Positions 1 to 64,000 of a stretch of 64,000 bases of DNA are shown piece after piece; within the stretch, counting starts at the first letter, position 1, and each line of letters starts with the position of its first letter. The notes under the pieces were generated by a model. It saw only the letters and a program-made list of their open reading frames with translations. It did not search any database and had not been told where the DNA came from. This DNA is from Actinomycetota bacterium (GTDB taxonomy: Bacteria > Actinomycetota > Thermoleophilia > Solirubrobacterales > 70-9), in the NCBI GenBank assembly GCA_046730395.1, contig JBKPIV010000009.1, positions 9,114 to 73,113 of the forward strand. Reading direction: 5' to 3'. The translations under genes were made by a program, and so were the position numbers.

Positions 1-600
1 GTGGCCACCAAGAAGGTCGGGCTCGATCCGCGTCTCCAGGTGCGGATCTTCGATGCCCAGCTCTACATCGGGCCGGTGCTCTACGTGCTGATGATCTTCC
101 TGGTGATCGCGGGGGCCTCGAACGCGGTCAACCTCACCGACGGGCTGGACGGGCTCGCGGCCGGATCGTGCGGGATCGTCCTCCTCGCCTACACCGCGAT
201 CACGATCACGAGCGGGCAGCGGGGCCTCGCGCTGCTGTCGGCCTGCCTGGTGGGGGCGTCGGTGGGGTTCCTGTGGTTCAACTCGTTCCCGGCGGCGATC
301 TTCATGGGCGACACCGGGTCGCTCGGCTTAGGGGCGGCGATCGGCGCGCTCGCGGTGATGACGCAGACCGAGCTGCTCCTGATAATCCTCGGCGGGATCT
401 TCGTGATCGAGGCGCTCTCGGTGGCGATCCAGGTGCTGAGCTTCAAGATGTTCCGGCGCCGGGTGCTGCTGATGGCGCCGGTTCACCACCACTTCGAGAT
501 GATGGCGTGGTCGGAGACCAAGATCATGCTGCGCTTCTGGATCGTGGCCGCGGTGTGCGCCGGCATCGGCTACACGCTCTACCAGAACTCGATCGGTTAG
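1..600 (+). CDS. mraY: Phospho-N-acetylmuramoyl-pentapeptide transferase MraY, 5' end outside the window
   Basis: The ORF is open from the window edge. MraY hallmarks are present (NAVNLTDGLDGLA, FMGDTGSLGLG, PVHHHFE). It is a polytopic membrane protein and sits at the head of the mur/fts cluster. Confidence 0.9.
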   Translation: MATKKVGLDPRLQVRIFDAQLYIGPVLYVLMIFLVIAGASNAVNLTDGLDGLAAGSCGIVLLAYTAITITSGQRGLALLSACLVGASVGFLWFNSFPAAIFMGDTGSLGLGAAIGALAVMTQTELLLIILGGIFVIEALSVAIQVLSFKMFRRRVLLMAPVHHHFEMMAWSETKIMLRFWIVAAVCAGIGYTLYQNSIG

Positions 601-1231
601 CCGACGCCGCTCACCGTGCGCCACGACTGCCAGGTGATGCGCAGGATCACGAGCGTGATGCCCAGGCCGATCGGGGGTCGGCGATCGGCGCTCCCAGGGC
701 CACGACGGCGGCGGTCGCGACGACCGCGAGGCTGACGTAGGCGTCGGCGCGGGCGTGGCTTCCGTCGGCGATCAAGGCCGGGCTCCGGAGCTTCCTGCCG
801 GCGCGAAGCCGCATCCGCGAGGCCGCCGAGTTGCCGGCGACCCCGATGACCCCGGCTCCGGCGAGGGCCCAGAGGTGATCTGGGGTCGACGGATCGATGA
901 GGCGGGAGACGGCCTCCGCCCCCGCCACGCACGCCGAGACGAGGATCGCCGCGACCACGAACAGCCCCGCGAAGCGCTCGGCGGGCCGCGATCCGATGAC
1001 GAAGGCGATGCCGAGCGGGATCGCGGTCGAGGCGTCGCCGGCGTTGTGGATCAGGTCGGCGAGCAGCGCGATGCTGCCGCTCGCCACGAAGACGACGGCC
1101 TGGGCGGCCGCCGCGGCCGCGAGGACGGCGAGCGACAGCGTGACCGCGCGCAGCCCCTCGCGTGAGCGCTTGACGCTCTCGTCGATGAGGCCGTGAGAGT
1201 GGCGGTGCGGGGTGACCGCGTGATCAGCCAC
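597..1231 (-). pseudogene. Cation diffusion facilitator (CDF) family transporter remnant, frame-disrupted and lacking the C-terminal cytoplasmic domain
   Basis: Minus-strand ORF 647..1288 carries CDF transmembrane signatures (ALLADLIHNAGDAS; ADGSHARADAYVSL). The next helix (PIGLGITLVILRITWQSW) continues in another frame (ORF 597..932). The frames join at a G5 run at 673-677. The reading frame ends at 597 with no CDF C-terminal domain. GTG 1231 is a plausible start. Confidence 0.55.
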
Positions 1232-1236
1232 CAGCG

Positions 1237-2619
1237 GTGAGACTAGGGAACGTGAACGAGCAGTCGTCAAGGCGCCGCCCCTCCCCACCGCCCGGCCCCT
1301 ATCTGGTGGTGGGGCTCGCGCGATCCGGCCAGGCGGCCGCGCGGATACTCGCTGAGCGCGGCGAGGAGGTTGCCGGCTGCGACTCCGGGGCGCCCGAGGG
1401 GGCCGAGGAGCTGGCCGCGGCGGGGGTGAGCGTGCGCCTCGAGACCGACGGGGTCCCGTTGCTCGACTCGGCCCGCTGCATCGTCAAGAGCCCCGGGGTG
1501 CCGCGAGGGGCGCCCGTCGTCGCCGGTGCGCTCGAGGCGGGGATCCCGGTCCTCGGCGAGCTCGAGCTCGCTTGGCGCCTCTTGCCCAACCCCTTCGTCG
1601 CGGTGACGGGGACCAACGGCAAGACCACCGTGGCCGAGCTCCTGGGGCACGTGTGGGGCACGGCGGCCGCGCCGGCCGCGGTGGCCGGAAACGTGGGGAC
1701 CCCGCTAGCGGCGCTGGTCGGCGAGATCGCGGCCGAGGCCACCGTGGTCTGCGAGTGCTCGAGCTTCCAGCTCGAGGACGCGGACGCGTTCGCGCCCGAA
1801 TGCGCGGTGCTCCTCAACGCGACCCCCGACCACCTCGATCGCCACGCGACGTTCGACGACTACCTCGCCGCGAAGCTGCGGATCTTCGCGAATCAGGGAA
1901 ACGACGACCTCGCGGTCTTCAATGCCTCGGAGCCGGCGCTTCGCGGCCTCGATCTGGGCGGCTGCGCGCGGCGCGTCGCCTACTGCCGAGGAGCCGACCC
2001 GGACTGCGAGGTGTCCCTGAGCATCGGCGTGATCTTCGCCGCCGGCGAGCCCTTGATCGAGGCAAGCGCGCTTAGCCTCCCGGGCGCGCACAACGCCGAC
2101 AACGCGATGGCCGCGGCAGCGGCCGCGCTGGGAATGGGCATCCACCGCGGTGACGTTGCGGCGGCGCTCGCGAGCTTTCCCGGGGTCCCGCACCGGCTCG
2201 AGCGGGTCGCCGAGGTCGACGGCGTCACCTACGTCAACGACTCCAAGGCGACCAACGTGGCCGCCGCCGCCGCGGGGCTGCGCTCGTTCGAGGGCGGGGT
2301 GAGGGCGATCCTCGGCGGCTCGCTCAAGGGCGGCGGCTTCGCGGAGCTAGCGGCGCCGGTCCGCGAGCGTTGCGTCGCCTGCTACCTGATCGGCGACGCC
2401 GGGGAGGCGCTCGCCCGCGACCTGGAGCCCACCCGAGCCGCCGGAGTCGAGCTGCGGCGCTGCGATGATCTCGCCCAAGGGGTGCGGGGCGCCGCGACGG
2501 ACGCCCGGCCGGGCGAGACGGTCCTGCTCTCCCCGGCGTGCGCCAGCTTCGATGCCTACCGGGACTTCGAGGAGCGCGGCGAGGCCTTCCGCGCGCTCGT
2601 GCGGGAGCTTTCCGCGTAG
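1237..2619 (+). CDS. murD: UDP-N-acetylmuramoylalanine--D-glutamate ligase
   Basis: N-terminal Rossmann motif GLARSG, Mur ligase P-loop GTNGKTT, and dcw cluster position. An alternative GTG start lies at 1252. Confidence 0.9.
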   Translation: MRLGNVNEQSSRRRPSPPPGPYLVVGLARSGQAAARILAERGEEVAGCDSGAPEGAEELAAAGVSVRLETDGVPLLDSARCIVKSPGVPRGAPVVAGALEAGIPVLGELELAWRLLPNPFVAVTGTNGKTTVAELLGHVWGTAAAPAAVAGNVGTPLAALVGEIAAEATVVCECSSFQLEDADAFAPECAVLLNATPDHLDRHATFDDYLAAKLRIFANQGNDDLAVFNASEPALRGLDLGGCARRVAYCRGADPDCEVSLSIGVIFAAGEPLIEASALSLPGAHNADNAMAAAAAALGMGIHRGDVAAALASFPGVPHRLERVAEVDGVTYVNDSKATNVAAAAAGLRSFEGGVRAILGGSLKGGGFAELAAPVRERCVACYLIGDAGEALARDLEPTRAAGVELRRCDDLAQGVRGAATDARPGETVLLSPACASFDAYRDFEERGEAFRALVRELSA

Positions 2620-2654
2620 CAGGTTCGCGCCCGCCGGGCGCGAAATCTCATGGA

Positions 2655-3986
2655 ATGACGGCGACCTCGCTCTCGCGCCTGGGCCCGCGCGGCCGCAGGC
2701 GTTCCGGGACGCAGCCGATCGAGTACAACCTCCTGCTCACCGCGACGCTCTGCCTGCTCGCCTTCGGCGTCGTCATGGTGTTCAGCGCGAGCTCGACGAC
2801 CGCGCTCCTCGGGAAGAGCGGGGACAGCGCCTATTACCTGAAGCGCACCGCGGTGATCGGCGCGATCGGGCTCGTGGTGATGCGGGTTATGTCCGCGCGC
2901 GGACTGCGACTCCTGCGCCCGCTGACTCCGCTCCTGCTCGCGGGCTCGTTCATCCTGCTGTTCGCGGTCCTGGTCCCGGGCGTGGGCGTCTCCACCAACG
3001 GGGCCAGCCGCTGGATCGGCGCCGGCCCGCTCCAGGTACAGCCCGCGGAGCTGGCGAAGCTCTCGCTCGTCCTCTACGGCGCCCACGTGCTGACGGCGAG
3101 ACCGCGGATGGTCCGCTCGATCCGCACGCTCGTCCCGTACCTGTCGATGGTCGCGCTCGCCTGCCTGCTCATGGTCGCGGAGCCCGACCTCGGCACGGCG
3201 ATCGTCGTCTGCCTCACGAGCGCGGCGCTGCTCGTCGCCGCCGGCGTGAGGATCCGCCAGCTGGCGCTGCTCGCCGGCGCGATCGGCGCGGTCCTCCTCC
3301 TCGCGATCCTCGTGGAGCCCTACCGGGTACACCGCCTCGCCGGCTTCCTGAACCCCACCGGGGACCCAAACGGGGCGGGCTTTCAGGCGATCCAGGCGAA
3401 GATCGCGCTCGGCTCCGGCGGCGTCTTCGGCGTAGGGCTGGGGCAGAGCCTGCAGAAGGCCTTCTACCTGCCCGAGGCGCACACGGACATGATCGCCGCC
3501 GTGATCGGCGAGGAGCTCGGGTTCGCAGGGATCTCGGTGCTGGTCGGGCTGTTGGGGCTCTTCGGTTACGCGGGGCTGCGCGCGGCGCAGAGGGCACGCG
3601 ATCACTACGCGAAGCTGCTCGCGGCGGGGCTCACATCTCTGATCCTGATCGAGGCGATCGTCAACCTGTTCGCGGTCCTCGGCTTGGCGCCGCTCACCGG
3701 GGTGCCGCTGCCCTTCGTCTCCTACGGCAACTCGAGCCTGCTCGTGATGCTCGCCGCCACCGGCTTGCTCCTGAACATCGCCCGCGGCGGCACGGCGGCG
3801 GCGCCCGCGCGGCGGCGGACCGACGCTGGGAGACTGCGGGTCGTCGACGGGGGCCGGACGGCGCGAGCCGTGGCCCGCGGGAGAGGAAGGAGCGTTTCGC
3901 GCAGTGCTAGGAGTCGTGATAGCCGCCGGCGGAACGGCCGGGCACGTCGTGCCCGCGCTGGCAGTCGCCGACGCGCTTCGGGATAA
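2655..3986 (+). CDS. ftsW: SEDS-family peptidoglycan polymerase / cell division protein FtsW
   Basis: Polytopic membrane protein with FtsW/RodA motifs (PAELAKL, GLGQS..KAFYLPEAHTDMI, PLPFVSYGNSS). ATG 2655 is the first start after the murD stop. The Arg-rich tail overlaps murG by 83 nt, so the 3' end is uncertain. Confidence 0.85.
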   Translation: MTATSLSRLGPRGRRRSGTQPIEYNLLLTATLCLLAFGVVMVFSASSTTALLGKSGDSAYYLKRTAVIGAIGLVVMRVMSARGLRLLRPLTPLLLAGSFILLFAVLVPGVGVSTNGASRWIGAGPLQVQPAELAKLSLVLYGAHVLTARPRMVRSIRTLVPYLSMVALACLLMVAEPDLGTAIVVCLTSAALLVAAGVRIRQLALLAGAIGAVLLLAILVEPYRVHRLAGFLNPTGDPNGAGFQAIQAKIALGSGGVFGVGLGQSLQKAFYLPEAHTDMIAAVIGEELGFAGISVLVGLLGLFGYAGLRAAQRARDHYAKLLAAGLTSLILIEAIVNLFAVLGLAPLTGVPLPFVSYGNSSLLVMLAATGLLLNIARGGTAAAPARRRTDAGRLRVVDGGRTARAVARGRGRSVSRSARSRDSRRRNGRARRARAGSRRRASG

Positions 3987-4998
3987 GGGCGCCGAGGTCT
4001 CCTTCCTCGGGACCCGCGATCGGCTCGAGGCCAGGCTGGTCCCGCAGGCCGGCTATGAGATCGATTTCCTGCGGGTGCGGGGCCTCGATCGAGCCTCGCC
4101 CGTGCGGGCGGCTCGGGCGCTGGGGCTCGCGGCCGCGGCGGTCCCCGCCGCTCGCCGCGTGCTGCGGCGTCGCCGTCCCGACGCCGTGATGGGCGGCGGA
4201 GGGTACGTGGCGGGTCCGGCCGGGCTCGCGGCCCTGTCGAACCGCGTGCCGCTCGTCCTCACCGAGGCCGACCGCCACCTCGGCCTCGCCAACCGGCTGC
4301 TGGCCCCGCGCGCACGCCGCGTTTGCCTGGCCTTTCCGATTCCGGGCCGCGACCGCGAGCCCTACCTCGTCACCGGACGTCCGGTCTCGGCGCTCATCGG
4401 CCGCGCCGACCGCGGCGCGGCGCGGGCTCGCTTCGGGATCGAGGCCGAGCGCTGTCTGCTCGTCTTCGGCGGCAGCCAGGGCGCCCGGTCGCTCAACCTC
4501 TGCGCGCTGGACGCTTTCCTCGGCGACGGTCCCGGGGCGCACGGGCGTGAATACCACGTGCTCCAGATCGCCGGGACGCGGGACTACGTGCTCGCCCGCG
4601 AGCGGCTGGCCGCCTCTTCGGGCGCGGAGCGCTACACGCTCCTCGAGTACGAGCCGAGCCTGGCCGACGCGCTCGCGGCCTGCGACCTCGTGCTCGCCCG
4701 AGCGGGCGGTTCGATGTTCGAGCTCGCCGCCGCCGGCCGTCCCGCGATCCTCGCCCCCTACCCCCACGCGTCCGCTCGGCATCAGCACGCGAACGCGGCG
4801 TGGATGGTCGAGGCCGGCGCGGCGATCGTGGTCGAGGATGCCGAGCTCGACGCCGCCACGCTCGTCCGCATCGTCGGCGAGCTGTTCGCCGATCCCGCGC
4901 GCCTCGAGCGGATGGCGAGCGCCTCACGCTCGCTGGCGCGTCCCGACGCGGCCGAGCGGGTCGCCGACGAGGTGCTGAAGGCCGCCCAGGCGCGATGA
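3904..4998 (+). CDS. murG: UDP-N-acetylglucosamine--N-acetylmuramyl-(pentapeptide) pyrophosphoryl-undecaprenol GlcNAc transferase
   Basis: N-terminal AAGGTAGHVVPALAVA glycine loop, GT28 architecture, and dcw position. Confidence 0.9.
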   Translation: MLGVVIAAGGTAGHVVPALAVADALRDKGAEVSFLGTRDRLEARLVPQAGYEIDFLRVRGLDRASPVRAARALGLAAAAVPAARRVLRRRRPDAVMGGGGYVAGPAGLAALSNRVPLVLTEADRHLGLANRLLAPRARRVCLAFPIPGRDREPYLVTGRPVSALIGRADRGAARARFGIEAERCLLVFGGSQGARSLNLCALDAFLGDGPGAHGREYHVLQIAGTRDYVLARERLAASSGAERYTLLEYEPSLADALAACDLVLARAGGSMFELAAAGRPAILAPYPHASARHQHANAAWMVEAGAAIVVEDAELDAATLVRIVGELFADPARLERMASASRSLARPDAAERVADEVLKAAQAR

Positions 4999-5044
4999 TC
5001 GGGGTCCGGCATTCGTCGCGCGAACGACGAAGGAGGCAGAATCG

Positions 5045-6385
5045 GTGACCGCCTGGACCGATCGGAAACTTCACTTCATCGCCATCGGTGGGGCGGGCAT
5101 GAGCGCCCTCGCGCTGGTGTGCCATCGCCTGGGCGCGCGGGTCAGCGGGTCCGACCGCGCCGAGAGCTCTTACGTGAAGCGACTCCGGGCGGCCGGCCTC
5201 GCCCCCCGGATCGGCCACGACGCCGATGCCGTGCCGCCCGATGCGGAGGTCGTCGTCTCCACCGCCGTTCCAGCCGCCAACCCGGAGCTCGTGCGGGCCT
5301 GCGAGCGCGGGCAGCGGATCGTCCACCGCGGCGAGCTCCTCGCCGAGCTCTGCGCGACCAAGCGATTGATCGGGGTTGCGGGCACGCATGGGAAGACGAC
5401 AACGGCGGGGATGCTCGCGCACGCCATGGCCACGAGTCCAGAGACGAGCTTCGTGCTCGGCGGCGAGCTACCGGGTGCCGGCGAGAACGGTGAGACGACG
5501 AACGCCCGCTGGGGCGATGGCGAATGGGTGATCGCCGAGGCCGACGAGTCGGATGCCAGCTTCCTGCGCCTGGAGCCGGAGGTAGCCGTGGTCACGAACG
5601 TCGAGCTCGACCATCACTCGCGGTGGTCATCGCGAGCCGAGCTCCTCGACGCCTTCCGGCGCTTCTGCGCGCCGGCCCGCGGCCTGGCGTTGCCCGCCGA
5701 TGGCTCGCTCGACGCGCTCGCCCGGGAGCAGGCGATCGTCCGGTTCGACGCCGGGACGCCCGGACCGGAGCTCCGCCTCCGGATCCCCGGCAGCCACAAT
5801 CTGGTGGATGCCCGGGCCGCGCTCGCCGCGATCGAGCTCGCCGGGCTCGACGTCGATGCGGCCGCGGAGCGCCTGTCCGGGTTTCCGGGCATCCTGCGCC
5901 GCCTCGAGTTCAAGGGCCGCCGCAACGGGGCGGTCATCTACGACGATTACGCGCACCACCCGACCGAGGTCAGCGCGACGCTGGCCGCGCTCAGGGAGCT
6001 GGGCCCGCGCCGCCTGATCGCGGTGTTCCAGCCGCATCTTTACTCCCGCACCAAGGCCCTCGGGGTGGGCTTCGGGCAGGCGCTGGCCGCCGCGGACGAG
6101 ATCGGCGTGCTGGACGTGTACCCGGCGCGTGAGGAGCCGATCGGGCCGCTCGCCGGCGTGAGCGGACTGGCGGTTGCCCGCGCGGCGGCCGATCGGGCCG
6201 ACGGGCGCCCCGTCTGGTGGCTGGTCGATGCCGAGCGTGCGGAGCGGGCCCTCGCGCCGCGGCTTCGAGACGGGGACCTGCTGGTCACGATCGGGGCCGG
6301 TGACATCTTCAAGCTGGCCGACGCGTTGGTGGCCGGGGCGAGCGGCGAGCGGCGAGCGGCGAGCGCTGAAAGGAAGCCCGGGTGA
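5045..6385 (+). CDS. murC: UDP-N-acetylmuramate--L-alanine ligase
   Basis: IGGAGMSALA N-terminal motif, GTHGKTTT P-loop, and Mur ligase C-terminal domain. Confidence 0.9.
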   Translation: MTAWTDRKLHFIAIGGAGMSALALVCHRLGARVSGSDRAESSYVKRLRAAGLAPRIGHDADAVPPDAEVVVSTAVPAANPELVRACERGQRIVHRGELLAELCATKRLIGVAGTHGKTTTAGMLAHAMATSPETSFVLGGELPGAGENGETTNARWGDGEWVIAEADESDASFLRLEPEVAVVTNVELDHHSRWSSRAELLDAFRRFCAPARGLALPADGSLDALAREQAIVRFDAGTPGPELRLRIPGSHNLVDARAALAAIELAGLDVDAAAERLSGFPGILRRLEFKGRRNGAVIYDDYAHHPTEVSATLAALRELGPRRLIAVFQPHLYSRTKALGVGFGQALAAADEIGVLDVYPAREEPIGPLAGVSGLAVARAAADRADGRPVWWLVDAERAERALAPRLRDGDLLVTIGAGDIFKLADALVAGASGERRAASAERKPG

Positions 6386-7314
6386 AGGTTCCCGCGGGCA
6401 CAGAGCGCGACTTTCCCCTGGCCCGCCTCAGCACGGTGCGCGCCGGCGGGCGGGCCGACCTCTTCGCGCGCCCGACCGGCGAGGAGGAGCTCGTCGAGCT
6501 TCTTCGGTGGGCCGCCGCGGAGGCGGTGGAGGTGGGGGTCGTGGGCTCGGGCTCGAACCTCCTGATCTCCGACTCAGGCTTCCGCGGGTTGGTCCTGAGG
6601 CTCGACGGCGAGCTGAGCGAGATCGAGCGTCATGGGACGCGCGTCGTCTGCGGCGCCGGAGCGCGGCTTCCGTCCGCCGCCGCCAAGACGGCGCGCTGGG
6701 CGCTTACCGGCCTCGAATTCGGCATCAACATCCCGGGGACCGTCGGCGGCGCGGTGAAGATGAACGCGAACGCCTACGGCGGCGAGCTGGGGCGGGTGCT
6801 GGAGTGGGTGAACGTCGCCACCGCGGGCGGGATCGAGCGCCGCGCCCCCGGTGACCTCGACTTCTCCTACAGGCGCTCGAACCTGAGGCCCGGCGAGGTC
6901 GTCTCCCGAGCCTCGTTCCAGCTCGCGGACGGCGACTCATCCGAGATCAAGGACACCCTGGCCGGGATGCGCGGCAGGCGGCAGGCCGCGCAGCCATCCG
7001 GGATCAAGACGTTCGGCTCGACGTTCAAGAACCCGGCCGACGATCCGCGCGTCGCGGGCCGCACGGCGGGGCAGCTGCTCGACGCCGCCGGATGCCGCGG
7101 GCTCCAGGTCGGCGGCGCGAGGTTCTCCGAGGTACACGCCAACTTCGTCGAGAACGCGGGAAACGCCACCACCGCCGACATCCTCGCGCTGATGGCCGAG
7201 GGTCGCCGCCGCGTCCACGAGCGCTTCGGGGTCATCCTCGAGCCCGAGGTGCAGGTCCTGGGCCAGGTGGAGTGGCCTCAGGGCTGGGATCTGTCGAGCA
7301 AAAGCAGCAATTAG
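6382..7314 (+). CDS. murB: UDP-N-acetylenolpyruvoylglucosamine reductase
   Basis: FAD-binding domain motifs (GGRADLF, GSGSNLL) and a MurB C-terminal domain (GSTFKNP). It overlaps murC by 4 nt. Confidence 0.9.
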   Translation: MKVPAGTERDFPLARLSTVRAGGRADLFARPTGEEELVELLRWAAAEAVEVGVVGSGSNLLISDSGFRGLVLRLDGELSEIERHGTRVVCGAGARLPSAAAKTARWALTGLEFGINIPGTVGGAVKMNANAYGGELGRVLEWVNVATAGGIERRAPGDLDFSYRRSNLRPGEVVSRASFQLADGDSSEIKDTLAGMRGRRQAAQPSGIKTFGSTFKNPADDPRVAGRTAGQLLDAAGCRGLQVGGARFSEVHANFVENAGNATTADILALMAEGRRRVHERFGVILEPEVQVLGQVEWPQGWDLSSKSSN

Positions 7315-7335
7315 CACGCGCGGGCGCGGCCTCGT

Positions 7336-8277
7336 GTGCACCCGGGGCAGGAAGCCATCCGGGCGAGGGCGAACCATAAGCGCGTGAGGACCTCCGCCGC
7401 GACGGCAGCCGGCAAGCGACGCGCGAGCGCGCGCACCGGGAACCGGCGCGCCGAGCGCCGGCCCCCGTCGGGTCCATCGCCGGGCCTGCCCCGGGCACCG
7501 CGGGTCGCCCGAGGGGCGCCGAGGCGTCGTCGAATGCGACTCCCGACGAGAGCGCGCAAGCGGGACTCCGCCCGGTCGCGATGGGTCGCCTGGCGCCGCC
7601 GGGCGTTGGTGGTCGCGCTCGCCGCCGGCGTCCTCGCGATCGCGTACTTCGCGTGGTTTCGGGACTCCTCGCTGGTGGCGGTGAACGACGTCAGGGTCGA
7701 GGGCGCGACCAGCACCGATCGCGACCGGATCGTCTCGGCGCTGACCGATGCGGCCCGGGGGATGACGACCCTGCACGTCCAGACCGATCGCCTGCGGGCG
7801 GCGGTGAGCGGCTTTCCGACCGTCGCCTCGGTGAGCGCCGACCCAAGCTTCCCCCACGGCCTGACGATCCACGTGACCGAACGACGGCCCGTGCTGGTCG
7901 TCGCCGACGGCGACCGCCAAGTACCCGTCGCCGCCGACGGGTCCTTGCTTCCGGGGGTCAAGGTGAGCGCGGCCCTCCCACATCTGCGGGTGAGCTCGCT
8001 GCCCGGCACGGGCCGCCTGGGCGGCGAGGCGCTATCGGAGGCGCGGGCGCTGGGCGCGGCACCCCCGCCGCTTCGGCCGCTGATCGCGGGCGCCGCGCTC
8101 ACGCACGACTACGGCGTGGTCGTGGCCCTTCGCGGAGGAATCGCGCTGCGCTTTGGGACCGCCGATCGCCCAGCCGCCCAATGGGCGGCGGCCGCCGCTG
8201 TCCTCGCCGACCCCAAGCTCACCAGCCTCGCCTACGTCGACGTGCGAGTTCCCGAGCGTCCGGCGGTCGGGGGGTGA
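7336..8277 (+). CDS. ftsQ: Cell division protein FtsQ/DivIB
   Basis: Arg-rich cytoplasmic N-terminus, a single TM segment (ALVVALAAGVLAIAYFAWF), a POTRA-like segment (VNDVRVEGA..), and a position immediately upstream of ftsZ. The start codon is uncertain. Confidence 0.75.
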   Translation: MHPGQEAIRARANHKRVRTSAATAAGKRRASARTGNRRAERRPPSGPSPGLPRAPRVARGAPRRRRMRLPTRARKRDSARSRWVAWRRRALVVALAAGVLAIAYFAWFRDSSLVAVNDVRVEGATSTDRDRIVSALTDAARGMTTLHVQTDRLRAAVSGFPTVASVSADPSFPHGLTIHVTERRPVLVVADGDRQVPVAADGSLLPGVKVSAALPHLRVSSLPGTGRLGGEALSEARALGAAPPPLRPLIAGAALTHDYGVVVALRGGIALRFGTADRPAAQWAAAAAVLADPKLTSLAYVDVRVPERPAVGG

Positions 8278-8382
8278 CGGAGCCCTCGACCACAACCTGA
8301 GAGTCTGCCGGAGCCGGAAGATCTCAACCCGAGATAGAGGGTTGTCGGTTGCAGGATTCCGTGCCGATCTCGGCGGCGGCCG

Positions 8383-8411
8383 TTGACAGGGGTTCGCCTA
8401 TGCCTTACCGT
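8383..8411 (+). promoter_or_regulatory. Candidate housekeeping-sigma promoter for ftsZ (TTGACA-17 nt-TACCGT)
   Basis: A perfect -35 TTGACA at 8383-8388, a 17-nt spacer, and a TANNNT-type -10 TACCGT at 8406-8411. It lies about 95 nt upstream of the ftsZ ATG in a 228-nt gap. Confidence 0.3.
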
Positions 8412-8505
8412 CGTGTGTTGCTTGAGGCTCTGAGCGGTTCAAAACACTCAACCATCGCTTGAGCCTCGGACGACGAAAACGGGAGATCCACAAAGGCACG
8501 AGCCC

Positions 8506-9591
8506 ATGGTCGAGTCCTCGTACCTCGCGGTTATCAAGGTCGTAGGCGCGGGCGGCGGCGGCACCAACGCGGTCAGCCGGATGGTCGACGCTGGGCTGAA
8601 GGGCGTCGAGTTCATCGCCATCAACACGGACGTGCAGGCGCTGCAGGCGTGCGAGGCGGACATCAAGCTCTCGATCGGCCATCAGCTCACGAAGGGCCTC
8701 GGCGCCGGCGCGAACCCCGAGATCGGCGCGGGCGCCGCCGCCGAGAGCCGCGACGACATCAAGGAGGCGCTGAAGGGCGCCGACATGGTCTTCGTCACGA
8801 CGGGCGAGGGAGGGGGCACGGGCACCGGTGCCGCCCCGATCATCGCCGAGATCGCCAAGGAGGAGATCGGCGCGCTCACGGTCGGCGTGGTCACGAAGCC
8901 CTTCGAGTTCGAGGGCAGCCGCCGCATGCAGCAGGCGCTCGACGGGACCGACAATCTGCGAGCCAAGTGCGACACGCTGATCATCGTCCCCAACCAGAAG
9001 CTGCTGGAGGTGGTCGAGCGGCGGACCTCGATCAGCGAAGCGTTCCGGATGGCGGACGACATCCTGCGCCAGGGGGTCCAGGGCATCACCGACCTGATCA
9101 CGACCCCGGGTCAGATCAACCTCGACTTCGCCGACGTGCGCGCGGTGATGTCGGAGGCGGGCTCGGCGATGATGGGCATCGGCGCCGCCTCCGGCGAGAA
9201 TCGAGCCACGGAGGCGGCGAAGATGGCGATCTCTTCGCCGCTGATGGAGGCATCGATCGATGGGGGGACGGGGATGCTCCTGAACTTCACGGGCTCCGAG
9301 GACCTGAACCTGTTCGAGGTCCACGAGGCGGCCGACATCGTGGTCTCGACCGCGGACCGCGGGGCCAACATCATCTTCGGAACCGTGATCGACCCGTCGA
9401 TGGCCGACGAGGTGCGGGTCACCGTGATCGCGACCGGGTTCGAGGGCTTCGAGACCCTTGCCCGCCGCCCGATCCAGGTTCGCGACCGGGCGCGGCGCCG
9501 CGGCGTCAGCGGGCTGGGCGATCGGGAGCGTCGCGAGCTTCAGGTGACCGAGGGCGACATCGACGTCCCCGACTTCCTGCGCGGGCGATAG
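8506..9591 (+). CDS. ftsZ: Cell division GTPase FtsZ
   Basis: Tubulin signature [10 protein letters not shown], the N-terminal motif [10 protein letters not shown], and a C-terminal DIDVPDFLR tail peptide. Confidence 0.95.
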
Positions 9592-9610
9592 ACCGTCTAG
9601 CCTCCGCGCC

Positions 9611-10723
9611 GTGGCCACCACGGCGCTGAAACGCACGGCCCTGTACGAGACGCACCGCGCGGCGGGCGCGAAGCTGGTGCCCTTCGCCGGCTGGGAGATG
9701 CCGGTGCAGTACGAGGGGGTCAGGCCGGAGCATCTCGCGGTGCGCTCGAGCTGCGGGGTCTTCGACGTCTCGCATATGGGTGAGGTCGCGACGGAGGGCC
9801 CCGAGGCGGGAGCGCTCCTGCAGCGACTGCTCTCCAACGACGTCTCGAAGCTCGAGATCGGGGGAGCGCAGTACTCGGTCCTCTGTCGCGAGGACGGCGG
9901 CATCCTCGACGACCTCTTCACATACCGGCCGGCGGAGGACCGCTACCTCACGGTCACGAACGCCGCCAACCACGACCGCGACCACGCCTGGTTCGCCGAA
10001 CACGCCGCCGACTTCGACGCCTCGGTCAGGGACGCGATCAACGACTACGCGATGCTTGCGGTCCAGGGCCCGGAGGCCCGCTCCATCGTCGGCGGGCTCG
10101 CGGACGGCGAGCTGCCACCGCGCATGCACACCGCGACGCTTTCGGTCGCCGGCGCCCGGATGCTCGTCTGCGGCACGGGCTACACGGGGGAGGACGGCGT
10201 GGAGCTTCTGATGGCGCCGGACGCCGCCCCCGGCGTCTGGGGCGCGCTGGTCGGCGCGGGCGCGAGGCCGGCCGGCCTCGGGGCCCGCGACACGCTGCGG
10301 ATGGAGGTCTGCTTCCACCTCTACGGCAACGACATGGGCGAGGAACGCAACCCGATCGAGGCCGGCCTCGGCTGGTGCTGCAAGGAGGGCACCGGCTTCA
10401 TCGGCAGCCAGGCGGTCGCGGCGGCGCGCGAGCGCGGAACGGATCAGAAGCTGGCCCCCTTCGTCCTCACCGGTCCCGGGATCCCACGGCAGGGAAATGC
10501 CGTCGTCGCGGACGGGCGGGAGGTCGGCGTCGTGACCAGCGGGACCCTCTCGCCCTCGCTCGAGGTGGGGATCGGGATGGGCTACCTCGCGGCCGAGCTG
10601 GCCGCGCCGGGCACCGCGGTGCAGATCGACGTCCGGGGCAAGCGGCGGCCGGCGCGCATAGAGTCGAAGCCCCTGTACGACCCGAAGCGTCGCGCGGCGG
10701 ACGGCGACGGAAAGGAGGCCTGA
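9611..10723 (+). CDS. gcvT: Glycine cleavage system aminomethyltransferase (T protein)
   Basis: The N-terminus TALYETHRAAGAKLVPFAGWEMPVQY is typical of GcvT. It is followed by gcvH and gcvP. Confidence 0.9.
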   Translation: MATTALKRTALYETHRAAGAKLVPFAGWEMPVQYEGVRPEHLAVRSSCGVFDVSHMGEVATEGPEAGALLQRLLSNDVSKLEIGGAQYSVLCREDGGILDDLFTYRPAEDRYLTVTNAANHDRDHAWFAEHAADFDASVRDAINDYAMLAVQGPEARSIVGGLADGELPPRMHTATLSVAGARMLVCGTGYTGEDGVELLMAPDAAPGVWGALVGAGARPAGLGARDTLRMEVCFHLYGNDMGEERNPIEAGLGWCCKEGTGFIGSQAVAAARERGTDQKLAPFVLTGPGIPRQGNAVVADGREVGVVTSGTLSPSLEVGIGMGYLAAELAAPGTAVQIDVRGKRRPARIESKPLYDPKRRAADGDGKEA

Positions 10724-11119
10724 GTGGCAGAGGAGAGCTACCCGGAGGAGCTGCGCTACCACCCCGAGCACGACTGGGCCCGAGTCGAGGACACGGAGGC
10801 GACCTTCGGCATCACCTGGTACGCCCAGGACGCGCTCGGCGAGGTCGTCTTCTACGAGCCTCCTGAGGTCGGGTCCGAGGTGACCAAGGACCAGGCCTAC
10901 GCGGAGGTCGAGTCGGTGAAGGCGGTATCCGACGTCTACGCGCCGCTCTCCGGGGAGATCCTCGCCGTCAACGACGCCGTAGCCGACAACCCGGAGCTCG
11001 TCAACGAGGACCCGTACGGTGAGGGATGGCTGGTCAAGGTGAGGCCCTCCGATCCCTCCGAGGCCGACCAGCTCATGGACGCGGCGGCTTATCGAAAGCT
11101 CCTCGAGGAGTCCGGCTAG
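10724..11119 (+). CDS. gcvH: Glycine cleavage system H protein (lipoyl carrier)
   Basis: A 131-aa protein with the lipoyl-lysine motif EVESVKAVSDVYAPLSGE. The start abuts the gcvT stop. Confidence 0.9.
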   Translation: MAEESYPEELRYHPEHDWARVEDTEATFGITWYAQDALGEVVFYEPPEVGSEVTKDQAYAEVESVKAVSDVYAPLSGEILAVNDAVADNPELVNEDPYGEGWLVKVRPSDPSEADQLMDAAAYRKLLEESG

Positions 11120-11193
11120 ACGGAGCCACCGGATGCCCTCGTAGCAAGCGCCGCGGCCCGCCTCACTAGGATCAATCGAGGAGTGAGTCGCGG

Positions 11194-12603
11194 GTGACCA
11201 GATACACCTCCGCAACCGACGCCGACCGGGGGGCGATGCTGAGCGCCATCGGCGTGGCCTCGGTGGACGAGCTGTTCGCCGACGTCCCGACCGATCTTCG
11301 CCTCGGCCGGCCGCTGGACCTCCCCGACGGCCTCTCGGAGACGGAGTGCTTCGACCACCTCTCGGCGCTCGCCGCCCGCAACGCCGACGCCGAGTCAGAG
11401 CTCTGCTTCCTGGGCGCCGGGATGTACGACCACTACGCGCCGGCGATCGTCGACGCGATCACGCAGCGCTCGGAGTTCCTGACCCCGTACACCCCGTACC
11501 AGCCCGAGGTCTCCCAGGGGGGCCTGCAGGTGATGTTCGAGTTCCAGACGGCGATCTCGGAGCTGACCGCCCTCCCGATCTCCAACGCCTCGCTGTACGA
11601 GGGGCCCTCGTCGGTCGCTTCCGCCGCGTATCTCGCGATGGGCGCCACGCGCCGCCGGCGGCTGGTCGTCTCCCGCGGCCTTCACCCGCACAGCCGCGAG
11701 ACGCTCGTCACCTACGGGCGGGGATTCGGGGCCGAGGTGGTGGAGGTGGGCCTCGAGGGAGGGCTGACGGACGCCTCGGAGCTGGCGCAGGCGCTCGATA
11801 CCGACGTCGCCGCGGTGTTCTGCCAGAACCCGAACTTCCTCGGAGCGGTCGAGGACCTCGAGGCGCTCGCCGCGGCGGCCAAGGAGGTGGGCGCTCTGAC
11901 CGTGGCCTCGGTTGACGCGCTCACCCTCGGGGTCCTGCGGCCCCCCGGGGAATGTGGCGTCGACATCGCGGTGGGGGAGGGCCAGCCCCTCGGCGGCAGG
12001 CTGGACTACGGCGGTCCCTCGTTCGGGTTCTTCTGCGCCACGGAGGAGCACCTGCGCCGGATGCCGGGGCGGATCGCTGGCGAGACCACCGACGCCGACG
12101 GGCGCCGCGGCTTCGTGCTCGCCCTGCAGACGCGCGAGCAGCACATCCGCCGCGAGAAGGCGACGCACAACATCTGCACCTCGCAGGCGCTGAACGCGCT
12201 CGGCGGGGTCGTCTACCTGGCATGGCTCGGAAAGCGCGGGATCGTCGAGCTAGGCGAGCTCATGTGCCGGCGAACCGCGTACGCGCGCGAGCGGCTGGGG
12301 GCGATCGACGGCGCCGGGCTCCTGCACGACGCGCCCGTGGCGCGGGAGTTCGCGCTGCGGTTGGACGTCCCGGTGCCCGAGGTGCTGGATCGGGTCGCCG
12401 AGGACGAGATCGCCGCCGGGTATTGGCTGGGTAGGGAGTACCCCGAGTACGACGACGGCCTGCTGGTCGCGATCACCGAGCGGCGGTCCAAGGAGGACAT
12501 CGACCGGCTCGCGGACTCGCTCCAGGCCGCGATCGCATCGAGTGTCGAGTTTGTTCGCCCAGCGCCAACAAAGTCGACGCTCGTTGGGGAGGCCGGGCCG
12601 TGA
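11194..12603 (+). CDS. gcvPA: Glycine dehydrogenase (decarboxylating) subunit 1
   Basis: Split P-protein N-terminal subunit (YTPYQPEVSQGGLQ motif). It overlaps gcvPB by 4 nt. Confidence 0.9.
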   Translation: MTRYTSATDADRGAMLSAIGVASVDELFADVPTDLRLGRPLDLPDGLSETECFDHLSALAARNADAESELCFLGAGMYDHYAPAIVDAITQRSEFLTPYTPYQPEVSQGGLQVMFEFQTAISELTALPISNASLYEGPSSVASAAYLAMGATRRRRLVVSRGLHPHSRETLVTYGRGFGAEVVEVGLEGGLTDASELAQALDTDVAAVFCQNPNFLGAVEDLEALAAAAKEVGALTVASVDALTLGVLRPPGECGVDIAVGEGQPLGGRLDYGGPSFGFFCATEEHLRRMPGRIAGETTDADGRRGFVLALQTREQHIRREKATHNICTSQALNALGGVVYLAWLGKRGIVELGELMCRRTAYARERLGAIDGAGLLHDAPVAREFALRLDVPVPEVLDRVAEDEIAAGYWLGREYPEYDDGLLVAITERRSKEDIDRLADSLQAAIASSVEFVRPAPTKSTLVGEAGP

Positions 12604-14147
12604 GCGCGACCGCTGCCACACCTACCCCGCCATCGACGGCCGAGATCCCCACGGCGCAGCAGCGCGAGCATGCGACCACGATCTTCGAGCGCTCCGTTCC
12701 GGGCCGCCGCGCCGCCACCCTGCCGCCGTGCGACGTCCCCGAGCGGCCGATCTCAGAGCTGATCCCCCCGAACCTGCTGCGCGAGCGCCCGCCGGAGCTG
12801 CCCGAGGTCTCCGAACCCGAGATCGTTCGCCACTACAACCGCCTCTCGCGCCGCAACTTCGACCTGGACACCGGGCCTTATCCGCTCGGCTCGTGCACGA
12901 TGAAGCACAACCCGCGCCTGAACGAGCGGGTGGCGGCCCTTCCGGGTCACGCCCGCCTGCATCCGGCGCAGGATCCCAAGCGCGCCCAAGGCGCGCTCGA
13001 GCTGATGTGGTGCCTGGAGCGGGCGTTGGCGGAGATCTGCGGCCTTGAGCACGTGAGCCTGCAGCCGTCCGCCGGCTCGCACGGCGAGCTGGCGGGGCTG
13101 CTCCTTACGCGGGCCTTCCACGAGGATCGCGGCACACGGAGGACGAAGGTCCTCACCCCCGACACCGCCCACGGCACCAACCCCGCCTCCGTGACGATGG
13201 CGGGCTACGAGGTGGTCAAGGTCGCCACCGATGACCGGGGTGGCGTCGACCTCGACGACCTGCGCGCGCATATCGACGACCAGGTCGCCTGCCTGATGCT
13301 CACCAACCCCAACACCCTGGGGCTCTTCGACGAGAACATCGCCGAGATCACGCGCCTCGTGCGCGAGGCGGGCGGGACGCTGTACTACGACGGCGCGAAC
13401 CTGAACGCGATCATGGGCCATACGCGGCCCGGCGACATGGGGTTCGACATCGTCCACGTGAACCTCCACAAGTCGTTCTCGCAGCCGCACGGCGGCGGCG
13501 GCCCGGGCTCGGGACCGATCGCGGTCTCGGATCGGATCGAGCCCTACCTGCCGATGCCGCGGGTCACGCGATCCGGAGGCGGCGACGGCGCCGGGCCAGT
13601 CTTCGACCTCGATTACGAGCGCCCCAAGTCAATCGGCAGGCTGCGCGGGTTCGCGGGCAACTTCGGCGTCTTCGTTCGCTCCTACGCGTACATCCGGAGC
13701 CTCGGTGGCGACGGCCTCACCGAGGCGTCGGAGACGGCGGTGCTCAACGCCAACTACCTGCTGGCGCGGCTCCGGGCAGGCCGAGCGGGAAGGCGGCTGC
13801 CGATCGCTTTCGACCGCACCTGCATGCACGAGTTCGTCCTCTCGGGCGCGCCGGCCAGGCGTGAGCTCGGGGTCAAGACCCTCGACGTCGCCAAGCGGCT
13901 CCTGGACTTCGGCTTTCACCCGCCGACCATCTACTTCCCGTTGCTCGTCGACGAGGCGCTGATGTTCGAGCCCACCGAGACCGAGACGAAGGAGGACCTG
14001 GACGCGCTCGCCGATGCGATCGATGAGATCCTGGCCGAGGCCGAGCTCGAACCCGAGATCGCCCGCAACGCCCCCTACACGACGCCCGTCCGCCGCCTCG
14101 ACGAGGCCGCCGCGAGCCGCCGCCCCGTCGTTCGCCAGCCGCTCTGA
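12600..14147 (+). CDS. gcvPB: Glycine dehydrogenase (decarboxylating) subunit 2
   Basis: PLP-lysine region HVNLHKSFSQPHGGGGPG and the GSCTMKHNP motif. Confidence 0.9.
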   Translation: MSATAATPTPPSTAEIPTAQQREHATTIFERSVPGRRAATLPPCDVPERPISELIPPNLLRERPPELPEVSEPEIVRHYNRLSRRNFDLDTGPYPLGSCTMKHNPRLNERVAALPGHARLHPAQDPKRAQGALELMWCLERALAEICGLEHVSLQPSAGSHGELAGLLLTRAFHEDRGTRRTKVLTPDTAHGTNPASVTMAGYEVVKVATDDRGGVDLDDLRAHIDDQVACLMLTNPNTLGLFDENIAEITRLVREAGGTLYYDGANLNAIMGHTRPGDMGFDIVHVNLHKSFSQPHGGGGPGSGPIAVSDRIEPYLPMPRVTRSGGGDGAGPVFDLDYERPKSIGRLRGFAGNFGVFVRSYAYIRSLGGDGLTEASETAVLNANYLLARLRAGRAGRRLPIAFDRTCMHEFVLSGAPARRELGVKTLDVAKRLLDFGFHPPTIYFPLLVDEALMFEPTETETKEDLDALADAIDEILAEAELEPEIARNAPYTTPVRRLDEAAASRRPVVRQPL

Positions 14148-14181
14148 GCGACGTCCCGCGTTCCTCGCCGGAGCGCCGGCA

Positions 14182-15027
14182 CTATCGCTCCGGCAGCTCC
14201 TGGGTCAGCTCCACGACCGGGGAGAAGAGGTCGCCCCGCTCGGCCACGCGTTCCAGCACCTGGTCCGCCTCGAACGTCAGCGAGCCCGGGTCCTCGTCCG
14301 AGAGCGCACGCTCGACCTCGTCCCACGCGAGCGGGGTGGAGACCGTGGGCCGCTCGCGCGCGCGCAGCGAGTACACCGCGACCGTCGTCTTGTGCTCGTC
14401 GTTCTGGCTCCAGTCGACGAGCACCTTCCCCTTGCGCAGGTTCTTCGCCATGCGAGAGACGACGAGGTCGGGGTCGTTGCGCTCGAGCGCCTGCGCGACG
14501 GCGTGCGCGAACGGCTTCGTCTGGTCGTAGGTGATCTCCGCGTTCAACGGCACGTACACCTGCAGCCCCTTAGAACCGGAGGTCTTCGGGAAGGACTCGA
14601 GGCCGACCCGGCTGAACAGGTCCCGGAGCCGGAGGCCGACGCGGCAGCAATCGAGGATCTCGGCCGGCGCCCCCGGATCGAGGTCGAAGGCGAGCACCGT
14701 GGGCCGCTCGATCTCGTCGGCGAGCGAGAGGGAGGGATGGAGCTCGAGGGCCGCAAGCTGCGCGAGCCAGATGAGCGTCGCCCGGTCGTTGCAGAGGCAG
14801 TAGTCGATCTCGCCCTCGTTGCGCCCGCTCCAGATCGGCGCCGTCCTCACCCACTCGGGACGATGGCCCGGGCAGCGCTTCTCGTAGAAGAAGCTCTCCG
14901 CGATGCCGTTCGGGTAGCGCTTCAGCGTCAAGGGCCGAGCCCGGAGATGGGGGACGAGCACGTCGGCGATCCGGGCGTAGTAGTCGATCACCTGGCCCTT
15001 CGTGAACCCGGCGTCGGGCCATAGCAC
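14182..15027 (-). CDS. Stand-alone LigD-type NHEJ polymerase/primase domain protein
   Basis: LWPDAGFTKGQVIDYY, RYPNG, FDLDP and SGSKGLQVYVPL motifs of the LigD Pol (archaeo-eukaryotic primase) domain. It lies directly downstream of ku. Homology continues upstream of this first canonical start codon (see findings). Confidence 0.8.
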   Translation of the reverse strand: MLWPDAGFTKGQVIDYYARIADVLVPHLRARPLTLKRYPNGIAESFFYEKRCPGHRPEWVRTAPIWSGRNEGEIDYCLCNDRATLIWLAQLAALELHPSLSLADEIERPTVLAFDLDPGAPAEILDCCRVGLRLRDLFSRVGLESFPKTSGSKGLQVYVPLNAEITYDQTKPFAHAVAQALERNDPDLVVSRMAKNLRKGKVLVDWSQNDEHKTTVAVYSLRARERPTVSTPLAWDEVERALSDEDPGSLTFEADQVLERVAERGDLFSPVVELTQELPER

Positions 15028-15068
15028 CTTGTCGAGGTTGGTCAGCTCGAGGCGGTGCCCGTCGACGT

Positions 15069-16025
15069 CTACTTGCCGGCTTTGGCCTTGCTTCGCGATC
15101 GCGACTTGCTCTGCGAGCTCTTCGAGCGGGATCCGGATTTCGAGCGCGAGCTGGAGCCGGACTTCGAGCGCGAACCCGTCCCGGACTTGGCGCGGGACCG
15201 CTGTCTCGTGCCGCCGTCCCCGCCCGCGGCGAGCGGCTCGCCCTTCACCGCGGCGAGGCTCTCCTCGAGCGCCGCCATCAGGTCGGGTGCCTTGGTCGGC
15301 TTCGGCTCCTCGGAGACGGACTCGACGATCTCCTCGCCGCGAGCCTTGCGCTCGATCAGCGAGAGGAGCTCCTCGCGGTACTCGTCGCGGTACTTCTCCG
15401 GATCGAAGTCCGAGCTGAGCGAGTCGATCAGCTGCCCGGCCATCTCGATCTCGCGCTTCTCGAGCTTGCGGCCGTCCTCCGGAATCAGGTCCTCGCCCAG
15501 CTCCGCGGGCGCGACCACCTCGTCGGCGAACCGCATCGTCGCCATCGTCAGCACCTTGCCCATCGGACGGATCGCGGCCAGGTTCTCGCGGTTGCGCAGG
15601 ACGAACCTGGCGATCGCGACCTTCCTCGCGTCGCTCATCGCCTTGACGAGCAGCGCGTAGGGCTTCTCAGCGCCCTTGTCGGGCCCGAGGTAGTAGGGGT
15701 GGTCGAAGTAGATCGGATCGATCTCGTCGAGATCGACGAAGTCCTGGATCTCGATGGCGCGCGTCTTCTTCGGGTCGAGCTCCTCCAGCTCGTCTCGGGT
15801 GAGGACGACGTACTGCTCCGGGGCGACCTCGTATCCCTTGACGATCTCCTCGTACGGAACCTCTTTGCCGTCCGACTCGGCCACCCGCTTGTGGCGGATG
15901 CGCGAGCTGTCACTCGCCCGCAGCTCCCGAAAGCTCACCGACTTGCGCGAAACCGCGCTGTACAGCTTCACGGGCACGTTCAAGAGCCCGAAGCTGATCG
16001 ATCCACTCCAAATCGCGCGTGCCAT
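15069..16025 (-). CDS. ku: NHEJ DNA end-binding protein Ku with a Ser/Arg/Lys-rich C-terminal tail
   Basis: The N-terminus MARAIWSGSISFGLLNVPVKLYSA is the canonical bacterial Ku start. The tail is RSRAKSGTGSRSKSGSSSRSKSGSRSKSSQSKSRSRSKAKAGK. Confidence 0.9.
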   Translation of the reverse strand: MARAIWSGSISFGLLNVPVKLYSAVSRKSVSFRELRASDSSRIRHKRVAESDGKEVPYEEIVKGYEVAPEQYVVLTRDELEELDPKKTRAIEIQDFVDLDEIDPIYFDHPYYLGPDKGAEKPYALLVKAMSDARKVAIARFVLRNRENLAAIRPMGKVLTMATMRFADEVVAPAELGEDLIPEDGRKLEKREIEMAGQLIDSLSSDFDPEKYRDEYREELLSLIERKARGEEIVESVSEEPKPTKAPDLMAALEESLAAVKGEPLAAGGDGGTRQRSRAKSGTGSRSKSGSSSRSKSGSRSKSSQSKSRSRSKAKAGK

Positions 16026-16108
16026 GCGTCTCTAGTACCCGAGATTACCGAGGCTTCCCTGCTCGGTCCAAGCCGGCGAACGCGATCTTGCGCTCGCCGC
16101 CGCTCCCG

Positions 16109-17614
16109 ATGGACCCGGCGATCCCGCACGACCGTAATGCCTTCGTGGCGAGACGGATCGAGGATCCTGGACTTCCGATCAAGTTCGGGCCCTGCTCGAA
16201 CGGTGAGTTCGTACCTCCGCCGCTCACCCCCGTCGAGCGCGAGGCGATCCGCGAGGCGCGCCTGGCGTGCGGCGAGAACGCGCGCAGCGGGGGAATGTCG
16301 CGGCGCCAGTTCCTGTTCACCGCCTCCGCGGCGGCGACTACCCTGCTCGCGCTCCAGGGCTGCCTCGGCGACTCCGGCAACTCGTCGGGCGGCCGCTACA
16401 CCGTCCCGGCCGAGGCCGGCGAGGATCAGGACGCCGCCCGCGCCGCGCTCGGCGGGGAGGAGTTCATCTTCGATGTCCAGGGGCACCACTTGGAGTACGA
16501 CCTGATGCCCTCGACGCGGGGCGAGCCGTTCTTCGGCTCGGTGTTCCCGCAGGTGAACTGCGGTAAGGACAACCCCCGCGCCTGCTTCGCACGCGAGGTG
16601 TTCCTGGAGGACTTCTTCATCCGCAGCGACACCGATCTGGTGACGCTGTCGGCCCTTCCGATCGCCCCGAAGGGGAGCCCGCTCTCGGCGGCGATCATGG
16701 AGGAGACCCGACAGACGGCCGAGCTCGCGTGCGGCTGGGACTCGGTGCTCCTCCATGCGCAGGCGCTGCCGAACTACGGGCCCTTGGGCACAAACCTCGA
16801 GCAGATGGAGGAGCACGCGAGCAGGTACCCGATCGCCGCCTGGAAGGTCTTCACCCACTTTCCCGACGCGTTCGGCGACCCCGGCAACGCCTGGCGCCTC
16901 GACGACGCCGACCCCAACCTTCGCCCGGTCGGACACGCGTTCATCAGCAAGGCCCGGGAGCTTAAGATCAAGACGATCTGTGCCCACAAGGGCTTCGGCG
17001 CGGGGAGCCGGTACGCGTCCCCCGAGGACGTACCGGGTGCCGCTCGCGACTTCCCGGACGTCAACTTCATCGTCTATCACTCGGGGTTCGAGGCGGGACA
17101 GCGCGAGGGCCCGTACACGGCTGCGACCGCGAACCGAGGCGTCAATCGGCTGATCACGGCGATGAAGAAGCACGGGGTGGCGCCGAACCAGAACGTCTAC
17201 GCCGAGCTCGGCTCGACTTGGTGGACGATCATGCGCGACCCTGCCCAGGCCTCACACGTGCTCGGCAAGCTGCTCCGCTATGTGGGCGAGGACAACGTCC
17301 TCTGGGGGACGGACTGCATCTTCTACGGCTCACCCCAGGATCAAATCCAGACCCTTCGGGCGTTCGAGATCTCCCGGGAGTTCCAGGAGCGCTTCGGCTA
17401 CCCCGAGCTGACGCGCGAGCTCAAGGCAAAGATCCTCGGTCTCAACGGCGCCCGGGTCTACGGCATCGAGCCGACGAGCCGGAAGTGCGAGTTCACCCGC
17501 AACGACCTCCAGGAGATCCGCCGCCAGATCGGCGGTAGACACGCTACCTACGGGCCGCGCAACGCCGCCGAGGTGCAGCGGGTGCGGGAGCACCACCGGG
17601 GCTGGCCCGGGTGA
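16109..17614 (+). CDS. Tat-exported lipoprotein, amidohydrolase-family metal-dependent hydrolase
   Basis: Twin-arginine signal (SRRQFLF) followed by the lipobox LLALQGC. The C-terminal domain resembles the amidohydrolase 2 family. The start is uncertain: ATG 16109 was chosen because the longer ORF would overlap the ku start. Confidence 0.65.
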   Translation: MDPAIPHDRNAFVARRIEDPGLPIKFGPCSNGEFVPPPLTPVEREAIREARLACGENARSGGMSRRQFLFTASAAATTLLALQGCLGDSGNSSGGRYTVPAEAGEDQDAARAALGGEEFIFDVQGHHLEYDLMPSTRGEPFFGSVFPQVNCGKDNPRACFAREVFLEDFFIRSDTDLVTLSALPIAPKGSPLSAAIMEETRQTAELACGWDSVLLHAQALPNYGPLGTNLEQMEEHASRYPIAAWKVFTHFPDAFGDPGNAWRLDDADPNLRPVGHAFISKARELKIKTICAHKGFGAGSRYASPEDVPGAARDFPDVNFIVYHSGFEAGQREGPYTAATANRGVNRLITAMKKHGVAPNQNVYAELGSTWWTIMRDPAQASHVLGKLLRYVGEDNVLWGTDCIFYGSPQDQIQTLRAFEISREFQERFGYPELTRELKAKILGLNGARVYGIEPTSRKCEFTRNDLQEIRRQIGGRHATYGPRNAAEVQRVREHHRGWPG

Positions 17615-17621
17615 CCGACCG

Positions 17622-18791
17622 TCATGGCGTGCAGCACCAGCCGGCGATCCGCGGGAAGCTGACCGCCCCGTTGGCGCCGGGGGCGAACTGGCGCGAGATC
17701 CTCGATACCGCCACGACCCTGCGGTCCGCGGGGCGGATGAACAGCCACTGGTCGGCGTCGCGCCAGCCCAGCAGGATCCAGGTTCCGTCGGGCGACCAGG
17801 CGAGGCCGGTGAACCGCCCCGGCCCGGCGAAGAGGCGACGCGTCGGCGGGCCCGTCGATGCGGTCGGCAAGAGCGCCAGCGTGCTGCTCGCGCCGTTGCG
17901 GCGCGCGAGCGCGATCGTCTTCCCGTCGGGGGAGAACGCAGCGGCTTCGGCTGGCCCCCCGGTTGGTCCCTTGGCGATCGCTCCGCCTCGCTCGCCGAGG
18001 ACCACGAAGAACGATCGAGCCAGGACAAGAAGGCGCCCGGTCGACGACCACTGAAGGCTCTTGACCCCGCCACCGAACGGAGGCGAGCGCCAGAGTGTCC
18101 TTCCCGACTCGACGTCGACCGCGTGAACCGCCTCGTCCTGGCCGACGAACGTGAGGACGTTGCGATCGACTTCCGGGGCCCAGGCGGGCGGCGTTCGGGC
18201 GGCCCGCTTGGCGAGCAGGCGGTCGTCCGTTCCGTCCCCGGCCACGACTCGCACAGAGGGCCCCGCCCGATAGGCGATCCGGATGCCGCTCGGCGCCCAG
18301 ACTGGGTCGGAGACGCGATCAGAGGATGCGAGGGACCAGCGCACGGTCCCGTCGGGTTCCAAGGCGGTGAGCTCGTGCCCACCGGTTGCGGCGACGAACA
18401 GCCCGTGGGGTGACCAGGTCGCGTCGCGATAGGAGCCGAGCAGCCGCTTGGACCCGTCCTGGCTCACAATCCAAGGGCCACGCCCGGAGGTGACGATCAG
18501 CCGGCCCGGCGCCGGCAGCGAGGTGAGCGCCGGCTTGGCGTGGTTCTGGCCGACACCGGTGACGTCCCTGAAGAGGTCGGCGACCTTGGCGCCGGCGGGG
18601 CTTAGGCCGATCGCAAGGATCAGCACGCCGACCGTGATCGCGATGAGCCAGCGCCTGACCCTTGCAGGCCGCCGGAAGGGCTGATGACCCTCGAACGCGG
18701 CGCGCACCACCCGCCAGCCGCGCTCCTCCGCCTGCCGCTCATCCGGTAGCGGGATATCGCGCAGCAGCCGACTGAGGCGCCTCTCGTTCAT
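17622..18791 (-). CDS. Membrane-anchored TolB-like (PD40 repeat) beta-propeller protein, putative ECF anti-sigma or partner protein
   Basis: A short cytoplasmic N-terminus, one TM segment (WLIAITVGVLILAIGL), then repeated xWSPDG-type PD40 motifs (TWSPHG, VWAPSG, AFSPDGK, AWSPDGT). Its ATG overlaps the sigma factor stop (ATGA). Confidence 0.6.
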   Translation of the reverse strand: MNERRLSRLLRDIPLPDERQAEERGWRVVRAAFEGHQPFRRPARVRRWLIAITVGVLILAIGLSPAGAKVADLFRDVTGVGQNHAKPALTSLPAPGRLIVTSGRGPWIVSQDGSKRLLGSYRDATWSPHGLFVAATGGHELTALEPDGTVRWSLASSDRVSDPVWAPSGIRIAYRAGPSVRVVAGDGTDDRLLAKRAARTPPAWAPEVDRNVLTFVGQDEAVHAVDVESGRTLWRSPPFGGGVKSLQWSSTGRLLVLARSFFVVLGERGGAIAKGPTGGPAEAAAFSPDGKTIALARRNGASSTLALLPTASTGPPTRRLFAGPGRFTGLAWSPDGTWILLGWRDADQWLFIRPADRRVVAVSRISRQFAPGANGAVSFPRIAGWCCTP

Positions 18792-19486
18792 GAGTCCCGC
18801 TTCTCGATCACGGGGCGCAGCCGATCGAGGGCACGTCGCAGGCGTGAGTTCACGGTTCCCCGAGGCACGTCGAGCATCTCGGCGATCTCCCCAGGCGTGT
18901 ACTCGAGCAGATAGCGCAACACGACTACTCCGCGGTGCTCGGGGGAGAGAGAGGCGAGCGCGCTCGCCAGGTCGTCCGAGTAGGGAGCGGACGGGCCGAG
19001 CTGGGGGCGGGCTGGGCCGCGCTCCAACCCCGGGTCGAGCGAGGTCTCCAACCGCAGCGCCCGCGCTCGGGCCCAGTCGATTGCTCGGTTGACGACGATC
19101 CGGTTCAGCCACGGGCCGAACGGCCGGCGGCGATCGAAGCGGTCGAGCCCCCTCACGGCGGACAGGAACGCCTCCTGAGCGATGTCCTCCGCCGCGGCGG
19201 CGTCGTGGACCACCAGATACGCCGCCCGGTGGGCCCACGGCCAATGCCGGCGGTAGAGCCTCTCGAGCGCCTCCTCGGACCCCGCCTGAGCGGCGCGAAT
19301 CCAGCGCTTCTCCTCACGACGATCCGCGCTTCTAGATCGCGAGAGGCCACGGCTTCGCGTCGTGGGTATCGCGATGCTCTGGGTTCCCCCGTCGGCGGCC
19401 AAGCGGATCTGCTCCTTGGAGCTCCAAACGACCAGCGCCGATCCAAGTGTCGCGGCAAGAGCGGCAAAGGTCCAGGCGCTGCCCAT
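18788..19486 (-). CDS. ECF (sigma-70 family group 4) RNA polymerase sigma factor
   Basis: Region 2 (LYRRHWPWAHRAAYLVVHDAAAAEDIAQEAFL) and a region 4 HTH (YTPGEIAEMLDVPRGTVNSRLRRA). The start is uncertain: ATG 19486 adds a ~50-aa extension with atypical codons. Confidence 0.8.
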   Translation of the reverse strand: MGSAWTFAALAATLGSALVVWSSKEQIRLAADGGTQSIAIPTTRSRGLSRSRSADRREEKRWIRAAQAGSEEALERLYRRHWPWAHRAAYLVVHDAAAAEDIAQEAFLSAVRGLDRFDRRRPFGPWLNRIVVNRAIDWARARALRLETSLDPGLERGPARPQLGPSAPYSDDLASALASLSPEHRGVVVLRYLLEYTPGEIAEMLDVPRGTVNSRLRRALDRLRPVIEKRDS

Positions 19487-19594
19487 CCGTGCAATACGGA
19501 TTGGGTGCGCCGCGAGGTCCCTGGGTGGGGAAGGGGATGGCGGTCGGAGCGCTAGGCGGTATGCGCACGGAGCCCAGGGGTCGATAATCACCCG

Positions 19595-20263
19595 ATGCTC
19601 TTCGAGCTCGAGCGGGTGACCCTGGAGCGGGACGGCAAGGTCGTGCTCCAGGACGTGACCACCTCGCTGGCGAAGGGGGCGAGCTGCGTGGCCGGTCCAT
19701 CGGGGAGCGGGAAGTCGACGTTGTTGCGCCTCTTGAACCGGTTGGCCGATCCCGCCTCGGGTGCTGTGCGCTACGACGGCGCGGATGTCCGAGACCGCGA
19801 TCCGCTCGAGCTTCGCCGAGAGGTGTGCCTGGTGCCGCAGCTGCCGGCGTTGCTCGAGGGAACGGTGGAGGAGAACATCCGCTTCGCCGCGGGGCTCGCC
19901 GACCGCGACCCCGACGTGCCGCGGCTGCTCGACCTGGCCGGACTGAGTCCGTCCTTCGCCGAGCGCCCGGCCGCAAAGCTCTCCGTCGGCGAGCAGCAGC
20001 GGGCAATGCTTGCTCGGGCCTTGGCCCTGGAGCCACGGGTGCTCCTGTTGGACGAGCCGACTTCGGCACTGGATGAGGAAGCGCGTGGCGCGGTCGAGGC
20101 GACGCTGCTCCATCTCCGCGAGCGGCTGCGGGTCTCCACGGTGCTGGTGACGCACGACCTCGCCCAGGCCCGGCGAATGGCCGATTGGGTCGTCCGGCTC
20201 GACGAGGGCCGCGTCGTGGGCTCCGGGCCAGTGAAGGAGTACTTGCCCGTGGAGGCCAGATAG
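19595..20263 (+). CDS. fetA: ABC transporter ATP-binding protein, FetA/YbbL-like
   Basis: Walker A GPSGSGKST, ABC signature LSVGEQQR, and Walker B LLLDEPTSALD. At about 222 aa it matches the size of the small FetA-type ATPases. Confidence 0.8.
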   Translation: MLFELERVTLERDGKVVLQDVTTSLAKGASCVAGPSGSGKSTLLRLLNRLADPASGAVRYDGADVRDRDPLELRREVCLVPQLPALLEGTVEENIRFAAGLADRDPDVPRLLDLAGLSPSFAERPAAKLSVGEQQRAMLARALALEPRVLLLDEPTSALDEEARGAVEATLLHLRERLRVSTVLVTHDLAQARRMADWVVRLDEGRVVGSGPVKEYLPVEAR

Positions 20264-20331
20264 CCATGTCGCACGAAGCCGGCAGGGCTGCACCGGATAA
20301 CACCCCACTCGCGGGGGACCCTCCGATGAGT

Positions 20332-20366
20332 GGGGGATTTGCGTCGTTATGCGTCGCAAATCCCCC
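20332..20366 (+). repeat. Perfect 12-bp inverted repeat (hairpin) in the fetA-fetB spacer
   Basis: GGGGGATTTGCG (20332-20343), an 11-nt loop, then CGCAAATCCCCC (20355-20366). Its 5' arm overlaps the 3' arm of a second 8-bp hairpin (20303-20310 pairing with 20328-20335). Confidence 0.6.
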
Positions 20367-20485
20367 AACGGTGGCCGCAAGGGACATGAATGGGATGTTT
20401 CCCGCAATCAGCCAGGCGCCGGGGCCGTCGATCGGCGCGCTGCGAGGCCGTATAGCGTCATCTCACTCGGGCTGATAATCCCTGC

Positions 20486-21265
20486 GTGACCGCCAGCTCG
20501 ATCCACGTCAGCGTCACGGATGTGCTGGCCACGCTGGCGCTCATCGCGGTGGCGGTGGGCGTGTCGTTCTGGCGTCGGGCCGAGCTGGAGGAGGACATCG
20601 CGATCGCCGTGGTGCGGTCGTTCGTCCAGTTGACCGCGATCGGCTACGTGATCAGCTTCATCTTCGATCAGGACAGCCTCTGGCTGGTGGTCGCGCTGAT
20701 CACGGTCATGGTGGTGTTTGGAGCTTTCACGGCTCGGCGGCGCGCCAGGCGCGTCCCGGATGCGTTCTGGCCGCTCTTCATCGCGCTCGCTGTCGCCGGC
20801 GCGGCGACGCTGGGGCTCGTGGTCGCACTCGGGGTCTTCAAGCCCCAGCCCCGCTACCTTGTCCCTGTCGGGGGGATGGTCGTCGGCAACTCGATGACCG
20901 CGGCGGCCGTGGCCCTCAATCGCCTCGGCGACGACGTCACCGGCCACGCTCGCGAGATCGAGGCGACGCTGGCGCTCGGAGCGACATCCACGGTGGCGGC
21001 GGCTCCGTTCGTCCGGCGCAGCCTACGCTCGGGGATGATCGCGCTGGTCGACTCGACCAAGACCACCGGCCTGATCTTCTTCCCCGGGACGATGGTTGGG
21101 ATGCTTCTCGCCGGCGCGGATCCCACCGACGCCGTCCGCCTGCAGCTCATTCTCTTGTGGACGTTGCTCGGCAGCGTCGCGCTCGCGGGGCTGATCGCGG
21201 TCACGCTCGCTTACAGGAACTTCTTCACCCCTGCTCATCAGCTGCGCGAGCAGCCCGAGCCGTAG
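20486..21265 (+). CDS. fetB: FetB/YbbM (UPF0014) family ABC-type exporter permease
   Basis: A polytopic membrane protein of about 259 aa with UPF0014-like segments (VRSFVQLTAIGYV; GMIALVDSTKTTGLIFFPGTMVGMLLAG), partnered with the FetA-like ATPase. Confidence 0.75.
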   Translation: MTASSIHVSVTDVLATLALIAVAVGVSFWRRAELEEDIAIAVVRSFVQLTAIGYVISFIFDQDSLWLVVALITVMVVFGAFTARRRARRVPDAFWPLFIALAVAGAATLGLVVALGVFKPQPRYLVPVGGMVVGNSMTAAAVALNRLGDDVTGHAREIEATLALGATSTVAAAPFVRRSLRSGMIALVDSTKTTGLIFFPGTMVGMLLAGADPTDAVRLQLILLWTLLGSVALAGLIAVTLAYRNFFTPAHQLREQPEP

Positions 21266-21306
21266 ACGGCCGGGCCGCCATCGGGCGCCCTGCAAAACTG
21301 ACTCGA

Positions 21307-22941
21307 ATGAGCCGCACGGAGCGCCTCACGCTGGTGGCGACGATCCTCGCGTCGACGGTCGTCTTCCTGGACGGGACGGTGGTGAACGTGGCGCTGCCGG
21401 CGATGGAGCGCGACCTCGGCATGGGGCTTGCCGGACAGCAGTGGGTCGTCGAGGCGTACATGCTGTCGCTCGTGTCGCTGATGCTCGTCGGCGGCTCGCT
21501 TGGCGACCACTTCGGCCGCAAGCGCATCTTCTCGATCGGTCTCGCCGGGTTCGGCGCGACCTCGATCCTGTGCGCGCTCGCTCCCAGCACCGGGTTGTTG
21601 ATCGCGCTGCGCGGGATCCAGGGTCTCGCGGGAGCGCTGCTGGTGCCCGGGTCCCTGGCGATCCTGACGGCCACGTTCGAGGGCGAGGCGCGCGGGCGGG
21701 CGATCGGCACCTGGACCGCCTGGAGCGGGATCTCCACCATCGCCGGCCCGGCGGGGGGCGGTTTCCTCACCGAGACCCTGTCGTGGCGCTTCGTCTTCTG
21801 GATCAACGTGCCCTTGATCGTCGTCACGCTCGCGCTCGCCCTCCATTCGGTCGCCGAGAGCCGCGACCCCGATGCGGTGAGGGGCTTCGACATCCCGGGC
21901 GTCGCCCTCTCCGCGCTTGGCCTCGGCGGGCCCGTGTTCGCGCTCATCGAGCAGCCCACCTACGGCTGGAGCGACCCGGTGGTGCTGATCCCGCTGCTCG
22001 CCGGGCTCGTGTGCTTCGCCGGCTTCATCGCCCGCGAGGCGGTCGCCCGGGCGCCGATGCTGCCGCTGACGCTGTTCCGGGTGCGCAATTTCGCCGTCGC
22101 CAACGCGGCGACGCTGACCACCTACGGTGGCCTGATCGGCTCGTCGTTCTTCCTCACGCTGTATCTGCAGCAGGTCGGGGGCTACTCTCCGCTTGCCGCC
22201 GGCTTTGCCACCGTCCCGATCTCCCTGCTCCTGTTCCTGCTCTCGCCGCGCTTCGGCGCCTTCAGCGCCCGGGTCGGCCCCCGGCTGCCGATGAGTGCCG
22301 GCCCGATCGTCGGTGGGCTGGGGCTCCTGCTGCTCCTCCGAGTCGGGGTCGATCCGTCGTATGCGGGCGAGGTGCTGCCCGCCCTGATCGTGTTCGGCCT
22401 CGGGCTCTCCGCCACCGTCGCGCCGCTGACGACGACGGTCCTGAACGCCGTCGACGAGCACAACGCCGGCATTGCCTCGGGCGTGAACAACGCGATCGCC
22501 CGGGTGGCGGGCCTGCTGGCGATCGCCGCCATCGGCGCGGTGATCTCCAGCCAGTTCGCCTCGACGCTCGACAGCCACCTTCGCGGCGACCGGCTGTCGG
22601 CGCGGGCCTCCCACGTCGTCTCATCGGCGAAGTCCCGGCCGCTCGCGGGTGGGGACGAGGCGGCCAGGCTCTCGGGCTCGGAGCGGAGCACCGTCGGCGC
22701 CTCGATCGAGGACTCGTCGCGTGACGCGTTCCGCCTCGCCGCCGCGATCGGGGCGTGCCTGATGTTCGCCGGGGGCGTGACCTCGGCGCTCGGGATCCAG
22801 AATCCGCGGCGGCGCCCCAGGGCCGTTCCGGTGCCACGTGCCGCCACCGCCGGGGAGTGCGCCCGCGCTGCCCGGATCCGCGATCCGGAGCCGGTGCCAG
22901 GGGAGCTCGGGGCGCCGGAAGAGGCGACGGCACCGCTGTAG
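21307..22941 (+). CDS. MFS transporter, DHA2 (EmrB/QacA, 14-TMS) family
   Basis: The N-terminus LVATILASTVVFLDGTVVNVALP and motif A LGDHFGRKRIF. The length is consistent with 14 TMS. ATG 21307 is the start. Confidence 0.85.
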   Translation: MSRTERLTLVATILASTVVFLDGTVVNVALPAMERDLGMGLAGQQWVVEAYMLSLVSLMLVGGSLGDHFGRKRIFSIGLAGFGATSILCALAPSTGLLIALRGIQGLAGALLVPGSLAILTATFEGEARGRAIGTWTAWSGISTIAGPAGGGFLTETLSWRFVFWINVPLIVVTLALALHSVAESRDPDAVRGFDIPGVALSALGLGGPVFALIEQPTYGWSDPVVLIPLLAGLVCFAGFIAREAVARAPMLPLTLFRVRNFAVANAATLTTYGGLIGSSFFLTLYLQQVGGYSPLAAGFATVPISLLLFLLSPRFGAFSARVGPRLPMSAGPIVGGLGLLLLLRVGVDPSYAGEVLPALIVFGLGLSATVAPLTTTVLNAVDEHNAGIASGVNNAIARVAGLLAIAAIGAVISSQFASTLDSHLRGDRLSARASHVVSSAKSRPLAGGDEAARLSGSERSTVGASIEDSSRDAFRLAAAIGACLMFAGGVTSALGIQNPRRRPRAVPVPRAATAGECARAARIRDPEPVPGELGAPEEATAPL

Positions 22942-22956
22942 CTCCTCGTCTGCCCT

Positions 22957-22986
22957 TTGGGCGACCGAGCGACCTGCATCTATAGT
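22957..22986 (+). promoter_or_regulatory. Candidate promoter for trpS (TTGGGC-18 nt-TATAGT)
   Basis: The -10 TATAGT at 22981-22986 ends 11 nt upstream of the trpS ATG. A -35-like TTGGGC lies at 22957-22962. Confidence 0.3.
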
Positions 22987-22997
22987 CCGCGCCCCGA

Positions 22998-23996
22998 ATG
23001 GCGGCGCCACGGATCTTCAGCGGCATCCAACCTACCGGCCGCAAGCACCTCGGCAACTACATCGGCGCCATCCGTCAGTACGTCGAGGGCCAGGAGCGCG
23101 GCGAGGCGATCTACTGCATCGTCGACCTGCACGCGATCACGGTGCCGCAGGACCGTGCCGGGCTCCGCGACCGCCTGTACGACACGACGGCGATCCTGCT
23201 CGCGGCGGGGCTCGAGCCGGAGCGCTGCATCCTCTTCCGCCAGTCCGACGTCAAGGAGCACACGGAGCTCTGCTGGCTCCTCGGGACCGTGACCGCATGG
23301 GGTGACCTCAACCGCATGCACCAGTTCAAGGAGAAGGCGGAGCAGCAGCGCGAGCTGGTCTCGGCGGGCCTCTTCTTCTACCCGGTGCTCCAGGCCGCCG
23401 ACGTGCTCGCCTATCGCGCCACGGAGGTGCCGGTGGGCGAGGATCAGCGCCAGCACATCGAGCTGATGCGCGACGTCGCGGAGAGGTTCAACGCCCGGTA
23501 CGGCGAGGTGCTCGTGGTGCCCGAGGGAAGGTATCCCGAGGTGGGCGCGCGGATCATGAACCTCCAGGATCCGGAGGCGAGGATGTCGACCACGTACGGC
23601 CCCGAGCAGGGCACGGTCTACCTCGTCGACGACGACGACGCGGTGAAGAGGAAGGTCCGCAGCGCGGTCACCGACTCGGGCACGGAAGTGCGCCGCGCTC
23701 CGGACAAGGCCGGGATCACCAACCTGATCGAGATCGCGTCCGCCGTGCGAGGGGTGGCGCCGGAGGGGATCGAGCGCGAGTTCGAGGGCTCTGGCTACGG
23801 GGACTTCAAGACCGCGGTGGCCGAGGCCGTTGTCGAGTATCTCGCGCCCGTCCGAGAGCGCTACCGGGAGCTGCGACCGGACACGGGCGCGCTCGAGCGG
23901 GCGCTCGGTGCCGGTGCCGAGAAGGCCCACGCGATCGCCTCCGCCACCCTCGCCGACGTCCGCGACGCGATGGGAATCGGCCCGGCGCGGTGGTAG
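22998..23996 (+). CDS. trpS: Tryptophan--tRNA ligase
   Basis: Class I HIGH-region variant (QPTGRKHLGNYIG), GEDQRQHIEL, and a KMSKS-like RMSTT. Confidence 0.9.
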   Translation: MAAPRIFSGIQPTGRKHLGNYIGAIRQYVEGQERGEAIYCIVDLHAITVPQDRAGLRDRLYDTTAILLAAGLEPERCILFRQSDVKEHTELCWLLGTVTAWGDLNRMHQFKEKAEQQRELVSAGLFFYPVLQAADVLAYRATEVPVGEDQRQHIELMRDVAERFNARYGEVLVVPEGRYPEVGARIMNLQDPEARMSTTYGPEQGTVYLVDDDDAVKRKVRSAVTDSGTEVRRAPDKAGITNLIEIASAVRGVAPEGIEREFEGSGYGDFKTAVAEAVVEYLAPVRERYRELRPDTGALERALGAGAEKAHAIASATLADVRDAMGIGPARW

Positions 23997-24008
23997 GGCC
24001 GAGCACGG

Positions 24009-24767
24009 GTGCCGGCCGCGGTCCCGTCTAACCTAGCCGCCGTGAGAGCCTCCGAGCTCGATCTCGACCTCGACGTCTTCGCCGGGCCGTTCGACCTGCT
24101 GATGGCCGTCGTCCTGCGCGAGGAGGTGAGCCTCGCCGAGGTGGCGCTCGGGGACATCGTCGTCGCCTACCTGGAGCACCTGGAGGACGCCCGTGACCTC
24201 GATCTCGACGCCGCGACCGAGTTCCTGGTCCTGATCGCGTCGCTGCTCGAGCTGAAGTCGCGCCTGCTCCTGCCGGCGCCCGAGGACGAGCCGGCGCAGT
24301 TGGGGCCCGAGGAGGCCGCCGACGAGCTCCTGGCCCGGATGCTCGAGTACCGGCGCTATCGCGGCGCCGCTGCGCACCTGATGGAGCTGTTCGAGGATGG
24401 GCGGCGCTACGTCTACCGGTCCGTGCGGCTCCCGGTGGAGCTGCGGCGCGCTTCCCTGGACGCGGCGACCAAGGTGTATGAGCCCACGAGCCTGGCGGAG
24501 GCCCTCGGCGGCCTCCTCCGCACGCCGCCCGAGCTCGACACGAGCCACATCCGGCCCACCGTGTCGCTCGAGCGCCGGCTTGGCGTCCTGCGCGAACTGC
24601 TTGCTCGCCGCGGCAGCTTCGACTTCGACGAGGTCTTCGCCGGGGATGACCGGCTCACCCAGGCGGTCACCCTGTTCGCCCTGCTGGAGATGCACAAGCG
24701 CGGCGAGGCGAGCTGGGACCAGCGCGAGCTCTTCGGGCCCATCAAGGTCGAGGTGGGCGGCGGGTAG
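24009..24767 (+). CDS. scpA: Segregation and condensation protein A
   Basis: FAGPFDLLMAVVLREEVSLAEV is the typical ScpA N-terminus. It is followed by scpB. The start is uncertain. Confidence 0.85.
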   Translation: MPAAVPSNLAAVRASELDLDLDVFAGPFDLLMAVVLREEVSLAEVALGDIVVAYLEHLEDARDLDLDAATEFLVLIASLLELKSRLLLPAPEDEPAQLGPEEAADELLARMLEYRRYRGAAAHLMELFEDGRRYVYRSVRLPVELRRASLDAATKVYEPTSLAEALGGLLRTPPELDTSHIRPTVSLERRLGVLRELLARRGSFDFDEVFAGDDRLTQAVTLFALLEMHKRGEASWDQRELFGPIKVEVGGG

Positions 24768-24770
24768 CTG

Positions 24771-25361
24771 GTGGCCGGGGAGGCGCACCCCACGCCCGAG
24801 CTCGAGCGCACGATCGAGGCGCTGCTGTTCCTCTCCCCCGAGCCGGTCTCCGCCCAGGAGCTGGTCGAGGCCTGCGACGCGAGCGAGGCGGCGGTCGACC
24901 GGGCGCTCGACGCGCTCGAGGGTGCGCTCGCCGAGGGCCGCCGTGGCGTCGTCCTGCGCAAGGTGGCAGGCGGGTTTACGCTCGCGGCGGATCCCGTCGC
25001 CGAGGGAGCCGCGCGCCGCCTTCTCTCGCGGCCGCGCACGCCGCCGCTCACCCAGGCGCAGGCCGAGACGCTTGCGATCGTCGCCTACCTGCGGCCCGTC
25101 TCCCGCCCGGAGATCGCGCGGATCCGCGGCGTCTCCTCCGAGTCGGCAGTTGCCACGCTCACCGAGCGCGGCCTGATCGAGGAGTCCGGGCGCTCGCGCT
25201 TCGGCGCGATCACCTACCGGACCACGGCCCTGTTCGAGAAGCTGTTCGGGCTCGCCGGCTTGGACGAGCTCCCGGACCCTTCCCGTTTCGATCCGACGCC
25301 CGAGGACGAGCGCGAGCTTCGCGAGCGGCTGCTGAAGGCCGGAGAGCAGCGGGCGAGTTAG
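24771..25361 (+). CDS. scpB: Segregation and condensation protein B
   Basis: IEALLFLSPEPVS and LETLAIVAYLRPVSRPEIARIRGV winged-helix motifs. Confidence 0.85.
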   Translation: MAGEAHPTPELERTIEALLFLSPEPVSAQELVEACDASEAAVDRALDALEGALAEGRRGVVLRKVAGGFTLAADPVAEGAARRLLSRPRTPPLTQAQAETLAIVAYLRPVSRPEIARIRGVSSESAVATLTERGLIEESGRSRFGAITYRTTALFEKLFGLAGLDELPDPSRFDPTPEDERELRERLLKAGEQRAS

Positions 25362-25433
25362 ATGAGTGATTCCACGACTTCACGCACACGGATGACGCAC
25401 GGATACCGCCACCGGTTCGGGGTCATCGGGCTC

Positions 25434-25455
25434 GCCAATACCCCTGGGTATTGGC
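25434..25455. repeat. 22-bp near-perfect palindrome GCCAATACCC-CT-GGGTATTGGC
   Basis: 10-bp arms separated by 2 nt, locally AT-rich, within the 196-nt scpB to pseudouridine-synthase spacer. Confidence 0.6.
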
Positions 25456-25557
25456 TTCGCCCTGCTTCCCCCGCCCGGCTCGGTCCCGTGCGCCCCCGTG
25501 TACGCGAGGCCGTGGAATCAATCATCTAGCCGCCGGCAGCCACGCTGCGGGGTCCTG

Positions 25558-26274
25558 ATGCGGCTCGCGAAGTACCTCGCCCACGCCGGCGTCGCGTCGC
25601 GACGGCGGGCCGAGCAGTTGATCGCCGCCGGCCGGGTGACCGTGGGGGACGAGAGGGTCACGGACCCCGCCCGGGACGTCGACGAGTCGAGCGCCGTGAC
25701 CGTGGACGGCCGTCCGGTGACGCCGGAGCCCCGCGAGGTGTGGATGCTGAACAAGCCAGCCGGGGTGGTCTCGACCGCGCGAGAGCCGGGCCGTCGAGCT
25801 GCGGTGGTGGAGCTCGTCGACTCGTCGCGGCGGCTCTACCCCGTTGGCCGCCTGGACGCCGACTCGACCGGGCTGATCCTGCTCACCAACGACGGTGAGC
25901 TGGCGAACCGCCTCACTCATCCTCGTTACGGGGTCGAGCGGACCTACCGGGTCCGGCTCAGGCGTCCCGCCACCGAGTCGCAGCTGCGACGCCTTCGCCG
26001 CGGCGTCCCGCTCGACGACGGGCCGACGGCGCCCGCCCGAGCCCGACGGGTCTCGCCGCGGGTGATCGAGCTGACGATCGCGGAAGGGCGCAACCGGCAG
26101 GTGCGGCGGATGGTCGAGGCGGTCGGCAACCAGGTCGTGTCGCTCGGCCGGATCCGCTTCGGCGCGCTGGAGCTCGGCACGCTGCCGGAGGGCAAGGCCA
26201 GGCGGCTGCGCCCCGCCGAGCTCCGGCGGCTCTGGAAAGATGCCCGGCTCGATGAGCGTGGCGATGAGCGGTGA
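25558..26274 (+). CDS. RluB/RsuA-family pseudouridine synthase with an N-terminal S4 domain
   Basis: S4 motif MRLAKYLAHAGVASRRRAEQLI and the catalytic motif GRLDADSTGLILLTNDGEL. Confidence 0.85.
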   Translation: MRLAKYLAHAGVASRRRAEQLIAAGRVTVGDERVTDPARDVDESSAVTVDGRPVTPEPREVWMLNKPAGVVSTAREPGRRAAVVELVDSSRRLYPVGRLDADSTGLILLTNDGELANRLTHPRYGVERTYRVRLRRPATESQLRRLRRGVPLDDGPTAPARARRVSPRVIELTIAEGRNRQVRRMVEAVGNQVVSLGRIRFGALELGTLPEGKARRLRPAELRRLWKDARLDERGDER

Positions 26275-26641
26275 TCAACGGCTTTGGGCCGTGCGGGGCG
26301 CCGTCAAGGTCGCCAGCAACGACGTCGAGGCGATCCTCGGGGCCACCGAGGAGCTGATGACCGAGCTGATGTCGCGAAACGGCCTCGACCCGGGGGCGAT
26401 GGTGAGCTGCGTCTTCACGGCAACCGGCGATCTGAACGCGGAGTTTCCCGCGGTCGCCGCGCGGCGGCTCGGCCTGGGCTCTGTGCCGCTGCTCTGCACG
26501 CGGGAGCTCGACGTGCCGGGGGCGATGCGCAGCGTGATCCGCGTGCTGGTCCACTATTACGCGCCGGCCGATCACGTCCCCTCCCACACCTACCTCGGCG
26601 AGGCGCAGGAGCTCAGGTCGGATCTCCACTCTGCTCAGTAG
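26264..26641 (+). CDS. aroH: AroH-type monofunctional chorismate mutase
   Basis: LWAVRGAVKV...VSCVFTATGDLNAEFPA...CTRELDVPG matches the small trimeric AroH class. The start could be 26252 or 26264. It overlaps the upstream stop. Confidence 0.75.
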   Translation: MSGDQRLWAVRGAVKVASNDVEAILGATEELMTELMSRNGLDPGAMVSCVFTATGDLNAEFPAVAARRLGLGSVPLLCTRELDVPGAMRSVIRVLVHYYAPADHVPSHTYLGEAQELRSDLHSAQ

Positions 26642-26751
26642 CATCACCGGTTCGCGCGTGATCCTTCACGCCTCGCCGGGAACGAATTCGTAACCTGGCG
26701 CGCGGCAGGTCTTGTAATCGTGGATGGATTGAGCGGAGTCTTGGTGGACAG

Positions 26752-28929
26752 ATGACCGCGATGGAGCGCCTCGGACACTTCGTGGTCCATCACCGGCGGC
26801 TGGTGATCCTCGGCTGGATCGGGTTGACGATCTTCGGGATCATCGGCGCCGGACGAATCGGCGATCGCTGGCAGCAGAACTTCTCGATCCCCGGCTACTC
26901 CGCCTACGAGGCGAACCAGCGGGCGCTTCGGACGTTCGGTACCGGCGAAGCGCTTCCCCTTGTCGCGGTCTTTCACTCCAACGGCGATGTCACGAAGCAC
27001 AATGGGATCAGCAACGCGATCCAGGCCGCCGCCGCTCAAGCGCCCGGCTCGCGAACGAGCTCCTACTTTCAGACCGGCAGCGATGCATACGTCTCCGCGG
27101 ATCGGCATACGACGTTCGCCGAGATCTATCCGGCGGGGGTGCCGCAGTTCAGCACCCCCGCCTACATCTCGAAGGCCCGGGCCGCGCTGAGAGAGGCGAC
27201 GCCCGCGGGTACGACGTCGCACCTGACCGGAATCGACGCGCTGTATGCCGACCAGGGCGGCGACAACGGCCCCAGCCTCGCGGTCGAGATCCTCATCGGC
27301 GGCGTCGGCGCGCTCCTGATCCTGCTGCTCGTCTTCGGCACCCTCCCGGCGGTGTTGATGCCGATCGTGATCGCGGCGACCTCGATCCTGACCACGTTCG
27401 GCATCGTCTGGCTGGTCACCTACCTCACTGACGTCTCGATCATCGTCCAGTTCCTGATCGCGCTCGTTGGTCTCGGGGTCGCGATCGACTACGCGCTGTT
27501 GATGATCTTCCGCTTCCGTGAGGAGCTGGCGAAGGGGGAGCCGGTCGAGGAGGCGATCGCGCAGACCATGCGGCGAGCGGGCCGCTCCGTGGTCGTCTCC
27601 GGGTCCACCGTGGCGATCGGGCTGTTGAGCCTCATCATCCTCCCGCTGCCGTTCATCCGCGCAATCGGCATCGGGGGGATGCTGATCCCGGCGGTGTCGG
27701 TAATGGCGTCCATCACGCTGCTGCCCGCGCTCCTTTCGCTCCTCGGTCCCCGCATCAACAGCATTCGCCTGTTGCCGAAGCGATTCCACGCGGGTGAGTA
27801 CGTCGACGAGGGCTTCTGGGGCCGCTGGTCGTCCCTCGTGTTGCGGCGTCCGGTGCTAATCGCCGGGATCGGCCTGGCGATCGTCGCGCTCCTGATGATT
27901 CCGGCCACCAAGCTGAATCCAGCGCAGGCGCAGGCCAAGGACTTCCCCGGAAGCGGCGACGCGTTCGCGGGTCGCAACGCCCTCTATGCCGCCGGGATCA
28001 GCGGCGGCGTGCTCGAGCCGTACGTGGTCCTGGTCGAGAACGGTCCGAGCCAGCGCGATCTGGGTGTCCTCGTCACGCGCCTCGACCGCACGCTGGGCAT
28101 CAGCGCCGCGGCGGCCCCCCCGGGCAGCGGCTGGCGCCGCGACAAGGAAGCGCTGGTCGAGGCGTTCTCCAGCACGGACGCCGAGAGCAAGACCTCACGC
28201 GCGACCATCTCCGAGCTCAAGGACACCGTGCTTCCCGGCGTCCAGGGTCGGGTGGACCGCGGCGTGAAGATGACCCTGGGCGGGGCCGCGCCCGAGAATC
28301 GCGACTTCGTGCACGCCGTCTACGGGCACTTCCCGTACGTGCTCGCGTTCGTCGTGGCGCTCACGTTCTTGCTGCTCGCCCGCGCGTTCCGCTCGCTGCT
28401 CCTGCCGCTCAAGGCCGTGATCCTGAACCTGATCTCGCTGGCGGCGGCCTATGGAATCGTCGTCTTCATCTTCCAGGAGGGGCACGGCTCGGAGGCGATC
28501 TGGAACGTCGCACCCACGCAGGCGATCATCTCGTGGATCCCGCTGATGATCTTCGCCTTCCTGTTCGGCCTCTCGATGGACTACGAGGTCTTCATGCTCA
28601 CCCGGATGCGCGAGGCCTACGACCAAACGGGTTCCACGAACCAGGCGGTGAAGCTCGGCCTGATGCGTACCGGCAAGCTCGTCACGAGCGCCGCTCTGGT
28701 GCTCATGTTCGCCTTCTTCTCGCTCTCGACCGGCCCGGGCGACGACATCAAGCAGTTCGGGATCGGCCTCGCTGCGGGGATCATCTTCGACGCCACCGTG
28801 ATCCGTGCGCTTCTCGTGCCGTCGATCATGTGCCTGCTCGGGCGCTGGAACTGGTGGCTTCCTCGCGGCATGGCGCGCGTCCTGCGGGTGGCGCCCTCGA
28901 GCCCGGTCCCCGAGTCCGCCGGCCCCTAG
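26752..28929 (+). CDS. MMPL-family (RND superfamily) membrane transporter
   Basis: A 725-aa protein with duplicated 6-TMS modules that have large extracytoplasmic loops. Typical MMPL segments are present (DYALLMIFRFREEL; GLSMDYEVFMLTRMRE). Confidence 0.85.
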   Translation: MTAMERLGHFVVHHRRLVILGWIGLTIFGIIGAGRIGDRWQQNFSIPGYSAYEANQRALRTFGTGEALPLVAVFHSNGDVTKHNGISNAIQAAAAQAPGSRTSSYFQTGSDAYVSADRHTTFAEIYPAGVPQFSTPAYISKARAALREATPAGTTSHLTGIDALYADQGGDNGPSLAVEILIGGVGALLILLLVFGTLPAVLMPIVIAATSILTTFGIVWLVTYLTDVSIIVQFLIALVGLGVAIDYALLMIFRFREELAKGEPVEEAIAQTMRRAGRSVVVSGSTVAIGLLSLIILPLPFIRAIGIGGMLIPAVSVMASITLLPALLSLLGPRINSIRLLPKRFHAGEYVDEGFWGRWSSLVLRRPVLIAGIGLAIVALLMIPATKLNPAQAQAKDFPGSGDAFAGRNALYAAGISGGVLEPYVVLVENGPSQRDLGVLVTRLDRTLGISAAAAPPGSGWRRDKEALVEAFSSTDAESKTSRATISELKDTVLPGVQGRVDRGVKMTLGGAAPENRDFVHAVYGHFPYVLAFVVALTFLLLARAFRSLLLPLKAVILNLISLAAAYGIVVFIFQEGHGSEAIWNVAPTQAIISWIPLMIFAFLFGLSMDYEVFMLTRMREAYDQTGSTNQAVKLGLMRTGKLVTSAALVLMFAFFSLSTGPGDDIKQFGIGLAAGIIFDATVIRALLVPSIMCLLGRWNWWLPRGMARVLRVAPSSPVPESAGP

Positions 28930-28930
28930 A

Positions 28931-29894
28931 TCAGCCGGCCGGCGTGGCTTCGAGGCGCCACACGGGCACCTCGCCGATGCCTTTGAGCGACTTCCGCCCG
29001 CCGCGCTCGAGCTTGAGCTCGCCGCACCCATCCACGGCCTCGCGAAATCGTTCGTCCACCAGCACCACTCCCGGATCGGCGCGCTCGACGAGCCTGCTCG
29101 CGAGGTTGACCGCCACCCCGAAGTAGTCGCCCGCGCGCGCCACGAGCGGCCCGAACGCCAGCCCCGGGCAGGCTCCGGCGGCGGCAGGCGCCGATGACCT
29201 CCGCGACCGCCCGCGCCGCCTCGATCGCCGCGGGGCAGACGAACATCGCCTCATCGCCGATCAGCTTCACCCCACCGGCCTCGGTGACGACGTCCCACGC
29301 GAGCGACTCGAACCGGTTGAGCAACGCGCCGAAGTCCTCCGGGTCGAGCCCGCTGCTGGTGCTGGTGAACTCGACGAACCCGACGGCGAGCATCGGCTGG
29401 CCGCCGGGATCCACCGTGGCGCGCCGTCGGAGCGCGTCGTCCAGGCGGCGACGAAGCCCGTAGTGGAGGAGCCAACCCAGATCCGATTGCTGGATCCCGC
29501 GCTCGAACGCCTGCTCGATGGCCTGCGAGCGAAGCCCGTAGCGCTGCAGCTCAGGCAGCGACTCGACCTGCGCCTCGCTGATCGGCGCCAGATAGACGCT
29601 GATGCTGCGAGCCTCACGGACGATGAGGTCGATGGCGGCGCGGCGATCGTCTCCGCGCAGGCGCTCCAGCCCCTCGGCCGCGATCTCGAGAGCGCGGAGG
29701 TCGTCGTCCGTGTACGCGGGCTCGTCGGGGGGCACGTCCGGAAAGCCCAGCGCTCGCCACAGCGGATCGGCCACCTCGTGAGGGACCCCGGCGCGCCGGC
29801 AGAGCTCCGGCCAGCTCAGGTACCGCTCGCCGAGTCGGACCAGCCGCTCGGCCGCGTCCGGAAGCTGCTCGGGGCTGTCGTCGATCTCGCGCAC
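28931..29894 (-). pseudogene. Class III adenylate/guanylate cyclase with an N-terminal helical domain, frame-disrupted
   Basis: The catalytic domain is split over two frames. ...VGFVEFTSTSS...KLIGDEAMFV...AVAEVIGA is in ORF 28926..29894. ...GLAFGPLVARAGDYFGVAVNLASRL...LKGIGEVPVWRLE is in ORF 28931..29254. The switch maps to about 29165-29200. Confidence 0.6.
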
Positions 29895-29950
29895 GTTCAG
29901 TGGGCAACGTAGCCGCTTCGAGGCGCCCGTCCACCCGAACTCCCGGCAGA

Positions 29951-31051
29951 ATGGTCAGCGTGACGATCACCTTTGCGCACAAGCTTGAGCGCCTGCCGCA
30001 CTACGAGGCTGGGATGCACGAGGACGCCGCGCGCGAGAGGTTCGGGTCCGACGAGATCATCAAGCTCGCCTCGAATGAGTCGCCGTGGGGCCCGCACCCC
30101 GCGGTAGCGGAGGCGGTGGGTCGCGCCGCGCGAGGGCTGAACCGCTACCCGGACCAGCACGCGCGCCGCCTTCGCCGCCGCATCGCGGAGCGATTCGACA
30201 CCGATCCGGCGCGGGTGGCGGTGGGAAACGGGTCCTGCGAGCTCCTGCTCGCGGCCGCCGAGGCCCTCTGCGACCCGGGCGACGAGGTCGTCCTCGCCTG
30301 GCCCTCGTTCTCGATCTACCCCCACCTGGCCGCGCTCTCCGGCGCCCGCGAGATCCGGGTGCCGCTCGGTGAGGGCTACGTGCACGAGCTCGACGCGATG
30401 CTGGCGGAGATCACCGCCGCGACCCAGCTCGTGTGCGTCTGCAACCCCAACAACCCCACGGGCACCCACCTGCCGGCCGCCCGGATCGGCGAGTTCCTGG
30501 AAGGCGTGCCCGACCACGTCACGGTCGCGCTCGACGAGGCCTACGTCGAGTTCCAGGTCGACGACGACCCGGATGCCACATTCGACCTGCTGGCCGAGTT
30601 CCCGAACCTGGTCGTGCTGCGCACGTTCAGCAAGGTCTACGGTCTGGCCGGACTTCGGATCGGCTACGCGCTGTGCGGCGCCCGGTTCCGGGCCGCCGTC
30701 GACGCGGTCCGCCAGCCGTTCAGCGTCAACGAGCTGGCGCAGGTCGCCGCCGCCGAGGCCATCTTGCATCAAGACGACGTCACCCAGCGCGTCGAGCGCA
30801 CGATCGTCGAGCGGATCTTCGTCGAGGAGGGGTTGCGCGACCTGGGGCTGGAGCCCGCCGATTCGCAGGCGAACTTCTCCTGGGTCCCGCTGGGCGACAG
30901 GGACGAGGTCGAGGTGATCGACCGGCTCGGCGAGCAGGGGATCGTGGTCCGCGGCGGCGAGGGGCTGGGGGGCCCGGGCCATATCCGCGTCACCTATGGG
31001 ACGCGTCCGGAGAACCATCGCTTCCTCGAGGCGCTCGCGGCGGCCCTCTGA
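29951..31051 (+). CDS. hisC: Histidinol-phosphate/aromatic aminotransferase (class II PLP aminotransferase)
   Basis: KLASNESPWGP, NPNNPTG, and the PLP lysine motif RTFSKVYGLAGLRIGY. It lies at the head of the aromatic biosynthesis block, so it may act as an aromatic aminotransferase. Confidence 0.8.
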   Translation: MVSVTITFAHKLERLPHYEAGMHEDAARERFGSDEIIKLASNESPWGPHPAVAEAVGRAARGLNRYPDQHARRLRRRIAERFDTDPARVAVGNGSCELLLAAAEALCDPGDEVVLAWPSFSIYPHLAALSGAREIRVPLGEGYVHELDAMLAEITAATQLVCVCNPNNPTGTHLPAARIGEFLEGVPDHVTVALDEAYVEFQVDDDPDATFDLLAEFPNLVVLRTFSKVYGLAGLRIGYALCGARFRAAVDAVRQPFSVNELAQVAAAEAILHQDDVTQRVERTIVERIFVEEGLRDLGLEPADSQANFSWVPLGDRDEVEVIDRLGEQGIVVRGGEGLGGPGHIRVTYGTRPENHRFLEALAAAL

Positions 31052-31060
31052 TCACCGAGT

Positions 31061-31089
31061 TTGCGGAATCGGCCGGCGCCTGCTACAAC
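31061..31089 (+). promoter_or_regulatory. Candidate promoter (TTGCGG-17 nt-TACAAC) positioned for a leaderless transcript starting at ATG 31097
   Basis: A -35-like TTGCGG at 31061-31066, an exact 17-nt spacer, and a -10-like TACAAC at 31084-31089 that ends 7 nt before ATG 31097. Confidence 0.3.
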
Positions 31090-31096
31090 CCCGGCA

Positions 31097-31186
31097 ATGA
31101 GTTGCCGAAGCACGCAGGCTCTCCACACCGTCCCGCAGGGGCTGCGCCCGCGTGCCCGCGTCTTTTACTACTGGCGATTTAGCTAG
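31097..31186 (+). CDS. Candidate 29-codon leader peptide MSCRSTQALHTVPQGLRPRARVFYYWRFS (aromatic-codon cluster)
   Basis: I translated this by hand; it is too short for the supplied ORF track. Five of the last seven codons are Phe/Tyr/Trp (ttt tac tac tgg cga ttt). It lies 137 nt upstream of the DAHP synthase gene. Confidence 0.4.
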   Translation: MSCRSTQALHTVPQGLRPRARVFYYWRFS

Positions 31187-31239
31187 GCGTCCGGCCGCGG
31201 CTGCCTGAGCCGTACCGCAGAAGAACTCAGCCGGACGCC
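31186..31239 (+). promoter_or_regulatory. Perfect 10-bp GC-rich stem-loop starting at the last base of the leader ORF stop codon
   Basis: GGCGTCCGGC (31186-31195) pairs perfectly with GCCGGACGCC (31230-31239), leaving a 34-nt loop. Confidence 0.4.
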
Positions 31240-31322
31240 GTAGAAGCGCCTCGTTTGGGCGCCACGCTGCATCCGACTCGCGAACTTCGACGAACGATGA
31301 GACTGAAAGGCAAAGCAAGACC

Positions 31323-32348
31323 ATGATGATCGTGATGAAAGAGGGGGCGACCGAGGAGCAGATTCGCTCGGTCGTCAAGCGGGTCGAAGGGCTCGGCTGC
31401 TCCGCCCACGTCTCGCAGGGCGAGGTGCTGACGGTGATCGGGGCGATCGGCGACCGCGACCGGGTCGCGGCACTCGGGCTCGAGGGCGCGCCGGGCGTCG
31501 ACCACTTGGTGCCGATCCTGAAGCCCTACAAGCTCGCCTCGGCGCAGTTCCGCAAGGGCGAGCGCACCGTGATCGAGGTGGACGGCCGCAGGGTCGGGGG
31601 CGATGCCTTCGCGCTGATCGCCGGCCCCTGCACGGTCGAGAGCCGAAAGCAGACGCTCGAGGTGGCGCAGGTGGTGGCGGAGAACGGGGGCTCGATGCTG
31701 CGAGGGGGCGCGTACAAGCCGCGCACCTCGCCGTACTCCTTCCAGGGCCTCGGCGCCGAGGGCCTCCGGTTCCTCCAAGAGGCCAAGGAGCAGACGGGGC
31801 TGCCGGTGGTTACCGAGCTGATGGACGTTCGCGACGTCGCCGACGTGGTCGAGGTCGCCGATGTGATCCAGGTCGGCGCTCGCAACATGCAGAACTATGT
31901 GCTGCTCTCGGAGGTGGGACGGGCCGGCCTTCCCGTGCTCCTGAAGCGAGGGCTGTCCGCGACGCTCGAGGAGCTCTTGATGGCGGCCGAGTACGTGCTC
32001 AAGGAGGGGAACGAAAACGTGATGCTGTGCGAGCGCGGCATCAGGACCTTCGAGAGCTCCTACCGGTTCACCCTCGACCTCCTCGCGGTGCCCGCGCTCC
32101 GCGAGCTCACCCACCTCCCGGTGATCGTCGATCCCAGCCACGCGGCGGGGAGGCGGGACTGGGTGCAGCCGATGTCCCTCGCCGCGGTGGCGGCCGGCGC
32201 CGACGGGATCATCGTCGAGGTGCACAACGAGCCGGAGGAGGCGATCTGCGACGGGCCTCAGGCAGTACCGACGGAGGCGTTCGCCGCGTACGCGGACCAG
32301 CTCCAGCGGGTGGCCGAGGTAGCGGGCAAGGTGCTGAGCACCGTTTAG
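31323..32348 (+). CDS. aroF: 3-deoxy-7-phosphoheptulonate (DAHP) synthase, type I-beta, with an N-terminal ferredoxin-like regulatory domain
   Basis: An N-terminal [13 protein letters not shown]...[10 protein letters not shown] regulatory domain, then the catalytic IAGPCTVES...[18 protein letters not shown]. Confidence 0.9.
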
Positions 32349-32358
32349 GTTCGCGAGC

Positions 32359-33444
32359 GTGCGGATCGCTGTCCTCGGCGTCGGGCTGATCGGAGGCTCG
32401 ATCGGGCTGGCGGCGAGGCGGCGGCTCGACGCCGAGGTGGTCGGCTTCGACGCCGATCGCGAGAACGCCGAGCGGGGCCGCGAACTGGGGGCGCTCGACG
32501 CGGTTGCCGGCGGGGTCGGGGAGGCCGTCGACGGCGCAAAGATCGTCTTCTGCGCGGCGCCCGTGCGGGCCCTGCCGGCGCTGGTCGCCGAGGCGCTCGC
32601 GAAGAGCTGCGGCGACGCGGTGGTCACCGACGTCGGCTCGACCAAGCGCGAGCTGATCGAGAGCCTGTCCGAGAGCGAAGCGCTCGAGCGGTTCACCGGC
32701 GGTCACCCGCTGGCCGGGGCGGAGACGGCCGGGGTCGCGAACGCGAGGGCCGACCTGCTCGAGGGAGCGCGGTGGTACCTGACCCCGACGCGCCGCTCGA
32801 GCGGGCTTCTCTACGACCGCCTGCAGCGCGCGATCGCGGACCTCGGCGCCCGTCCGCAGGCCATCGACGCCGAGAGCCACGACCGCCTGATGGCGACCGT
32901 GAGCCACGTCCCGCACGTGGTCGCCAACGTCCTCGTCCGCCAGGCGGCGGCAGCCGCCGCCGAGGAGTCCGAGCGCCTGCCCGAGGTCGGCCCGAGCTTT
33001 CGCGACACGACCCGCGTCGCGGGCGCCAACCCGGCGGTCTGGGGAGACATCTTCGCCTCCAATCGGGAGACCGTCGCGAGCGAGGTCGAGGCCGTCTCGC
33101 GCCGGCTCCGGGAGGCGGCGGAGCTGATTCGCTCCGGCGACGCCGACAGGGTCGCCGCCTGGCACGGCGCCGCCCGCGATGCCCGGCGCCGCCTCCTGGA
33201 ATCCGAGCTCGTGGGCGGGGAGCTCTACGAGCTCCGGGTCGCCGTGGAGAACCGGCCCGGGACAGTGGCGGAGATCGCCCTCGCGCTGGGCCGCGCCGGG
33301 GTCAACATCGAGGACATGGCGCTCTATCCCGCGCCCGACATGCGGACCGGAGCCGTCTCGCTGTGGGTGGCGGGCGATGCCGAGGCCGCGCGGGCGGCCG
33401 AGATCGTCCGCGGGATGGGGCATTCCGCCTCGATCTCGGAGTGA
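32359..33444 (+). CDS. tyrA: Prephenate dehydrogenase with a C-terminal ACT domain
   Basis: N-terminal Rossmann motif IAVLGVGLIGGSIG, the HPLAG motif, and a C-terminal ACT-like segment (LRVAVENRPGTVAEIALALGRAGVNIEDM). Confidence 0.85.
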   Translation: MRIAVLGVGLIGGSIGLAARRRLDAEVVGFDADRENAERGRELGALDAVAGGVGEAVDGAKIVFCAAPVRALPALVAEALAKSCGDAVVTDVGSTKRELIESLSESEALERFTGGHPLAGAETAGVANARADLLEGARWYLTPTRRSSGLLYDRLQRAIADLGARPQAIDAESHDRLMATVSHVPHVVANVLVRQAAAAAAEESERLPEVGPSFRDTTRVAGANPAVWGDIFASNRETVASEVEAVSRRLREAAELIRSGDADRVAAWHGAARDARRRLLESELVGGELYELRVAVENRPGTVAEIALALGRAGVNIEDMALYPAPDMRTGAVSLWVAGDAEAARAAEIVRGMGHSASISE

Positions 33445-33448
33445 GCCG

Positions 33449-34825
33449 GTGACTCGGTTCGTCCCAGCCGGGCCGCTTCGCGGCGCGCTTCGGCCGCCGC
33501 CCGACAAGTCGATCAGCCACCGGGCGGCGCTGGTCGCGGGGATGGGGGAGGGGGAGACGGCGATCGAGGGGTATCTGGACGCGGCTGACACCCGCGCGAC
33601 GCTTCGGGCCATACAGCGGCTGGGTGCGGAGGTGGTGATCCTCGATGGACCGAGGGACGAAAAACGCCGACATGGTGGACGAAATTCGCCCGCGGGCGGA
33701 ATCGACCTAAGGGTGCACGGCGTCGGCCTCCGCGGCCCCCTACCCAGCGACATCGAGGTCGGCAATGCGGGGACGCTCCTGCGGATACTGCCCGGCTGGC
33801 TGGCGGGACAGGGCGGGGGAAGCTGGACCCTCGACGGTGACGACTCGATCCGCCGGCGCCCCGTCGACCGCATCGCCGAGCCGCTGGTGAGAATGGGGGC
33901 CGAGGTCTCATGCCGCGACGGCCGGCTCCCGCCGATCCGGGTCGAAGGGGCGGCGCTCCGGGGTATCGACTACGAGCTGCCCGTGGCGAGCGCCCAGGTG
34001 AAGTCGTGCGTGCTGCTCGCCGGCCTCCTCGCCGACGGGCGCACGACGGTCGTCGAGCGCCAGCCGACCCGCGATCACACGGAGCGCATGCTCCGCGCCG
34101 CCGGGGCCCGGGTGAGGATCGAGGACGTCGGTACGCCGATCGCGATCCGCGGCGTGCTCCCCGCGCGCAGGGTGATCGTGGACCCGGCGGCGAGGCTCGA
34201 GCCGGGCAGGATCGCGGTTCCCGGGGACTTCTCATCGGCGGCCTTCTTCCTCGTCGCCGCCCTGCTCGTGTCCGGGAGCGAGGTGCGGCTCGAGGGAGTG
34301 GGGATCAATCCGGGACGGATCGGGCTGCTCGGGATCCTGACCCGGATGGGAGCGTCGATCGAGGTGATCGAGACCGCTCCCGCGAGCCCGGAGCCGGTGG
34401 CGACGATCACCGCCCGCTCGAGCGTCCTTGCGGCGACCCGCGTCGGTGGCGGCGAGGTGCCGCTGGCGATCGACGAGCTGCCCTTGCTGGCGCTGGCGGC
34501 GTGCCTCGCGGAGGGGGAGACGGTGCTGTCGGGAGCGCGCGAGCTTCGTCACAAGGAGTCGGATCGGATCGCGACCGTGGTCGAGGGCCTCAGGTCACTC
34601 GGCGGGGATGTCGAGGCGCGCGAGGATGGCTTCGCCGTGCGGGGGAGCGGGGACATCCGGGGCGGGCGGCTCGATGCGGCCGGCGACCACCGCCTCGCGA
34701 TGCTCGGCGCGATCGCCGGCCTCGCCTCCCGCGAGGGCGTCGAGGTGGTCGGGATGGAGTCGGCCGCCGTCAGCTACCCGAGCTTCGAGTCCGATCTGGC
34801 CTCGCTGGTGGAAGGGGGGCGCTAG
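33449..34825 (+). CDS. aroA: 3-phosphoshikimate 1-carboxyvinyltransferase (EPSP synthase)
   Basis: PPDKSISHRAAL, GNAGTLLR, and KESDRIA motifs. GTG 33449 lies just after the tyrA stop. Confidence 0.9.
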   Translation: MTRFVPAGPLRGALRPPPDKSISHRAALVAGMGEGETAIEGYLDAADTRATLRAIQRLGAEVVILDGPRDEKRRHGGRNSPAGGIDLRVHGVGLRGPLPSDIEVGNAGTLLRILPGWLAGQGGGSWTLDGDDSIRRRPVDRIAEPLVRMGAEVSCRDGRLPPIRVEGAALRGIDYELPVASAQVKSCVLLAGLLADGRTTVVERQPTRDHTERMLRAAGARVRIEDVGTPIAIRGVLPARRVIVDPAARLEPGRIAVPGDFSSAAFFLVAALLVSGSEVRLEGVGINPGRIGLLGILTRMGASIEVIETAPASPEPVATITARSSVLAATRVGGGEVPLAIDELPLLALAACLAEGETVLSGARELRHKESDRIATVVEGLRSLGGDVEAREDGFAVRGSGDIRGGRLDAAGDHRLAMLGAIAGLASREGVEVVGMESAAVSYPSFESDLASLVEGGR

Positions 34826-34876
34826 CGTCGGCCCCGGGGCCTGCGCTCGCCACGCGCTAGCGGTAGCTTCGCCTGC

Positions 34877-35830
34877 GTGGCCGACGACGCTGCACCGCTT
34901 CGCTTCCACGACGGGACGCTTTACGTGCTCGACCAGCGTCGCCTACCCGGCGAGGAGGCCTGGGTGCGGTGCCGAAGCGTCGAGCAGGTGGCCGACTGCA
35001 TTCGCACGATGGCGGTCCGCGGGGCGCCCGCGATCGGCCTCGCGGCCGCCTACGGGATGGCGCTGGCGGCGCGGGCGGGCGAGGATCTCGAGACCGCCGG
35101 GGCGCTTCTTCGCCGGACGCGGCCGACCGCGGCCAACCTCGCCTGGGCGGTGGAGCAGGCGAGCGCCGCCGACGACCCCCTGGCGCTGGCCGAGCGGCTT
35201 CACCGCGAGCAAACGGAGGCGGATCGCCGGCTGTCCGAGCTCGGGGCCGAGCGCTTCGTACAGGGCGATCGCGCGCTCACCCACTGCAACACCGGCCCGC
35301 TCGCGACCGGCGGCTTCGGCACCGCGGGCGGGGTGCTCCGCGCCGCCTGGCGGCGGGGCCGGCTGGCGCAGGTCTGGGTGGACGAGACGCGACCCCGTCT
35401 CCAGGGCGCCCGGCTGACCGCGTGGGAGCTGCGCCGCGCCGGGATCCCGTTCAGGGTGATCGCCGACGCGGCGGCGGGTGGCCTGATCGCCCGGGGGCTG
35501 GTGGATCGCGTCATCGTCGGAGCCGACCGGATCGCCGCGAACGGGGACCTCGCGAACAAGGTCGGGACGTACCCGCTGGCCGTGCTCGCCGCCCGCCACG
35601 GCGTCCCCTTCTACGTCGCGGCGCCGGTTTCGACGATCGATCCGCACACGCCGAACGGCGATGGGATCCCGATCGAGGAGCGCGACCCGGCGGAGGTGAC
35701 CGCCTCGAGCGAAGCGCTCAATCCGGCGTTCGACATCACCCCGGCCGAGCTGATCAACGTCATGTTCACCGAGAAGGGGGTGCTCGAGCCGCCCTACGAG
35801 GAGTCGATCGCGCGTGTCGCTTCGGGCTGA
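34877..35830 (+). CDS. mtnA: S-methyl-5-thioribose-1-phosphate isomerase (eIF-2B alpha/beta/delta family)
   Basis: LYVLDQRRLP, MAVRGAPAIG, CNTGPLAT, and GADRIAANGD motifs. Confidence 0.85.
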   Translation: MADDAAPLRFHDGTLYVLDQRRLPGEEAWVRCRSVEQVADCIRTMAVRGAPAIGLAAAYGMALAARAGEDLETAGALLRRTRPTAANLAWAVEQASAADDPLALAERLHREQTEADRRLSELGAERFVQGDRALTHCNTGPLATGGFGTAGGVLRAAWRRGRLAQVWVDETRPRLQGARLTAWELRRAGIPFRVIADAAAGGLIARGLVDRVIVGADRIAANGDLANKVGTYPLAVLAARHGVPFYVAAPVSTIDPHTPNGDGIPIEERDPAEVTASSEALNPAFDITPAELINVMFTEKGVLEPPYEESIARVASG

Positions 35831-36380
35831 CGTCGTCGCCGCCGCGCGGCAGATGCACCGCCTTGGGTTGGTCGCCGCCACGCACGGAAACGTCAGCGCG
35901 CGGGAAGGCGACCTCGTGCACATCACGCCGACCGCGCTCCCCTACGAGGGGATGTCGGAAGCCGATCTCGTGACGCTCTCCCTCACCGGCCAGGTGGTCG
36001 ACGGCGAGCGGGAGCCGTCCAGCGAGCGCAGGGTGCACCTGGCGGTGTACGCGGCCCGGCCCGATGTCGCGGCGATCGTGCACACCCACAGCGTCTATGC
36101 GACCGCCTGGAGCTTTCGGGGAGAGCTCCTCGACACGGGCACGGAGGAGCTCCAGGCGGCCGCGGGAGGACCCGTGCGTACGGCGCCCCAGGCTCCCTCG
36201 GGCTCGGGCGCCATCGCGCGGGCCGCGGTCACGGCGCTCGCCGACCGCCGCGCCGCGCTCCTCGCCCGTCACGGCGTCCTGGGGTTGGGCACCTCGCCCG
36301 CGCGGGCGCTTGCCGTCTGCGCCGTCGTCGAGCGCCAGGCCCAGCTCGCGTGGCTCCTTTCAGGAGCCGCGGGGCGCTAG
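35814..36380 (+). CDS. Class II aldolase/adducin-family protein (MtnB-like dehydratase or fuculose-phosphate aldolase-like)
   Basis: THGNVSAR, EPSSERRVH, and AIVHTHS metal-ligand motifs. It overlaps the mtnA 3' end. Confidence 0.7.
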   Translation: MSLRADVVAAARQMHRLGLVAATHGNVSAREGDLVHITPTALPYEGMSEADLVTLSLTGQVVDGEREPSSERRVHLAVYAARPDVAAIVHTHSVYATAWSFRGELLDTGTEELQAAAGGPVRTAPQAPSGSGAIARAAVTALADRRAALLARHGVLGLGTSPARALAVCAVVERQAQLAWLLSGAAGR

Positions 36381-36697
36381 CGGAGGCTGGGGTGGCCCTC
36401 GCCCGGCCAGGGCGATAGCAGCAACAGGATGCGCGCGTCCTCGGTGGCGCGGACCTCGCGGCGCTCGTTGGGGTCGAAGGCCGCGAGCAGGCCGGTCCCT
36501 CCGCTGACCGATTGCGAGCCCTCGACCTCGATCGTCCCGGAGACCACGAGCAGCCAGGCGCGCTCGTGGACCTGGTGCTCCTGCAGACGCTCGCCGGCGG
36601 GCAGGTTGATGACGATTGCGCGTCCCTCGTTCTCTGAGTCCAGCACCTCGGGCTGGTGGGGCTGAACGTCGAGCGTCGAGATGTCCCAGCTCTGCAT
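36377..36697 (-). CDS. Small cupin-domain protein
   Basis: About 106 aa with a cupin beta-barrel pattern (GERLQEHQVHERAWLLVVSGTIEV). ATG 36697 was chosen as the start. The function is unknown. Confidence 0.55.
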   Translation of the reverse strand: MQSWDISTLDVQPHQPEVLDSENEGRAIVINLPAGERLQEHQVHERAWLLVVSGTIEVEGSQSVSGGTGLLAAFDPNERREVRATEDARILLLLSPWPGEGHPSLR

Positions 36698-36774
36698 CGC
36701 TACTCCCAATTCCACTTCGCAGGTCGCCCTGACCGGCGCCTGTGGGCGCAACTCTATCCTCGGCGCACGAAAGA

Positions 36775-37419
36775 ATGGTGATTGCGATCGACGGCCCCGC
36801 GGGGGCCGGCAAATCCACTGTGGCCCGAGCGCTCGCCGAGCGGCTCGGATTCACCTATCTCGATTCCGGGGCGATGTATCGCTGCGTCGCCCTGGCCGCC
36901 CTGCGCGAGGGGCTCGATCTCGACGACGGCCGGAACCTGGGCGGGCTCGCTCGGCGGGTGGACATCTCGGTCGAGGACGGTCGGGTGATCCTGGAGGGCG
37001 ACGACGTCACCGCCGCGATCCGGGCGCCGGACGTCTCCGCCGCCGCCTCGCGCGTGTCGGTCCATCCCGAGGTCCGCCAGGCGATGGTCGAGCGACAGCG
37101 GGCGTTGATCGCGGCCGCCGACTACGTCGCCGAGGGTCGGGACATCGGCACCGTGGTCAGCCCGGACGCCCCGCTCAAGGTCTTCCTCACCGCCGAGGAC
37201 TCCGAGCGCGCGCGGCGACGGGCGGCGGAGACCGGCGAGGGCCACGATGCAGTCCTCCGCGCGCAGGCGCTCCGGGACGCGCGCGACCGCGACCGTGATC
37301 ACGGGGCGCTGCGACCTGCGGAGGACGCGGTGGAGATCGACACCACGGGGATGAGCGTCGATCAGGTGGTCGATCGGGTGGTGGCGCTGGCGCGCGAGCG
37401 GGGGGTCGGCGAGAGATGA
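36775..37419 (+). CDS. cmk: Cytidylate kinase
   Basis: [20 protein letters not shown]-loop and the LDSGAMYR motif. Confidence 0.9.
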
Positions 37420-38771
37420 GCGGGCGGCTCCCCCAGATCGCGGTGGTGGGCTTTCCGAACGTGGGCAAGTCGACGCTGGTCAACCGCCTCGCCGGGGGAC
37501 GGGAGGCAGTGGTCCACCGTGACCCCGGGGTGACCAGGGACCGCAAGGTCCTCGAGTGCCAGTGGAACGGCGTGCGCTTCCAGCTCGTCGACACCGGCGG
37601 CGTCGACCTCGCGGCGCCGAGCGCACTGGCCCGCGCCGTCCAAAGACAGGCGCGCGGGGCCATCGCGGACGCACAGGCTGTCGTGTTGGTGGTGGATGCC
37701 CGTGCCGGCCTGCGCCAGGGCGACGCCGAGGTGGCCGAGATCCTCCGCCGCGCCGAGGTGCCGGTGGTGGTGGTCGCGAACAAGATCGACGAGCCTGGTG
37801 ACGGTTACCTGGCGGCGGAGTTCCACCGGCTGGGGCTGGGCGACCCGCTTCCCGTCTCGGCGGCGCACGGCCACGGCACGGGCGAGCTCCTGGATCGGCT
37901 CGCGGAGATCGCGGGCCCGGCAGCGGATGGAGCAGACGAGGCGGAAGACGACGTCGTTCGGGTGGCCGTCATCGGGCGGCCGAACGTCGGCAAGTCCTCC
38001 CTCGTCAACGCCTTCCTGGGCACGGAGCGCGTGATCGTCACCGAGTTCGCGGGCACGACGCGCGACGCGATCGATACTGAGCTGGAGTTCGACGAGCGCC
38101 GGGTGGTGCTCGTCGATACGGCGGGGCTTCGCCGGCGAACGAAGGTCGCGGGAACGGTGGCCTACTACGCGCAGCTGCGCTCCGAGCGGGCCGCGGAGCG
38201 CGCCGACGTGGCGATCGTCGTCTGCGACGCCTCCGAGGGAGTGACCTCGGAGGACCTGCGGGTCGCCCAGCTCGCCATGCGCACAGGCTGCGCGACCCTG
38301 GTCGCGCTCAACAAGTGGGACATCGGCGAGACCGACCTCGACGACGCCACGGCGAGGTTGGCGTCGCGGCTTCGCCAGCGCCCCCCGGTGATCACGTGCT
38401 CGGCGCTCGTGGGTCGCAACGTTCAAAAGCTCCTCGCGCTCGCGATCGAGCTGGCGGATCGCCGCGCCTCGCGGATCCCCACACCGGAGCTCAACCGCTT
38501 CGTCTCAGACCTGGTTGCGAACACGCCGCCTCCGGTGAAGCGAGGTCGCCGGCTCCGCCTCTACTACGCGACCCAAGTCGAGCGGCGGCCCCCCAGGATC
38601 GCGATCCAGGTCAACGATCGGCGGCTCGTCACCCGCGAGTGGGCCTTCCATCTCGAGAACCGGCTTCGGGAGGCCTACGGGCTTCAGGGGGTGCCGCTCG
38701 TGATCGACTTCGTGCCCCATACCGGGCGCCGGCGCCGCCGATCCGCCCAACCTCAGGGTCAGCCGATATAA
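37416..38771 (+). CDS. der: Ribosome-associated GTPase Der (EngA)
   Basis: Two tandem G domains (GFPNVGKST...DTGG; GRPNVGKSS...DTAG, NKWD) plus a KH-like C-terminus. It overlaps cmk by 4 nt. Confidence 0.9.
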
Positions 38772-38785
38772 GAGAGGACGCGCTC

Positions 38786-40870
38786 GTGCCGCACCTCCCG
38801 CGCCCCCGACTCCCTCACCCCCGCTTCCGCCGCCGGCCGGCGCCCAAGTCCGGCCCGCCCGAGGCGCCCGGGACCGAGAGCCCCGCCCAGGCCGAGCACC
38901 GCACCGAGGGCCCGCCGGCTCCCGCCGAGGACGCCCCGGCCGACCTCACACCGACCTGGCAGTGGCCGAGCGAGCGGCCGCGGTACCGGCTCTTTCCGGA
39001 GCCGCCGCGGCCCCGTCCCGCGGAGCCTGACCGCACCGAGGCGCCGGCACAGCCCCGCGCCGAGAGGCGGGCCGGGCACCGGGCCGGGGGGCGTCTCGGG
39101 GATGTCGAGCGGCGGATCTCTGCCGGCGCCGGGGCGGTGGGCCGCGTCCCGGCGGCCGCCGGCCGGGGCGCGTCCGAGTTCTGGTTCAGCCTGTCGCTAC
39201 ACGCGCGACGTCGCCTGGCGGCGGCAGGCGCAGTGGTCGTCGCCGTCGTGCTGATCCTCCTCATCGCGGTGCCCGCGCTCCCGTGCGAGGCGCCCGGCGG
39301 GGACGTATGCCCGCCCTCCGACGACGCGATCCACCTGGTGCCGGGCAACTCCCTCGCCTACCTGCACATGAACGTCGACCACGACACGAGCCAATACAAG
39401 GCGGCCCAGGGACTCGCCAGCCGGCTCCCACTACTCACCCAACAGGTGATCGGGCGCCTGACGACGCAGCTTCCAGGACCGCACGGCAACCCGCTCGACT
39501 TCGGGCGGGACATCGAGCCCTGGTTCGGCGGCGAGGCCGCCCTAGCCCTGATCCCCGCCGGAGGGGGCGCAGCGGAGGAGGTGCAGCTGCTCGAGGCGTC
39601 GGACTCGAAGGGCGGGCAGGCGTTCGCGAACTCGATCTCCTCCGGCAAGACCCAGACCTCGAGCTACCGCGGGGTCGACGTTCAGGTCGATCGCCGCGGG
39701 CTGGCGACCGCACTCGTCGGCGGCTTCCTCGCGATCGGCAGGGAGAGCGGGATCCGGGACGTGATCGATGCCCACAGCGGCGCCAAGGGGACGAGCTCCC
39801 TCGCGGACGACCCGGCCGCCACCGCCGCTCGAGATGCGCTGCCCGATGAGCGGCTCGCCGACGCGTACCTCTCCCGCACCGGCATCGCGCGGCTCGTCGA
39901 CAACCCGCACGCGCCGCTCTCGTCGTTCGCCGCGGCGATCAGCCCGAGCGCCAGCCGTGGGGCGGCCGCGGCGCTGATCGCGAAGGGCTCCGGGCTCGAC
40001 CTGGACGTCCGCTCGGGGCTCGATCCGGGCCGCGCGAAGGCGCATGCGGGGTTCTTCGCGGCTTTCCCCTCGTTCAAGCCGACGCTCTCGGGGTCGCTTC
40101 CGGCGGGCTCGCTTGGCTACCTCGGCTTCGGGGATCCCGGGGCCGCCCTGCGCGCGCTGCTCGGTCAGGCGGACTCTCAGGAGCCGGGCCTCGCTGCCGC
40201 GGTGGGCAAGCTCGCGGACAGCGTGAAGAAGCTCGGCAACGTGAATCTCGAGTCCGATCTCCTGCCATCGCTCGGTGGCGAGGCGGCTTTCGCGCTCGAG
40301 CCGAACGCTCATGGTGCGGCCCCGAGCGGCGCGCCGCCCTCCGGGGTGAACCTCTCCAGCTCCCAGACCCCGTCCCTCGTCTTCCTCGGAGGCGGGATCG
40401 ATCCAGGGCGCGCGAACAAGGCCCTGGCCGCGCTTGGCGACCCGCTCGCCAAGGCGCTGGGCGGCGGCGGAAAGGGCTTCACCGCCCACAAGGTGGACGA
40501 CGTGACGGCCCACACCCTGAAGCTCTCGTCGTCGGTCGATCTCACCTACGCGATCGTCGAATCGGCCCTCGTCGTCGCCACGGATCCCGCCGCGGTCGAG
40601 CAGATCGCGGCCGGGGAGGGCGGCCTCTCGGACGCCGGGCCATACAGGGAGGCGACCGGTGGGCTTCCCGGCAGCCTCTCGGTGATCGGCTACGCGAATC
40701 TCCAGGGACTCGTCACCCTCGCCGAGCAGGCCGGGCTCGCCTCCAGCCCGGCGTACGCGACCTTCGCGCCCGAGATCCGCAGGCTCGACGCCCTCGGCCT
40801 CGGAGTCCAGAGCTCCTCGGCGGAGCTCGCCACCGATCTGCGGCTGGTGGTGGGCCCGTCCGCCGGCTAG
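38786..40870 (+). CDS. Membrane-anchored hypothetical protein with a Pro/Arg-rich N-terminus and a large extracytoplasmic domain (DUF3352-like by recollection)
   Basis: GTG 38786 has a GAGAGGA Shine-Dalgarno sequence 8 nt upstream. There is one TM segment ([17 protein letters not shown]). GC3-rich codon usage persists throughout. No catalytic motifs were recognised. Confidence 0.55.
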
Positions 40871-41009
40871 GGAGGACGCCTCCGCCGGGCGCCACCGTGC
40901 CCTGGGCTCGAAATCGCCATTCCCCGGCGTTCGTCCGCTACTCTCGCGCGAGCCCAGACCGACGAAAGGAGACGGCGCGCGGGAGACGCCCGAAGCCACC
41001 GCCCAGCTC

Positions 41010-42293
41010 ATGACGATCCACAACCCGATCCGGCTCTCCGAGCACGAGTACCTGTTCACGTCGGAGTCGGTCACCGAGGGCCACCCGGACAAGATCTGCG
41101 ATCAGATCTCCGACGGGGTGCTGGACGCCGTCATGGCCAAGGACCCCACGGGGCGCGTCGCCTGCGAGTGCCTCGTCAACACCGGGTTGGTAGTCGTCGC
41201 CGGGGAGATCACGACCGAGACCTACGTCGACATCCCGCGGATCGTCCGCGACACCCTCCACCGGATCGGCTACGACCGGGCCAAGTACGGGTTCGATGCC
41301 GACACCTGCGCCGTGATCACCGCGATCGACGAGCAGTCGCCCGACATCGCCCAGGGCGTGGAGACCGCGTACGAGGCGCGTACCGACCCGAACGACGAGG
41401 ACGAGCTCGACCGCGCCGGGGCCGGGGATCAGGGAATGATGTTCGGCTACGCGACCCGGGAGACCAAGGCGTTGATGCCGATGCCGATTCAGATCGCCCA
41501 CACGCTCGCCCATCGTCTCGCCGAGGTCCGCAAGGCCGATGTGATCCCGTACCTGCGGCCGGACGGCAAGACCCAGGTCACGGTCCGCTACGAGAACGAG
41601 CGCCCGGTGGAGGTCGTGAAGCTTCTGATCTCGACCCAGCACAAGGACGGCATCGACGGCGAGACCCTGATCAAGAACGACCTCTGGGAGCACGTGGTGG
41701 AGCCGGTGCTCCACAGCGAGTACAAGGAGCTCTACACCGAGAGCGAGCTGTTCGACAACTTCCTCGTCAACCCGACCGGGAAGTTCGTGATCGGCGGGCC
41801 GCAGGGCGACTGCGGGCTCACGGGACGCAAGGTGATCGTCGACACCTACGGGGGCATGGCGAGACACGGGGGCGGCTGCTTCTCCGGAAAGGACCCCTCG
41901 AAGGTGGACCGCTCGGCGGCCTACGCCGCGCGCTACGTGGCCAAGAACGTGGTCGCCTCAGGCCTCGCCGACCGCTGCGAGATCCAGGTCGCCTACGCGA
42001 TCGGGGTCGCCCACCCGGTCTCGCTGATGATCCAGACCTTCGGGACAGCCAAGGTCCCGGATTCGGAGATCGTCCGCATCGTGCAGGAGGTCTTCGACCT
42101 CCGCCCGGCCGCCTTCCGCCGCTACCTCGACCTGCACCGGCCGATCTTCCAGAAGACGGCCGCCTACGGCCACTTCGGCCGCACTGACCACGACTTCAGC
42201 TGGGAGCGAACGGACCGAGTCGACCAGCTTCGGACCGTCGCCGGCCTGGAGGGAGCCGGCGCTCAGACCGGAGCCGCGGCCGAGGTCTCCTAG
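41010..42293 (+). CDS. metK: S-adenosylmethionine synthase
   Basis: [33 protein letters not shown], and [16 protein letters not shown] motifs. Confidence 0.95.
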
Positions 42294-42826
42294 GCCGTCG
42301 GGCCCCCAGGCTGGGGCACGGTGGGCTCGTCGCCGAGGCCGGTTGGCGCGGTCGCGTGAGTCGCCTGGTCGACCCGCTCGACGACCTCGTCCGGGTCGGC
42401 GACGCCGGCGAAGATGAAGTTGTAGTCGTCGCCGGCGGCGGTGTCGAAGTCCACGTCGCCGACCTGGAGAACCCGCTGCAGAAGCGACTGGTTGTAGTTG
42501 ACGTTCTGCACTCGCTCGAGCCGCGTCTCCTGGATCTCGCGGGAGATGATTCCGCGCTGGATGCGCAGGCGGCGGGTGGTGATCGTGTAGTGGGTAGTGA
42601 TCCGCTTGATGAAGCCGGCGAGGACGACCAGGGCGACGCCGACGATCGCGACGATGGCGACCCAGCGCGAGTCCGTGTCGCCGGTGGCGATGTTGGTGCC
42701 GAGGCCCACCAGGAACGCGACGACGAGCACCCCGAGGAGGCCCTTGACGTAGAAGCCGATGATCGCGCGCCACGAGGGGTGTCCCTCGAACATCACCTGC
42801 TCCCCGGGTGCCAATCGCCGCGCCAC
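42290..42826 (-). CDS. Bacterial PH-domain (bPH_2/YdbS-like) membrane protein
   Basis: Two TM helices followed by [32 protein letters not shown], typical of the YdbS/YdbT-type PH domain. Confidence 0.7.
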
Positions 42827-42875
42827 GCCGGAAGCTTATCCCGCCGCCGTCCGCCGCCCCGCCTAAGTTCGAGGG

Positions 42876-45077
42876 ATGGCGATCGCCAAGGTCGAGCCGC
42901 TGACCACCGCGCGGGCTCTGCGCGGCCCCTTCGATTACCTGCTTCCCGACCGCCTCGAAGGCGTCGCCGTCGGCAGCCTCTTGCTGGTGCCCTTCGGGCG
43001 GCGCCGCCTCGTCGGCGTCGTGGTGGAGGTGGCCGAGGCGTCAGAGCTCCCGCCGGAGCGCCTCGCCGAGCCGATCGAGGCGCTCGAGGCGGGCGCGACC
43101 CCGGAGCTCGTGCGGCTCGGGCTTCGCGTCAGCCGCGAGTACTGCTCCACGCCGGCGCGGGGCCTCGAGGCGGTCCTGCCGCCCGGCTCCGGACGCGCTC
43201 GGCGCGGGCTCGGCCCGCGGCTCTGCCTGCTTGCCTCGCTGACCGACGAGGGCCGGGCGGCTCGGGACGACGGCGCCCGCCTCGGCCGCCGCCAGCGCAC
43301 CGTTCTCGATGCCCTCGCGGAGCGGGGTTGGGGTCCCGATGCCGAGCTCGCGGCGCCCGACCTGGAAGCTCGATCCGGCGCGGATCGCCGGACGCTCCGC
43401 CGCCTCGAGGCCAGGGGGCTGATCAAGCTGCGCGCGACCGAGAGCCCGCGCCGGCCGCTAGTGGTCGCCGTGGGCGCGCCCTCGACGCGTCCGCGCCTCT
43501 CCCGGGAGCAGGAGGCCGCCCTCCGGGCGGCGATCGCCGCCATGGACGGCGTCGGCGCGCGGGAGCTCCTCCTGCACGGGGTCACCGGATCCGGGAAGAC
43601 CGAGGTCTATCTGGCGGCCGCCGAGGCGGCGCTCGAGCGGGGCAGGGGCGCGATCGTCCTCGTGCCGGAGATCGCCCTGACGCCGCAGACCACCTCGCGG
43701 TTCGCCGCGCGCTTCGAGGACCGGATCGCGGTGCTTCATTCACGGCTCGCCGCCGGTGAGCGCCGCGACGAATGGCAGCGGCTTGCGGAAGGCGCCGCCC
43801 GCATCTGCGTCGGGCCGCGCTCGGCGGCGTTCGCGCCCGTCGGCGACCTGGGCCTCGTCGTTATCGACGAGGAGCACGATGCCTCCTACAAGCAGGAGGG
43901 CGATCCCCGCTACGACGCCCGCGAGGTCGTCCGCTGGCGGGCGGAGGAGTCGGGCGCCGCGCTCTTGGCCGGCACCGCCACCCCGCGCCCGGAGAGCTGG
44001 CTCGCGTTGCGCCGTCTCAGCCTGCCGCAACGCGCGGACGGCGGCGCGCTCCCCGAAGTCGAGGTGGTGGACTTGCGCGAGCGCTCGCCACGCGCCGGAA
44101 CGCTCCACCCGCGCACCGCCGCCGCCCTCGCCGAGGTACGCGCCGCGGGGGCGAAGGCGATCGTGCTGCTCAACCGCCGGGGCTGGTCCCCGTTCTGCGC
44201 CTGCGGCTCCTGTGGTCACGCGTTCGAGTGCCCGAGCTGCGATGTCTCGTTGGTCGTCCACCGGGATCGGCGCGAGCTCCGCTGCCACCACTGCGGCCAC
44301 GCGGAGCGCCTGCCGGAGGCGTGCCCGCGGTGCGGCTCGGTCGCTCTGGGGCGTCACGGCGCCGGCACCGAGCGGCTGGAGGCGATTCTCGCCGATGCGG
44401 TGGCGCCGCTGCCCGTCTTCCGCCTGGACTCCGACAGCGCCTCGGGCGCGGCGGCCCACGTCCAGATCCTGCGACGCTTCGGCGAGGCCGACGCGGGGGT
44501 GCTCGTGGGCACGCAGATGGTGGCCAAGGGCCACGACTTCCCGGACGTCGTTCTGAGCGTGGTCCTCGACGCCGACGCCACCCTTCGATTCCCCGATTTC
44601 CGCGCCGAGGAACGGACGTTCGCGCTGGTCGCCCAGCTCGCCGGGCGAAGTGGCCGCGGCCAGCGGGGCGGGCGAGTGCTCGTCCAGACGCTCGCCCCCG
44701 ACGCGCCTGCGATTCGCCACGCGGCCGCCCACGACGCGCCCGCCTTCATCGCCGGCGAGCTCGCGCGCCGCAGGGCGCTCGGCTATCCACCTTTCTCGCA
44801 CCTGATCCGCGTGGAGCTCACCGCGCCGGAGGCCGCGGAGGCGCAGCGCGCGTGTGAGCGCGTTCGATCCGTCCTCGCGCCGACGCTGCCCGCCGGCGCC
44901 GAGATGCTCGGTCCCGCGCCACGCTTCCGGCTGCGCGGGCATTATCGCCGCCAGCTCCTCGTCAAGTCAACCGACCGGGCCGGAACCGTGGCGGCGGTCC
45001 GGGCGGCGGTCGAGGGGCTGGCTCGTGGTCGCGAGCTGCGAGCGGTCTCGCTCAGCGTCGACGTCGACCCGCAGTGA
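42876..45077 (+). CDS. priA: Primosomal replication restart helicase PriA
   Basis: Walker A GVTGSGKTEVY, DEEHD, and a Cys-rich zinc-binding insert (CGSCGHAFECPSCDVSL...CHHCGH...CPRCGS). Confidence 0.9.
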   Translation: MAIAKVEPLTTARALRGPFDYLLPDRLEGVAVGSLLLVPFGRRRLVGVVVEVAEASELPPERLAEPIEALEAGATPELVRLGLRVSREYCSTPARGLEAVLPPGSGRARRGLGPRLCLLASLTDEGRAARDDGARLGRRQRTVLDALAERGWGPDAELAAPDLEARSGADRRTLRRLEARGLIKLRATESPRRPLVVAVGAPSTRPRLSREQEAALRAAIAAMDGVGARELLLHGVTGSGKTEVYLAAAEAALERGRGAIVLVPEIALTPQTTSRFAARFEDRIAVLHSRLAAGERRDEWQRLAEGAARICVGPRSAAFAPVGDLGLVVIDEEHDASYKQEGDPRYDAREVVRWRAEESGAALLAGTATPRPESWLALRRLSLPQRADGGALPEVEVVDLRERSPRAGTLHPRTAAALAEVRAAGAKAIVLLNRRGWSPFCACGSCGHAFECPSCDVSLVVHRDRRELRCHHCGHAERLPEACPRCGSVALGRHGAGTERLEAILADAVAPLPVFRLDSDSASGAAAHVQILRRFGEADAGVLVGTQMVAKGHDFPDVVLSVVLDADATLRFPDFRAEERTFALVAQLAGRSGRGQRGGRVLVQTLAPDAPAIRHAAAHDAPAFIAGELARRRALGYPPFSHLIRVELTAPEAAEAQRACERVRSVLAPTLPAGAEMLGPAPRFRLRGHYRRQLLVKSTDRAGTVAAVRAAVEGLARGRELRAVSLSVDVDPQ

Positions 45078-45130
45078 GGCCGCGCCCAGGCGCGCTCCCC
45101 TGACGAGATAGGCCCTTAGACTCGGGTTGG

Positions 45131-45781
45131 ATGAGCGAGGCAACCGACACCGCCGCCGTCGACGAGTCCGCGCCGGTAAGCCCCGAGGGACCGGCGGACG
45201 ATCGTCTCGGCGAGCTCGATGAGCAGGCGCGCGAGCGTCGCGCCGCGGCGCTCGCTCAGATCCGGACCTTCGGCGACCCGGTCTTGAAATCGCGCGCCTC
45301 GACGATCACGAGCTTCGGCCCCGAGCTCGAGCGGGAGGCCGAGCGGATGGTCGAGCTCATGCAGGACGCGATCGGCGTGGGCCTAGCCGCGACCCAGCTC
45401 GGCGTGATGCACCGTCTGCTGGTCTTCCAGGCCGGCCTCCACGCCACCCCGACCGCGGTCGCGAACCCCGTCCTGGAGTGGACGTCGGAGGAGCTGGCGA
45501 TCGCCGAGGAGGGGTGCCTCAGCCTGCCCCGCGTCTCGGTCGAGGTCGAGCGGCCCCTCTTCGCGCGGGTCCGCGGCCAGGACGTGCGCGGAGACCCCCT
45601 ACTGGTCGAGGCGTCGGGGCTCGAGGCCCGCGTGCTCCAGCACGAGATCGATCACCTCGACGGCGTGCTGACGTTGGATCGGACGACCAAAGACCAACGG
45701 AAAGCGGCGTTGCGGGCGCTCCGTGAAGGGACCAGCTACAGCCCGAGCGCCGAGGAAGTCGACGAGGTCGACGACGGCTAG
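45131..45781 (+). CDS. def: Peptide deformylase with an acidic N-terminal extension
   Basis: GVGLAATQLG, EGCLSLP, and QHEIDHLDG metal-site motifs. There is a ~40-aa N-terminal extension. Confidence 0.9.
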   Translation: MSEATDTAAVDESAPVSPEGPADDRLGELDEQARERRAAALAQIRTFGDPVLKSRASTITSFGPELEREAERMVELMQDAIGVGLAATQLGVMHRLLVFQAGLHATPTAVANPVLEWTSEELAIAEEGCLSLPRVSVEVERPLFARVRGQDVRGDPLLVEASGLEARVLQHEIDHLDGVLTLDRTTKDQRKAALRALREGTSYSPSAEEVDEVDDG

Positions 45782-45790
45782 TTACCCACG

Positions 45791-46702
45791 TTGAGGATCG
45801 TCTACCTGGGGACGTCCGAGTTCGCGGTCGCGGTGCTCGGGCGCTTGGTCGCCTCGCCGCACAGGCCGGCGCTCGTGGTCACGCCGCCGGACCGGCCACG
45901 CGGCAGGGGCCGGCGCCTCGCCCCGCCTCCGGCCGCGAGGGCGGCGCGGGAGCTGGGGATCGACCTCCTCCAGACGGAGAGCGTCAACCTGCCGGAGGCC
46001 GTCGATGCCGTGCGGGCGGCGAGCCCCGAGCTGGGGGTGGTGTGCGCGTTCGGCCAGCTGATCTCCCAGCCGCTGCTCTCCGAGCTGGAGATGTTGAACG
46101 TTCACCCATCGCTGCTTCCGCGTTGGCGGGGCGCGGCGCCGATCGAGCGGGCGATCATGGCCGGGGACCGGGAGACCGGCGTGACGATCCTGCGGGTGGT
46201 CGCGGGCTACGACTCGGGCCCGATCGCCCTCCAGCGGAGGATCGAGATCGGCGCCCGAGAGGACTACGGAACGCTCTCGGCCCGCCTCGCCGCGCTTGGC
46301 GGCGAGCTCATCACCGAGGCGCTCGACCTCCACGCGGCGGGGGAGCTCGAGTTCGCCGAGCAGGACGAGGCGCTGGCGACGTATGCGGAGAAGATTCGCC
46401 CCGCCGAGCGCCGCCTCGATCCCGGACGCCCGGCCATCGAGCTGGAGCGAACGGTTCGCGCGCTCGTGCCGCACATAGGCGCCTACCTCGAGCTCGACGG
46501 CGAGAGGCGCCTGGGGGTGGCGGTCGCGACGGCCGAGGACAAGGAGCTCGAGCCGGGAACGCTCCAGAGCGACGGCCGCTCGCTGTGGCTGGGATGCGCG
46601 GCGGGGGCGCTGCGTCTCGACGTCGTCAAGCCGGAGGGCGGGCGGCCGATGGCGGCTGCGGCCTACCTTCGCGGACACCCGGTCCCCGAGCTCGCCGGGT
46701 GA
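45791..46702 (+). CDS. fmt: Methionyl-tRNA formyltransferase
   Basis: IVYLGTSEFAV, LNVHPSLLPRWRGAAPI, and its position after def. Confidence 0.9.
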   Translation: MRIVYLGTSEFAVAVLGRLVASPHRPALVVTPPDRPRGRGRRLAPPPAARAARELGIDLLQTESVNLPEAVDAVRAASPELGVVCAFGQLISQPLLSELEMLNVHPSLLPRWRGAAPIERAIMAGDRETGVTILRVVAGYDSGPIALQRRIEIGAREDYGTLSARLAALGGELITEALDLHAAGELEFAEQDEALATYAEKIRPAERRLDPGRPAIELERTVRALVPHIGAYLELDGERRLGVAVATAEDKELEPGTLQSDGRSLWLGCAAGALRLDVVKPEGGRPMAAAAYLRGHPVPELAG

Positions 46703-48093
46703 GCGCGGACGCACGCCTGGCGCCGGCGCGACGGGCCGCATTCGAGGTCCTGCGGCGGGTGTTCGAGCACGAGGCCTGGGCCGACCGCGCGCTGCCGGCC
46801 GCGGTCGAGCGACACCATCTCGACCCGCGCGAGCGGGCCCAGGCCCAGCGGCTCGCCTACGGGGCGGTGCAGCGCCGCGCGACCTCCGACCAGCTGCTGC
46901 TCCTGCTCTCCGGGCGCTCCCCAGAGCGACTCGATCCGCCGGTCACGGCCGCCCTTCGCCTCGGGCTCTTCGAGCTCATGTTCTCCTCCGCGACCCCGGA
47001 TCATGCGGCGGTCGACCAGGCCGTTGAGCTCGCCAAGGGCGGGATCGAGGAGGAGCGGCGCGCTCGAGCCGCGGCCGGGCTCGTGAACGCGGTGCTGCGG
47101 CGCGCCGCCCGCGAGCGCGAAGCGCTGATGGCGGCGCTGGCCGACTCCACCCCAAACGAGGCCGCCGTCGCCCACTCCTACCCCGTCTGGCTCGCCGAGA
47201 TGTGGTTCACGGAGCTCGGCCCGGCCGCGGCGCGCTCGCTGATGGCGGCCATGAACGAGCCGGCCGAGACCGCAATGCGCGCGAACACGCTGCGCGCGGA
47301 TCCGGCGGAGCTCGCCCGCGAGCTTCGGGCGGCGGGCCAAAAGCTCGAGCGCCCGAGCGGCACGGGACCACTGGCCCCGCCGGAGGCGCTCGTGCTCGCC
47401 GGTCGGCTCATCGAGACCGCGCGGCGCCGAATCTCGGAGGGCGAGCTCATCCCGCAGTCGCGCGCCTCGCAGGGGGTCGTGGCGCTGCTCGATCCCAGGC
47501 CGGGCGAGCGAGTGCTCGACCTCTGCGCCGCGCCGGGCGTCAAGGCGACTGCGATCGCCGCCCGGATGGCGAACCGCGGCGAGGTCACGGCCGTCGAGCT
47601 CGACCCGGGGCGTGCCGGTCAGCTTCGCGAGCTCTGCGGCCGGGCGAGCGCCACCGCCGTCCGCGTGGTCCGGGCCGACGCGGCAAGCGACGACGTGGGG
47701 GATGGTTACGATCGCATCCTCGTGGACCCGCCCTGTTCCGATCTCGGCGCGCTCGCCTCACGGCCCGATGCCCGCTGGCGCAAGTCGCCCGAGATGATCG
47801 AGCGGCTTGCCTCGGTCCAGGGCGCGATCCTCGAGCGCGCCGGGCGAGCGCTTCGCCCGCGCGGGACGCTCGTCTACTCCACGTGCACGATCTCCGCGCG
47901 CGAGGGCGAGGAACGGATCGCCGCCCTGCTCGCTCGCGAGCCGATGCTGTGTGCCGACGACCTCGGCGCCGCCCATCCAGACCTCGCGTCCCCACGCGAG
48001 GCGCGGTTCCTCCAGACGAGGCCGGATCGCGATCGCACCGACGGGTTCTTCATCGCCAGGCTCCGTCGCCGGAGAACGACGGGGGAGGGCTGA
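46699..48093 (+). CDS. rsmB: 16S rRNA (cytosine-C5) methyltransferase RsmB/Sun
   Basis: A NusB-like N-domain, the SAM site DLCAAPGVK, and catalytic DPPCSDLG and YSTCT motifs. GTG 46699 overlaps the fmt stop. Confidence 0.85.
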   Translation: MSADARLAPARRAAFEVLRRVFEHEAWADRALPAAVERHHLDPRERAQAQRLAYGAVQRRATSDQLLLLLSGRSPERLDPPVTAALRLGLFELMFSSATPDHAAVDQAVELAKGGIEEERRARAAAGLVNAVLRRAAREREALMAALADSTPNEAAVAHSYPVWLAEMWFTELGPAAARSLMAAMNEPAETAMRANTLRADPAELARELRAAGQKLERPSGTGPLAPPEALVLAGRLIETARRRISEGELIPQSRASQGVVALLDPRPGERVLDLCAAPGVKATAIAARMANRGEVTAVELDPGRAGQLRELCGRASATAVRVVRADAASDDVGDGYDRILVDPPCSDLGALASRPDARWRKSPEMIERLASVQGAILERAGRALRPRGTLVYSTCTISAREGEERIAALLAREPMLCADDLGAAHPDLASPREARFLQTRPDRDRTDGFFIARLRRRRTTGEG

Positions 48094-48096
48094 GCG

Positions 48097-48333
48097 GTGG
48101 CCACGGAGGGAGGGGAGACGACGCTCAAGCGTCCCAACTGCCCGGGTTGCGGCGAGCCGTGGCTTCGCCCCACCCAGCTCCCGGGCCGCTACCGCTGCGT
48201 CTACTGCCTGCGGCGCTATGAGCTCGTCTCCCAGTGTCCGAACTGCGGCGCGCACCAGACGATCGTCCGCATGAGCACCTCCGAGGATCTCCTCTGCCAG
48301 CATTGCGGCAACTCGATGCTCAGCGCGATATGA
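48097..48333 (+). CDS. 78-aa double zinc-ribbon protein of unknown function
   Basis: Four CxxC pairs (CPGC, CVYC, CPNC, CQHC). The GTG lies 3 nt after the rsmB stop, and its stop overlaps the rpe ATG (ATGA). Codon usage is GC3-rich. Confidence 0.55.
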   Translation: MATEGGETTLKRPNCPGCGEPWLRPTQLPGRYRCVYCLRRYELVSQCPNCGAHQTIVRMSTSEDLLCQHCGNSMLSAI

Positions 48334-49010
48334 GCGCGCGCGACCTCTTCGGTGGCCGGCGCGTGGCGCCGTCGATCCTCTCCGCCGACTTCTCGCGGCT
48401 CGGGACGCAGGTGGCCGAGGTGATGGAGGCGGGGGCGCGCCTGATCCACGTCGACGTGATGGACGGCCACTTCGTCCCACCGATCACGATCGGGCCGCTC
48501 GTGGCGGGAGCGATCGCGGACCAGGTGCACGACGCGGGCGGGGCGATCGACGTTCACCTGATGATCGAGCGCCCGGCCGATCACGTGGCCGAGTTCGCGC
48601 GGGCGGGCGCCGACTGCATCACGGTGCACTTCGAGGCGGATCCGCACGTTCATCGCACACTCGGCGCCATCCGGCAGGCCGGCTGCCTCGCCGGGCTCGC
48701 CATCAATCCCGGCACCCCGGCGGCCTCGGCGACGGAACTCACGTCGGCCGCCGACCTCATCCTGTGCATGTCCGTTAACCCGGGCTGGGGCGGCCAGCCA
48801 TTCATCGCGACCGCGCCGGACAAGGTCGCGAGGCTGCGGGCCTTGTCGAACGCGCCGAAGATCGAGGTGGACGGCGGCATCGACGCTGACACGGTCCCGA
48901 GCGTCGCCGAGGCCGGGGCCACCCTGTTCGTGGCCGGCTCGGCCGTGTTCGGCGACCCCGAGCCCGCGGAGGCGTACCGGCGGATCTCGGCGGCCGCCGG
49001 CGCCGATTAG
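48330..49010 (+). CDS. rpe: Ribulose-phosphate 3-epimerase
   Basis: APSILSADF, HVDVMDGHFVP, and the SVNPGWGGQ(P)F motif. Confidence 0.9.
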   Translation: MSARDLFGGRRVAPSILSADFSRLGTQVAEVMEAGARLIHVDVMDGHFVPPITIGPLVAGAIADQVHDAGGAIDVHLMIERPADHVAEFARAGADCITVHFEADPHVHRTLGAIRQAGCLAGLAINPGTPAASATELTSAADLILCMSVNPGWGGQPFIATAPDKVARLRALSNAPKIEVDGGIDADTVPSVAEAGATLFVAGSAVFGDPEPAEAYRRISAAAGAD

Positions 49011-49015
49011 GTCAA

Positions 49016-50095
49016 GTGCCCGATCCGCGCTCTCACCCGGCGCGGCTCGGGATGGGCGCGGCCCTCGCCGACGCGCCTGCCGAGCTGCGCCTGTTCCTGC
49101 GCCGGCTCGCGCTGCTGGGCATTCTGATCTGTGTCCTGCTCGCGGCGGGCACGATCGGCTTCGCCCTCACGGAGGGGACCTCGATCGGCTTCTCGCTCCT
49201 TTGGTCGCTCGACACCATCGCGACGATCGGCTCGATCCCGGAGCCCGGGGACACCGGAGGGCGGATCGTCACCGTCGTCCTAATCGTCTTCGGCGTCGGT
49301 ACGCTCTTCTACGGCCTCGTCACGGCGACCGAGTTCCTCGTCGCCGGGAGGCTGAGCGGGCTGCTGGCGGAGCGCCGGACGCAGCGGATGATCAACGGGC
49401 TATCCGACCATCACGTGATCTGTGGCTTCGGCCGCGTCGGCCGGCAGATCGCACGCGATCTACGGGCGGCGCGCCAGCGGTTCGTCGTCATCGACGACAA
49501 CCCCGAGAACCGGGAGATCGCCGATGAGCTCGGCGCGCCCTTCCTCGAGGGGCGCCCCTCGGACGACGAGACCCTGAGGCGGGCCGGGATCGATCGGGCT
49601 CGCGCGGTGCTCGCCTGCATGGACTCCGACGCGGAGAACATCTTCACCACGCTGACGGCACGAGAGCTGAGGCCGGAGATCACGATCGTCGCGCGGGCGA
49701 GCGTGGAGGACTCCGAGAAGAAGCTCAAGCGGGCGGGAGCCGATCGGGTGATCTCCCCGTACAAGGCGAGCGGCACCGAGATGGCGCGCCTCGCGCTTCA
49801 CCCGCAGGTCGCCGACGTGGTCGACGTCGGCCCTGGCTACCGGATGGAGGAGATCGAGGTTCTGGCCGGAAGCGACGGCGCCGGGCGGCGAGTCGACGAC
49901 GTCCGCGGATCCTCGATCATCGTCGCCCTTCACCGGCCCGGTGCCGCGATGCAGCCGATGCCTCCGGGCGAGACGACGCTGGAGCCGGGCGACCTCCTGG
50001 TGGCGATGGGGGCCGCGGGCGCAATGGAGCGCCTGGAGCGGCTGTTCGAGCCGCCGGAGGCGGCAGGCGACGGGCAGCGCGCGGCTCGCGCCTAA
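49016..50095 (+). CDS. Two-TM pore ion channel with RCK (TrkA-N/TrkA-C) gating domains (MthK-like) and a non-canonical filter
   Basis: A pore helix and filter region LWSLDTIATIGSIPEP, the RCK Rossmann motif HHVICGFGRVGRQIA, and a TrkA-C-like C-terminus. Confidence 0.8.
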   Translation: MPDPRSHPARLGMGAALADAPAELRLFLRRLALLGILICVLLAAGTIGFALTEGTSIGFSLLWSLDTIATIGSIPEPGDTGGRIVTVVLIVFGVGTLFYGLVTATEFLVAGRLSGLLAERRTQRMINGLSDHHVICGFGRVGRQIARDLRAARQRFVVIDDNPENREIADELGAPFLEGRPSDDETLRRAGIDRARAVLACMDSDAENIFTTLTARELRPEITIVARASVEDSEKKLKRAGADRVISPYKASGTEMARLALHPQVADVVDVGPGYRMEEIEVLAGSDGAGRRVDDVRGSSIIVALHRPGAAMQPMPPGETTLEPGDLLVAMGAAGAMERLERLFEPPEAAGDGQRAARA

Positions 50096-51462
50096 CCGGC
50101 CTCGTCGGCCGCGGCGAGCCGGGCCTCGAGCTCCTGCGGGGAGCCCGGCTCGAGCACATCCGCCGGACGCACCTGGGGGTGGCGGTATAGCAGGTAGAGG
50201 AGCGCGCACAAGAGAGCGGCCGCCCCGGCGAAACCGACCTCGACCCGCCGGAACTCGTCGAGTACGGGGAGCAGGTTCCAGACCACGAAGGAGATGGCGC
50301 AGAACACCCACCGGACGGCCGCCCGGCGCGCCTGCCCCTGAGCGAGCGCCGCCTGATTGAGCGTCCCGGACGCCAGGTAGAACCCCATCCCGACGCTGAC
50401 GATCACGAGCCCGAGGCGGTCGTAGCTGAACTTCTTGCCGAAGGCGATCTGCATCAGGTCCGGGCCGGCGATGAGCACCACCAGCGCCACGGCCGCCGCG
50501 AACGCGGCGATCGCGCCGAGGGTCACCCGGACCGAGAGCCGGAAGGCGTCGGCATCGCCCGAGCGGGCGCTCGAGCGAAGCCTGGTGAGATGGGGGAGGA
50601 GGCTGGTGGCGACCGCCTGAAAGAGGACCAGCGGGGCGCGGGCGATCATCAGCACGTTGAAGATGAACCCGGCGGCGGCGGCGCCCTCCGCCGCGCGAAC
50701 CATGAGCGGCCCCGCGTTGAGCAGGGTCTGTTCGCTGAGCATGACGAGGAGCACGGCGGCGGCAAACCCCCCGCCGTAGGCGAGCGTGAACTGCGCCTGC
50801 GCCACCGCCCTCGGGGCGGGCGCCGAGCGGCTGCGCATCGCGTGTCCGGCGAAGGCCAGCGGGACCACCGTGAGGCTCACGAGCGGGGCGGCGACGATGC
50901 CGAGGGCGACGGCCGTCTGGCCGCTCGCGATCCCGACCGCCACGGCGAGCGCGAACGACATCCGCGCCGTGGACTCGGCGAGGATCAGCCCGCCGTAGAG
51001 GGCGAAGCGCCCGCTGCCCGCCAAAAAGCCGCGCGCGTAGAAGCTCGCCGCATAGGCGAGCACCGCGGCGATGAGGATCCAGTAGAGCGTCTCGTTGCCG
51101 GACAGCAGGTCGTCCTGGAGCGGCCCCCGCAGCGCGAGCGCGACCGCGGCGAAGGCCACCGCCAGGCCGAGCTGGATCGTCGCCGCGATCCGGAGCGGCT
51201 GCCCGATCGGCTGGCGGTGTGCCTGGCGCTCGGCGATCGTCCGCGAGAGCAGCTGCTCGACCGGCCGAAAGAGGATCGACATCAGCACGAACACCGCCGA
51301 CCAAAGGACCACGACCTCGCCGTAGTCGACCTTGCTGAGGCGGTGCGAGGCGAGCGAGAAGTAGACGTAGGTCAAAAGCCCCGCCGAGCCGATCCCGACC
51401 GAGAGCATGCCCGCGGCCCGCCCGAAGCGCCTCGTCTGTGCCGCGGCTCCCTCACGTGTCAT
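50092..51462 (-). CDS. MOP-superfamily (Wzx/MurJ-like) polysaccharide or lipid-linked oligosaccharide flippase
   Basis: A 456-aa highly hydrophobic protein with about 12-14 predicted TMS and the Arg/Ala-rich pattern of polysaccharide biosynthesis flippases. The substrate is unknown. Confidence 0.6.
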   Translation of the reverse strand: MTREGAAAQTRRFGRAAGMLSVGIGSAGLLTYVYFSLASHRLSKVDYGEVVVLWSAVFVLMSILFRPVEQLLSRTIAERQAHRQPIGQPLRIAATIQLGLAVAFAAVALALRGPLQDDLLSGNETLYWILIAAVLAYAASFYARGFLAGSGRFALYGGLILAESTARMSFALAVAVGIASGQTAVALGIVAAPLVSLTVVPLAFAGHAMRSRSAPAPRAVAQAQFTLAYGGGFAAAVLLVMLSEQTLLNAGPLMVRAAEGAAAAGFIFNVLMIARAPLVLFQAVATSLLPHLTRLRSSARSGDADAFRLSVRVTLGAIAAFAAAVALVVLIAGPDLMQIAFGKKFSYDRLGLVIVSVGMGFYLASGTLNQAALAQGQARRAAVRWVFCAISFVVWNLLPVLDEFRRVEVGFAGAAALLCALLYLLYRHPQVRPADVLEPGSPQELEARLAAADEAG

Positions 51463-51530
51463 TCGGTCGCCACCTTAAGCCGCGTCGCCGACACCCACGG
51501 GGCGACGGTCGCCGCGGCGTACACTTACCG

Positions 51531-51546
51531 TTGACTGACCAGTCAA
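51531..51546. repeat. Inverted repeat TTGACTG-AC-CAGTCAA in the flippase/ribD divergent spacer
   Basis: 7-bp arms separated by 2 nt, in an AT-richer patch 30 nt upstream of the ribD ATG. It is a candidate operator or -35 region. Confidence 0.5.
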
Positions 51547-51575
51547 TCAACATTGAAACCCTACGATCACGCGAG

Positions 51576-52703
51576 ATGCCCGGGATCGTCACAGAGACCG
51601 ATCGGATCCACCTGAGGCGGGCGCTCGAGCTCGCCCAGGGCGGGCGCGGGCGCGTGAGCCCGAACCCGCTCGTGGGCGCCGTCCTGGTGCGCGACGGACG
51701 CGTGATCGGCGAGGGCTTTCACGCCGAGCTCGGCGCCGCTCACGCGGAGGTCGCGGCGATCGAGGACTGCCGGGCCCGGGGCCTCGATCCCGCGGGGGCG
51801 ACGCTCTACGTGACGCTCGAGCCCTGCGCCCATCACGGGCGCCAGCCCCCGTGTGTGGACGCGATCCTCGAGGCGGCGCTCGCGCGGGTGGTGGTGGCAT
51901 CAGACGACCCGAGCGAGAAGGCAAGCGGCCGCGGGCCGGGGATCCTTCGCGACGGCGGGGTCGAGGTGGCCTTCGCCGAGGGCGAGGAGGCCGCCGCCGC
52001 GAGGAACCTCAACCAGCCGTTCCGAAAGCGCTCGCGCACGGGTCGCCCGCTCGTGGTGCTGAAGTCGGCCGCAAGCCTCGACGGCCGGGTGGCGACGGCC
52101 GGGGGCGACTCGAGGTGGATCTCGGGCCAGTCCTCCCGCCGCCTCGTGCATCGGTGGCGCGCCGAGTCCGACGCGGTCTGCATCGGGGTCGGCACGGCGC
52201 TAGCCGACGACCCGCTGCTGACCGCTCGGGACACTGAAGCGGCGCGCCAGCCCACCCGCGTGGTCTTCGACTCGCATGCGCGGCTGCCGCTCGACGCGAG
52301 GCTCGTCGCCTCGGTCACCGAGGCACCCCTCCTGGTGATCGCCTCGCCGGCGGCTCCCGCCGGGCGGAGGGGGGCGCTGAAGGCGGCGGGCGCGGACGTC
52401 GTCGTCTGCGACGGGGACCCGGCGGCGCACGTCCTCGCGGGGCTTGCCGAGCTGGGGAGGCGAGAGATGTCCAGCGTGCTGCTCGAGGGAGGGCCGACGC
52501 TTGCCGGCTCGTTCGTCGACGCGGGTGAGGTGGACGAGCTGCGGCTCTTTATCGCCCCGATCCTCTTCGGCGGGGCGACCGCGCGACCCCTCGTGGAGGG
52601 GAGCGGGGCAACGCTCATCGACGACGCCCGCCCGGCGCTCTCCATGGATTGGGAGCGCTCCGACGGCGACCTCCTGGTGCGGGCGCGGATGCGGGAGTGG
52701 TAG
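51576..52703 (+). CDS. ribD: Bifunctional riboflavin biosynthesis protein RibD (deaminase/reductase)
   Basis: CMP/dCMP deaminase zinc motifs (HAEVAA; TLEPCAHHGRQPPC) and a C-terminal reductase domain. Confidence 0.9.
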   Translation: MPGIVTETDRIHLRRALELAQGGRGRVSPNPLVGAVLVRDGRVIGEGFHAELGAAHAEVAAIEDCRARGLDPAGATLYVTLEPCAHHGRQPPCVDAILEAALARVVVASDDPSEKASGRGPGILRDGGVEVAFAEGEEAAAARNLNQPFRKRSRTGRPLVVLKSAASLDGRVATAGGDSRWISGQSSRRLVHRWRAESDAVCIGVGTALADDPLLTARDTEAARQPTRVVFDSHARLPLDARLVASVTEAPLLVIASPAAPAGRRGALKAAGADVVVCDGDPAAHVLAGLAELGRREMSSVLLEGGPTLAGSFVDAGEVDELRLFIAPILFGGATARPLVEGSGATLIDDARPALSMDWERSDGDLLVRARMREW

Positions 52704-52728
52704 CGGTGGGCGTCGCGGAGGACCGCTG

Positions 52729-53331
52729 ATGTTCACGGGCATCGTCAGGGAGGTGGGCGAGGTCGAGGCGATGGAGCGGACCGAGGCCGGGGCTCGCCTG
52801 CGTGTGCGCGCCGCCCTCGCCGCGGAGCTCGCCGAGGGCGACTCGGTGTCCGTGAGCGGCGCCTGCCTCACGGTCGCGGCCGCCTCCGACGGCAGCCTCG
52901 AGGCGGACGTCATGAACCAGACCCTGTCGCTGACCACCCTCGGCCTTCTGGGGGCCGGCCGGAGGGTCAACCTCGAGCCATCGGTGCGGGCGGGCGAGCC
53001 GCTGGGCGGCCACTTGGTCCAGGGTCACGTCGACGGCACGGGCACCGTTGAGGAGGTGCGCGACGACGGCTTCGCGCGCCGGCTAGCAGTCGCGATGCCG
53101 GCGGGGCTTCGGCGTTACGTGGTCGAGCACGGCTCGATCGCGGTGGACGGGGTCAGCATCACCGTCGCGGGGCTCACCGAGGATGGCTTCGAGGTCTCGT
53201 TGATCCCGGAGACGCTCGAGCGAACGACGCTCGGCGGCCTCGCCGAGGGCGCCGCGGTGAACCTCGAGGTGGACTTGATCGCGCGCTACGCCGAGCGGCT
53301 CATGCAAGGCTTTGAGGGGAAGGAGAGGTGA
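52729..53331 (+). CDS. ribE: Riboflavin synthase alpha chain
   Basis: The MFTGIVREVG N-terminus and a duplicated lumazine-binding repeat (GDSVSVSGACLT / GSIAVDGVSIT). Confidence 0.9.
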   Translation: MFTGIVREVGEVEAMERTEAGARLRVRAALAAELAEGDSVSVSGACLTVAAASDGSLEADVMNQTLSLTTLGLLGAGRRVNLEPSVRAGEPLGGHLVQGHVDGTGTVEEVRDDGFARRLAVAMPAGLRRYVVEHGSIAVDGVSITVAGLTEDGFEVSLIPETLERTTLGGLAEGAAVNLEVDLIARYAERLMQGFEGKER

Positions 53332-53334
53332 GCA

Positions 53335-54678
53335 ATGGCTGAACGCAGTCCCGCCACAGACCCCGCCCGTGCGGAGGCGGGGGCCTTCTCATCGATCGAG
53401 GACGCGATCGAGGACTTCCGCCGCGGTCGGATGGTCGTCGTCTGCGACGACGAGAACCGCGAGAACGAGGGGGACCTGACCCTCGCGGCGCAGTTCGCCA
53501 CCCCGGAGGCAATCAACTTCATGGCCATGCACGGTCGGGGCCTGATCTGCCTCGCGCTGACCCCGCAGCGCTGCGACGAGCTCGAGCTCGACCTGATGGC
53601 GGCGAAGAACGAATCGCCGTTCAACACCGCGTTCACGGTCTCGATCGAGGCCGCGGAGGGCGTGACCACTGGGATCTCCGCGCACGACCGCGCGCACACG
53701 ATCCAGGTGGCTATGGACCCGCGCACGAAGCCCACGGACATCGTGCAGCCGGGGCACGTGTTCCCCCTCAAGGCGAAGCAGGGCGGGGTGCTGGAGCGCG
53801 CCGGCCAGACGGAGGCGGCCGTGGATCTCGCGCGCCTGGCGGGGCTGATCCCGGCGGGGGTGATCTGCGAGATCATGAACGAGGACGGGACGATGGCCCG
53901 GGTCCCCGACCTGATCCCGTACTGCGAGCGGCACGGGCTGCGGATGGTCACGGTCGCCGACCTGATCGCCTACCGCCGCCGCACCGAGCGCCTCATCGAG
54001 CGGGTCGTGGCCACCCGCCTGCCGACGGCCTTCGGCGAGTTCCAGGCGATCGGCTACCGCTCGTTGGTCGACGACAAGCACCACCTCGCGATGGTCAAGG
54101 GCGACGTGCGAGGCCGCGAGGACGTGCTCGTGCGCGTCCACTCGGAGTGCCTGACGGGCGACGTGTTCCACTCGCTGCGCTGCGACTGTGGCGAGCAGCT
54201 CGAGGCGGCGCTCTCGATGATCGAGCGCGAGGGGGCCGGAGTCCTGCTGTACCTCTCGCAGGAGGGGCGCGGCATCGGCCTGCTCAACAAGCTCCGCGCG
54301 TACAGGCTCCAGGAGGAGGGCCTCGACACGGTCGACGCCAACCTGAAGCTGGGGCTTCCCGCGGACTTGCGCGACTACGGGATCGGCGCTCAGATCCTCG
54401 TCGATCTGGGCCTGTCGAGCATCCGCATCCTCACCAACAACCCCAAGAAGATCCACGGGCTGGAGGGCTACGGGCTGTCCGTGACCGATCAGGTGCCGAT
54501 CCAGGCGGTGCCCAACCGACACAACGAGGAGTACCTGCGCACCAAGCGTGAGCGCCTCGGCCACACGCTCCACCACCAGGGCCTGCCACTCGACGAGGAG
54601 CTGATCCACGACGAGCACCAAAAGGAGAAGGAGCGCGAGGCGCTCGGGGCGCAGGAGGCCGACCCCGAGGATGGCTAG
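53335..54678 (+). CDS. ribBA: Bifunctional 3,4-dihydroxy-2-butanone-4-phosphate synthase / GTP cyclohydrolase II
   Basis: DHBP synthase motifs ([11 protein letters not shown]; HDRAHT) and GCH II motifs ([19 protein letters not shown]; EGRGIGL). Confidence 0.9.
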
Positions 54679-55198
54679 CGGGGACCCGGAGCCGCCCTCC
54701 GCGGAGGCGGGCGGCTCGGAGGCGAACTTCTCCGATTCCGAGCGGGAACTGCTCGGCTCGGCCGAGTTCGCGGTTTGCGTGGCGACGTTCTACGGCGACA
54801 TCGCGGAGCGCCTCGTCAACGGGGCCGTCGAGGGGTTCGCGGCGGGCGGCGTGGCTCCGACCTCCGTCCACACCCACGAGGTGCCGGGCGCCTTCGAGCT
54901 TCCGGTGGCGGCCAAGTGGTGCGCCGAGTCGGGCCGCTTCGCGGGCGTCGCCTGTCTCGGCGCCGTGATCCGAGGCGAGACGGACCACTACGACTACGTC
55001 TGCTCCGAGTCGGCGCGGGGCATCCAGCTCGTCCAGCTCGACACCGGGGTTCCCTGCGCCTTCGGGGTGATCACCTGCGAGACGATGGAGCTGGCGCTCG
55101 CCCGCTCGGGGGGCGAGCGGCGCGACCAGGGGCGGCACGCCGCCAATGCCGTGATGAGGATGGCGCTCCTCAAGCGGGAGCTTGCCGCCAGGGGCTAG
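54671..55198 (+). CDS. ribH: 6,7-dimethyl-8-ribityllumazine synthase
   Basis: VPGAFELP and [14 protein letters not shown] motifs. It overlaps ribBA by 8 nt. Confidence 0.9.
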
Positions 55199-55221
55199 CT
55201 CACCGCTACCATCAGCCTGCC

Positions 55222-55413
55222 ATGGCCAAGGTGTGTCACTCGTGCGGCAAGGGGCCGGCGTTCGGGAACTCGCGCAGCCACTCGATGGTCGCCACCCGGC
55301 GCCGCTTCGATCCCAACCTGCAGAAGGTCAGGATCTCCGAGGGGGGCCGGACGCGACGGGTCTACGTCTGCACTCGCTGCCTCAAGTCCAACAAGGTCAC
55401 CAAGGCGGCCTAG
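55222..55413 (+). CDS. rpmB: 50S ribosomal protein L28
   Basis: 63 aa with MAKVCHSCGKGPAFGNSRSHS...RRFDPNLQ, typical of L28. Confidence 0.9.
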   Translation: MAKVCHSCGKGPAFGNSRSHSMVATRRRFDPNLQKVRISEGGRTRRVYVCTRCLKSNKVTKAA

Positions 55414-55444
55414 CAGGCGGGCTGGCGAGATAATCCGGCCGCCG

Positions 55445-57067
55445 ATGGCCGATACGTCGATCGAGCGCTTCCGCAGGGTCGTCAAGGCCGCGTACGCCCA
55501 GCTCGAAGCGAGGCGGCAGGAGGTCAACGACCTGAACGTCTTCCCGGTCGCCGACGGCGACACGGGCGACAACATGGCGCTCACGCTTCAGGCCGTGATG
55601 CGCGAGCTCGATCGCCTGAACGGTCAGCCGATCAGCGCCAACCGCGACGAGATCGTTCACGCCGTCGCCCGCGCGGCGCTCATGGGCGCCCGCGGAAACT
55701 CCGGCGTCATCCTGAGCCAGATCGTCCGCGGCGCCGCCGAGGAGCTGGCCAGCCGCCCGGGGGAGCTGGTCGACCCGGTGCTCGTGGCCGCGGCACTGGC
55801 GCGGGCCGCCGACGCCGCGTACGAATCGGTCCGGGATCCCGCGGAGGGCACCATGCTCACCGTCATCCGCGAGATGGCGCACGCGGTCTCTCATCACCTC
55901 GCCCATATGGACCGTCAGCGCCTCTCCCCGGCGGCCACGGACGCCGAACAGGACGAGCTGCTCGCCGAGGTCCTCGCCGTCGCGACCGAGGCGGGAGAGG
56001 CAGCCGTGCAGCGAACGACCTCCCAGCTCGAGGTCCTCGCCGAGGCCGGGGTGGTGGACGCCGGCGCCTACGGGCTACTGGTGATCCTGGTGGGTGCGAT
56101 GGCGGGCCTCCGCGACGGCGCGGAGGAGCTGCCGGAGATCCCGCACCACGAGCCGCCCCGCCAGACCCGGCCGCACCACTTCGACAGCCGCTATCGGTAC
56201 TGCACCAACTTCATCGTCACCGGCGAGGCGCTGGATGCGCGTGCGTTCGCCCCGCGACTGGAGGAGCTGGGCGACTCGGTGCTCGTGGTCGGCGACCAGG
56301 CGACGCTCAAGGTTCACGTCCACACGGACGAGCCGGAGGTCGCGGTCGCGGCCTTTGAGGAGGCCGGCGACGTGCAGCGGCTCGACGTCGCCGATATGCG
56401 GGAGCAGATCGCCGCCCGCGAGGCGCGCCTCACGCAGGCGCGCACCGGGGTCGTCGCGGTGGCGGCGGGCGACGGGATGAAATCGCTGTTCGAGGGCCTC
56501 GGCGCCCACGTGGTGGACGGAGGCCCCAGCCTCAACCCATCCACGTACGAGATCCTCGCGGGCATCCACGAGGTGACCGCCGAGGAGGTGCTCGTGTTAC
56601 CTAACTCCCCGAACGTCCTGCTGGCCGCGCGGGAGGCGGCGAAGCTCTCCGAGAAGCCCGCCCGCGTGGTGCCGTCGCGCTCGCAGCAGGCGGCGCTCGC
56701 GGCGCTGGTGGAGGTCGACCCCGCGGCCGAGGGGCAGCGAAACGCCGTCCGCCTCTCCGAGGCGCTCGCGGAGATCCGCTCCGGGGCGATCGCCCCGGCG
56801 GCGCGCGACGATCCCCAGGGACGGTTCGTCCGCGGCGATGCGGTCGGTTTCGCCGAGGACGGGGTGGTGGCCTGGGGCGGCGCGGGCTCGACGCTCTCGG
56901 CCACGATCGAGCGCATCGCCTCCGGCGCGGAGCTGGTCACCGTGATCGAGGGAGAGCGCGCCCCGATTCCGCTCGACCAGCTGCCGCTGTCCCTTCCCGA
57001 TGGCGTCGAGGTCGAGCTTCAGAACGGTGGACAGCCGCATTACTGGTGGCTGCTCGCTGCTCAGTGA
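55445..57067 (+). CDS. yloV: DAK2-domain fusion protein YloV
   Basis: The N-terminal DAK2 motif LNVFPVADGDTGDNM and a DegV-like C-terminal half. The conserved rpmB-yloV-recG neighbourhood supports the call. Confidence 0.85.
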   Translation: MADTSIERFRRVVKAAYAQLEARRQEVNDLNVFPVADGDTGDNMALTLQAVMRELDRLNGQPISANRDEIVHAVARAALMGARGNSGVILSQIVRGAAEELASRPGELVDPVLVAAALARAADAAYESVRDPAEGTMLTVIREMAHAVSHHLAHMDRQRLSPAATDAEQDELLAEVLAVATEAGEAAVQRTTSQLEVLAEAGVVDAGAYGLLVILVGAMAGLRDGAEELPEIPHHEPPRQTRPHHFDSRYRYCTNFIVTGEALDARAFAPRLEELGDSVLVVGDQATLKVHVHTDEPEVAVAAFEEAGDVQRLDVADMREQIAAREARLTQARTGVVAVAAGDGMKSLFEGLGAHVVDGGPSLNPSTYEILAGIHEVTAEEVLVLPNSPNVLLAAREAAKLSEKPARVVPSRSQQAALAALVEVDPAAEGQRNAVRLSEALAEIRSGAIAPAARDDPQGRFVRGDAVGFAEDGVVAWGGAGSTLSATIERIASGAELVTVIEGERAPIPLDQLPLSLPDGVEVELQNGGQPHYWWLLAAQ

Positions 57068-57122
57068 CGCATCTCACACTCCGACCGGCGCCTCGCTCAT
57101 TCCCGGTGGGTAGCTTGGCCGT

Positions 57123-57912
57123 ATGAGGGGCTCGAGGCCCGTTCTCTGGCATATCGCCATCTCGCACTACAACGAGAAGGTCCGCTGGGCGCTCGACTAC
57201 AAGTCCGTGGACCACGAGCGCCGGGCGCCGCCCCCGGGAGCCCACATGGCGGTCGCGCTGTGGCTCACCCGCGGCCGCCGCAAGACCTTTCCGATCCTGC
57301 AGCTCGACGGCGACGCGATCGGCGACTCGACCGCGATCATCGCGGCGCTCGAGCACCGCTTTTCCCGATCCGCCGCTTTACCCGGAGGACCCCGCCGAGC
57401 GCGCACGGGCGCTCGACCTGGAGGAGTTCTTCGACGAGGAGCTCGGTCCACACGCCCGCCTCCTGGCCTTCCACGAGGCGATCAGGCATCCGGCGACCGT
57501 CGAGCGGTTCACGGTCGACCTGCTCCCAGGGCGGGTCCGAGACTCGAGCGTCGTGCGGGCGGGGGCGACAAGGTTCTTCTCGGGCTTCGCCTCGGTTCGC
57601 TACGGCGTCCGGAGCGAGCGGGCCGCCGAGCTCGCCAAGCACAAGATCCTGGCGGCGTTCGACCGTCTCGAATCGGAGCTCGGCCCGAACGACTATCTGG
57701 TCGGGAGCGGTTTCACCGTCGCTGACCTGACCGCCGCCTCGCTTCTCTATCCCGTCGTCGGGCCCCCCGAGGGTCCGGAGCTAGGGGAGCCGCCGCCGGC
57801 TTATGAGCGCTTCCGGGCCCCGCTCGCCGACCGCCCCGGCTACCGGTGGGTCGAGGAGATGTTCCGGCGCCACCGCAAGCCCGCGGATCGCGCGAGGGTC
57901 GCGGTCAGCTGA
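57123..57912 (+). pseudogene. Glutathione S-transferase-like protein, frame-disrupted at a T4 run
   Basis: The GST N-domain (LWHIAISHYNEKVRWALDYK...FPILQLDGDAIGDSTAIIAALEHR) is in the frame of ORF 57123. The continuation (FPDPPLYPEDPAERARALDLEEFFDEELG...YLVGSGFTVADLTAASLL) is in the frame of ORF 57553..57912. The junction is at T4 57360-57363, and removing one T restores a single ORF. Confidence 0.6.
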
Positions 57913-58378
57913 CCTCGACGATCGCCTCCACCTCGACCGGCACGTCGAAGGGGAGCTCGGAGGCGCCGATCGCCGAGCGGGCGTGGCGGCCGGCCTCGCC
58001 CCAGAGCTCCATGATCAGCTCCGAGAAGCCGTTGATGACCGCAGGCGTCTTGCTGAAGCCCGGGGCGCAGTTGACGAGGCCGAGCACCTTGACCCATCGG
58101 CTCACCCGATCGAGGTCGCCGAGCTCCTGCTTGAGCCCCGCGCAGATCGCGAGCCCGACGAGGCGCGCCGCCTCGTAGCCCTCCTCCACGGTGACGTCGG
58201 CGCCGACCTTTCCCGTCACCAGGACCTCGGCGCCGTCGGTCGGCAGGTGGCCGGAGACGTAGGCGAGGTTGCCGTTTACCTGCACGAGATCGAACTTGAA
58301 CTCGACTCCCGGCGGGGCGGCGAACGGCTTCGGCAGCTCGAGCCCGAGCTCGGCCAGCCTGTCGTCGATCCGTCCCAT
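57905..58378 (-). CDS. RidA/YjgF/TdcF-family reactive-intermediate deaminase-like protein
   Basis: YjgF fold pattern (YVSGHLP...VKVLGLVN...ARSAIGASELPFDVPVEVEAIVEV). ATG 58378 was chosen as the start. Confidence 0.75.
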   Translation of the reverse strand: MGRIDDRLAELGLELPKPFAAPPGVEFKFDLVQVNGNLAYVSGHLPTDGAEVLVTGKVGADVTVEEGYEAARLVGLAICAGLKQELGDLDRVSRWVKVLGLVNCAPGFSKTPAVINGFSELIMELWGEAGRHARSAIGASELPFDVPVEVEAIVEVS

Positions 58379-58475
58379 CGGCGGGACAACATAACCCCCC
58401 CGCCGCGGCGGCACGGTCCGGCTCCTCCCCTCGGCGCGGGTTCCGGCCCCGCGCCGCCGTAGCCTTGGTTACGAG

Positions 58476-61400
58476 ATGAGCAACGCGGTGGCTCCCCCTC
58501 GCGAGCGCGAAGTCGCGGCCGAGCCCGAGGCCCCGTGCGCGTTCGCGAGCACGGACGAACAGGATCGCGAGCTGCTGCGCTCCGCCGCCCTGCGCTCTGT
58601 GCCGCGACCGAGCGTGCTCGCGGCCGGCGTCGCATCGCTTCGCGGCGCGGGGCCCAAGCTCGCCGCCGCCGCCGGGGAGCTCGGGATCCAGAGCCTGGGC
58701 GATGTCCTCCTCCACGTCCCGCACTCCTATCGCGAGCGCTCGGCGCCCCGCAAGCTCGCCGAGGTTCGGATCGGGGAGCGGGCGACGGTCGAGGTGCGGG
58801 TGCGCTCGGTGAGGGTCCGCCCGACCCGGCGCCGGGGGCTGGTGATCGTCGAGGCGACGGTGGCCGACGACTCCGGGCCGGGGAAGGCGGTCTGGTTCAA
58901 CCAGGCCTGGCTCGGGGAGCGCCTGCGCGAGGGTACGCGCCTGCTGCTCTACGGGAAGCTCGACCGGACCGGGCTTAGGGTGGAGGCGCATGAGTTCCTG
59001 GACTCGGGCGACGGCGCGTGCGGTGGCTCCAGCCCACCGCCAGGGCTCCACACGACGGGGATCGTGCCGGTGCACCCCGCGTCCGAACGGCTGCGCGCCC
59101 AGCGGTTGCGTGAATGGGCCTGGCAGGTGCGCTCGCTGGCCCGGCACGCGCTGGAGCCCCTGCCCGCCGAGCTTCGCGCCAGGCGCCGCCTCGGCGCCGC
59201 CGGCGACGCCCTCGCTACGGCGCAGTTCCCGCGCGACCTTGAGGCGGCCGAGCGCGCGCGGGGGCGGCTCGCCTTCGAGGAGCTCTTCCTTCACCAGGCC
59301 GCGCTGGCCACCCGGCGTCAGGGGCGGGACGCGGCCCGGCCCGGGATCGCCCTGGCCGAGCCGGGCGAGTCGGTCCAGCGCTGGATCGAGTCGCTGCCGT
59401 TCGAGCTCACCTCCGATCAGCGCCGCGCGATCGACGAGCTCGACGCCGACCTGGAAGCTGAGCGTCCGATGCAACGGCTCTTGATGGGAGAAGTCGGATC
59501 TGGAAAGGCGCAGCCCCTTGACGCGGGGGTGCTGACGCCGACTGGCTTCAGAAGCATGGGTGATCTCCAGGTCGGGGACGTGGTGATCGCCCCGGACGGC
59601 ACGACGACGCACGTCACCGGCGTGTTCCCGCAGGGGGTACGTGATGTGTGGCGTGTCCACTTCTCCGATGGAACGAGGGCCGACTGCGATCTCGATCACC
59701 TCTGGCAAGTACAAACCAGCACGGCTCGCTGCCGTGGCGATCGGCCGAAGGTGATGACGCTCCGAGAGATCGCGTCTGATCTGCGGCGCCCAAGCGGGGC
59801 TGCGAAATGGCATATCGAATTGCCAGCTCCCGCAGATCTAGAGCACGGGGGGGACAGACCGCTTGAGCCCTACCTGCTCGGCCTTCTTCTCGGCGATGGG
59901 GGATTGACGGTCGCGAGTTGTGTCCGGTTCACCAGTTCCGACAGCGAGCTCGTCGCCTCAGTGCGCGCCGCTCTGCCCGCTGGCTGCAAATTGCGACGAC
60001 AGCCCCATCGGCCTTATGACTGGACGGTTGTCTCGGAACGACGGCAAGTTAATGCTGCGGTGCTTGCTCGGGCGACTCGTGGCGACGTCGCATCGATGGC
60101 GCGTGCGTACGAGGCGGGCGCGAGTCAGGAGGCGATCGGGCTGAAAATCGGTCTTAGCGGCACAATGGTCCGCCACCACCTGCTCAAGCACAACGTACGA
60201 ATGCGCGAGCCCGGCAGCCGCCCTAATCCCCTTGTCGCGAGCCTACAGGCCTTGGGTCTGATGGGCAAGTCCGCGCGCGAGAAGGCGGTTCCTCGCTCGT
60301 ACCTAATCGCTCCTCGACGAGTTCGACACGCCGTTCTTCAGGGTCTGATGGACACAGATGGAACTCTGAGCTCCAGTGGGTCGGACGTGACATTTACCTC
60401 GGCCTCTCGAGAGCTGGCCGAGGACGTGGCGTGGCTGGTCCGCTCGCTCGGTGGTCGGGCCCGGTGTCGCAGCGTGAGGAAATCGGGGCGCTCGTATTGG
60501 ACGACCAGCGTGATCCTTCCGGCTGCGTTTCCTCCGTTCAGATTGACCCGCAAGGCCGCGCTGCTAAGGCCGCGCACGAAGTACGCCAACCCGGCCAAAG
60601 CGATCGTCGAGGTGACCCGCATCGGCACTAAGCCTGTCCAGTGCATCTCGCTGGCCCATCCGAGTCAGCTGTACATCACTGATGGCTTCACTGTCACCCA
60701 CAACACCGTCATCGCTCTCTACGGCATGCTGCGCGCGGTCGAGGCGGGTTTTCAGGCGGCCTTGATGGCGCCCACGGAGACCCTCGCCGAGCAACACGCG
60801 GCGACCCTGGACCGGCTGCTCGCCGCGCACGCGCTCCCGTTCGCGCTGCTCACGAGCGCGACGCCGGCCGGGCGACGGCGCCGGGCGCTCGACCGCCTGG
60901 CCTCCGGCGAGCTCGAGATGGTCGTCGGCACCCACGCCCTGATCGAGGAGGACGTGGCGTTCGCCCGGCTCGCCCTCTGCGTGGTCGACGAGCAGCACCG
61001 CTTCGGGGTTCGCCAGCGCGCCGCGCTCGACGCCAAGGGGGCGGACGGCAGGGCACCGCATGCGCTGCACATGACCGCGACGCCGATCCCGCGAACCCTC
61101 TCCTTGACCGCTTATGGCGATCTGGACGCCACCGTCCTCCGGGAGCTCCCTGCCGGGCGCAAGCCGGTCGCGACCTGGGTGGTGGGGGAGGACAAGCGGG
61201 CCGGCGCCTACGAGTTCATCCGCGAGCGGCTGCGCGAGGGGCGCCAGGCATATGTCGTCTGCCCGCTGGTGGAGGGATCGGAGAAGCTCGAGGCGAAGGC
61301 CGCCGCCGAGGAGGCCGAGCGCCTCCGCGCGAGCGAGTTCGCCGACTTCGAGGTGGGGCTCCTGCACGGCCAGATGCCGCCCCGGGACAAGCAGGCGGCG

Positions 61401-61898
61401 ATGGAGGGCTTCGCGCACGGGAGAACGGACGTGCTCGTCGCCACGAGCGTGATCGAGGTGGGCATCGACGTCGCGAACGCGACCGTGATGCTGATCGAGG
61501 GCGCCGAGCGCTACGGGGTGTCGCAGCTCCACCAGCTCCGCGGCAGGGTGGGGCGGGGCGAGCACGCCTCCCATTGCATCTTGTTCGCCGACCCGGGCTC
61601 GGAGCTCGCGCGACGAAGGCTGAGCGCGATCGAGGCGGAGAGGGACGGGTTCAAGCTCGCCGAGGTGGACCTGGCGCTCCGCGGCGAGGGCGAGATCCTC
61701 GGCACGCGCCAGCACGGGCTCCCGCGGTTCCGGGTGGCCGAGCTGCCGGATGACATCGCCCTGCTCACCCAGGCGCGCCGCGAGCTGATCGGGTTGCTGG
61801 ATCGATACGGCTCCCTCGACGCGCCGGAGCTCGGCCCGCTCCTCGACGCCGTGCGCCAGCGCTTCGGGGACGAGCGCGACGAGCCGATCGCGGCCTGA
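58476..61898 (+). CDS. recG: ATP-dependent DNA helicase RecG, interrupted in frame by an intein
   Basis: A wedge/OB N-domain and helicase motifs (GEVGSGK..[399-aa insert]..TVIALYGM; VVDEQHRFG; MTATPIPRT; LHGQM; TSVIEVGIDV; QLRGRVGRG). The length without the insert is about 741 aa. Confidence 0.9.
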   Translation: MSNAVAPPREREVAAEPEAPCAFASTDEQDRELLRSAALRSVPRPSVLAAGVASLRGAGPKLAAAAGELGIQSLGDVLLHVPHSYRERSAPRKLAEVRIGERATVEVRVRSVRVRPTRRRGLVIVEATVADDSGPGKAVWFNQAWLGERLREGTRLLLYGKLDRTGLRVEAHEFLDSGDGACGGSSPPPGLHTTGIVPVHPASERLRAQRLREWAWQVRSLARHALEPLPAELRARRRLGAAGDALATAQFPRDLEAAERARGRLAFEELFLHQAALATRRQGRDAARPGIALAEPGESVQRWIESLPFELTSDQRRAIDELDADLEAERPMQRLLMGEVGSGKAQPLDAGVLTPTGFRSMGDLQVGDVVIAPDGTTTHVTGVFPQGVRDVWRVHFSDGTRADCDLDHLWQVQTSTARCRGDRPKVMTLREIASDLRRPSGAAKWHIELPAPADLEHGGDRPLEPYLLGLLLGDGGLTVASCVRFTSSDSELVASVRAALPAGCKLRRQPHRPYDWTVVSERRQVNAAVLARATRGDVASMARAYEAGASQEAIGLKIGLSGTMVRHHLLKHNVRMREPGSRPNPLVASLQALGLMGKSAREKAVPRSYLIAPRRVRHAVLQGLMDTDGTLSSSGSDVTFTSASRELAEDVAWLVRSLGGRARCRSVRKSGRSYWTTSVILPAAFPPFRLTRKAALLRPRTKYANPAKAIVEVTRIGTKPVQCISLAHPSQLYITDGFTVTHNTVIALYGMLRAVEAGFQAALMAPTETLAEQHAATLDRLLAAHALPFALLTSATPAGRRRRALDRLASGELEMVVGTHALIEEDVAFARLALCVVDEQHRFGVRQRAALDAKGADGRAPHALHMTATPIPRTLSLTAYGDLDATVLRELPAGRKPVATWVVGEDKRAGAYEFIRERLREGRQAYVVCPLVEGSEKLEAKAAAEEAERLRASEFADFEVGLLHGQMPPRDKQAAMEGFAHGRTDVLVATSVIEVGIDVANATVMLIEGAERYGVSQLHQLRGRVGRGEHASHCILFADPGSELARRRLSAIEAERDGFKLAEVDLALRGEGEILGTRQHGLPRFRVAELPDDIALLTQARRELIGLLDRYGSLDAPELGPLLDAVRQRFGDERDEPIAA
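59508..60704 (+). mobile_element. Intein (399 codons) with a LAGLIDADG homing endonuclease domain, inserted between Lys and Thr of the RecG Walker A motif
   Basis: It starts AQPLDAGVLTPTGF and ends FTVTHN, followed by Thr. It has two LAGLIDADG motifs (YLLGLLLGDGGL; VLQGLMDTDGTL). Block B is DLDHLW and block F is VQCISL. GC is visibly lower than in the flanking recG. Confidence 0.8.
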
Positions 61899-62431
61899 TG
61901 CGCGTGGTCGCCGGGGAGCTCAAGGGGCGGCGACTCGCCGCGCCGCCGCGCCGCTCCGCCGCGGTGCGCCCGACCGCCGACCGGGTCCGCGAGGCCGTCT
62001 TCTCAATGCTCGGCGAGATCGGCGGCGCGGGCGTCCTCGACCTCTTCTGCGGCACCGGCGCCCTGGCCATCGAATCGCTCTCCCGCGGCGCCGCGGACGC
62101 GGTGCTCGTCGACATCAGGACCTCGCTGGCGCGCCGCAACGTGGCGAGGCTCGGCCTCGGGACGCGGTGCGAGGTGGTGCGCTCCGACGCGCTGCGCTAC
62201 CTGCGCCGCACCCGGCGCCGCTTCGACCTGATCTTCTGCGACCCGCCGTATAGACTCGCCGACCGTCTTGAGGGGGAACTCGACCTGCTCGTCGGTGGCC
62301 GGCTCGCCAGGGGCGGCCGCTTGATCGCCGAGACCGCGGCCCACCGGCCGCTGGCCCTGGGACTGCCCCTGCTTGCCGAGCGGCGCTACGGGGAGACGAT
62401 GGTCCGCATCCACGCGGGGGCGGATCGATGA
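61898..62431 (+). CDS. rsmD: 16S rRNA (guanine966-N2)-methyltransferase RsmD
   Basis: RPTADRVREAVFSML, DLFCGTGAL, and DPPY motifs. The start overlaps the recG stop by 1 nt. Confidence 0.85.
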   Translation: MRVVAGELKGRRLAAPPRRSAAVRPTADRVREAVFSMLGEIGGAGVLDLFCGTGALAIESLSRGAADAVLVDIRTSLARRNVARLGLGTRCEVVRSDALRYLRRTRRRFDLIFCDPPYRLADRLEGELDLLVGGRLARGGRLIAETAAHRPLALGLPLLAERRYGETMVRIHAGADR

Positions 62432-62931
62432 GCGACGGGCGCACCGCCATCTGCCCGGGCACCTACGACCCGGTCACCAACGGTCACCTGGACATCATCA
62501 CCCGGGCCGCCAAGGTGTTCGACAGGGTGGTGGTCGGGGTCGTGAACCAGCCGGTTCGCAAGCAGACCACCCTGTTCAGCGGCGAGGAGAGGCGAGCCTT
62601 CATCCAGGCGGCGCTCGCGGAGGGGGACATCGGCAACGTCGAGGTGGCGGTCTTCTCCACGCTGCTCGTCGAGTTCGCCCGCGAGCACGGCGCGGGCGCG
62701 ATCGTCAAGGGGCTTCGCGCGATCTCCGACTTCGAATACGAGTTCGAGATGAACCAGTTGAATCGCAAGCTGGCGCCGGACATCGAGTCCGTCTACATCA
62801 TCGCCTCACCGGACTACAGCTTCCTCTCCTCGACCGGCGTCAAGGAGATGGCGACCTTCGGGGGCGACGTCTCTGACCTGGTGCCTCGTGGGGTCGTCGA
62901 GGCCCTGAACGAAAAGCTTCGTCGGGGCTAG
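62428..62931 (+). CDS. coaD: Phosphopantetheine adenylyltransferase
   Basis: CPGTYDPVTNGHLDII (HxGH-type) and ISDFEYE motifs. It overlaps rsmD by 4 nt. Confidence 0.9.
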   Translation: MSDGRTAICPGTYDPVTNGHLDIITRAAKVFDRVVVGVVNQPVRKQTTLFSGEERRAFIQAALAEGDIGNVEVAVFSTLLVEFAREHGAGAIVKGLRAISDFEYEFEMNQLNRKLAPDIESVYIIASPDYSFLSSTGVKEMATFGGDVSDLVPRGVVEALNEKLRRG

Positions 62932-63035
62932 CGACTGCAGGAGCGGGTTCTAGTGGGCAGGAGCTTGCAGTCGGGCGGCGAAATCACGCCTGTCGGTCGG
63001 GTTTCCGCCGCTCCGCGTAAGCTTTCCGCACTCCC

Positions 63036-63503
63036 ATGGACGTTCTCGTACTAATCGACAAGCTCGATGACCTGATTCACAATGCGCGGCCGGTGCCGCT
63101 CACCGATCAGGTGCGCGTGGATCGCGAGGAGATCTACGACCTGCTCGACCAGATGCGCGCCACGATCCCGGAGGAGATCAAGCAGGCCCGGTGGATCGTC
63201 AAGGAACGACAGGAGATGCTCGCCGAGGCGAAGCGCGAGGCCGAGCGTGTGGTCAAGGAGGCGCGCGATCAGCAGGCGCGCCTGATCTCCGAGGAGGAGG
63301 TCTACAAGCAGGCCGAGCGCGCCGCCGAGGAGATAATCGAGGACGCGCGCGAGACGGAACGCCAGATCCGGCTCGGAGCGGAGGACTACGCGGACGAGAT
63401 CCTCTCCACGCTCGAGGTCAACCTCGAGAAGTTCCTGGCCGCGGTCCGTCGTGGTCGCGACCGGCTGGCCGGACGAGAGGAAGAGCCGGCCGAGGTCGGC
63501 TAG
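63036..63503 (+). CDS. Coiled-coil protein, DivIVA/SepIVA (Rv2927c)-like by recollection
   Basis: 155 aa. An N-terminal LIDKLDDLIHNARPVPLTDQVRVDREEIYDLLDQMRATIPEEI segment is followed by charged heptad repeats and a C-terminal LEKFLAAVRRGRDRL. The family assignment comes from memory of mycobacterial homologues and is not verified. Confidence 0.45.
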   Translation: MDVLVLIDKLDDLIHNARPVPLTDQVRVDREEIYDLLDQMRATIPEEIKQARWIVKERQEMLAEAKREAERVVKEARDQQARLISEEEVYKQAERAAEEIIEDARETERQIRLGAEDYADEILSTLEVNLEKFLAAVRRGRDRLAGREEEPAEVG

Positions 63504-63643
63504 GGACGCCTGCAAATCGTCGCCTGGCTGTGTCCTCGCTCGGGCGCCTCGCTCACGTACGCTCTCAGTACGCTCGCCTCGGCGCCCTCCGTGCGTCCTT
63601 GCCAGGCTCGGTTTTCGGCGTCCCACGATTTGATTCGTCTTCC

Positions 63644-64000
63644 ATGGCGCCTGTGACTGGGTCGGTTACCCACGGAGTTCGCAAGGCGTCCGCCGAGGAC
63701 ATTCCCAGCCTTGCCGAGGCGCTGGCGCGAGCCTTTCACGACGATCCGGGCTTCTCGCATCTGCTTCGCGATCCGGGCGATCGAACTGAGCGCCTGCGCA
63801 TGTTCTTCGACACCGAGCTTCGCGGCATCGGGGTCCCGTTCGGTCTCGCATGGACGACGGACGACGTGGTGGGTGGGGCGATCTGGCTGCCGCCCGATGC
63901 GTGGCGGGTGCCGGTCATGACCACGCTGCGCGAGCTGCCGCCGATGGCGAGCGTCTTCGGCAGGCGATTGGTGCTCGCGTTCCGGTCGCGCCTGCGGATG
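63644..64000 (+). CDS. GNAT-family N-acetyltransferase-like protein, 3' end outside the window
   Basis: I translated this ORF by hand. It is open to the window edge and so is absent from the track. MAPVTGSVTHGVRKASAEDIPSLAEALARAFHDDPGFSHLL...GGAIWLPP resembles N-terminal GNAT-fold proteins. GC3 is high. Confidence 0.4.
   Translation, partial: MAPVTGSVTHGVRKASAEDIPSLAEALARAFHDDPGFSHLLRDPGDRTERLRMFFDTELRGIGVPFGLAWTTDDVVGGAIWLPPDAWRVPVMTTLRELPPMASVFGRRLVLAFRSRLRM

Follow-up and report, generated by a model that had tools for sequence, protein, structure and literature searches.

The 271-nt gap (31052-31322, read from the sequence) that separates the stop codon of a hisC-like gene (31049-31051) from the ATG of a DAHP synthase gene (31323) probably encodes a leader peptide, by which the supply of aromatic aminoacyl-tRNAs would be sensed for the DAHP synthase-tyrA-aroA operon (Table 1). 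The short upstream open reading frame (uORF) lies on the same strand as the DAHP synthase gene, 136 nt 5' of its ATG, and ends in VFYYWRFS-stop, encoded by GTC 31160, TTT 31163, TAC 31166, TAC 31169, TGG 31172, CGA 31175, TTT 31178 and AGC 31181. Two of the features by which a leader attenuator is recognised, a short same-strand ORF 5' of biosynthetic genes and a cluster of codons for the products of the pathway, were found. Gap, 29-codon uORF and aromatic end had been described in the initial annotation, and reading the sequence again located each of them where it had placed them; the identities that it gave to the downstream genes were borne out by Pfam and NCBIfam, which recognise an FXD domain together with DAHP_synth_1, and TIGR01361, in the DAHP synthase. 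Its proposal of a candidate attenuator gains support from the conservation of a family of leaders, from a frame-specific enrichment of aromatic codons, from a covarying stem and from a conserved promoter. We infer from these features, rather than observe, translation of the uORF and its transcription start, as well as the direction of regulation and an output by masking of initiation or by Rho-dependent termination.

Table 1. Features of the leader region and of the downstream operon. Positions refer to the window, i.e., the whole 64-kb stretch of DNA analysed.
Feature	Position	Strand	Details	Basis
Leader promoter	31061-31089	+	-35 TTGCGG 31061-31066, 17-nt spacer, extended -10 TGC TACAAC 31081-31089 (TACAAC 31084-31089)	Sequence reading, relatives
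Leader peptide uORF	31097-31186	+	29 sense codons and TAG, MSCRSTQALHTVPQGLRPRARVFYYWRFS; ATG 31097, TAG 31184-31186	
Sensor codons	31163-31180	+	TTT TAC TAC TGG CGA TTT (F Y Y W R F)	Per-codon aromatic profile, frame comparison
Invariant block	31171-31189	+	CTGG CGA TTT AGC TAG GCG (last four sense codons, stop, first hairpin bases)	Alignment of loci
Hairpin P1	31186-31239	+	10-bp stem 31186-31195 (GGCGTCCGGC) / 31230-31239 (GCCGGACGCC); inner hairpin 31197-31202 / 31208-31213	Sequence, folds
Post-hairpin segment	31240-31262	+	GUAGAAG 31240-31246; small hairpin GCGCC 31246-31250 / GGCGC 31258-31262	MFE folds
DAHP synthase translation start	31304-31325	+	Conserved TGAAAGGC, Shine-Dalgarno-like GAAAGG 31305-31310, ATG 31323	GAAAG count in leaders
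Target genes	31323-34825	+	DAHP synthase 31323-32348, tyrA 32359-33444, aroA ending at 34825	Pfam, NCBIfam

The cassette is not peculiar to this genome. When 80 related Solirubrobacterales/Thermoleophilia loci were retrieved through the DAHP synthase protein, 55 proved to have uORF, hairpin and invariant block together, 100-290 nt 5' of the gene. An exact-match scan of metagenomes for the block returned 120 loci, of which 72 encode a DAHP synthase of class I-beta and 35 one of the AroFGH-type class I-alpha, 12 are too short to tell and one is a chance match. The cassette precedes two classes of the enzyme, the Bacillus-type I-beta and the AroFGH-type I-alpha, at about 107 metagenome loci, always directly 5' of the DAHP synthase gene and on its strand in both classes, and it occurs once per locus in the 1.4 Mb of sequence scanned. 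The leader family counts more than 170 instances in related bacteria. Conservation of the F/Y/W cluster and of the stem had been named beforehand as a check, and both are kept in the 55 genome loci and in the roughly 107 metagenome loci. The window itself holds a single exact copy of the block, the only other match (at 18881) having three mismatches, which is within chance, and no second copy of the element was found elsewhere in the window or in the sequence of related loci. Of the 25 related loci devoid of the block, 22 lack any aromatic-rich stretch of reading frame within the 400 nt searched 5' of the gene, and none of the aromatic-rich stretches of the other block-less loci (L033, L075 and L078) ends in WRF-stop.

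The codon content of the uORF is that expected of an aromatic sensor. Stretches with at least five aromatic residues per ten codons occur at two places in the six frames of the 64-kb window, one of which is the uORF, against a background of 5.4% F+Y+W in the residues of seven neighbouring genes. The homologous uORFs of 54 genome loci span 14-46 codons, mostly 22-34, and start with ATG in 50 cases and with GTG in four; over their last ten codons, aromatic codons amount to 29.8% in frame as compared to 1.8% and 4.2% in the other frames, and in-frame stops are lacking. The open frame, the kept start codon, the frame-bound composition and a promoter positioned for leaderless initiation give indirect evidence that the uORF would be translated. 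Codon by codon, the aromatic frequency in 56 leaders rises from 0-5% at positions -20 to -15 to 40-60% at -10 to -6, and reaches 95% for Trp at -4 and 100% for Phe at -2. The rarity of TTT noted in the initial annotation holds in the seven neighbouring genes, where it accounts for 5 of 74 Phe codons, and CGA for 14 of 236 Arg codons; TAT makes up 46% of the Tyr codons in leaders vs. 19% in genes. The N-terminal two thirds of the uORF are not conserved in sequence, yet they are C-rich and G-poor.

The promoter-like element proposed earlier, TTGCGG-17 nt-TACAAC with 7 nt to the ATG of the uORF, is indeed present, and most relatives, I-alpha loci included, carry a comparable one 5' of the uORF start (TTGNCN, TCGAC or TTGACT, 17-18 nt, then TGn TACAA(A/C)). 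Between the -10 and the start codon lie 7-10 nt in the I-alpha loci and the clade of the window, as compared to 12-16 nt in loci of the Solirubrobacteraceae type; going by the -10/ATG geometry alone, the uORF message is probably leaderless or near-leaderless. A consensus scan called neither promoter nor terminator in the gap region, and it overlooked this promoter because position 6 of the -10 is a C in place of the final T.

At its 3' end the uORF runs into hairpin P1, whose first base, G31186, also closes the stop codon; the perfect 10-bp stem that starts in the stop codon and the weak 5-bp stem at 31246-31262, both of them claims of the initial annotation, were recognised on reading the sequence. 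The two arms of P1 are perfectly complementary in the window, and P1 occurs in all family members, with an interior and junctions that vary in sequence and architecture. Of 86 distinct sequences, 19 have both bases of its pair 5 exchanged and 23 both bases of its pair 6 (U-A, C-G, U-G), and none of 500 shuffles reached the observed covariation, a comparison in which the arms had been chosen by their pairing. Many relatives with a long spacer have a small hairpin after P1, of differing sequence, and those with a short spacer have none. Taken over its full length, the gap shows no unusually good folding (z = -1.2). A role of P1 as terminator was rejected, as no U tract follows it and because a ribosome stalled upstream would leave P1 free, so that starvation would shut the operon. 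A read-through or frameshift product was rejected as well: the in-frame UAG that follows P1 in the window requires a P1 span divisible by three, unlike in the relatives. Further downstream, the Shine-Dalgarno-like GAAAG was found in 91 of 133 leaders as compared to 10 expected.

We propose that the promoter would start the transcript at, or a few bases from, the ATG of the uORF, which would therefore be read as a leaderless or near-leaderless message. In its last third the ribosome would meet the cluster of Phe, Tyr and Trp codons that ends at the foot of P1, several of these codons being rare and presumably slowly decoded. When charged tRNA-Phe, tRNA-Tyr or tRNA-Trp is scarce, the ribosome would stall and cover the 3' part of the uORF, a strand that would otherwise pair with leader RNA further downstream, P1 bringing the two strands together; in most relatives the DAHP synthase gene's Shine-Dalgarno/start region would be the partner, and in the window the segment following P1 is predicted to be. 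The stalled ribosome would thereby keep the downstream message open for translation, and may also bar Rho from moving along the C-rich untranslated leader. With aromatic amino acids in ample supply, the ribosome would reach the UAG and leave, the closed fold would form and expression of the operon would drop.

The output step of this scheme draws on the family. Duplexes between the aromatic strand and the start region of the DAHP synthase gene were stronger with a locus's own partner than with those of other loci (-19.4 vs. -17.6 kcal/mol), with z = -6.3 over 2000 permutations in which related sequences were treated as independent. Composition alone already makes U-rich aromatic codons complementary to purine-rich ribosome-binding sites. 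As judged at the sequence level, uORF and start region have co-evolved in their complementarity across the family. In L196, CAUGGUUCUA can pair with UAGAACCAUG, in L015 and L059 CUUCUCCUA with UAGGAGAAG, the duplex of L004 reaches -27.5 kcal/mol, and L037, L031 and L047 are further clear cases; compensatory changes occur among these examples. In the window, pairing of the uORF with its own start region does not surpass that with foreign partners (rank 0.74), and short matches only were found, either GUCUU 31160-31164 with AAGAC 31317-31321 or GUCUUUUA 31160-31167 with UGAAAGGC 31304-31311. MFE folds of the window predict instead that GUAGAAG, which overlaps the small post-P1 hairpin, pairs with the Phe/Tyr codons CUUUUAC (31162-31168), a pairing specific to the window and unsupported by relatives. 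Folds mimicking ribosome occupancy, a check suggested by the initial annotation, revealed no clear switch in the window: in partition-function folds that placed ribosome footprints at six positions, Shine-Dalgarno accessibility stayed steady at 0.51-0.60. Across 54 loci, footprint-constrained folds shifted the mean accessibility slightly, from 0.43 to 0.46, without consistent unmasking.

The same sensor could act through Rho-dependent termination, a tentative alternative that we hold possible on sequence grounds, and in which the uORF RNA would be the loading site of Rho, the stalled ribosome a roadblock, fast termination at the UAG would free the path of Rho, and P1 would serve as a polymerase pause or timing element. 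The base composition is consistent with it: leader RNA has 41% C and 26% G, C exceeds G in 52 of 54 leaders, and the genes of the window have a C/G ratio of 0.97 (95th percentile of 78-nt windows, 1.43). The C-richness may, however, reflect codons for Ala, Ser, Thr, Pro and Arg, or a 5' end kept unstructured for leaderless initiation. Two further observations agree with Rho, namely that the constrained folds give no consistent Shine-Dalgarno switch and that the gap has no intrinsic terminator. The terminator/antiterminator pair that the initial annotation had been unable to identify was not found here either: no hairpin followed by a T run occurs in 30900-31500, where the terminator/antiterminator set of classical attenuators is thus missing, and no relative has a U tract after P1. 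Canonical terminators are nonetheless at chance level in the 60 kb scanned (12 found vs. about 12.9 expected), and their absence from the gap therefore says little. What termination by Rho leaves unexplained is the co-evolving complementarity between uORF and start region.

The last codons of the uORF pose a different question. The family consensus of the block, (C)TGG CGA TTT AnC TAG GCG, translates as Trp-Arg-Phe-x-stop and is at least 90% identical at each position in the loci retrieved via the DAHP synthase protein, apart from the second base of the last sense codon. Its CGA and TTT, rare codons in the genome, are invariant across leaders, and such frozen synonymous sites point to a constraint at the level of RNA or decoding rather than one purely on the peptide. 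Plain tRNA sensing leaves the synonymous-site invariance of CGA, UUU and UAG unaccounted for. Beyond a run of hungry codons, the block may be a dedicated module for ribosome arrest or recognition, which we regard as unlikely: either peptide, codons and hairpin would jointly detain the ribosome at the uORF's end on a signal that is not tRNA charging, e.g., free aromatic amino acids, or the block would bind a trans-acting factor. Under that reading it would form a mobile cassette that reaches 15 nt into coding sequence and has been grafted onto two unrelated classes of DAHP synthase. Several structural roles of the block were rejected. A small hairpin inside it (UGGC/GCUA) would use its variable base for pairing; a tRNA-like element, suggested by the resemblance of GAUUUAGCU to the 5' part of a tRNA, had no ARAGORN match, and its G10-equivalent is again the one variable base; pairing of the block with a downstream motif of the GUAGGAUUUCCAG type or with the Shine-Dalgarno sequence showed a complementarity that is partial, lineage-specific and absent in the window.

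Trp-Arg-Phe-x-stop, the fixed codons and the hairpin could also form a nascent-peptide- or codon-dependent arrest module, TnaC-like in principle, where a stall at or near the stop would answer free aromatic amino acids or another signal, instead of or besides tRNA charging. As in TnaC, the C-terminal residues are conserved and include a Trp (W at -4, R at -3, F at -2, with a free last residue), the stop is fixed (always UAG), the region near it is C-rich and a role of Rho is possible; this is only a resemblance. A ribosome with UUU or UAG in its A site would have to open the base of P1, as geometry and general knowledge of ribosome footprints indicate, and the freezing of synonymous sites on rare codons fits a stall there, although, as said, it favours a constraint on RNA or decoding over one on the peptide. 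TnaC differs in that it induces a catabolic operon on free Trp, whereas end products are expected to shut down, not induce, a biosynthetic operon, so that extra assumptions would be needed. The aromatic codons upstream of the block vary in number and position, as expected of hungry-codon sensing, and this variable run, unlike TnaC, points to tRNA sensing. The uORF shares no sequence resemblance with TnaC and, to our knowledge, its peptide resembles no known arrest peptide, which also counts against this explanation. We consider it very unlikely.

Still less probable is that uORF and P1 are a separate small transcription unit, for a small protein or an RNA that stops at P1, with the DAHP synthase gene transcribed from a proximal promoter of its own. 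Many relatives, with either enzyme class, carry a TANNNT-like element (TAGGAT, TACGAT, TAGAGT, TAACAT) 25-40 nt 5' of the DAHP synthase start, which could serve as a second promoter and so bypass the leader, and P1 would offer a strong GC hairpin immediately 3' of the stop codon. The element is, however, missing from the window and from the relatives closest to it; in some family members it is complementary to Ser/Tyr codons of the uORF, e.g., CCUAUUUCUGG with CCGGAAGUAGG, and can therefore equally be read as an RNA strand. Such a unit would also be at odds with a cassette always placed directly 5' of, and on the same strand as, genes for two classes of DAHP synthase, and with a peptide conserved solely in its aromatic content and last residues.

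That block and P1 are a protein- or metabolite-binding (riboswitch-like) RNA or a nuclease site, the reading frame being incidental, is hardly credible, since aromatic codons are enriched strictly in the one frame, whose start codons are conserved, the interior and junctions of P1 are variable, no Rfam family matches even at E = 10, no tRNA-like element is present and the candidate motifs are not general (GAUYU in 27 of 133 leaders, RRRUY in 61 of 160 vs. 37 expected), against which stand the invariance of the 18-nt block at the nucleotide level and a GA|UUU adjoining the stem-loop, which we take to resemble an RNase E-type site. With these counts, both GAUYU repeats as multimeric sites for an RNA-binding protein and a pseudoknot of GAUUU with the P1 interior (RRRUY), the latter absent in the window, were rejected. 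The same lack of an Rfam match ruled out a T-box, a riboswitch and a known leader family: the whole window has no match at the gathering score, and 30900-31500 has two at chance level (E at least 3).

Known systems place the leader between several models, and the best reading by analogy would be that its architecture is closest to the leaderless polycysteine sORFs of mycobacteria and its function like that of aroR and pheL/trpL. In those mycobacterial sORFs, the stalling of ribosomes keeps the ribosome-binding site downstream from being sequestered in RNA structures (Canestrari et al., bioRxiv 10.1101/834739). Here too a leaderless short ORF would come first, with a tract of codons for the amino acid of the downstream operon and no need of a terminator. 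Theirs are cysteine codons and here aromatic ones; theirs arose independently at several loci, whereas here one conserved cassette has an invariant 18-nt block, and masking of the ribosome-binding site is statistically supported in relatives, not in the window. In Corynebacterium glutamicum the leader peptide aroR, with its Phe-Tyr-Phe, lies 5' of aroF (cg1129) and responds to Phe, according to PMC11802643 and PMC4046766 (Mentz et al., 2013), and it is described as transcription attenuation; the initial annotation had correctly named such a leader. Stalling of ribosomes on its Phe/Tyr codons raises operon expression (Neshat et al., 2014, summarised in PMC11802643). Compared by these descriptions only, aroR shares with the present leader a short ORF with mixed aromatic codons directly 5' of an actinobacterial DAHP synthase gene; it differs in that here no terminator was found, Trp is included, an invariant WRFx-stop on rare codons sits at the hairpin foot and, in Thermoleophilia, DAHP synthases of two classes share the cassette. 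With pheL-pheA and trpL-trpEDCBA of Escherichia coli it shares a clustering of codons for the amino acid under regulation, and alternative folds that would be set by ribosome position. Those leaders, however, are led by a Shine-Dalgarno sequence, have 1:2/2:3/3:4 hairpins and a U-tract terminator (Rfam Phe_leader, Trp_leader), none of which was found here, and each senses one amino acid, where here there would be three.

If the proposed leader peptide is confirmed, it would extend the use of leaderless short ORFs as amino acid sensors in Actinobacteria, as well as attenuation without classical terminators. All three aromatic amino acids would be integrated by a single sensor at the pathway's first committed step, beyond the allosteric control exerted through the FXD domain. 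The frozen Trp-Arg-Phe-x-stop on rare codons may reveal how codon choice, nascent peptide and hairpin jointly set the dwell time of the ribosome. Gene callers overlook uORFs of this kind, and the block (TGGCGATTTANCTAGGCG) provides a simple key to search for them. For Thermoleophilia, abundant and almost unstudied actinobacteria of soil, this would be the first leader peptide or regulatory RNA described for the synthesis of aromatic amino acids.

The elements that the initial annotation had described upstream of the DAHP synthase gene, namely the intergenic gap, a candidate leader-peptide short ORF (uORF), a perfect stem forming a hairpin (hereafter P1), a promoter-like element and a weak stem, were each recovered when the sequence was read (see table), and domain and family matches confirmed the operon as DAHP synthase followed by tyrA and aroA. 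The DAHP synthase is of the Bacillus type (I-beta), with an N-terminal ferredoxin-like regulatory domain (PF18152 and PF00793; TIGR01361) and 82-90% identity to proteins of Solirubrobacterales/Thermoleophilia metagenome-assembled genomes, and tyrA carries an ACT domain. Genes resembling mtnA and mtnB come after aroA: a methylthioribose-1-phosphate isomerase-like gene (IF-2B family) and a class II aldolase gene occupy 34877-36380 on the aroA strand, either overlapping or spaced by very short gaps, and co-transcription of these methionine-salvage genes with the aromatic operon is therefore possible.

Features of the leader region in the window
Feature	Position	Details
hisC-type aminotransferase gene (TIGR01141)	stop codon 31049-31051	read from sequence
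Gap from hisC stop to DAHP synthase start		271 nt; DAHP synthase starts at 31323
Promoter-like element	TTGCGG 31061-66, TACAAC 31084-89	17-nt spacer; TGC before the -10; 7 nt from -10 to ATG
uORF	ATG 31097 to TAG 31184-86	encodes MSCRSTQALHTVPQGLRPRARVFYYWRFS
P1 stem	GGCGTCCGGC 31186-95 / GCCGGACGCC 31230-39	perfect pairing; G31186 is the final base of the stop codon
Weak stem	31246-50 / 31258-62	read from sequence

The claimed rarity of TTT was borne out in seven neighbouring genes (5 of 74 Phe codons), where CGA provides 14 of 236 Arg codons and aromatic amino acids 5.4% of the residues. Six-frame translation of the 64-kb window (71% G+C) yielded two 10-codon stretches with at least five aromatic residues, the uORF among them; the other, FWFGATPCFF (17164-17193, minus strand), may lie within a gene. 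The gap folded no better than shuffled sequence (z = -1.2), and simple consensus scans called neither a promoter nor a terminator there.

Conservation of the aromatic codon cluster and of the stem, the check originally proposed, was found in 55 of 80 genome loci, retrieved via the DAHP synthase protein and hence independently of the leader, and in metagenome loci as well. In the 55 loci a nearly invariant block, cCTGGCGATTTAnCTAGGCG, lies 100-290 nt 5' of the gene and always closes a short ORF, 14-46 codons long and in most cases 22-34, which starts with ATG in 50 of 54 cases and with GTG in four; a hairpin follows directly, its first base being the G of the stop codon. The order hisC-gap-DAHP synthase is kept in most of them, with gaps of 170-400 nt. 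Of the 25 loci devoid of the block, three (L033, L075 and L078) have an aromatic-rich reading-frame window within the 400 nt before the gene, none of these windows ending in WRF-stop, and the other 22 have no such window. A scan of metagenome contigs for exact TGGCGATTTANCTAGGCG matched at least 120 loci; among the matches listed, an I-beta enzyme lies 80-240 nt downstream in at least 72 and an AroFGH-type I-alpha DAHP synthase (TIGR00034, without the FXD domain) lies downstream in at least 35, 12 are too short to classify and one is a chance match. Only one copy per locus occurs in the 1.4 Mb of sequence examined, and the window holds a single exact copy of the block. Judged by sequence comparison, the element is real, conserved and DAHP synthase-specific, and its presence before both enzyme classes indicates that the cassette is linked to the enzymatic step rather than to a single gene lineage.

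Two of the related loci, L032 (titled 'Chlamydiae bacterium') and L058 (titled 'Bifidobacterium breve' MAG), are high-GC with Solirubrobacterales-like hisC and DAHP synthase genes, the leader cassette being present in L032, and their organism names look like binning or labelling errors. The I-alpha cassette loci (at least 35 in all, including L085, L090-L092, L096-L098, L100, L106, L108, L121, L135, L139, L140, L153, L163, L167, L197 and L199) share promoter, uORF, WRFS-stop block and hairpin with the window-type loci, and their enzymes are too far from the window's I-beta enzyme for detection by tblastn. Upstream of the uORF start most loci show TTGNCN, TCGAC or TTGACT, a spacer of 17-18 nt and TG(C/G/A) TACAA(A/C), with the -35 frequently overlapping the hisC stop codon; promoters of I-alpha loci are near-consensus, e.g., TTGACT-17-TGATACAAC. 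The leaderless geometry claimed for the window recurs in its clade and in the I-alpha loci, with 7-10 nt between the -10 and the start codon, a spacing that is compatible with a leaderless mRNA or a leader of 1-3 nt. Solirubrobacteraceae-type loci have a longer distance, 12-16 nt, and their leader would be very short and without a clear Shine-Dalgarno sequence.

Consistent with reading by ribosomes, the uORFs contain no in-frame stops, and over the ten codons that precede Trp-Arg-Phe, aromatic codons amount to 29.8% in the uORF frame vs. 1.8 and 4.2% in the other frames. An aromatic fraction of 0-5% at codons -20 to -15 gives way to 38-61% at -10 to -6, where Tyr prevails, followed by Phe and Trp, and the peptide ends with Trp at -4 (95%), Arg at -3 and Phe at -2 (both 100%) and a variable last residue (Ser 40, Ile 10, Thr 3, Arg 2, Leu 1). 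TAT makes up 46% of Tyr codons in the leaders vs. 19% in genes of the window. The N-terminal two thirds show no sequence conservation; in 54 leaders this part (31100-31171 in the window) has a C/G ratio of about 1.6 vs. 0.97 in genes. Such a pattern of codon use and conservation would be expected of a sensor peptide, whose codons matter and whose product does not.

P1 is universal among the family loci and its basal GGCG/CGCC is invariant, while at pairs 5 and 6, which alternate between U-A, U-G and C-G, both bases differ in 19 and 23, respectively, of 86 distinct sequences; this covariation exceeded all 500 shuffles and all slid registers, for arms that had been chosen by their pairing. The interior varies, with one inner hairpin in the window's clade (31197-31213 in the window) and two in Solirubrobacteraceae-type loci, one of which bears a conserved CCGUGAGC loop. 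A small hairpin of variable sequence lies 3' of P1 in long-spacer loci (31246-62 in the window) and is missing where only ~45 nt separate P1 from the start codon. GAAAGG is a conserved Shine-Dalgarno-like element. The two DAHP synthase classes begin alike in nearly all loci, as M-(M/F/I)-I-(V/G)-M, encoded by ATGATGATCGTGATG, ATGATGATCGGGATG or ATGTTCATCGGCATG (31323-31337 in the window), and with this start in common the cassette seems to reach ~15 nt into the coding sequence; predicted folds of the window place the first AUG within a small hairpin formed locally (CAUGA/UCGUG). Many loci (e.g., L001, L006, L009, L044, L085, L139) have a TANNNT-like element 25-40 nt before the DAHP synthase start, often followed by TTCCAGG (GTAGGATTTCCAG, GTACGATTTCCAGG, CTAACATGCCCAGGCG) and absent from the window at 31283-31298; it might act as a further promoter or as an RNA strand with complementarity to the uORF's Ser/Tyr/Trp codons. 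Overall, the family, the frame-specific aromatics and the P1 covariation lend strong comparative support to the original interpretation as a leader-peptide attenuator, and we consider an aromatic sensor quite probable.

As for the output, one candidate is that a ribosome stalled on the aromatic codons unmasks the DAHP synthase start region for translation initiation. The aromatic-codon strand is complementary to that region in many relatives (CAUGGUUCUA with UAGAACCAUG in L196, CUUCUCCUA with UAGGAGAAG in L015 and L059, CCUUCGCCACCUGG with CCAGGUCGCGAAAGG in L037, a duplex of -27.5 kcal/mol in L004, further examples in L031 and L047). In 79 of 133 leaders CUGG, ending in the Trp codon, stands opposite a CCAG located -23 to -31 relative to the start codon, and some of the changes are compensatory (ACCUGG with CCAGGU; UCUCUGG with CCAGAGA). 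Duplexes with the own partner were better than permuted ones by 1.8 kcal/mol (z = -6.3), and shuffling of the leader strand gave p <= 0.05 in 15 of 54 loci. This own-partner complementarity supports masking of the kind shown in mycobacterial polycysteine sORFs, where a stalled ribosome uncovers the following gene's ribosome-binding site. The signal is absent in the window (rank 0.74), whose predicted folds pair the Phe/Tyr codons CUUUUAC (31162-68) with GUAGAAG (31240-46) directly after P1, a pairing that no relative supports. The ribosome-occupancy folds suggested in the initial annotation, run as partition functions with footprints, did not consistently make the Shine-Dalgarno sequence more accessible (mean accessibility over the family 0.43 free, 0.46 when stalled and 0.44 when terminating; 0.51-0.60 in the window). 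Masking of translation initiation is held tentatively, and is compatible with an output through Rho. Rho-dependent polarity or termination, blocked by the stalled ribosome, is a serious, if somewhat less favoured, alternative or addition, since the composition of the uORF RNA resembles that of a Rho loading site, rich in C (41%) and poor in G (26%), with C exceeding G in 52 of 54 leaders and a C/G ratio of 0.97 in genes. Intrinsic termination found no support: in line with the earlier failure to identify a convincing terminator, no locus has a hairpin with a U tract after P1, canonical terminators are at chance level (12 found vs. ~12.9 expected from shuffled sequence in 60 kb, window 1-60000), so that the organism apparently does not rely on them, and P1 itself would have the wrong logic, because a ribosome stalling further upstream, at the aromatic codons, leaves it free to form.

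Within the Trp-Arg-Phe-x-stop block, which runs into the first bases of P1, no leader departs from CGA, UUU and UAG at synonymous sites, CGA and UUU being rare in the window's genes. The 18 invariant nucleotides are more than plain hungry-codon sensing requires, and such sensing does not account for the block. Given typical ribosome footprints, UUU in the A site would presumably put the P1 base at the ribosome's mRNA entrance, and a ribosome at UAG would have to open 6-7 bp of P1. The simplest proposal is that the block is under selection for decoding slowly and for pausing a set time where P1 begins. Alternatively, the block may be an arrest-peptide-like module or the site of a trans-acting factor. 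No invariant cis partner of the block was found; the candidates tested were a mini-hairpin inside the block, base pairing to the Shine-Dalgarno sequence, repeats of GAUYU, a pseudoknot involving the P1 interior and a tRNA-like fold, and each failed or was not general.

Functional analogues of the window's leader are aroR-aroF of Corynebacterium glutamicum, pheL and trpL, and the mycobacterial polycysteine sORFs come closest in architecture, with a probably leaderless sORF, no terminator and a ribosome-binding site that is probably masked. No Rfam family matches the leader, a 2005 survey of actinobacterial attenuators, Rubrobacter included, reported nothing for DAHP synthase, and a full-text literature search combining Thermoleophilia and leader peptides found no paper. 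Classical leader-peptide attenuators are recognized by a terminator/antiterminator, in which the window's leader differs from them, and we file it as a new family within this known class. The leader is ordinary in principle and new in detail, its oddity being the frozen Trp-Arg-Phe-x-stop block.

Follow-up and report, generated by a model that had tools for sequence, protein, structure and literature searches.

A class 3 intein carrying a nested LAGLIDADG homing endonuclease domain in the Walker A motif of RecG from a Thermoleophilia-type actinobacterium

[quoted passage not shown] More precisely, assignment to this class relies on a Trp at position B:12, a Cys at F:4, a Thr at G:5, a C-terminal His-Asn dipeptide, and a residue 1 other than Cys, Ser or Thr (PMC2807308); a DxxH motif of these inteins has been described as well (PMC6195587). 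Their splicing route goes through a branched thioester in block F, N-terminal cleavage occurring without a nucleophile at residue 1 or +1, and the block F Cys was found to be absolutely required in every W-C-T intein tested (PMC2807308, PMC5222942). Two of the best-studied members, MsmDnaBi1 and MchDnaB-1, are both nuclease-less mini-inteins. The class-defining paper of 2010 (PMC2807308) already described class 3 inteins within RecG and within ATPase P-loops, and RecG inteins were listed for Actinobacteria (Novikova et al., 2016, PMC4760082); a literature search with the phrase "RecG intein" matched no papers. Since class 3 RecG and P-loop inteins were reported at that time, the RecG intein presented here is a further example of a documented kind of element and site.

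The host gene is the recG of a Solirubrobacterales/Thermoleophilia-type actinobacterium, as judged from the closest RecG orthologues, and lies in the window, i.e. the whole stretch of 64,000 nucleotides that was analysed. The intein-containing precursor is encoded by one unbroken open reading frame of 1140 aa at 58476-61898 on the forward strand, of which aa 345-743 constitute the insert. The original prediction had placed an insert of 399 codons at 59508-60704, splitting the Walker A loop, and both the coordinates and the frame proved exact. The two exteins are as follows.

58476..59507, forward strand: RecG N-extein, aa 1-344, carrying the wedge/OB domain (Pfam RecG_wedge) and Walker A up to its split, with GEVGSGK as its last residues

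60705..61898 (stop codon included), forward strand: RecG C-extein, with the Thr that completes GxGKT, followed by DEQH box, helicase C-terminal domain and RecG domain 3, as recognised by Pfam DEAD, Helicase_C and RecG_dom3_C; continuous alignment to 1GM5

The insertion point lies between the Lys and the Thr of GEVGSGKT, in frame to the codon, and the junction flanks read RPMQRLLMGEVGSGK and TVIALYGMLRAVEAG, in this order. Removal of the 399 codons yields a RecG of 741 aa in which GEVGSGKT is rejoined, as had been anticipated: this spliced form aligned with the Thermotoga maritima RecG structure 1GM5 over residues 49-710 without any gap at the P-loop (E 6e-139), as well as with 9WM0 in one ungapped stretch, and its wedge domain and SF2 helicase motifs are contiguous. 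Matches to orthologues begin at residue 1 of the N-extein. Even with the insert, the NCBIfam RecG equivalog model NF008168 scored 760 bits, above its cutoff of 718, the match being divided in two by the insert. Long antisense or overlapping open reading frames also occur around recG, for instance at 57840-59813 on the reverse strand, and were treated as artefacts of high GC content.

Within the insert, the splicing blocks (numbered after Tori et al., 2010, PMC2807308) were located at the following positions.

59508..60704, forward strand: the complete intein, 399 aa, from Ala1 to His398-Asn399, supported by PDB and database homologues, an AlphaFold2 (AF2) model and Foldseek

59508..59546, forward strand: block A, AQPLDAGVLTPTG, with the non-nucleophilic Ala1; A1, Q2, P3, L4, T10, P11 and G13 are nearly invariant among 48 aligned family members

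59670..59705, forward strand: block B, GTRADCDLDHLW, with Asp61-x-x-His64 (B:7/B:10) and Trp66 (B:12), aligned to ADAQHQW of 6BS8

60636..60689, forward strand: block F, VQCISLAHPSQLYITDGF, with Cys379 (F:4), Ile380 and Tyr389, an aromatic residue; its counterpart in the 6BS8 alignment is PVRCVEVDNPEHLYLAG

60690..60707, forward strand: block G, TVTHN followed by T, with Thr397 (G:5), His398, Asn399 and the C-extein +1 Thr

The best sequence matches in the PDB by phmmer are class 3 inteins, namely Msm DnaBi1 (6BS8, 3e-10) and Mch DnaB-1 (6RIX/6RIY), and the signature residues align residue for residue with these solved DnaB inteins (6BS8, 6RIX). Residue 1 is Ala (GCG, 59508-59510), neither Cys, Ser nor Thr. 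Trp66 (codon 59703-59705) stands two residues past His64, the stretch His64-Leu65-Trp66 facing HQW of 6BS8 (cDlDHlW against aDaqHqW), while Cys379 (codon 60642-60644, in VQCISL) belongs to the stretch PVQCIS and faces the catalytic Cys118 of 6BS8, within PVRCVE (PVqCis against PVrCve). Thr397 (codon 60696-60698, in TVTHN) precedes His398-Asn399 (vTHN against pTHN), and the first residue after the junction, Thr+1 (ACC, 60705-60707), is the GxGKT Thr itself. Cys60 occupies position B:6, where the family consensus likewise shows a Cys, as it does at B:7. In addition to the block A residues, H64, L65 and W66, and likewise C379, I380 and Y389, are nearly invariant among the 48 aligned family members. 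The original prediction of a class 3 intein from its W-C-T residues was thereby borne out on alignment to 6BS8 and 6RIX/6RIY, the three residues falling in blocks B, F and G, respectively. By its sequence signature, the RecG insert is a class 3 intein, with Cys379 as the predicted branch-point nucleophile. One could consider that Thr+1 attacks the N-terminal junction directly, as in the KlbA-type Ala1 inteins (PMC5222942), Cys379 being then only structural or assisting. Nevertheless, such a class 2-like route appears very improbable, given that class 2 inteins are devoid of the W-C-T triplet (PMC2807308), that the block F Cys was indispensable in all W-C-T inteins tested (PMC2807308, PMC5222942), and that the closest solved relatives of the RecG intein are proven class 3 inteins.

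By analogy with the other members of the family, splicing would thus proceed through Cys379; the order of the chemical steps, splicing itself and the function of the endonuclease are inferred here. The Lys(-1)-Ala1 peptide bond would be activated by the block B residues His64 and Trp66, and attacked by the thiol of Cys379, so as to place the N-extein on this residue as a branched thioester. The N-extein would subsequently be transferred to the Thr+1 hydroxyl, so that the usual branched ester of block G is formed, after which cyclisation of Asn399, aided by His398, would release the intein; an O-to-N acyl shift would finally create a normal peptide bond, restoring GEVGSGKT in a RecG of 741 aa. 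As its ATP-binding loop is split, no helicase activity would be expected of the 1140-aa precursor.

Regarding the fold, the original prediction had proposed both Hint/intein and LAGLIDADG_3 HMMs as a check, and the outcome was divided: LAGLIDADG_3 was found (E 2.5e-11, 44.1 bits against a cutoff of 22.5), while the Pfam Hint and intein-splicing models gave no match at E<=0.1 in the RecG precursor. Among Pfam models, only LAGLIDADG_3 and, weakly, Hom_end scored on the insert, and the NCBIfam models for intein-containing proteins matched the nuclease part only. Because the Pfam Hint models gave no match, the HINT assignment rests on the phmmer matches in the PDB and on the fold recognised by Foldseek. 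The AF2 model of the intein (pLDDT 95.7, pTM 0.91) displays β-strands (pLDDT above 94) in aa 1-104 as well as in aa 363-398, in agreement with a HINT β-fold built from the N- and C-terminal segments. Foldseek matched this HINT part to 6RIX, 6BS8, gp41-1 and the Prp8 inteins, with an identity of 30-33% to 6RIX/6BS8, and the whole chain to TliVMA (3.7e-17), PI-SceI and PI-PfuI.

The HINT domain is interrupted by the endonuclease, whose features are given below.

59859..60515, forward strand: homing-endonuclease domain of the LAGLIDADG type, inside HINT at about aa 118-336 (Pfam LAGLIDADG_3, AF2 secondary structure, Foldseek)

59874..59903, forward strand: LAGLIDADG motif 1, LLGLLLGDGG, aa 123-132, with Asp130 at the catalytic position; G129 and G131 are invariant and D130 nearly invariant

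60051..60221, forward strand: helix-turn-helix (HTH)-like module, aa 182-238 (about 57 aa), inserted where a linker joins the two LAGLIDADG half-domains

60336..60365, forward strand: LAGLIDADG motif 2, LQGLMDTDGT, aa 277-286, with Asp284 at the catalytic position; G279, L280, D282 and G285 are invariant and D284 nearly invariant

The two LAGLIDADG motifs that had been noticed at first reading could thus be assigned to aa 123-132 and 277-286, and the presence of two such helices, with acidic residues at the catalytic positions and paired half-domains of αββαββα type, corresponds to a two-motif monomeric LAGLIDADG nuclease. The endonuclease domain found its Foldseek matches in PI-SceI, TliVMA, PI-PfuI and I-DmoI. 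This nested nuclease would cut intein-less recG alleles site-specifically at the conserved P-loop sequence, and repair from the intein-bearing copy would then introduce the intein together with a short flanking stretch of extein, thereby ensuring homing.

The module of about 57 aa is the one unusual feature of the RecG intein. It consists of four helices in the whole-intein AF2 model (pLDDT 91-96), and was found in all four region-covering matches from RecG of the PMQRLLMGEVGSGK type (P0001, P0002, P0004, P0019), but in none of the other relatives aligned; complete inteins among the 120 best matches measure 271-365 aa, compared to 399 aa here. Sub-threshold Pfam matches to HTH_58, HTH_23 and Sigma70_r4 were obtained for the module in 4/4 orthologous inserts tested. 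Foldseek with the isolated module returned nothing significant, the best match (E 0.4) being a helical segment of CPS1; many of the sub-threshold matches are HTH proteins. The HTH identity is to be taken as tentative. It is conceivable, though rather doubtful, that the module is a recently captured HTH DNA-binding domain, which would extend or retune the recognition of the GC-rich P-loop site of Thermoleophilia recG. If so, the linker between the nuclease halves could be a general docking point for modules in the nucleases of class 3 inteins; a viral relative carries an unrelated insert at this same linker position. The HTH-like module may be of interest for meganuclease engineering.

Several observations bear on the mobility of the RecG intein. 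The original prediction had reported a lower GC content inside the insert, from a hand count over several lines; the contrast is real but smaller than counted, the insert containing 63.9% GC, compared to 74.8% and 73.1% for the N- and C-exteins, respectively. In windows of 200 nt, the GC fraction ranges from 0.61 to 0.675 inside the insert and from 0.70 to 0.785 outside, and the contrast is sharper at third codon positions, where GC3 is 0.71 in the insert against 0.90 and 0.94 in the exteins. Besides, the region immediately upstream of the junction shows a deviating codon usage.

59454..59507, forward strand: putative co-conversion tract, the last 18 codons (54 nt) of the N-extein, with donor-like A/T-ending codon usage

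In this tract, 9/18 codons end in A or T, compared to 6.7% in the remaining exteins (binomial P = 7e-7), which is the maximum across all 18-codon windows of the exteins; the empty-site orthologues mostly use GC-ending codons there. With respect to these orthologues, the 80 closest RecG proteins (Solirubrobacterales/Thermoleophilia MAGs, 60-85% identity) all read an uninterrupted GEVGSGKT, with no homologous non-intein sequence at the site, these 80 being the best-scoring tblastn loci, among which intein-bearing orthologues, scoring lower, may be under-represented. The consensus of the intein-less P-loop site is ATGGGCGAGGTCGGCTCCGGCAAG followed directly by ACCGTGGTCGCCCTCTACGCGATG, given also as ATGGGCGAGGTCGGCTCCGGCAAGACCGTGGTCGCCCTCTACGCGATG. 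The low GC3, the 54-nt donor-like tract and the empty sites in relatives fit an acquisition by homing, in line with the horizontal origin initially proposed, and together form an unusually clean homing footprint in a genome of 71% GC, the site being empty in every close relative recovered. A phmmer search of the intein against the six-frame open reading frames of at least 80 aa matched recG only, so that no second intein was found in the window. No close phage donor was found either, GenBank phages showing at most 41% identity and IMG/VR at most 39%.

The resemblance of the insert to inteins is far beyond chance at the sequence level: 1527 database proteins match it at E<=1e-3, the best at 1e-158. 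The family statistics are based on the best 120 of these 1527 homologues, and residue invariance on the 48 aligned members. Among the best 120, all members aligned end to end share His-Trp-Cys-Thr-His-Asn followed by Thr or Ser, the N-terminally aligned ones start with Ala except two with Ser1, and the hosts include RecG, PhoH, RecA, SNF2 and DnaB, with insertion mostly between the Lys and the Thr or Ser of GxGKT/S. These data bear directly on the idea that the insert would be a lineage-specific domain that mature RecG retains, or the product of a chimeric assembly. A retained insert would destroy ATP binding by splitting GxGKT; moreover, both junctions preserve the reading frame exactly, the HINT and LAGLIDADG fold is complete in the AF2 model and by Foldseek, the insert is absent from 80/80 closest orthologues, and the same element occupies the same RecG site in other actinobacteria as well as the P-loops of unrelated ATPases, so that this idea is effectively refuted.

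Another possibility is that the intein no longer splices and has inactivated recG, or that it splices but carries a dead endonuclease and is inherited vertically only. recG is dispensable in many bacteria, and its intact frame alone is therefore no proof of working splicing. The closest relative found (P0001/L081, 63% identical) ends in His-Lys (THK) instead of His-Asn (THN), and its recG is spread over six or more frame segments. As neighbouring genes on its contig are also split, suggesting indel errors in the assembly, this relative was set aside as evidence of pseudogenisation: the RecG-intein allele may be decaying in some lineages, an assembly error in L081 being equally possible. Inactive endonuclease domains are documented in inteins, such as PhoVMA (PMC8966425). 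In the present precursor, on the contrary, the 1140-codon frame is unbroken, all residues known to be important for class 3 splicing (H64, W66, C379, I380, Y389, T397, H398, N399 and T+1) are intact, both LAGLIDADG Asp residues are present, and the extein helicase motifs are preserved with a full alignment to RecG, while the GC3, not yet ameliorated, and the donor-like tract next to the insert speak for a homing event of fairly recent date. A loss of function, be it of splicing or of the endonuclease alone, is thus considered improbable.

The position of the insert, its signature residues, its fold, the empty sites and the foreign composition are established here, and all the refutation checks of the original prediction that sequence allows were run, none of them speaking against the intein. 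The preferred reading, to which we assign a probability of roughly 0.88, is that of a mobile class 3 intein with a LAGLIDADG homing endonuclease, inserted between the Lys and the Thr of the recG Walker A motif and able to excise itself. The gene should consequently be annotated as an intein-containing recG, and neither as a helicase that is fused or aberrant nor as an independent "LAGLIDADG endonuclease", labels that several public relatives bear at present. Class 3 gains a host of Thermoleophilia type as well as a full-length example that keeps its nuclease, while the current understanding of inteins is unchanged. Location in the P-loop would make RecG activity dependent on a cysteine-initiated reaction, and a redox sensitivity of this splicing, by analogy with Msm DnaBi1, is speculation.

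Compared with known systems, the RecG intein shares with the prototype DnaB intein of mycobacteriophage Bethlehem, Msm DnaBi1 (6BS8) and Mch DnaB-1 (6RIX) a non-nucleophilic residue 1, the DxxH-x-W motif, Cys F:4, Thr G:5, the terminal His-Asn and a Thr or Ser at +1, as well as a location in a helicase P-loop, directly behind the GxGK Lys. It differs from these class 3 DnaB inteins by its host, RecG instead of DnaB, and, in contrast to the Msm and Mch mini-inteins, it keeps a full LAGLIDADG domain. The redox-switch Cys48 of Msm DnaBi1 has no evident counterpart, Val47 being found there in the pairwise alignment. The class 3 RecG inteins of Actinomadura, Spirillospora and Streptomyces have the same site (G[SA]GK followed by T), an AQPLD start, W-C-T, THN followed by T, and a LAGLIDADG domain, with 38-48% identity across the whole intein. 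However, the Actinomycetota RecG inteins are, where complete, 339-341 aa long (P0003, P0005, P0007, P0010) and devoid of the module of about 57 aa, which is carried by the present intein and its PMQRLLMGEVGSGK-type (Thermoleophilia-like) RecG relatives. Finally, PI-SceI (with its DRR), TliVMA, PI-TkoII and PI-PfuI, the best structural matches over the whole chain, likewise have a two-motif LAGLIDADG nuclease nested in a HINT domain, HTH-like accessory domains having been described in TliVMA and PI-TkoII (PMC8966425). These are, however, class 1 inteins (Cys1) with just 10-16% identity to the RecG intein, and their accessory domains follow the nuclease, ahead of the C-terminal part of HINT, whereas the extra module of the RecG intein is lodged within the nuclease itself, in the linker that joins its two halves.

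The recG ORF of the window is interrupted by an insert whose features, taken from the ORF list for the precursor and from the translation for the others, are the following.

58476-61898, + strand: RecG precursor ORF, 1140 aa
59508-60704, + strand: intein, 399 codons (aa 345-743)
59703-59705, + strand: Trp66 codon
60642-60644, + strand: Cys379 codon
60696-60698, + strand: Thr397 codon

Within this 1140-aa ORF, Pfam places RecG_wedge at the N-terminal side and DEAD, Helicase_C, and RecG_dom3_C at the C-terminal side, with LAGLIDADG_3 between them, and the RecG equivalog NF008168 (NCBIfam) scores 760 bits in two separate stretches, the second one starting from residue 744. In the translation, the insert is preceded by ...RPMQRLLMGEVGSGK and followed by TVIALYGMLRAVEAG, and joining the exteins yields 741 aa. 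The coordinates and the 399 codons announced by the original prediction are matched exactly, and the Trp, Cys, and Thr codons flagged there are those of Trp66, Cys379, and Thr397.

Once conceptually spliced, this RecG aligns with the Thermotoga maritima RecG 1GM5 in a single ungapped stretch over the P-loop (llmgevgsgktvialy against llqgdvgsgktvvaql; E 6e-139), and can also be aligned to 9WM0. The spliced protein was used as a query over GTDB, with one genome per species, and the best 80 loci were kept, all from Solirubrobacterales/Thermoleophilia/Actinomycetota MAGs, with 60-85% identity over about 2.1-2.3 kb. Judged from these loci, the host is a Thermoleophilia-type actinobacterium. The insert is missing from every close RecG orthologue recovered, G[ED]VG[SA]GK-T being uninterrupted in 80/80 of the loci kept, a set in which intein-bearing species may be under-sampled since split matches rank lower. 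That the insert is a domain retained in RecG, or results from misassembly, can be effectively excluded.

Class 3 inteins have a non-nucleophilic residue 1 and usually Ser or Thr at +1, and they keep three universal intein residues, His B:10, His G:6, and Asn G:7 (PMC2807308; PMC5222942). At the sequence level, the RecG insert possesses all the features of this class, including its W-C-T signature (Trp B:12, Cys F:4, Thr G:5). The top matches of a phmmer search against all PDB chains are three class 3 DnaB inteins, namely Msm DnaBi1 6BS8 (3e-10) and Mch DnaB-1 6RIX and 6RIY, with the pairs cDlDHlW/aDaqHqW, PVqCis/PVrCve, and vTHN/pTHN; the W, C, and T assigned beforehand to blocks B, F, and G fall on those of the three structures. 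The Cys of PVrCve is the catalytic Cys118, and the block B DxxH variant, here Asp61-Leu-Asp-His64, is known for class 3 inteins (PMC6195587). Searching 5.8 billion proteins with the insert returned 1527 relatives, and in the best 120 of these the key positions of all sequences aligned end to end are occupied by His, Trp, Cys, Thr, His, and Asn, the next residue is Thr/Ser, and residue 1 is Ala except for two with Ser. Their hosts are RecG, PhoH, RecA, SNF2, DnaB, and other ATPases, mostly interrupted between GxGK and T/S. In a 48-sequence alignment, A1, H64, L65, W66, C379, I380, Y389, T397, H398, and N399 are invariant or nearly so.

The insert is therefore confirmed as an observation, and its interpretation as a class 3 intein, already proposed by the original prediction, is supported by this signature together with homology to proven class 3 inteins. 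Splicing is predicted to pass through a branched thioester at block F and to depend strictly on Cys F:4. A class 2-type mechanism, in which Thr+1 would attack directly, is disfavoured by the full W-C-T signature and by the same homology. Besides, Cys60 (block B:6; 59685-59687) precedes the His of block B by four residues (ADCDLDHLW), and the family consensus ECCxDHLW has a Cys at the matching position plus another at B:7. Since Msm DnaBi1 has a Cys48-Cys118 redox switch, a Cys60-Cys379 disulfide is conceivable by analogy.

An AlphaFold2 model of the intein, built on the 48-sequence alignment, reaches a mean pLDDT of 95.7 and a pTM of 0.91. With Foldseek against the PDB, the whole chain matches TliVMA (7QSU, 3.7e-17), PI-SceI (1EF0, 1VDE, 1LWT), PhoVMA, PI-PfuI, and PI-TkoII, the HINT segments match 6RIX, 6RIY, and 6BS8 (30-33% identity), and the central domain matches I-DmoI and I-Tsp061I. 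The latter domain contains two LAGLIDADG motifs.

aa 123-132: motif 1, LLGLLLGDGG, catalytic-position Asp130
aa 277-286: motif 2, LQGLMDTDGT, catalytic-position Asp284

The LAGLIDADG endonuclease claimed earlier is thus borne out by the Pfam match, the two motifs, and the I-DmoI-like fold. As both acidic residues are kept across the aligned intein family, the nuclease is plausibly active.

In terms of composition, the intein differs from its exteins both in GC (0.639 versus 0.748 and 0.731) and in GC3 (0.71 versus 0.90 and 0.94), and the 200-nt GC profile is lowered from about 59400 to about 60700. The low-GC3 signal starts upstream of the N-extein/intein junction: 9/18 of the last N-extein codons (59454-59507; GAA GCT ... 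CAA ... GGA GAA GTC GGA TCT GGA AAG) end in A/T, whereas the remaining extein codons do so in 6.7% of cases (binomial P = 7e-7). This is the maximum over all 18-codon extein windows, and empty-site orthologues mostly read GGC GAG GTC GGC TCC GGC in this tract. The homing footprint at recG is clear, and 59454-59507 would represent a co-conversion tract copied during homing from a lower-GC donor allele, which is consistent with the empty sites and with the site-specific clustering of RecG-allele inteins. That the intein is dead or decaying is disfavoured, its frame and catalytic set being intact and its compositional footprint fresh. Some of the unusual codons recur in two empty-site orthologues, L004 and L012 (GGA..GGA TCT), a possible hint of an invasion that was later lost. 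Viral sequence is rich in members of the intein family: GenBank phages give 516 records, in genes for terminase, helicase, and others, and IMG/VR gives at least 598 matches; all of these show at most 41% identity, so that no direct donor was found among them.

The nearest relative, P0001, is encoded at locus L081 of another high-GC MAG (4097-5296 plus flanks; ENA ERZ25039533 contig_39081). Its intein occupies the same site, with 62% nt and 63% aa identity and the same HTH-like insert, and the order FakA-GST-RidA-recG is syntenic. Around recG, the gene order over 55445-62931 of the window is as follows, with recG between the RidA-like and rsmD-like ORFs.

55445-57067: DAK2/FakA-like gene
57123-57725: GST-like ORF, named from Pfam GST_N matches of the corresponding L081 gene
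57905-58414, - strand: RidA-like ORF
61898-62431: rsmD-like ORF, downstream of recG, read by eye
62428-62931: coaD-like ORF, downstream of recG, read by eye

One downstream frame of L081 is also rsmD-like. The abundance of long ORFs that are antisense or overlap others in this part of the window is probably a typical high-GC artefact. The L081 intein ends with ...THK (AAG) before T, not THN, and lies in one frame; its exteins fall into at least six frame segments, which could come from indel errors made in GC-rich homopolymers during assembly, or from decay of the allele.

Misleading annotation of intein hosts is common (e.g., the homologues P0003, P0008, P0091, and P0111), as illustrated by a RecG fragment labelled 'LAGLIDADG family homing endonuclease' and by a class 3 intein sitting between ...VEGN and T in a 'peptidoglycan-binding protein'. 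As the latter site is not a P-loop, the family invades non-ATPase sites as well. In PhoH alleles, insertion occurs between FMRGR and T.

At 399 aa, the RecG intein exceeds the complete inteins among the best 120 of the 1527 relatives (271-365 aa), and the alignment locates an extra module between the two LAGLIDADG half-domains.

60051-60221, + strand: extra module of about 57 aa (aa 182-238)

Among the relatives aligned, it is common only to P0001, P0002, P0004, and P0019, all PMQRLLMGEVGSGK-type RecG; Actinomycetes RecG alleles and the other aligned hosts are without it. AlphaFold2 folds it as a compact four-helix bundle within the whole intein (pLDDT 91-96), and the pLDDT of the module is 81 when modelled alone. 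Each of the four orthologous inserts gives sub-threshold Pfam matches to HTH_58, HTH_23, or Sigma70_r4 (E 0.043 to 1.4e-4). Foldseek with the isolated module returned nothing significant, its weak matches including HTH domains of Fis, ParB, LuxR/GerE, DeoR, and WhiA. A plausible reading is that the module has an accessory role in DNA binding and sits in a linker that tolerates insertions. In a viral class 3 relative (L086, 3001-4218; IMG/VR UViG_3300005657_000016), the same linker holds about 60 aa of unrelated extra sequence, which suggests that accessory modules enter preferentially at this hot spot.

Class 3 inteins in RecG and at ATPase P-loops were described by Tori et al. (2010; PMC2807308). 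Novikova et al. (2016) reported 12 RecG inteins, every one in Actinobacteria, and same-junction RecG alleles with 38-48% identity are present in the public database for Actinomadura, Spirillospora, Streptomyces, and actinobacterial MAGs, several labelled only 'LAGLIDADG family homing endonuclease, partial'. The novelty of the recG intein is low, since its class, type of site, and host protein family are already known. Its HTH-like insert adds a new variant feature, though a modest one: the HTH-like accessory domains described for TliVMA and PI-TkoII are placed elsewhere than in the RecG intein (PMC8966425).
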